From Octopus bimaculoides (taxonomy: Eukaryota): DNA of 36,643 nt. The DNA lies in the NCBI RefSeq assembly GCF_001194135.2, contig NC_068997.1, positions 7,535,241 through 7,571,883 on the forward strand, in the 5' to 3' direction. Positions 1 to 36,643 of this stretch are shown piece by piece (position 1 is the first letter of the stretch; every line of letters starts with the position of its first letter). The translations under genes and the position numbers were made by a program. The notes under the pieces are model-generated. The model saw nothing but the letters and a program-made list of their open reading frames with translations, made no database searches and was not told the origin of the DNA.

Positions 1-41
<41 letters not shown>

Positions 42-931
42 GTATACAGGCACAGATCAACGACTTGATTAATGTTTTCTATAGACTTGATACCAATAAT
101 AATAATAATAATAATAATAATATTCCCTGGTGCTTGTTGTTATTTTGCACTCGACAAAGTTTAGATTTTCTGAAGGACAATAAAAATACAAAATACAAAA
201 ACAAACGCAACTAGTTCACGCAGGAAAAATAAAGATTGATCGTCAATTCGAAAACGGGTATACATATATACCTACATACATGCACACATACATAGATACG
301 CACATACGTACATGCATACATACGTAAAAATATAGATAGCTATATAAATAAATGCATAGACAGAAATGAGTGTATGCATGTGCTTTATTTGCAAGTATAT
401 ATGTGTATATATATATATATATAAAGTTCATACATACACTCATTTCTCTCTATGCATTTGTTTATATAACTACCTATATTTTTACGGATGTATGTATGTA
501 AGCGTACTTGTGTGCATGCATGCATGCATGTATGTATGTACGTATGTATTTATGTATGTATGTATGTATGTATATACATATGCTTACATATATACATATG
601 CATACATATATCTATGGTCATCATAATCGTATGAAGGCTGGGATGTTGGTAGGAAAGCATGACCTTGACTCATGGGAGAGTTAAAATTGCTGCTTGATCA
701 TTAAACGAACAAAGAACACACCACGGGAAGCAAGGAGAAAGCTAAATTTATCGAAAGCGATCAATTTACTGACCGGATCCCACAGTTGTGTGTGTTGCTA
801 TGGTAATGGGATGAAGGAAATTATAGCACAAGTACTTGTGGTTGTCATAGGCGTGTATGTAAATAATATTGTTACTCTGTGCTTGTATGACTGTGTGCGT
901 GAATGTGTGATCGCGTGTGCACGTGTGTGTG

Positions 932-964
<33 letters not shown>

Positions 965-1128
965 TTCACTTTCAAGAAAACTACGTCACTAGTCAGACCA
1001 CGTAGAGTCTGCATCTGATTCACTCTCAAATATATATCCGTCTTCTGAACTTTTATCGATAAGAAGCTATTGTGTATAAAGGTACAATACCTAACAATGT
1101 TTATACTGGTTTTAATACGCTCGCATTG

Positions 1129-1181
<53 letters not shown>

Positions 1182-1567
1182 TAGACATACGTACACGAAT
1201 TAACATCTACGAGTTATAATATATACACGAGTACATATTGTATCTTAATACACATTCGTTTGATATAAAATTGAGTTGAGTTTAAGTCAGAGACGCATTC
1301 GAGAAGAATTAGTTGGGAACGTCGTCTGGTCAAATCGGTGACATAGACCTCTTGAAGGAGAAATACACATGCGTCCATGCATATATGTATGCATCTCTCT
1401 GTGTCTCTGTCTGTTCATCTCAATCTCTCTCTCCACATAGAGACACACATATATAAATATATAATATCAAAAACTGTATTTATACAAATGTGTATATATA
1501 CACATACTACACATACGTATATGTATATATGTCTATATATATGTATATTATAAATCTCTCTCTCCCT

Positions 1568-1599
<32 letters not shown>

Positions 1600-1700
1600 T
1601 TTGGGGATGGTCATATTGCCAGTTTAGCCAATATTTATATATATACATACATACATATTTGTTGTGTGTGTATGTGTGTGCGTGTGTGTGCACACGAAAT
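1..1700. repeat. Compound microsatellite region: (TA)n 1-34, (AAT)n 94-122, (TATG)n ~490-610, (TG)n ~940-962, (CA)n ~1131-1177
   Basis: Directly visible; explains the C/V/Y/I/H/T-rich ORFs. Confidence 0.95.
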
Positions 1701-3060
1701 TCCCCATTGAAATCCCAGTCTGAATACAAACACCACTAACTAGTGAAGGAATAAGATTCATACAACATAATTTCCTTTCCAATTCAATGACTGCACGTGC
1801 AGAAACATGTATGGGACCGCGACGGGGACGATGGTTGCTCCTACTTACGCAAATCAAGTCATTGCATCCCAAGAAATTCAGATATATCAAAGATCTAATG
1901 TATGGAATTACTTTCTCCAAATACCTATTACAATATTGGAAACGATACTTAGATGACTGCTTCATTTGTTGGAGGCAGAGTCTGGAATAATTTAATCATT
2001 CCCACGACCTAATTAATAATATGAACAACACTATTCGCTTGACAATGGAATACAGTTGCAATCAACAACCGCTTCTAAATATTTTATTAATAAGAAGGCA
2101 ATTAACATAAAAATCGACGTTTGCTACAAACTGACAGATTCTTAACAATACTTGCTTTACTCAAAACACACCAAAACAAATATACCGAGGAGTATTTCAA
2201 TCATTTCGAATTTGGAAACCCGAAATATAAAGCTCCAAGAGCTCAAATAAATATAATTTAATAGACAATACTGAGCAGTGTTAATTCATGATGAGATAGA
2301 ATGTACCAAAGTGATGGACATTGAAGAATTACGAAGGACAAAAAGCAATTTAAATACACCAAATACTCTATATAGCAACACACAACCGAAGGAATACGGT
2401 AAGATACAATATTATCCATCAAAACACGCCATCATCGGAGTAAGAGTGAACGACAAGAAATGCACTGAAAACATTCAAAATAATTAAAAGCGAAGAAGAA
2501 TCAAAACTCCGAAAGAAATTACTGACTAGTGTCAAACTGCCATCTAAAAACACAACTCCAATAGTGAAAGAGGGTGTCTTCCTTATGGAAGACACAATCT
2601 ATAATTTTAAATCAGAACATATCTTTACAGTGAAAAATAATTCTTCCTGTTCATCAAAAAATTTAATTCATGCCGTTAAGTGTAAAAGTTGTAACAAAGG
2701 CTGCAAGGGTCAAACAAAACTATCTTTGAGAACCAGACTTATTATTCATCGGCAACAAATTCGAGATCTTAATCGTAGAAAGATTCCACTGAGCGAAGTT
2801 CATAAAGTTATAACATGCGCAGACATGTGACGGACATAAACTAAAAATTGAAACCGGAAAGCATTGTTTGGAAACTATCAATAAAGTCTTTAACAAAAAG
2901 GAAACAAAAAAGCCCGAAATTTCCAAATTAAATACTGATGTGTTTTCAAGGAATGACCAACAACTTGCTTTGGACAGAGCAACTAATGGACCATTCGATA
3001 TCAGTATAATAGTAATTCTTAACATTATTTACATTTGACGGATATTTATCCTCATCTTGT
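1698..3060 (+). mobile_element. Degenerate Penelope-like retroelement (RT + thumb + GIY-YIG endonuclease), frameshifted, with stops
   Basis: Across frameshifts: RT motif B' GTATGTMVAPTYAN (1813-1854), catalytic YWKRYLDDCFICW (YLDD 1946-1957), thumb-like IDVCYKLTDS (~2110-2140), and a GIY-YIG-like block CSSKNLIHAVKCKSCNKGCKGQTKLSLRTRLIIHRQQIRD (ORF 2564-2830). RT followed by a C-terminal GIY-YIG is diagnostic of PLEs. Confidence 0.88.
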
Positions 3061-3758
3061 CGCTATTAATTATTATTTTGAAATAAACGTTGTACTTCTC
3101 GCCATCAAAAGTTTGAAGGTTCAATATTGTGCTCGAACGTGTTTGTCTGAGGGATGTGTGTGCATGCATGTGTGTGCGTGTGCTTATGTGTGTATGCTTA
3201 AGTATGTATGTTTATGTGTGCTTTCTGTGAGTGTGTTTGAGTGTGTGTATGTGTTCATGCCGATGGGAAGTGTGTGAGTTTGGGTTCAAATCGATAGAAT
3301 GTGTAAAGATAAGAATCTGTTTCTGTGATTAGAAGTAAAATGGAGGTTGATAAATTAAATTTGTCATTCAGTGGGTTGGTATCTGAATAGATGCACTGAT
3401 ACGGGAGTCGAGCAGCCATGAAAGATTGTTTGTGAAAATGGAGTTCATTGGAGCATAAAGATAAAAATGAGGTTAATGGGTTTAGTTGGCCGCTAGGAGT
3501 TGAAGAAGTTTTTTTTAGTCCGGAAACAATGGCATTATCTTTTAATAAGATTTGATATTGTTGAGTAAATTAGTCCATGGGAGCAAAGGTTTGGAGTGTT
3601 GGAGTAGCGCCAGAGAGGGAACTTACAAATAAGAACGCGCGCACACACACAAAATGGTGACGTACACAAACGTAAAGGGATGAATGTATACATACATGGT
3701 ATACAGATGTGTTCACAAATACATACATACATACATACATATATATATTTACATACAG

Positions 3759-3793
<35 letters not shown>

Positions 3794-3879
3794 ACGCACA
3801 CAACTATAAGCATACATACATAAAATGACATGCAAAGAATTACGCTACATACATATGTGGATGTAGATGTGCACATTCT

Positions 3880-4800
3880 TCACATTGCGATGCATTTACA
3901 CATTCTGCACATTCGAATGCATTATGAAAAGATTCTCGTGTGTCAACAAGTTTGGATTTCGTGAACAATGAATCGCCATCTTCATCCTCCTCAATACCTC
4001 TGTTGTCATCGACTCCTTCCGTTAATATCCAAGGCCCCTCTCTGTCTTCTAGCCACATTCTAACCTCATCTTCTGTTGTGTCTGTTTCTTCTGCTCTCCG
4101 AAATCTACGATGAAATCTCTTGTATCGAATTCCTCCGAATCTTTTCCTATCTCAACACCGTGCATCGGTTAATAGGATTGTCTTCGGTGACTTCAATGAA
4201 ACCCCTAAATTGAATTGTGCTGATTTAAGGTTTAAAGTCTTTGATGTTATTGAGGATTCTTTTACGCTGTTCGTCTTCCATTGTATTACTCTCTTCTAGA
4301 ATCACGAGAGCTTAATTTCATGGCTTCGTTCGTTTAATAGTTTATAGACTATAGCTATACTTTGATCAATTCTCTGGATTACGGACGTAACACGGGGTAA
4401 TATCTCAATAATCCGACCAATGGATCAACATACACCATATTTTCCTGTCACTCTTTGAAAAATTAGTGACCCTTGAGTGAGTAGATGCCTTGTCCAGGAT
4501 TAGCAATGCATTCACCTCAGCAGAAGTTAAATTTCAATTAAATATAGCATTTGATTACTTGTTTTCTTTATTCAAAAATCGAACAAAACTTATGGGATGA
4601 CCTGATATGTCCACCTTGACTGATTTGACTTTTTCCACCATCATTTTTATTGTTTTTTTTTTCACCTTGAAATCCGTCCTGCAAATTTCTTTCAGTCTTT
4701 TGGCTCTGCATTTTCAACCGTTTGGAAATTCTTCGATTCACATTTCCAATAAAAGTGGATTTTCAAAGTGAATTCCAATGACAAAAACATCGCCAACTGA
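3880..4800 (-). mobile_element. Degenerate pogo/Tigger-family DDE transposase remnant (C-terminal half)
   Basis: Minus strand reads NALLILDKASTHS (4471-4512) and LPRVTSVIQRIDQSIAIVYK (4341-4400), matching the pogo/Tigger motifs ALLILDNAPxH and LPPNxTSxxQPxDQGII. An acidic tail (WLEDREGPWILTEGVDDNRGIEEDEDGDS...HNAFECAE) is typical of Tigger C-termini. The 5' part runs into the gap at 4804. Confidence 0.8.
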
Positions 4801-4973
4801 GGANNNNNNNNNNNNNNNNNNNNNNNNNNNNNNNNNNNNNNNNNNNNNNNNNNNNNNNNNNNNNNNNNNNNNNNNNNNNNNNNNNNNNNNNNNNNNNNNN
4901 NNNNNNNNNNNNNNNNNNNNNNNNNNNNNNNNNNNNNNNNNNNNNNNNNNNNNNNNNNNNNNNNNNNNNNNNN

Positions 4974-5395
4974 TTATTATACACCTGCCCCACCTCCTGC
5001 TCCTCCTGCTGCTCTCCCTCTTCCATCTCCTCCTCCTCTTTCACATCTCCTTCCTCCACCTTCTTCTTCTTCTTCTTCTTCTTCTTCTTCTTCTTCTTCT
5101 TCTTCTTCTTCTTCTTCTTCTTCTTCTTCTTCTTCTTCCTCCACATCTCCTTCATCTCCTTCCTCTACCTCCTTCTCTATTTTTTCTTCCTTCTCCTCCA
5201 CCTCATCACCCTCCTCCGATTCCTCCACGTCTTCTTCCTCTTCTGCCTCCACCCCTTTCTCATCCTTTCTTCCTCCTCTTTTTCTTCCTTTTCCACCTCA
5301 TCATCTTCCTTCTCTTCCTCCACCTCTTTCCCCCCTATTCCCCATCCCCCGCCTCACCACTTCCCCTTCATCATCATTCCTTTATCCTCTCTATT
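4974..5395. repeat. (CTT)n/(CCT)n pyrimidine-rich low-complexity tract
   Basis: Long perfect (CTT)n at about 5060-5137 within degenerate CCT/CTT repeats; source of the poly-K/E/L ORFs. Confidence 0.95.
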
Positions 5396-6124
5396 TAACA
5401 GTGTTCGTGCTTCATAGAAGAAACAAATTTTCCTGAAACTACAGCAATACAAACGATTGAACAAATGATCTTTTTTCTCTCTAGCAGAAATTCTGAGACA
5501 AGTTGCTCAGCCAAAATTGTTTATGCCACTGAAAATCAAGTTATTTCTGCGATATTTCATAAAGGCTTGATTTTATGTGAGTTTTAGTTTTATTTTTTTC
5601 ATTTCCACATCTCATTTATTTTGTGTTGCTATCTATATTCCTCGGGATTTATTAATGCATCAAGAGAAAATAAGCAAGGGAGATCTTAGCCTTGTCTTCC
5701 AATCACGATTTTGCGTAATCACAGATTAGAACAAAACATGTCATTCAAGACTATTTTATAACTTGATATTGTAATATTTGATGTACGAGATTTCATGATA
5801 TCAATTGTTCTGATAGCCAGAGATTATAATCTCGGCTTCCTCTTTATTCATTATCTCTTACAACATGTGATTACAACTATGTTTCCTCCGAACACATTTT
5901 CAAGTTTTCTTTTATTTCTATTTCCTCTTTTATTACCGCTTTTCTTTTCGTATTTTCACCCTAAGCAGAGTTTTCTATGCAAGTAAGACCCGCGCGTTGT
6001 TGGGCAATGTAAAGCATCAAAACAAAACACTACTTTACTCTCTCGCCTGCTTTTGCCTTTCACTTATGAAAATTAGTGTCCTTCTTGTATTAAAACAAAA
6101 TCGAATAAGTTTCCACGTATGTAA

Positions 6125-6336
6125 GCTTCCAGTGGGTCTCTACACGGTCACCGGGCTTGCAAAATAGCAAGCAAATCCACATCAAGTCACAACCTGATTT
6201 CTAAAATACGGAAGGCCACATTAGATAATGTAGGACTACGTATCCCTTAAGCGCTGGCTGGTTGTTCATGATTAGAATGCTTGTAATCATAGGTCTTCTT
6301 GACTAGAGCTTACTTGGAACCAAACAACAAAAACAA
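6125..6336 (+). mobile_element. Probable short interspersed repeat with (AAC)n tail; diverged relative at ~19565-19856
   Basis: Both end in AAACAAC(AAC) tails and share weak body similarity (CATCAA...TAAAA..CG..G..ACATT..AATG). Similarity is weak by eye. Confidence 0.35.
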
Positions 6337-9300
6337 CCAGAGATTTTAAGAGCCAGCGTTGGAAACTCTATGTGGCCTTTGATATGCGAGAAACAGCCGT
6401 CGTGTTTCTCTCAAATTACATTCCGAATATTTATATCAATGGAGAGACGTAATTAGGATAAAGTCATTATTTAATGATTTATCAGTGGCAAGCATACAGT
6501 AAATACCATAATGGTTAATTGATATTAAAATTATAATAAGGTTGTTGAATGATTACAAAACCAGTCTGCTAGAAATAGACCCCAAATGGTCTATGAACTA
6601 CTTAGATTATTACTCCACTATGCAAGGTTGTTAGCGAGGAAAACAGACTGCGAGGATTTATAAAATAATTTGGATTGTACTATATCTATAGATTTCACGG
6701 TTTGAGTTATTAAAAACCCTTTCCGATCATCAGTACCTCCATAAACGTAAATAAAGTTCATGCATTCCTCACGTATTCACGAATTGAAATCCAAGCGCCT
6801 ATTTTAACCATGTGATTATTTACTCAGAATAGTTCTGCAGTAAATATTTTACAGGAGTTAATTAATATATATTTTTACTATCCAAATTATTTTATAAGTC
6901 CTCACTGTCTATTTCTCTCGCTTCAATATCAATGGATATAAATACCTAAGACTATTTGGTTCTTTAACCTTCTTCGGTAAGGACTTACGGGAGTTTATAG
7001 CGATATTTAACTGCCTTTAGATAGGTCCATAAAATCAAATGTTGGGGAAGGGTCTGTCTCGTACTGTTCAATGATTAATTATGCTCAAACTGAAGAAGCT
7101 AAGAATCAGAAGCCACATAAAACCCACTTATTTATGAATGGGTATTGATATCAACAAAGCTTTTCCTCCCGTAATATACTAGCAAGTTCTAAATGTATTC
7201 TTTACTTATAGCAGTCATTGGACTGCAGCTATTACGATAAATATAATTATATAAATACATATCCATCCATCTATCCATCCACCCATCCACCCATGCACAC
7301 ATACACATATACACACATGTGTGAGTGTGAATATCAAGGTCAACCCTCTACTCCTTCTACACATGCATAAATAAATGCATGCACACAGAAACAGAGATAA
7401 ATAAATATATATATGTGCGTGTGTCTACATATATATATATGTACATATATAAATATACATATATGTTTAGGTGTATGTAATTGCTTCAAGTTTAACTGCT
7501 ATTATCAACATAATAACCACTACCACCACCACCACCACCACAACAAGAACAGCAAGGTCTGTTACATTGAGGAGAACACACATACACACACACACATATA
7601 TACGCAAACAGAAAATATGTTTGTGCATCTGTATATGTGGTGCATGTTTCGTCACATCCACTCATAGTATCATAAGAATGCTTTTTAAACATTAATGCTT
7701 ATTCCAAAATAAATAACGATACAGAAAAATCAATATCAGATAGGAATTAGAAGCTTGATTACTAGACCTATAGACTTAACACTTCATTAATTATAAATAC
7801 GATGCAGGCACAAATACACCCACGCGTATCCATACCCTCATGCTCATAACATCGGACGACTACAGATGTACATTGACATGTTTACGTACATACGTCCATA
7901 CACTTAGACACACATGCATATATAATATACGTCCATATCATATATTCTTGAGAATAATTACGAGTAACTCTGAAGACACACACACATGTTTATTTATGTA
8001 TATGAATATATATATATATATATATATATANNNNNNNNNNNNNNNNNNNNNNNNNNNNNNNNNNNNNNNNNNNNNNNNNNNNNNNNNNNNNNNNNNNNNN
8101 NNNNNNNNNNNNNNNNNNNNNNNNNNNNNNNNNNNNNNNNNNNNNNNNNNNNNNNNNNNNNNNNNNNNNNNNNNNNNNNNNNNNNNNNNNNNNNNNNNNN
8201 NNNNNNNNNNNNNNNNNNNNNNNNNNNNNNNTATATATATCGGCGTGAGTTTGCATATGAGTGTTTAATATATATATATTAACATACAAACACACATGTA
8301 TATATATATATACGTAGAAATACATACGAAACCAGAAAAAAACACACACTTCAGCATTATTATATATGCTTCTACACATCTAAATAAGTTTGTATATTTT
8401 TGTCTCTTGAGAGTTTTGGTAATTATTCTCAACAGTAGGCGATATATTCACATATGTGAGTGTGTACATAAGAATGTGTACGCGCCCGCATGCATGTGTG
8501 TGTGTTTGTGTGTGTGCACGTCAGTATGTATGCATGTCTGTCTGTCTGTATGTATGTATGGATTGATGGATGTTCTCTTCTATTTTCAATTATTTAAATT
8601 CTTCCTCTGAGGAAGGAACTGGTTTCTAACAAAGATATAAAGCCTCACCGTTGGAATGTAGATAACAAAAATAAAATCACATTTTAAACTTGATAAAAGC
8701 ATTGCATATTTTTATTGTTCCACTTACAGATAATTTCTGTATATTTCTTGTGCGGTTCATTTGTTTAAAGGACTACATTTCTGCTTATATATATAAGGAA
8801 AGACATTACCAGTGAGCAAGTCAATACAGATGTTTCTCACTGGTAATTTCTCATAACACCTTCTGCAAGACATTCTTAAGATTTAAATGATTATAAACAA
8901 AATCACTTGATTTCCTTCAGAACCTTTTTTCTAGCAAGTAGTTGGCCGGTCATAGTTTACTCTGAATTGAAAAGAGTAAGGAATTACATATATACATACA
9001 CGCGCACACATACACACGCACACATACACGTGCATGTATGTGTGTTTGTGTGTAAGTATAACGTATGTATATTTGCATGCGTGTATATGTGATTGTGTGA
9101 CCTTGCATGTTGGGGGAATCTGTCATTGCCTAAGGCTCTCTATCTCTTTCTCTTTGCATGCGCACACGTATATGTCTTTGTGTTTGTCTGTGTTTCTGAT
9201 AGTGCATGCGTGTGTATGTGTGTTTGTAACGTTGAAAAGTTTGTGAATTTAGATGTGTGTTTTGAAAGAAGTTCCAATATTGAAAGCCAACAACTACGGT

Positions 9301-10165
9301 ACACAGCTGGAAGGAAATTATTCGTCATAATGACAAGTATTTCAAGTCTAAAGTATTTATCGAGAAATTTCTTATCTAAAATAAGTTCATTATTTAAGAT
9401 ATTGTTGCTGGCATTTCAGTTAATATCTTTGGAATATTTCGAAAGAACCAATCTTCGGTAATTACATTAAAGGCTAGACGAATTTTGAGAAATATCTGAA
9501 TGCGACTATAAAATTTCATGAAGTATATATTTCCATTACAATTATTTTACATACATACATACACACACATACACACACACGGGGGAATATGTATGTGCGT
9601 AGACAAACACATCCACCCTACCACGCAAAGCTGCCATCGCAATACGATTGATTTAACAGATATATACTTGCGACATACGCACAAACAATTCGACACGTAC
9701 ATAATCACACAGACGCACACACAGACACACAGACACAGACACACAGACACAGACATACAGACACACACACACAGATAAGTCTACACTTTCCTACACACTG
9801 ATGTATACGTTCACACTAATACACACACAAGCAATGTTCTACTACACGTCGCCCCTAATCCTTCTGCGGTCGTTGAATACCACCCAAGGTCGGCCCGTTA
9901 CTTTCAATCGGTCCATGACAACGATGTAAACTAACGACACACTTGGGCATTCCTACTGGACTTTTCCTTTCTATTGTTGATAGTTTTTTTCTTTTTCTCT
10001 TTCCGCTTAGAGTTTGTATTCCATATAACACAATGTCCGGAGCATCATAATCAGCTCCTCCCACTCTTGCAAGTAGCAACATAGGAATTTTGTGTTTGTA
10101 GCCTTGAGAGAACCTCTCTTATGAGCACTTGGTGCATAAAACACACACACGAAACATAATAGACG

Positions 10166-10267
10166 AGATTCATCTGTTATGGGTGCCGGAACTCCCATAT
10201 CACATAATTTCAGTCTACTAGACATCATCAGTGGGAGGCGTCCTGTCACCGCATAACAGACAAATCT
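10166..10267 (-). ncRNA. Type I hammerhead ribozyme (HHR-1) at the tip of a long hairpin
   Basis: Minus strand: CUCCCA-CUGAUGA-U[GUCU agu AGAC]U-GAAA-UUAUGUGA-UA-UGGGAG (core 10192-10237). Perfect 6-bp stem I, 4-bp stem II, self-complementary stem III, AUA cleavage triplet (cut between 10198 and 10197). Stem I extends via GGUG/CACC and a 16-bp helix AGAUUUGUCUGUUAUG/CAUAACAGAUGAAUCU. Confidence 0.85.
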
Positions 10268-10565
10268 TGTTGTCACGATATATTGGATATTTGTATCTTT
10301 TCAGACACTGATGTTGCAAAAAGCCAGCAGGCTTATCAAAAATCAATTATTAGCGACGGAAGCTGTACTAGTAGCAAATGGCAATATTTATACCAAACGT
10401 AACGTAGATGTCTTGCTAGAACACCGAATACTTCGTTATTAGCCGCCGTGAGAGAGCCTCTCACACAGGCATTTGGTGTATAAAGTACACACATAGATAA
10501 TAGCAAACGAGAACCGCCTGCTAACCAGTGTCTGAAAAAAGCTGATATTCTGTTTATCATAGCAG

Positions 10566-10671
10566 CGAGATTTGCCTGTTGTGCGTCGACCGGATGCCTT
10601 CCACTGATGATGCCCAGTAAACTGAAATCATGTGATATGGAAGTTCGCGTGACCATAACAGATGGTTCTCG
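10566..10671 (+). ncRNA. Type I hammerhead ribozyme (HHR-2), paralog of HHR-1, stem II damaged
   Basis: CUUCCA-CUGAUGA-UGCCCAGUAAACU-GAAA-UCAUGUGA-UA-UGGAAG (core 10598-10643). Stem I is perfect; stem III AUCAUGUGAU is palindromic with G-U pairs; stem II keeps only one good pair. Confidence 0.75.
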
Positions 10672-11499
10672 TTTGCTACTCGTTTGTTATTGCTGTTGTC
10701 ATTGCCGTTGCAACTGTTGCTGCTGTTGTTCTTCTTGTTGTAGTTGCCGTTCCAACTGTACCATGGAAGCTAATAGGTCTTCCATGCTAAGAACATCCAC
10801 AGCGAGCTTCAAATGTCTCGTCACCACTCTTATATCTTTGCGTTTGGATATAGACTACACTGTAACAGTGTTATAACACTACAAACACTAAATCAGTAAT
10901 GAACACCTAACAAACTTATATCTCTTCTCAACGACTTCTACGACTGCCTTCACAAATGCGACTGCACACACCACACTGTACCTCGCACTGTCAGTACGTA
11001 TGTACCTTTATAAGGTTTAGAACAGTTCACTTGCTATCCCACAGAGATGTCAGGATTTCACCATAACACAGATGAAGAAGCAAGCAATATTTATTCTAGT
11101 TGCAAAGAAACACAAACAGGTTTTAAGACATTGGAGTACATAAAAAGTGAGCGTGTGAACCGCTCTGGTATCGGAGTCAGAGACGCTCAACAAAAATAGA
11201 GATGGTGTAAGCTTCTTTACAAACAAGTCTTGTAGAATGAAACTAGAGTTTGTTCAAATATGCCCACTCAATGTACGACATGAGAAAAATAATAAAACAA
11301 AATCACGACAACGTCGCTAAACTTTTTATATCTATATCAAAATGTGGTGTAACTTCGTTCATCCAATATGGCGACATACTGCAAACGACTTCCGGATCAT
11401 AAGCAATGGCACACGTCAGTGAATGAAGGCGTGTTATGGGCCCTAGGATTCACAAGGCCGGAAAATGACTCAGTTTCTGTGATTGAGATGACAACACAC

Positions 11500-11693
11500 C
11501 CATCACTCTGGATGGGATGCCAGTCCATCCCAGGCTTAACTTTCCAGACTGGAACTCATTTGCAGCTGAGTGACCTGGATCAATGAGAAACGAAGTGTTT
11601 TTCTGAAGAGCACAACGCAGTGCTCGGTCCGGAAATCGAAACAACTGTATTACAATCGTGAGTGCAACCCATCCGAACTATTAGGCGCATACC
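11500..11693 (-). mobile_element. tRNA-derived SINE, degenerate (same family as 24625-24905)
   Basis: The minus strand has a tRNA-like head with B-box GTTTCGATTTCC. The body CAGCTGAGTG..GG..CAA.G..A...AGTG is shared with 24820-24880. Confidence 0.7.
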
Positions 11694-11840
11694 TTCTCTT
11701 CTTAATGTATGGAGCTAGTATCGCCCCATACCACTCCAGTCCAGAAATCTGCTTCTCATCCTCTCACTGAATCCCACAAATAGAAATATTTCTTTATACG
11801 TCTTTCTCTGCTCTGAACACCTTCTAAGCGCAACCGAATG

Positions 11841-12240
11841 ATATTGATTTGGGTGTAGAAAAACGTGTGCAGATAATTTGTGAAAGTGGTGTAACGTTTC
11901 GCGATGACCGATACTTGAACACGATCTGAAAAACATTTTGGCCCGTCTGACCAGAACCAGGTAGCCAATCACTCTCACCTACCAGGAAAGAAAATCCCAT
12001 GACCATCAAGATTACATTACATGTAGCATAGATATAACATCAAGAGATCTATAGATCTGTCAATTAATATTGATTTTGCTGTAGAAAAGTGTATGTAGAT
12101 AATTTACGAAAGTGATATAATGTTTTGCTATATTGATACCAACTTTTCATTAAACCTTCATGTGACAATAAATATTTAAACAATCCTGGCGCCTCACCAG
12201 ACCACAACAATATTGACCAGTTCACATCACCCACCTATAA
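11841..12240. repeat. Diverged direct repeat, period 226 bp, upstream of the second PLE remnant
   Basis: 11841-11914 (ATATTGATTTGGGTGTAGAAAAACG...GATAC) aligns with 12067-12139 (ATATTGATTTTGCTGTAGAAAAGTG...GATAC); differences are mostly transitions. Confidence 0.75.
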
Positions 12241-12309
12241 AGTTCCCTATTGAACGTTGGAAGAATGGACTGAATCTACCCAGACTCCAACAGTTTACGA
12301 CCAAATAAA

Positions 12310-12840
12310 GGGGATACTAGCAATGTGACCAGTATAAAAACGATATCAAAAGAACACGCACATAACTAAATTTAGTTATAGATATTACTAAGAGAAGGAC
12401 GCAGCTATTGGTGTTGCCGGAGTCGTGGCCAACCCTTTCATATGTGTGGTAAGAAACCCAAACTTTCATTATGTTGATGACATAAACATTGAAATTAAAA
12501 CAACCCAAGATGACACTCAAGGAATGGTAAACATTAATATAGAAAATATTAAACACATCTGAAACTCTGTTCAACAAAGCATCAAGGTGACCATCAACTA
12601 CCCATTCAAAATCCCCCAGCAAAAGAGTACCAGTTGTAGACAAGGAAATATCGCTAGAAATTATAAATGGTAAGAAAAAATGTAGTTGTATTATGTGAAA
12701 CCTATGGCCGCAAAGCACATGATGTCCAAGAGCTGTGCTATACCAACAAATGCAAAAAATATTGTTTAAAACATTTTGTCTATCAAAAATGTTTGTGTTT
12801 ATTTCATATTGCTCATGCTTCATAATAAGGTTAATCATCG
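12310..12840 (+). mobile_element. Second Penelope-like RT remnant (different lineage from 1698-3060)
   Basis: Frame reads AAIGVAGVVANPFICV...HYVDDINI (YVDD 12470-12481), then across frameshifts SIKVTINYP, KRVPVVDKEI and YVKPMAAKHMMSKSCAIPTNAK, resembling the PLE RT-to-thumb region. Confidence 0.65.
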
Positions 12841-14404
12841 TAGATCAGAATCAATTTTGTAAATAGGCACTAAGGTATATATCTGTGCCAACTTATCGAA
12901 CCATTCCGGGAGATAGAAATCACCTTTTATTCTTTAATGTTCTGAATAATTAGATGGTTCTTCAACATTTTCTTGTATGGCCATTCTTTGTCAAGTAAGT
13001 GCAAACACCCGCTAACTTTTATCATGAATTTACGATTTTTTTTCTGTTTTCTTGAAGTTTCATCTCTAAATTCTCTGACATTTAGGAACCAACACTTCCA
13101 TTTCAGTAGAAGAATGGTGCTATTCAGAGAAATGTTGTTGCCCAAAGTACTGAAGAATTATTATTTTTTTTCCAGTTACAAAATCCTTTTTATTAAAAAC
13201 GCGTTTTCTCTATCTTTAACACGCTACAGTTCTGAATTTTTGTTCTATTTTGCATAGAAATTAAAGACAATAAACAAAGCATTAGATTTGGTCATAAGAA
13301 TGAATTCAAAAGCAGTGAAGTAAATTGATTGAAGAGAACGCTTTTATTTCAACAGTCGATAAAGAAGAACCATTAAGAATAATTAACTTCGTTTGTAGTT
13401 TGCTATTGTTGGGTTTGGAACACAAGATATTTTCCCAGAGGAAATTCGGGATGTTATTATATTAACCCGAAAACTTAAAAATTTTAACCCTTTCAAATTT
13501 ATAGCTTCATAAATTAACTTTTAAAACACAAAATAATCTTTCTAATGTCCTCCCATTGAATCTGAGTCGAGTGTGTCTGTACAACTTTTATTTTTATTAT
13601 GTATCATAAATTATTATGGTCTATTTTGACTTATTATGATATTTTCTAAACGCAAAAACAAACGTTATCTTAACTGCATTACACATTTTATTTCCCCGAC
13701 CCCAAAGTTTTGTAGGTTTTTATCTGAGGCCGCAATATTCAAAATGGGCGCTATTGTAATCTATTCCAGCTTGCTCTGACGACCACTTCGTGCATTATGG
13801 GAACATAATATCTTAAAGAGATTCTCTTACAAATGGCAAAAGCTAATGTCTTCAGTTTTGGTTTTGCATAGCCTATAATTATTTTCGGTCGCTGCTTTCT
13901 GTTTCTTATGTAGGAGCATTCAGTTCGTGCGTGTATGTGAGTAAGTATGTGGATGTAAGTAGTGTATGCGTGTGTGCATATTGCAATATGAAGTACATTA
14001 GACAAGGAGAGAGAGAGTCCATTACAAAGTAAATAAAAACATTATCAATACAACACTACTTAAGTATGTGTGTTGTTTAAACGCCAGAAACTACAGTTTT
14101 CGTCCGGGAAACAACCCTTTACAGACGTATAGTCTTAAAAAGAATACAAAATACTTTAGATTTCNNNNNNNNNNNNNNNNNNNNNNNNNNNNNNNNNNNN
14201 NNNNNNNNNNNNNNNNNNNNNNNNNNNNNNNNNNNNNNNNNNNNNNNNNNNNNNNNNNNNNNNNNNNNNNNNNNNNNNNNNNNNNNNNNNNNNNNNNNNN
14301 NNNNNNNNNNNNNNNNNNNNNNNNNNNNNNNNNNNNNNNNNNNNNNNNNNNNNNNNNNNNNNNNNNNNNNNNNNNNNNNNNNNNNNNNTATATAAGTGAG
14401 TGTG

Positions 14405-14736
14405 TGTGGAGTAGACATGCGCGGAAAGTTGTTGCTATAGCAACCGGTTGGCTTCCTGTAACTCTCTTCTGTTGTTGATAGTTGGTTTCCTTTGGAGTAC
14501 AAGGATGGCCTCGGAGATTCTAAGGCTGCTCCTGTTGTGCTGCGTTGCCTTACGAATATGCCACACCCGGGAATTCACAGTGTACATCAGGGCAACACAG
14601 CGCAATAGGGGCAACCTTAGAATTTCCGAGTCCATCCTTTTACACCGAAGGTAACCTACAATGAACAACAAGAAGAGAGTTACAGGAAGCTAGCTGGTTG
14701 CTATAGCAACAACTTTCCGCGCATGTCTACTCCACA
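14405..14736. mobile_element. Fold-back / MITE-like element, 145-146-bp inverted arms around a 41-nt spacer
   Basis: Left arm 14405-14549 vs reverse complement of 14591-14736: first 41 bp identical, 17 substitutions and 1 indel in total (~88%). It sits in TG/CA/TA microsatellite with no clear TSD. Confidence 0.85.
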
Positions 14737-14762
14737 TATATTCACACACACGCACATCTGCA

Positions 14763-14813
14763 GCATTCGTTAATTTCCTGAGGATGGGTTTATAAGCCCG
14801 AAATATTGAATGC
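14763..14813 (+). ncRNA. Minimal type I hammerhead motif (HHR-3)
   Basis: UUC-CUGAGGA-U-[GGGUU uaua AGCCC]-GAAA-UA-UU-GAAUGC (core 14778-14807). Ultrashort palindromic stem III (AAUAUU). Stem I is only UUC/GAA, or GCAUUC/GAAUGC across a 9-nt bulge. Confidence 0.55.
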
Positions 14814-14952
14814 AAGGTAAGTCTTAAATTCATAAATTTAAGACTTACTTAATTCATAAATTTGTTTTCTTGTGATTTACCTTGCATTTACTTGGCGTTG
14901 TTCTGGCCTTATCCACGATCCTTTATACAATATATATATTTACATATATAAG

Positions 14953-14995
<43 letters not shown>

Positions 14996-15627
14996 ACATG
15001 TATGCACATATATAGACATATGTATATATGCACACATACACACATAGATACACAACGCATACATCATATATATATATATTTGCACATGTACATACACACA
15101 TTCGTATATACACATACGTGTGTGTGCGTACACACACAGGGGATACCCATGTTACGTAACACATTGACAAAGTATTATGCAATTTTAATAGGTCGAGAAA
15201 TTGAAGCAAACATAAAATAGCCATCTCCTCCCCCATGAAACGACTTCCCACGCCATCTCATAACAGCGGTTACCTAGAACATCTAAGAAGATTTATTGGT
15301 AGAAATATCGATTGTACAGCTTACATATACATATAAAATAATAATACATCAAGATCGATGCATCTAAAAATGAGTAGTTGGATCCTCGGAATATTTCAGG
15401 CAGATTATAGGAATATTATAATCCTCTTGTACTTTACAATTGAAGGAAATTATCCGAAATGGTGTTGCTTCCTTTTGATCTCTTTACATCAATGATGCTA
15501 TAATATATGTTAATGCCCGCCAGGAATCAACTACAACAAAATGAGAATAAATAAACAGGAGCAAAAACAATAAACTTGATTTGAATTACTAAATCTTTCT
15601 CGTAATGGGCGAAAACGTTTTTATCTT

Positions 15628-15760
15628 GGCAAAGAGCGCAGCGGTTTGGCAGAATCGTGAGGAGAAAATTCTCTGTAGTAGTTTTTTTTTATCATTAAAC
15701 TACTTTATGATCTGATTTTCGAATCCTTTCGAAGTTAACTTTGTCCTCCAACCTTCCGTA
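15628..15760 (+). mobile_element. Highly degenerate copy of the AAT-associated tRNA-SINE family
   Basis: GGCAGAATCGT head and TTCGAATCC...CGAAGTTAACTTTGTCCTCCAACCTTCCG resemble the 16526 and 27644 copies. Confidence 0.45.
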
Positions 15761-16261
15761 ATTGTTAAAATAAAGTAAAAAAACAAAAACAAAACACTAA
15801 TCAAAAGCTGGAGCCAAAATTAATTGGTAGTATGCTTTACATACAATGCATTGCTGAGTACCAATTCTATTTTCAGCACATAAAGATCATGTATCACAGA
15901 AAAGGTTATCAACCAATGATATTTAAATTCATCAAAGACAAAAAAAGTAAAGACACCAAACCTAGGATCTCTCGTCATTCGATCTCTTGCAAAGTTAAAA
16001 AGAAATCAATAACAAAACAAATTGCTCATTTACACCGTTTGACGATCATGTGACTGCGACGAAAAACGAAAACATAAATCAATTACATATGAATCCAATC
16101 GGGGATCAATATCTTTCGCAACACGGAACATAATTGTCTCTAAACTGGTCTGTGTTTCCTTCAAGGAATATTTACTCGAACGATCATTTACCGATATTAA
16201 TTGATGATAAATTAGCCATGCTCTGCCTTGAAATCTACCTGGAGATAACTAAAATACTATG

Positions 16262-16315
16262 CAGTAATACCTCACTTTATGAGGGCCCGCTTTACGAGAC
16301 CCCGGATTACGAGTT
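16262..16315. mobile_element. Tigger/pogo-type terminal fragment with three subterminal motifs
   Basis: CAGTAATACCTC start, followed by TTTATGAG / TTTACGAG / ATTACGAG at exact 15-bp spacing (16276, 16291, 16306). No partner TIR was found. Confidence 0.4.
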
Positions 16316-16525
16316 TTATTTTATAATAAATATAAAAAGTTAAAGGAATTTTGAACGAAGTGCAAGAGTTTCTACTACTTGTAGCAAATGTTTCTGTGTT
16401 ACCGAGAAATTTATAGAGAGCGAAAAATACACTTTAATAAAGAAATAAAGTTTCAGCAAAATTAAAAATATCAAACATAATAAATGTGAATGCAGTGTGT
16501 CAGTGTGTCACACTTTTCAACTTTA

Positions 16526-16738
16526 ATAATTCCTTTCTACTGGAAGCACAAGGCCTCAAATTTTTGGGGAAGGGATTAAGTTGATTACATCGACTCCAGT
16601 ACATAATTGGTACTAATTTTATCGAACCCGAAAGGATGAAAGGCAAAATCAATATTTGAACTCAAAACGCAAAGACAGATGGAATACCGCTAAGCATTTC
16701 ACCCGGCGTGCTAACTTTTCTGCCAGCTCGAGGCCTTA
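16526..16738 (-). mobile_element. tRNA-derived SINE flanked by a ~43-bp direct repeat
   Basis: Minus strand head AAGGCCTCGAGCTGGCAGAAAAGTTAGCACGCCGGG (A-box-like) and GAGTTCAAAT (B-box). Colinear with the copies at 27644 and 27863. Flanking repeats lie at 16477-16525 and 16756-16798. Confidence 0.85.
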
Positions 16739-17115
16739 TAATAATATACTATAATATAATAAATGTGAATGTCAGTGTGTCACACTTTTTCAACTTTACT
16801 CCTAGAGACCGTAGCCCAACATATCATACCATTTTGGAATCAGGGNNNNNNNNNNNNNNNNNNNNNNNNNNNNNNNNNNNNNNNNNNNNNNNNNNNNNNN
16901 NNNNNNNNNNNNNNNNNNNNNNNNNNNNNNNNNNNNNNNNNNNNNNNNNNNNNNNNNNNNNNNNNNNNNNNNNNNNNNNNNNNNNNNNNNNNNNNNNNNN
17001 NNNNNNNNNNNNNNNNNNNNNNNNNNNNNNNNNNNNNNNNNNNNNNNNNNNNNNNNNNNNNNNNNNNNNNNNNNNNNNNNNNNNNNNNNNNNNNNNNNNN
17101 NNNNNNNNNNNNNNN

Positions 17116-17173
<58 letters not shown>

Positions 17174-17673
17174 CATTTATGTATGTGTGTATGTATATAT
17201 GTATGTATGTGCATCTATTTATAAACGTTTGTGTATTTATACATACATAAATATCAACATTATGTAGTTCGATCGAGAGAGAGAGAGAGATGACCCTGTT
17301 TGTGATTACTATACATCAAACAACAATAGCTGTAACCGTGTCCTTCTCAAGCAACCGGCCTTTCTAATGAGAAAGGAAAGGTTTTCTTTCAGTAGAGAAG
17401 TCCATGTAAGAAATGTTGTTCTTAATACATGCACGGACAGGCGTGTGACGATACAATTATATACCTCGTATAACGTGTACTTGCATGAAACATGTTTAAG
17501 AGGTTCTCTACATTTAAAAGTACCAAAAAAGGATGGAGTGAGACTTTGTGGGTAAATGTTTGTAAACGGAGCGATCTGAAAACAAACGACATGCAAAAAT
17601 ATAGCGGGGAAACGAAAAGGAAAACAATATGATAACAGATATACACGTGCACATGCACATATTTGATATTTAT

Positions 17674-17705
<32 letters not shown>

Positions 17706-18248
17706 TCTATACAAACAAGCACGCAACACACATGCAAATACATGTATATATGTATGAACGTATGAATGTACGTAAGTATGTATGTATGTATGTATGTATG
17801 TATGAACGTACGTATGTATGAACGTATGTGTGTATATACGTATATATGCATGCATGTATGTATGTATATATCTATATGTATGTATGTGGAAAGAAAGAGT
17901 GGAATATATGTTTATTTTTAGTTTTTGTATTTGGCTTTCAGAGTTCTTATAAACGTGTTTGTTGAAATAGATTTAATGATATCGTGGGAGGGTCATTATG
18001 CCAGAAATAGACACATGCACTGGTTCTATTCCCTTCTTTTATTCTTGTTAATCAATTAGTTAAGCGTTTAACCAGTTGACATAACGATTGTTTGATTGAT
18101 CATCCGTCAAACAATCAACCAACCAGGTTCATCAGAGTCCTTTCGTTGCCATTCGCGACATCATCAATGACATGCTCTACTTAATCCAAGATTAACTGCC
18201 TCCTAGCTTACAGTTTCTATACTCATATTTATGAGGATGTGAGTGAGG

Positions 18249-18291
<43 letters not shown>

Positions 18292-20683
18292 TTTGTGAAT
18301 AATAGATTGGATAGTTACGATTGGTCGTGTTCACCACATGCTGATGGATTGATGGATGACAGTTGACTGATGATAAATCGAACATGGCTCCTTGTGATTT
18401 CACTCTGCGTATACTTACCCTTCCGTTTGTATCCAAATCTAGACACATGTGTCATACAATTATTGTGATAGTCGCTGCCTGAGATGTGAGATTGTACTAA
18501 GTTTATAAACCTACTAGATGAAGGCTGATCAAGAAAAACGAATCAACCTAAAGTTAACCTGATGTGGAACTGAGTATTTAGTATTGGAGAGGAGAAGGAG
18601 AGATTAAGAGGAAAAGAAAGTTGTATTTCGGTGAAGAGTAAAAAGAAATCGTTTGGATGAAACTATACTAAAACCTATATCAAGGGAAAGCTTCACATAG
18701 TAAAGATCACAGAGGGTCGAAAACGTAAATGGAAATCAAGAAAAACCACATCATGCCTGAAGATTCAGCTAAAGTTTAACGCAATACCATTGTCTTCTAT
18801 CCAAAGAACTGACTGCAAATAATTGTCACACAATGACTGTGGAAAATGTAAACAGAGAAAGATTAAAGTACATTCTCTCAAGTTGCATAGAAATATGAAT
18901 AAATCAACAGACACGACACAGTTGATAAATATTTGTATTGGAAACTGCTAATATTGACAGAAAACTTAGTACAATCTCACATCTCAGGCAGCAACTATCA
19001 CAATAATTGCATGATACATGTATCTAGATTTGGATATAAACGAAAGGATAGGTATACGTAGGGTTCAATCACGAGGACCCATGTTCGATTTGTCTGTGTG
19101 GAATCTGGACTTATGTTTAAGAAATTAAAGTTGGCGGCTGCCATCTGTGGTTTCCTAAACCCCATAACTTGACAGATCCCGGCCCAGATTAATTTTGAGA
19201 TGATAAGAGTAGTATCAACTGTAATGGTGTACCCAGTACCCTGTTGAGTATCGCTTTGCTGCCAGTCCACCCGTTAGTACTGCAGCACAGGGGTCAAAAT
19301 CAAGATTGCATAATTGCACTTGCTGTTGTTCTGTGGCTATCACTGGCGAGACACTTCAGCCTTTCTGCCAACTACAGATACGGGTGCTTCTTCTGCCCAC
19401 CCCGTACAAAGACTAGGCTTCTTTAAAGATGATGCCACCCCACAATGCCTCATCACAAGCTCAACGCTGGGGTTGAGAGTTTTCGTGAATTAGCAATGTT
19501 ACCTGTTGAGTCCTCTCTCTTCAGTATATCCGTTGTCGTTGGTCCACGATTACTTATTTGCTTAAGAGCTATTTGCTGCTATCTGCCATATATGTCGGCC
19601 ACTCCACTATCCACCGTACGAAAATGTGTCCCTTTCCGGTCAGCACCGATTCCCGTAGAGAAATGCGCTTGGGACAGTAATGTGATGATAATGATGATGA
19701 CGATGATGACGATCATTAGCATCTCCCATCAAACCCCGCTGTCTTAAAAACGAGGTAAGACATTGAATGTCTCAGAAAATGGCACAATTACAACAGAAGC
19801 ACCTTCGATCAGAATTCGGTCATTCAGTGCCGATTTGGGGCTAAACAACAACAACGTTAACGCTAATGTTACCGAAGATGTTTGGAATAACCTGTACCAT
19901 ATTCCCTGGATAACGGCTGTTAATTCTCATCCGGAACATTTTCAAGAATAAAGACATTTTTAAAAATACTAAAATATAAAATTAAGAAATTGCTGTTAGC
20001 AAGAGTAAAGAAAGGACACTGAAATTCACAAGAGAATTTAAAATGCAAACTTAAAACTCATGGCTGTTCTGATCGTATAAGTAACAATGAACGCATACCA
20101 AATAGCATGGCGCTGAATATTGACAGAATCATTCATCTCTGTGCCAAATGTGGGTGGAATCTTTGCCTGCAGATATTGGTCTCGGTCTGCGTCGGTAACA
20201 AGGAATCTTCATAAAGAGAAAGTTCACGAAACGTTAGATTTTTCATTGTTCACGGCAATGAAGCTGTCGATATCTTTTTGCAATTCTTCCGTGGAAATCT
20301 GCGAATGGCTGATTTGCAAGTCAGTTCTAACGACGTGAGTTATAGATCTTTCATTTCACTTACCTAATGTAACGAATGTCCTTGGGCGAATACTTGTATG
20401 ACACAACCTCTTAATTCGCTTAATACAATTACTCTATGGCCTCGAGTTTAAGCAAACAAAAATTTTAGTAATTAATGTTTATAATTTATTCATTACCAAG
20501 TAAAATGTTGTTATTAGCTTTGTGTCAGCTATAATCCTCCTGGTTCTTCTTATAAATTGTTTATAAACATACTCCATAACAATTTAGGTTGTAAGAAACC
20601 CAAATGGAGAGTACATCTTTATTTGGTGCTTCAATGGGAGGTAAGCATGACAGAATGCAGCCTTTGTGCATGTTTATATATGT

Positions 20684-20737
<54 letters not shown>

Positions 20738-21777
20738 NNNNNNNNNNNNNNNNNNNNNNNNNNNNNNNNNNNNNNNNNNNNNNNNNNNNNNNNNNNNNNN
20801 NNNNNNNNNNNNNNNNNNNNNNNNNNNNNNNNNNNNNNNNNNNNNNNNNNNNNNNNNNNNNNNNNNNNNNNNNNNNNNNNNNNNNNNNNNNNNNNNNNNN
20901 NNNNNNNNNNNNNNNNNNNNNNNNNNNNNNNNNNNNNNNNNNNNNNNNNNNNNNNNNNNNNNNNNNNNNNNNNNNNNNNNNNNNNNNNNNNNNNNNNNNN
21001 NNNNNNNNNNNNNNNNNNNNNNNNNNNNNNNNNNNNNNNNNNNNNNNNNNNNNNNNNNNNNNNNNNNNNNNNNNNNNNNNNNNNNNNNNNNNNNNNNNNN
21101 NNNNNNNNNNNNNNNNNNNNNNNNNNNNNNACACACACACACACATGTACATATGTATGTATCTCTGTATAATTCAGCAACGTTGTTGCTCAAATCAAAT
21201 GACTGAAGTGATCATTAGTTCTTTTGATTGTATTTATTTGTAGAGTGAAATGAAAGCCAAGATTTATAGCCGGACTAGCAACAGTAGCCGGCCTTGTCCG
21301 GGCTAATTAATGCCTAAAATAAACACAAATTGTTTTAAAAGATGCTAACAATGTTTAGTTGGTCTGGGATTGCTGATTCACTGACAATTGTTGCATGCAG
21401 ACAATTCTTTGAATGAATCAACGCCAGCTTCATAAAAAACAAACAAACTGCGGTATAAACTAAAATTTTATTCTTATATGTTTATTTTCCAAAACTGCTC
21501 AAATTCATGGGCGGTGGGGGTGGGAGTTGAGGTATAGTATTCTTATTCATTTTCTCCAAAAAGAGGAAATGTGAGTGAAATGTCACATGACCTTGGTATT
21601 TTCCTAAACAAACAATTGCTCCTTTACAAATTTCATAACCCTTGTTGCACCTTGGGACATAGATACTGTTTTATATATTACAATATTGAAGAGTAGAGTC
21701 ACTGATGACAAGCTTGAGGAGGTGGTGGTCAGATCAAGATGAGATATTTTGCATTCTATTACTAAATCATGGTTAGA

Positions 21778-22410
21778 CTCCAAGGATCAGCTGAAAAGTT
21801 CATAGGATGATCAAACGACTCTCATAAAAGGAGACTGGATGAGGTTTACTTTTCAACAAAGTCCGCATTGCGGTCCACACACGTTTCCTATCAGTGTTTC
21901 AGTGCTTGGATCCTATTGGTGATTGCTCATCATGTTGGTCAATAAGTCATCAACAGCCGGTATGACGTCATCGTCACTGCGTTACGGGTTCCCAGCCAAA
22001 CGTTTATTTATGCTGGGAACAGATGGTAGTCAGACGGGGCCAAATCAGGGGAATATGGAGGGTGATCAACCAGCTCAAAGCCACAGTTACACACAGCGAC
22101 CATTAATACAAAGGACTTGTATGCAGGTGAATTGTCCTGAAGGAACAAGACCCTTTTGTCAGTTTTCTTGACCGTTTAGTTTCTTCATAAACTTTTGCAA
22201 TTGCCTCCGCTAAATTGCACAGTACTCTCCATTGATGGCGTGGCCTTTTGGAAGGTAGTCAATAAACACAATGCCTTTTGCATCCTAGAAAACTGAGGCC
22301 ACCACCTTCCCTCCAGATGAAACGACCTTGGCCTTCTTTGGAGCAGATGAGCAAGGGTGTCTTTTTGTCTCTGGTTCAAAGTGTTGACCGCAACACTCAG
22401 CCTGGCTGGT
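21778..22410 (-). mobile_element. Mariner (DD34D) remnant, 5'-truncated, with 3' TIR
   Basis: Minus strand reads DAKGIVFIDYLPKGHAINGEY, QDNSPAYKS...CGFELVDHPPYS(fs)DLAPSDYHLFP. Spacing is 34 residues between QD and PSD after correcting a 1-bp frameshift. TIR-like CTCCAAGGATCAGCTGAAAAGTTCATAGG at 21778-21806. Confidence 0.9.
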
Positions 22411-22772
22411 GCGCTCCTGATCCGGTTTCTTCTTGATCCGGTTTCTGTCACCATTTGTAGACATAGGATTTGAATTCCCTTAAATATTAACATAATTTAC
22501 AAAAAAAAAAAAAAAAGAAAAAGAAAAGAAAGCAATCTTGCAAAGTTCTACATGTCCATCCTTAGTTCAACTGTCTTATTTCTGCCTCGGTAAGAAACCT
22601 TTGTTACATTCAATAATGATAAACAGAAAGCAGCAATTGTAGATTGCTTCCCCCAATGCCTTGCATGGTTGTTACGTTTCTTTATCTTCTCAGTTTTAGT
22701 TTTGTAGAGAATAACTCTTTTTATTCCTCTTCTGTAGGTGAGAGAATTAATTCCTCTGGAATTAACTCAGTC

Positions 22773-22950
22773 AAGGCAGTGAATTGACAGTTTGGTTAGA
22801 GTATCGGACTAAATATCTTGCAACATTTAATCCGGTTTCTTGCATTTTGAATCCAAGCTTTGACGATACCAACTTTGCCTTTTATCATTTTGGAGTCAAT
22901 GAATAAAGCACCAGTCTAGTAATGATGTACCAGCGGAATCATTAGAGCCA
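22773..22950 (+). mobile_element. Degenerate copy of the AAT-associated tRNA-SINE family
   Basis: AAGGCAGTGAATTGACAG head and ACCAACTTTGCCTTTATCATTTTGGAGTCAATGAATAAAGCACCAG body are colinear with the reverse complement of 27644-27847. Confidence 0.65.
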
Positions 22951-24624
22951 ATGGATGCATTACTTTGCAGAATGTGTATCTTCTATTCTGCATTCTCGTT
23001 TCAAATCCTGCCTTGACTTCTTTGAACTGTAGACTTAATGCATTTTCCCTGTTTAACACCATATAACTTAACCTTGGCAGCCTTTAGTGAAGTCTACACT
23101 TTTGCAAGCATTTGGGTGAGGTGTCGTGCTAGAGAATATCCCCTTTCTTTCCTCCTATCAGCTGGCAGGCCCTGGAAGGTTCTTAAACAAGCCCTTCCTC
23201 CTGACTCAGCAATAAAAAGACAGATCGACAATACCTATTCCTTACGAATGTGGAACCAAGGTGACGTTTTCCGATATATTCCTTTTCTTTCTAAGTTCTT
23301 GCACGATTTCACTTGAGGTTTCCTACTCAACCGAAAACCAAATCGATACTGCTCTATTAAATTGAAAAACAAAATGCCCACTGGACTGTCTGATTTCTAA
23401 ACATTAGATGAATTAGATGTAACCAATAAGATTATAATGGAGCGTAAAACTTATCGATTTAAATATAAACTATAAATCTACTTTGCTGTTATTCAGCGTT
23501 AAGCAACATTTCTCCACTCGAACGTATGAATTTTAATCTCGAGAGACTGTTGCACCAGTAGTCACACCAGGGCCTCTTAATCGGTCTAGATTTAGTTTCA
23601 TCTGCGTGGGTGACTCATAAAAATCACACTAGATGATTTAAATATATATATATNNNNNNNNNNNNNNNNNNNNNNNNNNNNNNNNNNNNNNNNNNNNNNN
23701 NNNNNNNNNNNNNNNNNNNNNNNNNNNNNNNNNNNNNNNNNNNNNNNNNNNNNNNNNNNNNNNNNNNNNNNNNNNNNNNNNNNNNNNNNNNNNNNNNNNN
23801 NNNNNNNNNNNNNNNNNNNNNNNNNNNCCCCCCCTCACCCAACCCACCAGAAATCCCAGTCTACGTAAAAGGTTGGATGACAAATCTTCGAAGAATTTCA
23901 CCGATAGTGTAAACCAAGTCAATTAACCTCCAACAGGTTCAGCTAATGCCCGTGAGGTGGAGTACTATTGCATACAAGTAGTTCGCAGAACTAAAGGAGA
24001 GGTCTGGATGCTAGAAAAATAAGCGGTACCAGACAAAATGTTCTGAAAAGGAATTGGCAGAATTCCTACCAAAATCTGTGTCTCCCTCGGACATCCGATA
24101 TCTCGTTGTCTGCTTAGATTTTCTGTACACCAGGTGAAAACACAAAAATTTTAAGTTTTTGAAAGAGTGTTTGAGTTAGAAAGTCATAGTCTAGACTTCT
24201 CTAATGATACAGCTATCATTTAATTAGCAACTTCGTTAATTATACGCATATAACTTTTAGTCTCTAGAAACTATCACGTGGGCCAGAAGTTCTTATTCTT
24301 AGTTCTTGATGTATTTATTATAGCCATCTCAATCTTTGTATCTGTATATCTATAAGTATGTATATATGTATGTAAGTACATACATACATACATATACATA
24401 CATACATATACATGCATACATACATAAATACATATACACACACACGCGCGCACACACACACTCACATTCAAGCGTTACGTCTATTTGAAAGTTAAACATA
24501 TGGTTATAGCATCATATCAGACGTACGACCTGTCCATTACATTGCAGTCATTGATATTTGCATCGACTTGTTTTGATTTGTATCTTGGGGGGATCCTTTC
24601 ACTTGCGTGTATATTAACATGCAA

Positions 24625-24905
24625 CTGGCACTCCGTCGGTTACGACGACGAGTGTTCCAGTTTGTCCGATCAACAGAACAGCCTGCTCGTGAAGTTACCA
24701 TGCAAGTGGCTGAGCATACCGCAGACACGTGTGCCCTTAACGTAGTTCTCAGGCAGATTCAACGTGACACAGGATGTGACAAAGCTGGCCCTTTGAATTA
24801 CAGGTATAACTAATTTTTCCCAGCTGAGTGGAGAGGGGCAACATGAAAGAGCGTCTTACTCAACGACACAACGTGCCTCTGGAAATCGAACTCACTACCT
24901 TACGA
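24625..24905 (-). mobile_element. tRNA-derived SINE (family of 11500-11693)
   Basis: Minus-strand B-box GAGTTCGATTTCC, followed by the body shared with the 11.5-kb copy. Confidence 0.75.
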
Positions 24906-25747
24906 TTGTGAACCGAAAGCCCTATACTCGAGATTGCTCCAATATGGCCAGACCCAAGGAAAAACTAAGCTAAGAGCACAAGATTCCTTGGAAGAAAGCA
25001 GCGAATGTATAAAAAAACAAAGACGGAAAAAAAAGGAGAAATGTTACACCAATACAAATGCAAATAAAGGACATTAACAGCAGGTGTCTTTCGACTAATG
25101 ACGAATTAAATTAAGCTGGTATGCGTGGAAGTGAAGCCTTACGGCAGGGACATAAGAGATGACAGGCATGGGGAGGAATACAGATGTTGTACGGATGGTA
25201 GTCGAACCAAGAAAGAAAGGTCAGTCTTGGCTGAACACCGGTCACACGCGGAGAGAGAAGAGAGAGAGAGAGGGGCAGAGACAGAGGGATAGAAGAATTA
25301 GGGAGGGACGAGAAAAGAAGAAAAAAGAAAAAAAGAATATATATATATATATATATATATANNNNNNNNNNNNNNNNNNNNNNNNNNNNNNNNNNNNNNN
25401 NNNNNNNNNNNNNNNNNNNNNNNNNNNNNNNNNNNNNNNNNNNNNNNNNNNNNNNNNNNNNNNNNNNNNNNNNNNNNNNNNNNNNNNNNNNNNNNNNNNN
25501 NNNNNNNNNNNNNNNNNNNNNNNNNNNNNNNNNNNNNNNNNNNNNNNNNNNNNNNNNNNNNNNNNNNNNNNNNNNNNNNNNNNNNNNNNNNNNNNNNNNN
25601 NNNNNNNNNNNNNNNNNNNNNNNNNNNNNNNNNNNNNNNNNNNNNNNNNNNNNNNNNNNNNNNNNNNNNNNNNNNNNNNNNNNNNNNNNNNNNNNNNNNN
25701 NNNNNNNNNNNNNNNNNNNNNNNNNNNNNNNNNNNNNNNNNNNNNNN

Positions 25748-25801
<54 letters not shown>

Positions 25802-27194
25802 CGCACACACGTTCGCACGCACACGTACTCTCATGGCTTCAACATGCAAGGGAGTGTTATGGCCTGTCTCAAACACAGAATAACTTATTCCAATATTATC
25901 CCAATAAATTCCATATAAAATTCGTTCTGTTTGGTTTTAATTTCTTCCTTCGTTCCCCTGTCCTTGCACCTGACACCATTTTCGTGGAAGGGAAGAAAGG
26001 AAGGCAGCACAATGTCACACAAACAGATGTTGAATTAATTTATTAGTGCGCTTGTTAATTTTGCTGTAGTTGCTGTTGTCCATAATGACAATGATGATGA
26101 TGATGGTGTTGGTGGTGGTGGTGGTGGTGTTGGTAGTTGTGCTATGTTTATTTTTAGCATTTTTCAAGATAATTTTTCTCACCATCTTCAACCTCCTCCA
26201 CAAAACATTGATTTTTTTACAATAATTGTTTCATTTAAGTGAGGAACATTTGCATGGGAAATAGTGACGAGAAAAACAACAAATAAATGCTCAACAAGAA
26301 CAAGAACAACAACAAAAACAACAACAGCAACAACAACAACAACAATAATAATCGTAATGTTTTCAAATTTTGGTACTGTTATTTCGGGGAAAGGGTTAAG
26401 TCAGTNNNNNNNNNNNNNNNNNNNNNNNNNNNNNNNNNNNNNNNNNNNNNNNNNNNNNNNNNNNNNNNNNNNNNNNNNNNNNNNNNNNNNNNNNNNNNNN
26501 NNNNNNNNNNNNNNNNNNNNNNNNNNNNNNNNNNNNNNNNNNNNNNNNNNNNNNNNNNNNNNNNNNNNNNNNNNNNNNNNNNNNNNNNNNNNNNNNNNNN
26601 NNNNNNNNNNNNNNNNNNNNNNNNNNNNNNNNNNNNNNNNNNNNNNNNNNNNNNNNNNNNNNNNNNNNNNNNNNNNNNNNNNNNNNNNNNNNNNNNNNNN
26701 NNNNNNNNNNNNNNNNNNNNNNNNNNNNNNNNNNNNNNNNNNNNNNNNNNNNNNNNNNNNNNNNNNNNNNNNNNNNNNNNNNNNNNNNNNNNNNNNNNNN
26801 NNNNNNNNNNNNNNNNNNNNNNNNNNNNNNNNNNNNNNNNNNNNNNNNNNNNNNNNNNNNNNNNNNNNNNNNNNNNNNNNNNNNNNNNNNNNNNNNNNNN
26901 NNNNNNNNNNNNNNNNNNNNNNNNNNNNNNNNNNNNNNNNNNNNNNNNNNNNNNNNNNNNNNNNNNNNNNNNNNNNNNNNNNNNNNNNNNNNNNNNNNNN
27001 NNNNNNNNNNNNNNNNNNNNNNNNNNNNNNNNNNNNNNNNNNNNNNNNNNNNNNNNNNNNNNNNNNNNNNNNNNNNNNNNNNNNNNNNNNNNNNNNNNNN
27101 NNNNNNNNNNNNNNNNNNNNNNNNNNNNNNNNNNNNNNNNNNNNNNNNNNNNNNNNNNNNNNNNNNNNNNNNNNNNNNNNNNNNNNNNNNNNNN

Positions 27195-27253
<59 letters not shown>

Positions 27254-27643
27254 TAAATAACAGCAACAATGAATGTATTCCCTTATGTATATGTGTGTCG
27301 ATGTGTACAATGTGTGTGCGTGTGTGTGTGTGTGTGTGTATGTGTGTGTGTATATATATATGTGCAGAGTGTAGGTGCTTGTATGTGTGCGTATGCTTGA
27401 CTGTATGTGGCAGCCAACCCAGACAGAATTCCAATTAGTGTCGCAGGGGTGGGTAGGAGAACGAATGGGGTGGGCGCAATATGGAGACGAATACTCATGG
27501 GTGGCTGAGCAGGATTAGAACAACACTGCGATTATCACAACTACCATCATCATCATCATCATCACCATCATCACCACCACCACCACCACCACNNNNNNNN
27601 NNACAACAACAGCAACAACAACAACAACAATAATAATCGTAAT

Positions 27644-27847
27644 GTTTTCAAATTTTGGTACTGTTATTTCGGGGAAAGGGTTAAGTCAGTCTGTCCCAGT
27701 GTGAAAATGGTACTTATTTATCGACCCTCGAAAGGGATGAAAGTCAAAGTCGACCCCGGCGGCATTTGAACTCAGAATGTAAAGACAGATGAAATGCCGC
27801 TAAGCATCTTCTCCGGTGTGCTAACGGTTCTGCCACCTCGCCGCCTT
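27644..27847 (-). mobile_element. tRNA-derived SINE, well preserved (first of a tandem pair)
   Basis: Head AAGGCGGCGAGGTGGCAGAACCGTTAGCACACCGG and B-box GAGTTCAAATGCC; colinear with 27863-28077. Confidence 0.9.
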
Positions 27848-27862
27848 GATAATAACAATAAT

Positions 27863-28077
27863 GGTTTCAAGTGTTGCCACAAGGGCAGCAATTTTGGTGG
27901 AGGGGGATGAGTTGATTAAATCGACTCCAGTGTACAACTGGTACTTATTTTAACGATCCCGGAAGGATGAAAGGCAATGTCGACCTCAGCGGAATTTGAA
28001 CTCAGAACGTAGCGACGGGCGAAATACCACTAAGCATTTCGTCCAGTCTGCAAACAGTTCTGCCAGTTCGCCGCCTT
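27863..28077 (-). mobile_element. tRNA-derived SINE, well preserved (second of a tandem pair)
   Basis: Head AAGGCGGCGAACTGGCAGAACTG and B-box GAGTTCAAATTCC; abuts (AAT)n. Confidence 0.9.
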
Positions 28078-28078
<1 letters not shown>

Positions 28079-28136
<58 letters not shown>

Positions 28137-28201
28137 TAATAATAATAATGATAATAATAATAATAATAATGATAATAATAATAATGATAATAATTATAGT
28201 A

Positions 28202-28248
<47 letters not shown>
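28079..28248. repeat. (AAT)n/(GAT)n microsatellite running into a gap
   Basis: Directly visible; a similar (AAT)n lies at 27195-27250. Confidence 0.97.
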
Positions 28249-29110
28249 NNNNNNNNNNNNNNNNNNNNNNNNNNNNNNNNNNNNNNNNNNNNNNNNNNNN
28301 NNNNNNNNNNNNNNNNNNNNNNNNNNNNNNNNNNNNNNNNNNNNNNNNNNNNNNNNNNNNNNNNNNNNNNNNNNNNNNNNNNNNNNNNNNNNNNNNNNNN
28401 NNNNNNNNNNNNNNNNNNNNNNNNNNNNNNNNNNNNNNNNNNNNNNNNNNNNNNNNNNNNNNNNNNNNNNNNNNNNNNNNNNNNNNNNNNNNNNNNNNNN
28501 NNNNNNNNNNNNNNNNNNNNNNNNNNNNNNNNNNNNNNNNNNNNNNNNNNNNNNNNNNNNNNNNNNNNNNNNNNNNNNNNNNNNNNNNNNNNNNNNNNNN
28601 NNNNNNNNNNNNNNNNNNNNNNNNNNNNNNNNNNNNNNNNNNNNNNNNNNNNNNNNNNNNNNNNNNNNNNNNNNNNNNNNNNNNNNNNNNNNNNNNNNNN
28701 NNNNNNNNNNNNNNNNNNNNNNNNNNNNNNNNNNNNNNNNNNNNNNNNNNNNNNNNNNNNNNNNNNNNNNNNNNNNNNNNNNNNNNNNNNNNNNNNNNNN
28801 NNNNNNNNNNNNNNNNNNNNNNNNNNNNNNNNNNNNNNNNNNNNNNNNNNNNNNNNNNNNNNNNNNNNNNNNNNNNNNNNNNNNNNNNNNNNNNNNNNNN
28901 NNNNNNNNNNNNNNNNNNNNNNNNNNNNNNNNNNNNNNNNNNNNNNNNNNNNNNNNNNNNNNNNNNNNNNNNNNNNNNNNNNNNNNNNNNNNNNNNNNNN
29001 NNNNNNNNNNNNNNNNNNNNNNNNNNNNNNNNNNNNNNNNNNNNNNNNNNNNNNNNNNNNNNNNNNNNNNNNNNAGTAATTTCCCTTTGTTTAACAGTCA
29101 TTTTCATTGG

Positions 29111-29203
29111 AATTTTCAATGGCCAGATAACTGAAGAAATGGCGGTGTGGGTTTCCGGCCCGGCATCTGAAACTCGGAGTTTTATCATGGCTACTGAATA
29201 ATT
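29111..29203 (+). ncRNA. Type I hammerhead motif (HHR-4), unrelated in sequence to HHR-1/2
   Basis: UGGCCA-GAUAA-CUGAAGA-A[AUGGCGG...CCGGCAU]CU-GAAA-CUCGGAG-UU-UUAUC-A-UGGCUA (core 29131-29181). Stem I has 11 bp with one bulge plus a UUCA/UGAA extension; stem III is the palindrome ACUCGGAGU; triplet GUU. Confidence 0.7.
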
Positions 29204-29520
29204 GTCACATATTTTTACAGATATATATATATAAACAAATAATAAATGAGTATATGCATATATACGTACAGGTGTGTGCATACCTACGTCTACCTGTATA
29301 TATAGGTGAATATCTGGGTACAGGACATTGCAAACAAAACGTAGACAAGAAATAATAATAACCAGAGTACAGAAAACACACAAGCCACATAGAGAACATT
29401 TTCCTTCATCAGCTACCCCCGTTTTAACACCGGCGCACAAACACATATACAAATGTGTGGTAATGAACTTGTGAAAGCGATATACATTATACGTATATGT
29501 CTACGTGTGTAGACATATAT

Positions 29521-29564
<44 letters not shown>

Positions 29565-30540
29565 ATGTGTGTATGTGTTGTGTCTATGACTTGTATATGC
29601 TCGTATACATGCATACACACACACACCTGTAGAAATATATCTGTGATTGCTGGTACACTATATTGATAACCTATATATATGTGTATGTGTGTGTGTATTT
29701 ATATATATATATAAGATATATATGAATATCCGTTTCTGTATATGTGTATATATGTTCAGGTATGTATATGTGTGCCTGGATGTCTCTTTTTGTCTATATG
29801 GCTGTGTGTAAATTTCGTCAATAGATTGATACCAATATTATCACAAAAGCAATTTTCATACAATATTCATAAGTCACCCAATCTAGACCGTTATGCAGGG
29901 CCACAATATATCAAATCTCTTTCTCCCCCCCCTCTCTCTCTCTCTCTCTCTCCTTGTGCCTCTCCTCTTCTCATTCTCACTCTCCATCTCGTTCTCAGTC
30001 CATCTCTACCTTTCACTCTCGTCTTCTAGCTCTTTTTCTCTGTCTTTCTTTTCTGGTGTATGAATGTATATATGTCCATATTTATGTGTATGTGTATGTG
30101 TCTGTTTGTGTGTCTCTGTGTGTGTATGTTCGTGCGTATAAATGTATATATGCTCTCAACGCAAAGTCAATAAACCTGATTTGTGCTTGGGCGGGTGTGA
30201 AATTAGGAACTCCATTCACATTCGCCAGCTATTAAGTATTTCAAACTATTGATCTTCTCGTCTTCCCATATTTATAATATTTATATTCATGTTTTCGCTA
30301 ATGGTTGGAAAATAATAGATTGTGCTTTTCTCTAAGACCAGACGTAATTTCTCAGAATTTTTACGAGATGCCATTCAAGTGGCATTTCTATAGAATATAT
30401 TTGGAAGGTGGTCGTCAACAAAATTTGGTTAGAATTTTGGCTGTCCATGAGAATAATAATCATGTAGACTTTGTTCGTCCGAGTGGCGCCATCTGGGGGG
30501 AGATTAAGCGTTAGAACATATTGAACCAGTCACGTGTGGG

Positions 30541-30955
30541 TATCTTTTCTCTTTTATTAGTTTCAGTCATTAGACAGCGGTCATGCTGGAGCACCGCATT
30601 GAAGAATTTTTAGCTGAATGAATCAAACCCAGAGTTTATTGTTTTTTTTAAAGCCTGGTACATATTCTATCGGTCAGTTTGGCCGAAACGCTAAGTTGCG
30701 AGAATGTAAACTCACCAGCCGGTTCTCAAGCGGTTGTAAGAGACAAACGCAGACACAACGATACACTCACACACACATTTATATACATACATACGGTGGG
30801 CTTCTTTCAGTTTCCGTCTACCAAATCCACTCACAAGGCTTTGGTCGGTCCGAGGCTATTATGGAAGACACTTACGATGCCACGCCCTGGGACTGAACTC
30901 GGAACCATGTGGCTGGGAAGCAAATTTCTTACTATACAGCCACACTTGCGCCTAT
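30541..30955 (-). mobile_element. tRNA-derived SINE with internal (CA/TA) microsatellite; 3' fragment of the same family at ~32449-32498
   Basis: Minus head ATAGGCGCAAGTGTGGCTGTATAGTAAG and B-box GAGTTCAGTCCC. The tail TTTCAGTCATT.GAC.GCGG.CATGCTGGAGCACCGC recurs at 32460-32497. Confidence 0.85.
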
Positions 30956-31170
30956 GAAAATATAAATTTTTTTTTTAATCCAAAAATTCACCGTGTACGG
31001 CACTGTCGAGTTGAAGGAATAATTAAATATTCTGGAGTTTGATCTCGAAGCCGTAATTTGGTAAGCTATCTTCTCTCATATCCTAGAGTCGGCCAATATA
31101 ACATCAATGAAATATTGATAGACGGAGAATGTGTGGAATCCTATTAAAGGAATCTTTCGGTAACCCAATC

Positions 31171-31405
31171 CAGTGCTTCTCAACTGGGATCCATATAAGA
31201 TTTTTTTTGTTAAAATCCATTTGCAATAAATTCCTTATAATTCTACACGACACAAATCTATTTTAACCATTTTTGTAATACAATTCCTAATAATATTTAA
31301 TTATAAAGATAGGATTTTTAAAGCATCGAATTGATATGAGGGTCCGGTAGAGTAAAATAAGAATAAAAAGAGTCCATAAGGGCAAAAAATGGTTGAGAAC
31401 TGCTG
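31171..31405. mobile_element. hAT (Charlie-like) MITE, 235 bp, with 8-bp TSD
   Basis: TIRs CAGTGCTTCTCAACT and GGTTGAGAACTGCTG; flanks ACCCAATC (31163-31170) and ACCCAATT (31406-31413), 7/8 identical. An 8-bp TSD with CAG termini is characteristic of hAT elements. Confidence 0.85.
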
Positions 31406-32495
31406 ACCCAATTCGTTGCCCGATTTAATATCCCCACATCATCACATGTGTCTCGAGTGTAATTAGTAAATGCAACCTATTGCAAAAATTCAGACGAAGA
31501 ACTGGATTTAAGGACAACTCTTTCTCCCATGAATCACAGACAACCTGAAGAGAGTGAGAGGCGCTGCCATTTCTCTTCAGACTAATCGAATTCTAGTATA
31601 ATGTTGCTATTCAGTCATTCAAGGGTGCGAGAAGTAACGTAAACCTTTGTGGGATTTGAACTCAGAACGTAAGCATATAGGTAGAATTTTGTCCGACTCT
31701 CAACCTATGTGCACTATTTACCGTTCTTTACTGTACTGGAGAACTGATTTCTAACTCTGGCCAGAACTGCAAACATTGTGGAGAAGTCCGAGACGATTGC
31801 TTGGTACTTATTTATTTAACGACCACAAAAGTAAGCGAAACAAACTTACCCTTGACAAAACTTTGAATTCAGACCATAAAAAGCATAACTAAACAGTGAG
31901 ATGTTTTTCTGCTTCCCCACTGGTTTTGATATTCCATGTCTAACTAATATTCATATGCGTTTCGGTATCAAACATGTAGAACGGGGAAGCTTGTCTTTAA
32001 AGCCATAGGTTGCACAAGAGTATAAAGCCGTCAGCTACTCACTTCTGCTGCAGTTTTCCGGAGGATGCTGGTCGTGACGGACAGTGTAGTTTTGGACGTC
32101 TAAATCTAGCAAATCCCATTTAACTATAGATCCAATCACGACCAAATTCTTGTAGAAAATGAGAGAAGGAGTAAGGGAGAGAGAATCCGGCCCTAGTACT
32201 TTATTGTTTCGATTCCAAAAGACATTAACTGTGCAGCTCTATCCATTATTTCTATCCATTATTTCTATTGAAAATTAAAATTAAAATAAAACTACGTTGC
32301 CATTAGATTTTATAGGGTTTTTATGTTCTGCAAACTCTGCATCGGGTTTTCGGTGTAAAACACACGTATATACATATAAACAAACATATAAACATATATA
32401 CAAACACCGATGTATATATATATATATATATAACTTTTTTTTACTTTTTTTTTTACTTGTTTCAGTCATTTGACTGCGGCCATGCTGGAGCACCG

Positions 32496-32563
<68 letters not shown>

Positions 32564-33103
32564 GGTACAAATATTTATATCTATTTATATTCATACATTC
32601 ATATTCTCTCTTCATCCTCCTTTCTGTATATGCATGTGCGTATATACCATAAAAATACTATCCAAAATTTCAACACTAAACTCTATTAAGCATTTCAACA
32701 TGGCTACAACGTTTAATGTCGTTTATGCGTTCATTCACCGACATAAGCATATATCTATATCTATGTATACATTGGGTGGGGAGGATGCACTATGAAGAGT
32801 TTATACTGCATTTTTGACTTTGAGAAAAAAATGTATTTTTTACAAATGTTTTGCAACCTTATATTTTTTTACAACCTTACAAAATCGCTAAGCAAATGAC
32901 TTTCTCCAAATGCATTAAGAACACTATAACATATTCAGAACACTATTTCAGAAAATTATTAGAATTCTCTTTAAACCTATAAAAGACAAATTTTAGCTGG
33001 AGCAAAATGAGTAAGATAAAATAAGGTAAATTTGCCTCTTCATTTCTCTGGAATTGCATTTGAAAGCTTACACATCATTATCCATCCTTAGACATCAGAA
33101 AGA

Positions 33104-33204
33104 TCAGAAATGCAACAAAAATTTAAAATATCTCTGGGATGCAACAAAAATTTTAAGATTTCAGGAATACAACTAAAATTTAATTACTCAGAAATGTCAC
33201 AAAA
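33104..33204. repeat. Diverged minisatellite, 27-30-bp unit, ~3.5 copies
   Basis: Units TCAGAAATGCAACAAAAATTTAAAATA / TCTCTGGGATGCAACAAAAATTTTAAGATT / TCAGGAATACAACTAAAATTTAATTAC / TCAGAAATGTCACAAAA. Confidence 0.7.
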
Positions 33205-33499
33205 GACGGTCAGGGAAAATGGCACATGACACGAAATTAACGAAACTCAACTAAATCTAAAAGCAAAACAAAAAATGTTTTCTATAGCTTCTTCTTCACG
33301 ATGTGCTGGAGTGGCCCTTTTCTCGATATATTTACGCATCATACAGTTACATGGAAATAATTATTGAAATAGGCCATTACTCATTTTACCCCATCTTACA
33401 TATAATTTTTTGAAAATTGAGAATTTTAAAATCAAACATTGATGAGGAGAAAAAATTAACTTGGAATCCAACAGAGAAAAGAATATTGATTGTTAGACA

Positions 33500-34190
33500 C
33501 CAACATTTATCGAGAAGTTTTATTAGCAACCTCAATTACAATCGGGTCAAAGTTAAAGAAAAAGTTTTTGACAAAATGTACTTGACATTGGAACACCTTC
33601 ATCTTAACTCCCAGTTCGTCTTTGGTGTTGCAGCAGAGCTGTTCGTGTCTTTCTCAAACGCCATCCACCACGCGTAGTAATCCACGGGATTGCAATGAAA
33701 TTAGGCCGGAAATTGGAGCTAGTGAAGTCGTAGAAAATTTCCGACAACTTCTAGAGATATGGCAAGGAGTCGAATTCTACTTTCACACACATGACCTTCA
33801 ATCAGCAATCATCTTCAACCAAGGTTTCATTACATTCTCCAGCAGCTTCCCCTAACCGTCTGAATTGGGCTTAAAGCCCTGCTCAAAGATGTGGGAAGAT
33901 TCCAGCGTGTGGACGCTGTCAGAATCCCTGCTGTGTCCCTTCCTGCTGGTCACGGCATCGTAGTCTTCGTTGCAGTTGTCCATGTCACATATTACAACCG
34001 TTATGGTGTTCACAGAGCATTGAGCAGGCGTCATGATGTCGCAATTTGATAGCCAGTGCGAAACAGAATGAAACAGAGACATCTTTTCCAAACCTCAGCT
34101 TTTTTTCTCAACTTCAACCTTGACCTTTATGCTCTTCAACGATGATGACTGTTCACAACAAAACATCAAAAGCCGTTCCTGAAAGGAGGA
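33500..34190 (-). mobile_element. Tc1/mariner-superfamily (maT/DD37D-like) element, internally deleted and degenerate
   Basis: Minus strand: N-terminal HTH-like LSNCDIMTPAQCSVNTITVVICDMDNCNEDYDAVTSRKGHS joined to HIFEQGFKPNSDG, then LLENVMKPWLKMIA, (Q)NSTPCHISRS, FYDFTSSNF, CNPVDYYAW, FEKDTN. The NPxDY motif points to maT/DD37D rather than DD34E Tc1. Confidence 0.8.
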
Positions 34191-34841
34191 GATAAATTTA
34201 GCCTGAACACCCTAAACACACACACACGCACACATGAAATCTCTGCTAGCTTTATGTCTCCGATTTGGTTTATTAGTCAACTTGTGAATAATATAAATAT
34301 TGTTCCTCAGTGAAAGGGTTACATATGTAGACCCGAACAGAATAATATTAATGAAAATGAATATGGATGGTGGGAATAGAAACGTCTAAATACATAACTC
34401 TAACTAAACTATGAAATGTTTCACTGTTCCTTCGCAAGATAGAATTAATGCATAGTTTTTAGATTGTTAATGAACGAAACAGGGATGGTTTCAAATCAGC
34501 ATAACTGTATTGCAATCTCCATTACATATGAGCAACTTGATTTAGTTGGGTTTGAAATTTATTACCTTACATCTGGACATAAAAATTTAAAGAGTAAGCA
34601 ATGGAAAGAGATTTATACACAAACACGTTCATTGACAACAGTTATAAATATATATATANNNNNNNNNNNNNNNNNNNNNNNNNNNNNNNNNNNNNNNNNN
34701 NNNNNNNNNNNNNNNNNNNNNNNNNNNNNNNNNNNNNNNNNNNNNNNNNNNNNNNNNNNNNNNNNNNNNNNNNNNNNNNNNNNNNNNNNNNNNNNNNNNN
34801 NNNNNNNNNNNNNNNNNNNNNNNNNNNNNNNNNNNNNNNNN

Positions 34842-34862
34842 TTATTATTATTATTATTATTT

Positions 34863-34906
<44 letters not shown>

Positions 34907-35073
34907 ATTTATTGCTATTATCATTTCCGTATTACCATTTATATATCATTATCGTTTCTTGTCCAGTTATTTAATTGTAGATTTCTACATAAATACGGCT
35001 CTGCCAGTAAAGAACAATCACACACCACCACCACCACCACTACCACCACCACTACCACCACCACCACCACCAC
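34842..35073. repeat. (TTA)n, (GTT)n and (CAC)n microsatellites
   Basis: Directly visible: (GTT)n ~34862-34905, (CAC)n ~35022-35073. Confidence 0.95.
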
Positions 35074-36264
35074 CCAGAAATAAAACTACAAACGTTCCAG
35101 TGACTTCAAATAAACAAAATTAAAAGTGTTCCAAATAAAAATTCTTCATCTCTTCCTGTAGCATTTTGATTATTTATTTTAATGAATGTATTTAATGTTT
35201 AATTATTTGAGCTCTCATTTCTCTGAGGGAGAAAAACTCGAGATATGTTTATTGTGAGGTTTTCTCCATCGTCACTACACTCCGCGCTTAAAAGGTTGGT
35301 GCAGACAAACATTTCTCTTTTTTTCTTTTCTCTTTTGGTTATCTTCCATTTGAAATCTAGAAGAAAACAGATTAAACAACTTAATGTGAATCGCCATCGC
35401 CTTATCTTCAACTCGGTCAATTGTTTTGTTTTCTTAATACGGTTTTGGAACCTCATATACAAGCAGATTATTCTTTGGTTGGAATTTTCTTTTTGTTACA
35501 AGCATCTTCAAACATTTTCTTTTGCTCGTTACAGATTAAATTTTATGAAAATGTTTTATGCTTTCGTCTTTTGTAATCTGACTTCCCTTAAGTTGAGATT
35601 TCATATTTTTACAATCGTACTTTTTGTAAATGGTTCAAGTTTTTCTACATTTTGCGGGCAACTTTTGGCAGACGTTTCTGTTTTGTTTTCGTTTGTTAAT
35701 ACACCATTATCGAGGTCAGTAGTGTTTCTTTCAAGAAAAGACAGTGCATGGATACTTGGCTCGCAAAACACGAGCCGTAGAAGGGATTGATCATACCAAG
35801 AGCTTGGCATGAAATACCAATAAGTTTATGATATCCCATTTTGAAGGCTATCTCCATGCAATTCAAGAACGAGAGATTCCTACCAAGTACATACAGCGTA
35901 AGAGACAGAAAACGTTGACAGACAACAAATGTAGGCCGTGAAAGGCTAGCACTGAAGACATCAACTACATCATTTGAGAGAATGTCTTCCAAAGCATAAG
36001 AAACTGACGCGGATTCTCCAAATCTAATCTATTAGTGGCACAGTGAAAGTTTGTAAAACATTCCAAAACTACCCCATCAGTGATTCTTTTGTGATTAGAT
36101 GCACACACTTGGGTGTATGCATCGACAAGTCAACCAACACACCAACTCAACCACAGATTTACACACACCGGGAACTCATCTAAAAAAAAAGTCTTGTCGC
36201 TTTTTTAAGGACCGGTTTCAACTCTCTCATTGAGAACTTAACTAAAAGTCAATAAGAAAAATCA

Positions 36265-36362
36265 TACATGCATACACATACATACACATACATATATACA
36301 TGCATACATACATTAATACATACATACATACATACATACATACATACATACATACATACATA
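36265..36362. repeat. (TACA)n microsatellite
   Basis: Directly visible. Confidence 0.95.
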
Positions 36363-36643
36363 CTTACTTACAAACTGGATCTAGTCTAGAAGTCTTTTGC
36401 CTAAAGGCCAACTCGGTCAGACCTCCATGTTTGATGTGTTCCGTCTAAAAAAGGCAGTAATAATCGAAGAAAATCTATTGGAACTGCATCGGTTTTGGAA
36501 AGTTGGCGTGTTCGTACATAGATGAGAGGAAAGTGAGTGCGGGAAACGAGGAAGAACTCCAAAGATACAATAACGCCATTGCAGTATTAAGTGAGAACTA
36601 GCAACCTGACGAAGGAAAAAAGGACAGAAACCGGATCCAGCAA

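What the first reader, a model, noticed from the sequence alone, without database searches (positions are those of the whole stretch)
10166..10671. Pair of type I hammerhead ribozymes with three compensatory base-pair changes
Seen: two copies about three-quarters identical by eye (minus 10166-10267, plus 10566-10671) share the core CUGAUGA...GAAA...UA and a long stem I. Pairing is preserved by double substitutions: CUCCCA/UGGGAG becomes CUUCCA/UGGAAG (C-G to U-A), and GGUG/CACC becomes GUCG/UGAC (G-C to U-A, U-A to C-G). A bulged C, an internal loop 6 bp from the core and loop-II AGU are conserved. Known: in natural hammerheads the stem I internal loop contacts loop II, and palindromic stem III allows dimeric cleavage in Penelope and retrozyme hammerheads. 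Inference: this is a structurally selected, possibly uncatalogued ribozyme family; HHR-1 is the likelier active copy. The U-U juxtaposition at the base of stem II is atypical.
Basis: partly seen in the sequence, partly recalled or inferred. Interest (0 to 1): 0.85.

Follow-up and report, generated by a model that had tools for sequence, protein, structure and literature searches.

The report
Hammerhead ribozyme in retroelement-type repeat
The site holds one intact-looking and one decayed copy of a small self-cutting RNA (a type I hammerhead ribozyme) carried by a short mobile repeat in an animal-like genome; such ribozymes are already well known in animals, so this is a new example, not a new kind.

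Summary
10163-10310 and 10526-10672 are an inverted repeat (148 nt, 78% identity). Both arms carry every invariant hammerhead core base and a long helix I, and three base pairs of helix I change on both sides while still pairing.

Only the minus-strand copy (HHR-1, minimal motif 10237-10192) has all three helices. HHR-2 has lost 3 of 4 helix II pairs.

Rfam reports no hammerhead, even at E<=10. A covariance model built only from four published, experimentally self-cleaving animal retrozyme hammerheads finds exactly these two sites in the window (31.6 bits, E 5e-7; 22.8 bits, E 2e-4; next best 10.9 bits).

The closest relative is axolotl HHR_Amex2. It has the same U.U at the base of helix II, so that "atypical" feature has a published precedent.

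The opposite-strand arrangement looks like a by-product of insertion. Un-inverting 10526-10663 makes unit 2 colinear with unit 1 over 215 nt, and a 15-23 nt inverted duplication marks the breakpoint. This is the partial-tandem plus inverted 5'-truncated layout described for Penelope-like retroelement insertions.

Verdict: a new member of a known kind, probably a fossil locus; low to moderate interest. No further copies could be retrieved and the source organism was not identified.

The parts
10096..10310 (-). Repeat unit 1, sense on the minus strand: 5' extension, hammerhead hairpin, linker, 'A' tail. It folds as a quasi-rod.
   Evidence: Colinear with un-inverted unit 2 over 215 nt, 74% identity, one gap. 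MFE -66.1 kcal/mol, z -3.9.
10163..10270 (-). HHR-1 with its extended helix I: about 32 bp interrupted by a bulged C and a 3x1 internal loop 6 bp from the core.
   Evidence: Fold z -5.25; pair table.
10192..10237 (-). HHR-1 minimal type I hammerhead: CUCCCA / CUGAUGA / U.GUCU-AGU-AGAC.U / GAAA / helix III AUU-AUGU-GAU / A17 / UGGGAG.
   Evidence: Model R2 31.6 bits, E 4.6e-7, full-length match. It is the only descriptor hit in the window, and 0 of 300 shuffles are as good.
10197..10198 (-). Predicted self-cleavage site of HHR-1: 3' of A17 (10198), 5' of U1.1 (10197).
   Evidence: Inferred from hammerhead numbering on the alignment; not tested.
10101..10149 (+). 'A' segment of unit 1, which is the 3' tail of the element in minus sense. 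It is a direct repeat of 10445-10493.
   Evidence: 77.6% identity over 49 nt.
10440..10523 (-). Unit 2, 3'-terminal fragment in the same (minus) orientation as unit 1: 'A' segment 10445-10493 plus the junction and the last 15-23 nt of the hammerhead hairpin.
   Evidence: The start-to-start distance from A1 to A2 is 344 bp.
10526..10678 (+). Unit 2, inverted 5' part (extension plus hammerhead hairpin), now sense on the plus strand.
   Evidence: Inverted repeat with 10163-10310. Un-inverting it restores colinearity with unit 1.
10598..10643 (+). HHR-2: core, helix I and helix III are kept, but helix II is lost (GCCC/AAAC, 3 C.A mismatches). The predicted site would be 10637/10638.
   Evidence: R2 22.8 bits, E 1.8e-4, with non-pairs flagged in helix II; pair table. 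The hammerhead-compatible fold is 7.3 kcal/mol above the MFE.
10656..10678 (+). Inverted duplication at the inversion breakpoint, partner 10501-10523. The first 15 nt are identical and the rest differ by 3 transitions.
   Evidence: Inverted repeat I10, 23 nt, 87% complementary.
9541..9830 (.). Flanking CA/ACAG-type microsatellite tract. A GTT/GCT-type tract lies on the other side at 10684-10752.
   Evidence: Repeat families D1 and D4. Penelope-like elements are reported to insert preferentially in microsatellites (PMC8557442).

Best explanation
The locus is a remnant of a short, non-coding, hammerhead-bearing retroelement of the animal retrozyme / Penelope-like pseudo-LTR kind.

Layout, reading the minus strand 5' to 3':
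- an inverted 5'-truncated copy (10678-10526)
- a short sense 3' fragment (10523-10440)
- a 134-nt stretch
- a complete sense unit (10310-10096)

This is a partial tandem with a 344-bp period plus an adjacent inverted truncated copy. The two hammerheads therefore face each other because of how the element inserted, not because they act as a pair.

HHR-1 is a complete type I hammerhead ribozyme. A minus-strand transcript would fold helix I (6 bp, an internal loop, then about 26 more bp), helix II (U.U plus 4 bp, loop AGU) and a weak helix III (A-U, U-A, U.G, loop AUGU). The 2'-OH of A17 (10198) would attack the next phosphate, leaving a 2',3'-cyclic phosphate and a 5'-OH at U10197.

Helix III is weak and quasi-palindromic. 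Efficient cutting would therefore probably need two sense copies pairing into a 10-bp intermolecular helix III, as shown for amphibian hammerheads. This locus now offers only one sense copy per strand. HHR-2 is a decayed copy.

Shown: the sequence anatomy, the similarity to active hammerheads, and the colinearity after un-inversion. Inferred: retroposition as the origin, cleavage, and dimer dependence.
For: - Core and helices: all 13 invariant core positions are present in both copies, and helices I, II and III are correctly placed in HHR-1.
- Model R2, built only from four experimentally self-cleaving coral, mussel and axolotl retrozyme hammerheads (sequences from the supplement of PMC7229834; alignment), finds HHR-1 at 31.6 bits (E 4.6e-7) and HHR-2 at 22.8 bits (E 1.8e-4). 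These are the only significant hits in 36.6 kb; the next best is 10.9 bits. A 15-kb unrelated Penelope-like contig gives nothing.
- blastn aligns the axolotl Ax353 hammerhead with both copies at 80-85% over 39-40 nt, E 2e-4 and 5e-3, as its best hits in the window.
[quoted passage not shown] It self-cleaves 22% in 1 h as a monomer and much more efficiently in dimeric constructs.
- 0 of 300 shuffled windows give an equally good motif.
- Helix I keeps 94-100% of its pairs across copies, with 3 double and 4 wobble-preserving single changes.
- The whole unit folds as a quasi-rod, z -3.9.
- Un-inverted unit 2 is colinear with unit 1, with a 15-23 nt inverted duplication at the breakpoint.
- The literature matches the arrangement: dual hammerheads 100-700 bp apart on opposite strands in Schistosoma (PMC4209133); partial tandems with an adjacent inverted 5'-truncated copy and a microsatellite insertion bias in Penelope-like elements (PMC8557442).
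- A decayed Penelope-like RT/GIY-YIG remnant lies in the same window at about 1771-2830.
Against: - Rfam 15 reports no hammerhead family at gathering score, nor at E<=10 on 1 kb or on 66 nt.
- U.U replaces the usual G10.1-C11.1 pair.
- Helix III is very weak. Its self-duplex is only -4.2 kcal/mol, against -10 to -13 for the validated ribozymes, and it forms no stable monomer hairpin.
- The MFE fold of HHR-1 sequesters UGAUGA and is 2.3 kcal/mol better than the active fold.
- HHR-2 shows decay of helix II, not compensation.
- There are only two copies. No others were found in metagenome contigs or in the protein database via pseudo-ORFs.
- No RT/endonuclease ORF adjoins the units, and the Penelope-like remnant 7 kb away shares no sequence with them.
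- Sequences selected only for the core pattern already score 10-19 bits with R2, so HHR-2's 22.8 bits is mostly core plus helix I.
Confidence: 0.72

Rival explanations
1. Chance hammerhead look-alike inside a hairpin-forming repeat, such as a foldback element, a MITE with 148-nt terminal inverted repeats (10163-10672), or a miRNA-like hairpin. On this reading the long stem is what is conserved, and the core match is coincidental and non-catalytic.
For: All compensatory changes lie in the long helix I, none in helix II or III. No Rfam hammerhead hit was found. The loose descriptor hits about 10% of shuffled windows. Core-pattern matches alone reach 19 bits. Another very strong unrelated hairpin exists at 14502-14640.
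Against: - A motif as complete as HHR-1 occurred in 0 of 300 shuffles.
- The core lies exactly at the tip of helix I, with the internal loop at 6 bp and a 4-bp helix II, as in canonical animal hammerheads (PMC4209133).
- There is 80-85% sequence similarity to a biochemically validated ribozyme.
- The 'A' segments are direct repeats, one outside and one inside the supposed terminal repeats. A MITE does not explain this, but an inversion does.
Confidence: 0.12
2. The inverted pair works as a unit. Read-through transcription gives a long imperfect hairpin RNA (arms 148 nt) that feeds small-RNA pathways, and the hammerhead sequences are incidental.
For: The MFE fold of 10163-10672 on either strand pairs arm with arm: 122-125 inter-arm pairs, -228 to -234 kcal/mol.
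Against: The arms are only 78% complementary. Any inverted repeat folds this way. The layout is explained by insertion mechanics (PMC8557442). No expression evidence is available.
Confidence: 0.08
3. A C/D-box snoRNA-like RNA, in which UGAUGA is box C, CUGA is box D, and CCCA/UGGG is a terminal stem.
For: A weak SNORD66 match, 13.1 bits, E 1.
Against: The score is far below the gathering score of 32. The boxes are only about 12 nt apart, which leaves no room for a guide. The match skips 20 nt of sequence against 52 model positions. The hammerhead core shares these letters by nature.
Confidence: 0.02

Closest known systems
Axolotl HHR_Amex2 (retrozyme Rtz_353 / Ax353; Cervera and de la Pena 2020, PMC7229834)
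   Same: Type I hammerhead. CUGAUGA is followed by a U.U mismatch at the base of helix II. The cleavage context is UA|UGGG. Helix I is 6 bp, and helix III is short with a palindromic tetraloop. Identity is 80-85% over 39-40 nt.
   Different: - Helix II is GUCU/AGAC with a 3-nt loop, instead of GCC/GGC with a 5-nt loop.
- Helix III is 3 bp with G.U pairs and is much weaker in a dimer (-4.2 versus -10.3 kcal/mol).
- There is no similarity outside the ribozyme.
- It is not found here in a tandem array.
Mussel (Mytilus galloprovincialis) retrozyme hammerhead, Mg353 (PMC7229834)
   Same: Identical helix II stem GUCU/AGAC, a 6-bp helix I, and a repeat unit of about 350 bp. The period here is 344 bp.
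   Different: The mussel motif has no U.U layer, cuts after GUC, and has a GC-rich palindromic helix III.
Hammerheads in pseudo-LTRs of Penelope-like elements (Cervera and De la Pena 2014, PMC4209133; Craig et al. 2021, PMC8557442)
   Same: The hammerhead sits near the 3' end of a retroelement repeat. Pairs on opposite strands 100-700 bp apart are reported. So are partial-tandem plus inverted 5'-truncated insertion structures, and insertion in microsatellites.
   Different: Penelope-like hammerheads are mostly 'minimal': no helix III, a long helix II and a short helix I. The motif here is the canonical form, and no RT/GIY-YIG ORF adjoins it.
Schistosoma Sm-alpha SINE-like hammerhead and newt satellite 2 hammerhead (from my own knowledge and the reviews cited in PMC4209133)
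   Same: A type I hammerhead carried by a short non-coding dispersed or tandem repeat in an animal genome. Dimer-dependent cleavage occurs when helix III is short.
   Different: Those have G10.1-C11.1 and the conserved loop 1 / loop 2 contact nucleotides. The repeat sequences are unrelated.

Membership tests
Hammerhead ribozyme, type I | Invariant core C3 U4 G5 A6 N7 G8 A9 / G12 A13 A14 / A15.1-U16.1 / H17 (not G) | tested here: met
   All positions are present and identical in both copies.
Hammerhead ribozyme, type I | Three helices around the core, with helix I open-ended and helices II and III capped by loops | tested here: met
   HHR-1 has helix I 6 bp plus extension, helix II 4 bp, and helix III 3 bp. 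HHR-2 fails on helix II, with 3 of 4 pairs broken.
Hammerhead ribozyme, type I | G10.1-C11.1 pair closing helix II | tested here: not met
   U.U in both copies. Published precedent in active HHR_Amex2 (PMC7229834).
Hammerhead ribozyme, type I | Match to Rfam hammerhead covariance models (Hammerhead_1, _3, _II, HH9, HH10) at gathering score | tested here: not met
   No hammerhead match at gathering score, nor at E<=10 on 1051 nt or 66 nt. The reason was not determined.
Hammerhead ribozyme, type I | Match to a covariance model of experimentally active metazoan type I hammerheads | tested here: met
   R2 (4 sequences from PMC7229834): HHR-1 31.6 bits, E 4.6e-7; HHR-2 22.8 bits, E 1.8e-4; background at most 10.9 bits. 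Controls.
Hammerhead ribozyme, type I | Loop 1 / loop 2 tertiary contact | tested here: inconclusive
   An internal loop lies 6 bp from the core and a 3-nt loop II is conserved. The canonical contact nucleotides cannot be assigned from two sequences.
Hammerhead ribozyme, type I | Site-specific self-cleavage giving a 2',3'-cyclic phosphate and a 5'-OH | not testable with these tools
   Needs in vitro transcription.
Metazoan non-LTR retrozyme | Tandem direct repeats of about 170-400 bp, each with a sense type I hammerhead | tested here: not met
   There is only a 344-bp period with about 1.2 direct units. The upstream unit lacks a sense hammerhead, and the second hammerhead is inverted. This may be a degraded array.
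Metazoan non-LTR retrozyme | Non-coding, highly self-paired RNA | tested here: met
   Quasi-rod fold, z -3.9. ORFs over the units have no Pfam family above cut-off and no homologues.
Metazoan non-LTR retrozyme | Expressed as circular RNA | not testable with these tools
   No transcript data are available.
Penelope-like element pseudo-LTR | The repeat flanks an RT plus GIY-YIG ORF | tested here: not met
   There is no such ORF within 5 kb. The decayed remnant at about 1771-2830 shares no sequence with the units.
Penelope-like element pseudo-LTR | Partial tandem plus adjacent inverted 5'-truncated copy, with insertion in microsatellite | tested here: met
   compared with PMC8557442.
C/D box snoRNA | Score at or above the Rfam gathering threshold, with a guide region between the boxes | tested here: not met
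   SNORD66 13.1 bits against 32; the boxes are about 12 nt apart.

The most novel reading that the evidence does not exclude
The 215-344 nt unit could be the first seen copy of an undescribed, still-active family of solo or SINE-like hammerhead elements in this unidentified animal. Its ribozyme would be of the U.U (Amex2-like) class, otherwise documented here only from axolotl, and would sit at the tip of an unusually long (over 30 bp) helix I. This would be a class that the current Rfam hammerhead models do not detect and that may therefore be systematically under-annotated.
Probability: 0.2. Interest if true: 0.4.

Novelty: new member of a known kind. Interest (0 to 1): 0.25.

Why it matters
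It adds one more locus to the very large set of hammerhead ribozymes carried by animal retroelements. Two points have modest practical value. First, a canonical-looking hammerhead with the U.U variant escaped the Rfam scan completely, which suggests this sub-class is under-annotated. Second, the locus shows a clear case of a hammerhead pair on opposite strands that arises from an inverted 5'-truncated insertion and not from function. It does not open a new question.

Tried and rejected
- Rfam at gathering score and at E<=10 on three region sizes gave no hammerhead, only noise and a weak SNORD66 look-alike.
- Two scans of metagenome contigs were run with family-specific patterns. The first gave 0 hits. 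The second gave 4 hits, about what I estimated chance would give for that pattern. They look like coding sequence, have no proper helices, and score 9.6-19.3 bits with R2.
- I used the open pseudo-ORF across HHR-1 as a protein query to fish out other genomic copies; there was no candidate. The ORFs are not coding: 12 of 37 residues differ between the copies, with no Pfam match above cut-off.
- A full-text search for the ribozyme sequence strings in papers found none.
- Exact-product look-ups of two window ORFs, tried to learn the source record, found nothing on record. The organism therefore remains unidentified.
- A model of the whole 113-nt hairpin (R1) searched over the window found no further copies, only unrelated palindromes at 357-453 and 14516-14623.
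- A search for homology between the 134-nt spacer and the flanks found none above shuffled controls.
- The contig of a distant Penelope-like relative (L005) has no canonical hammerhead.
- The MITE reading was rejected because the 'A' segments are direct repeats, not inverted.
- The dimer cofold of the full hairpins is a trivial strand swap and says nothing.

Full report
**Setting.** The window is a eukaryotic draft scaffold. It has eleven runs of N, abundant CA/TATG-type microsatellites, about 33% G+C, no tRNA genes and no long credible ORFs. It carries decayed mobile elements: a Penelope-like RT/GIY-YIG remnant at about 1771-2830 and a weak mariner-type DDE remnant at about 22011-22175. I could not identify the organism.

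- The repeat finder and blastn show an inverted repeat, 10163-10310 versus 10672-10526, 148 nt at 77.7% identity.
- Over the 113-nt hairpin the two copies align without gaps and differ at 23 columns.
- Both carry CUGAUGA, GAAA and UA at hammerhead spacing, and all 13 core positions are identical.
- In the minus-strand copy the motif reads CUCCCA-CUGAUGA-U-GUCU-AGU-AGAC-U-GAAA-UUAUGUGAU-A|UGGGAG. Helix I is 6 bp, followed by a 3x1 internal loop and about 26 more pairs with a bulged C. Helix II is 4 bp above a U.U. Helix III is A-U, U-A, U.G with loop AUGU.
- In the plus-strand copy three of the four helix II pairs have become C.A mismatches. Its hammerhead-compatible fold is 7.3 kcal/mol worse than its MFE. 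Only HHR-1 is a complete hammerhead.

**Is it more than chance?**
- A simple descriptor (helix I at least 4 bp, helix II at least 3 bp allowing a 10.1/11.1 mismatch, helix III at least 1 bp) finds only HHR-1 in the window. About 10% of 300 dinucleotide shuffles give some loose hit, and none gives one as good as HHR-1.
- The covariation is modest. Three or more compensatory pairs arise by chance with P about 0.02-0.03 in my simulation. The column-shuffle control reaches the observed value in 55 of 500 shuffles.
- The covariation speaks only for the long helix I, not for the catalytic fold.

No hammerhead family appears at gathering score, or at E<=10 on 1051 nt or on 66 nt. The only hit over the motif is a 13-bit SNORD66 look-alike, which reflects the letters UGAUGA/CUGA that hammerhead cores share with C/D boxes.

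**An independent membership test is positive.**
- The supplement of Cervera and de la Pena 2020 (PMC7229834) prints four retrozyme constructs whose hammerheads self-cleave in vitro: coral Amil224, mussel Mg353, and axolotl Ax353 and Ax330.
- I built a 44-position covariance model from those four motifs alone and searched the whole window with filters off.
- It returned HHR-1 at 31.6 bits (E 4.6e-7) and HHR-2 at 22.8 bits (E 1.8e-4), both full-length. The next best was 10.9 bits.
- Controls: a 15-kb unrelated Penelope-like contig gives nothing. Four metagenome sequences that I had selected only for the core pattern score 9.6-19.3 bits. HHR-1 therefore gains about 12 bits from its helices, while HHR-2 is little more than core plus helix I.
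- E-values from this short calibration are rough, and they would be far weaker on a genome-wide scale.

**Closest relative.**
- blastn aligns the Ax353 hammerhead (HHR_Amex2) with both copies at 80-85% over 39-40 nt, as its best hits in the window.
[quoted passage not shown] It self-cleaves 22% in one hour as a monomer and much better in dimeric constructs.
- The helix II stem GUCU/AGAC is identical to that of the mussel retrozyme hammerhead.
- The general anatomy (helix I of 6 bp, helix II of 4 bp, a short helix III with a palindromic loop) is the 'canonical metazoan type I' form defined in PMC4209133.

**Likely activity.**
- Helix III does not form a stable monomer hairpin. Its self-duplex of 10 pairs, four of them G.U, is only -4.2 kcal/mol in HHR-1, against -10 to -13 for the validated ribozymes.
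- The MFE fold of HHR-1 also competes with the active fold by 2.3 kcal/mol.
- I therefore expect weak cleavage at best as a monomer and dependence on a second sense copy. This is inference.

**What carries the ribozyme.**
- Besides the inverted arms there is a direct repeat 'A' (10101-10149 and 10445-10493, 77.6%) and a 23-nt inverted duplication (10501-10523 / 10656-10678, first 15 nt identical).
- If 10526-10663 is turned around and joined to 10440-10515, unit 2 becomes colinear with unit 1 (10096-10310) over 215 nt, with one 1-nt gap and 74% identity.
- Read on the minus strand the locus is: inverted 5'-truncated copy, short sense 3' fragment, 134 nt, complete sense unit. The direct period is 344 bp.
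- No homology was found between the 134-nt stretch and the outer flanks.
- The unit folds as a quasi-rod (z -3.9). Microsatellites flank the locus on both sides.
- This is the structure that Craig et al. describe for Penelope-like insertions: partial tandems with an adjacent inverted 5'-truncated copy, and a microsatellite insertion bias (PMC8557442).
- Cervera and De la Pena noted dual hammerheads 100-700 bp apart on opposite strands (PMC4209133).
- The 344-bp period is in the retrozyme size range (PMC7229834).
- I therefore read the opposite-strand pair as a by-product of target-primed reverse transcription, not as a functional pair. That origin is inferred, not shown.

**Rivals.**
- A chance look-alike in a hairpin repeat or MITE is disfavoured by the completeness of HHR-1, by its similarity to an active ribozyme, and by the direct orientation of the 'A' segments.
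- A long hairpin RNA from read-through transcription is what the fold program predicts for the 510-nt region. Any inverted repeat does this, and the arms are only 78% complementary.
- The snoRNA reading fails on score and spacing.

**Limits.** No further copies could be found, so family-wide covariation, copy number and association with an autonomous element remain untested.

**Verdict.** This is a genuine hammerhead-family locus: one intact-looking type I motif of the U.U (Amex2-like) sub-class plus one decayed copy, in a retroelement-type partial-tandem/inverted insertion. It is a new member of a known kind, of low to moderate interest.

Noticed in passing
window 1771-2830 (+): Decayed, frameshifted Penelope-like element remnant. 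It has RT-like motifs by eye (GTATGTMVAPTYAN, RYLDDCF) followed by a GIY-YIG-like region. A conceptual translation hits two database proteins carrying PF01541 (GIY-YIG) and PF26215 at E 1.6e-15 and 8e-13. No hammerhead was detected downstream of it, and it shares no sequence with the hammerhead units.
   Followed up: partly
window 14502-14640: Very strong imperfect palindrome of about 140 nt (RNA fold -87.8 kcal/mol, z -12), G+C about 0.5 in an AT-rich region. It has no hammerhead core and no Rfam match. It may be a foldback element, a MITE or a hairpin-RNA locus.
   Followed up: partly
window 22011-22496 (-): Mariner-type transposase remnant. The segment 22011-22175 reads ...DHPPYSPDLAPSDYHLF... 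and gives a weak Pfam DDE_3 match (17 bits, below cut-off). The adjoining 22188-22496 segment gave only a weak match to an unrelated domain of unknown function.
   Followed up: partly
window 10684-10752, also 26292-26351 and 34854-34909: GTT/GCT-type trinucleotide tracts (Gln/Asn-rich if read on the minus strand). One directly abuts the end of unit 2, and similar tracts recur elsewhere in the window.
   Followed up: no
window 25000-29500: Block of very low G+C (about 19-23%) broken by large assembly gaps (N runs of 386, 789 and 826 nt). The apparent long ORFs there are artefacts of N runs and simple sequence.
   Followed up: no
window 4980-5297 (-): Open frame of low complexity dominated by a long Glu run (GAA/GAG repeat) next to an assembly gap. 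It is probably a simple repeat and not an exon.
   Followed up: no
L005 (ENA contig ctg15400, 4190-7102 + and 9092-12025 -): A metagenome-derived eukaryotic contig with two copies of a gene set in mirror-image orientation. One gene in each copy hits PF26215 (HTH_animal) and is distantly related to the window's Penelope-like remnant. The layout illustrates the inverted insertion structures reported for these elements. The type I hammerhead model gave no hit there.
   Followed up: partly
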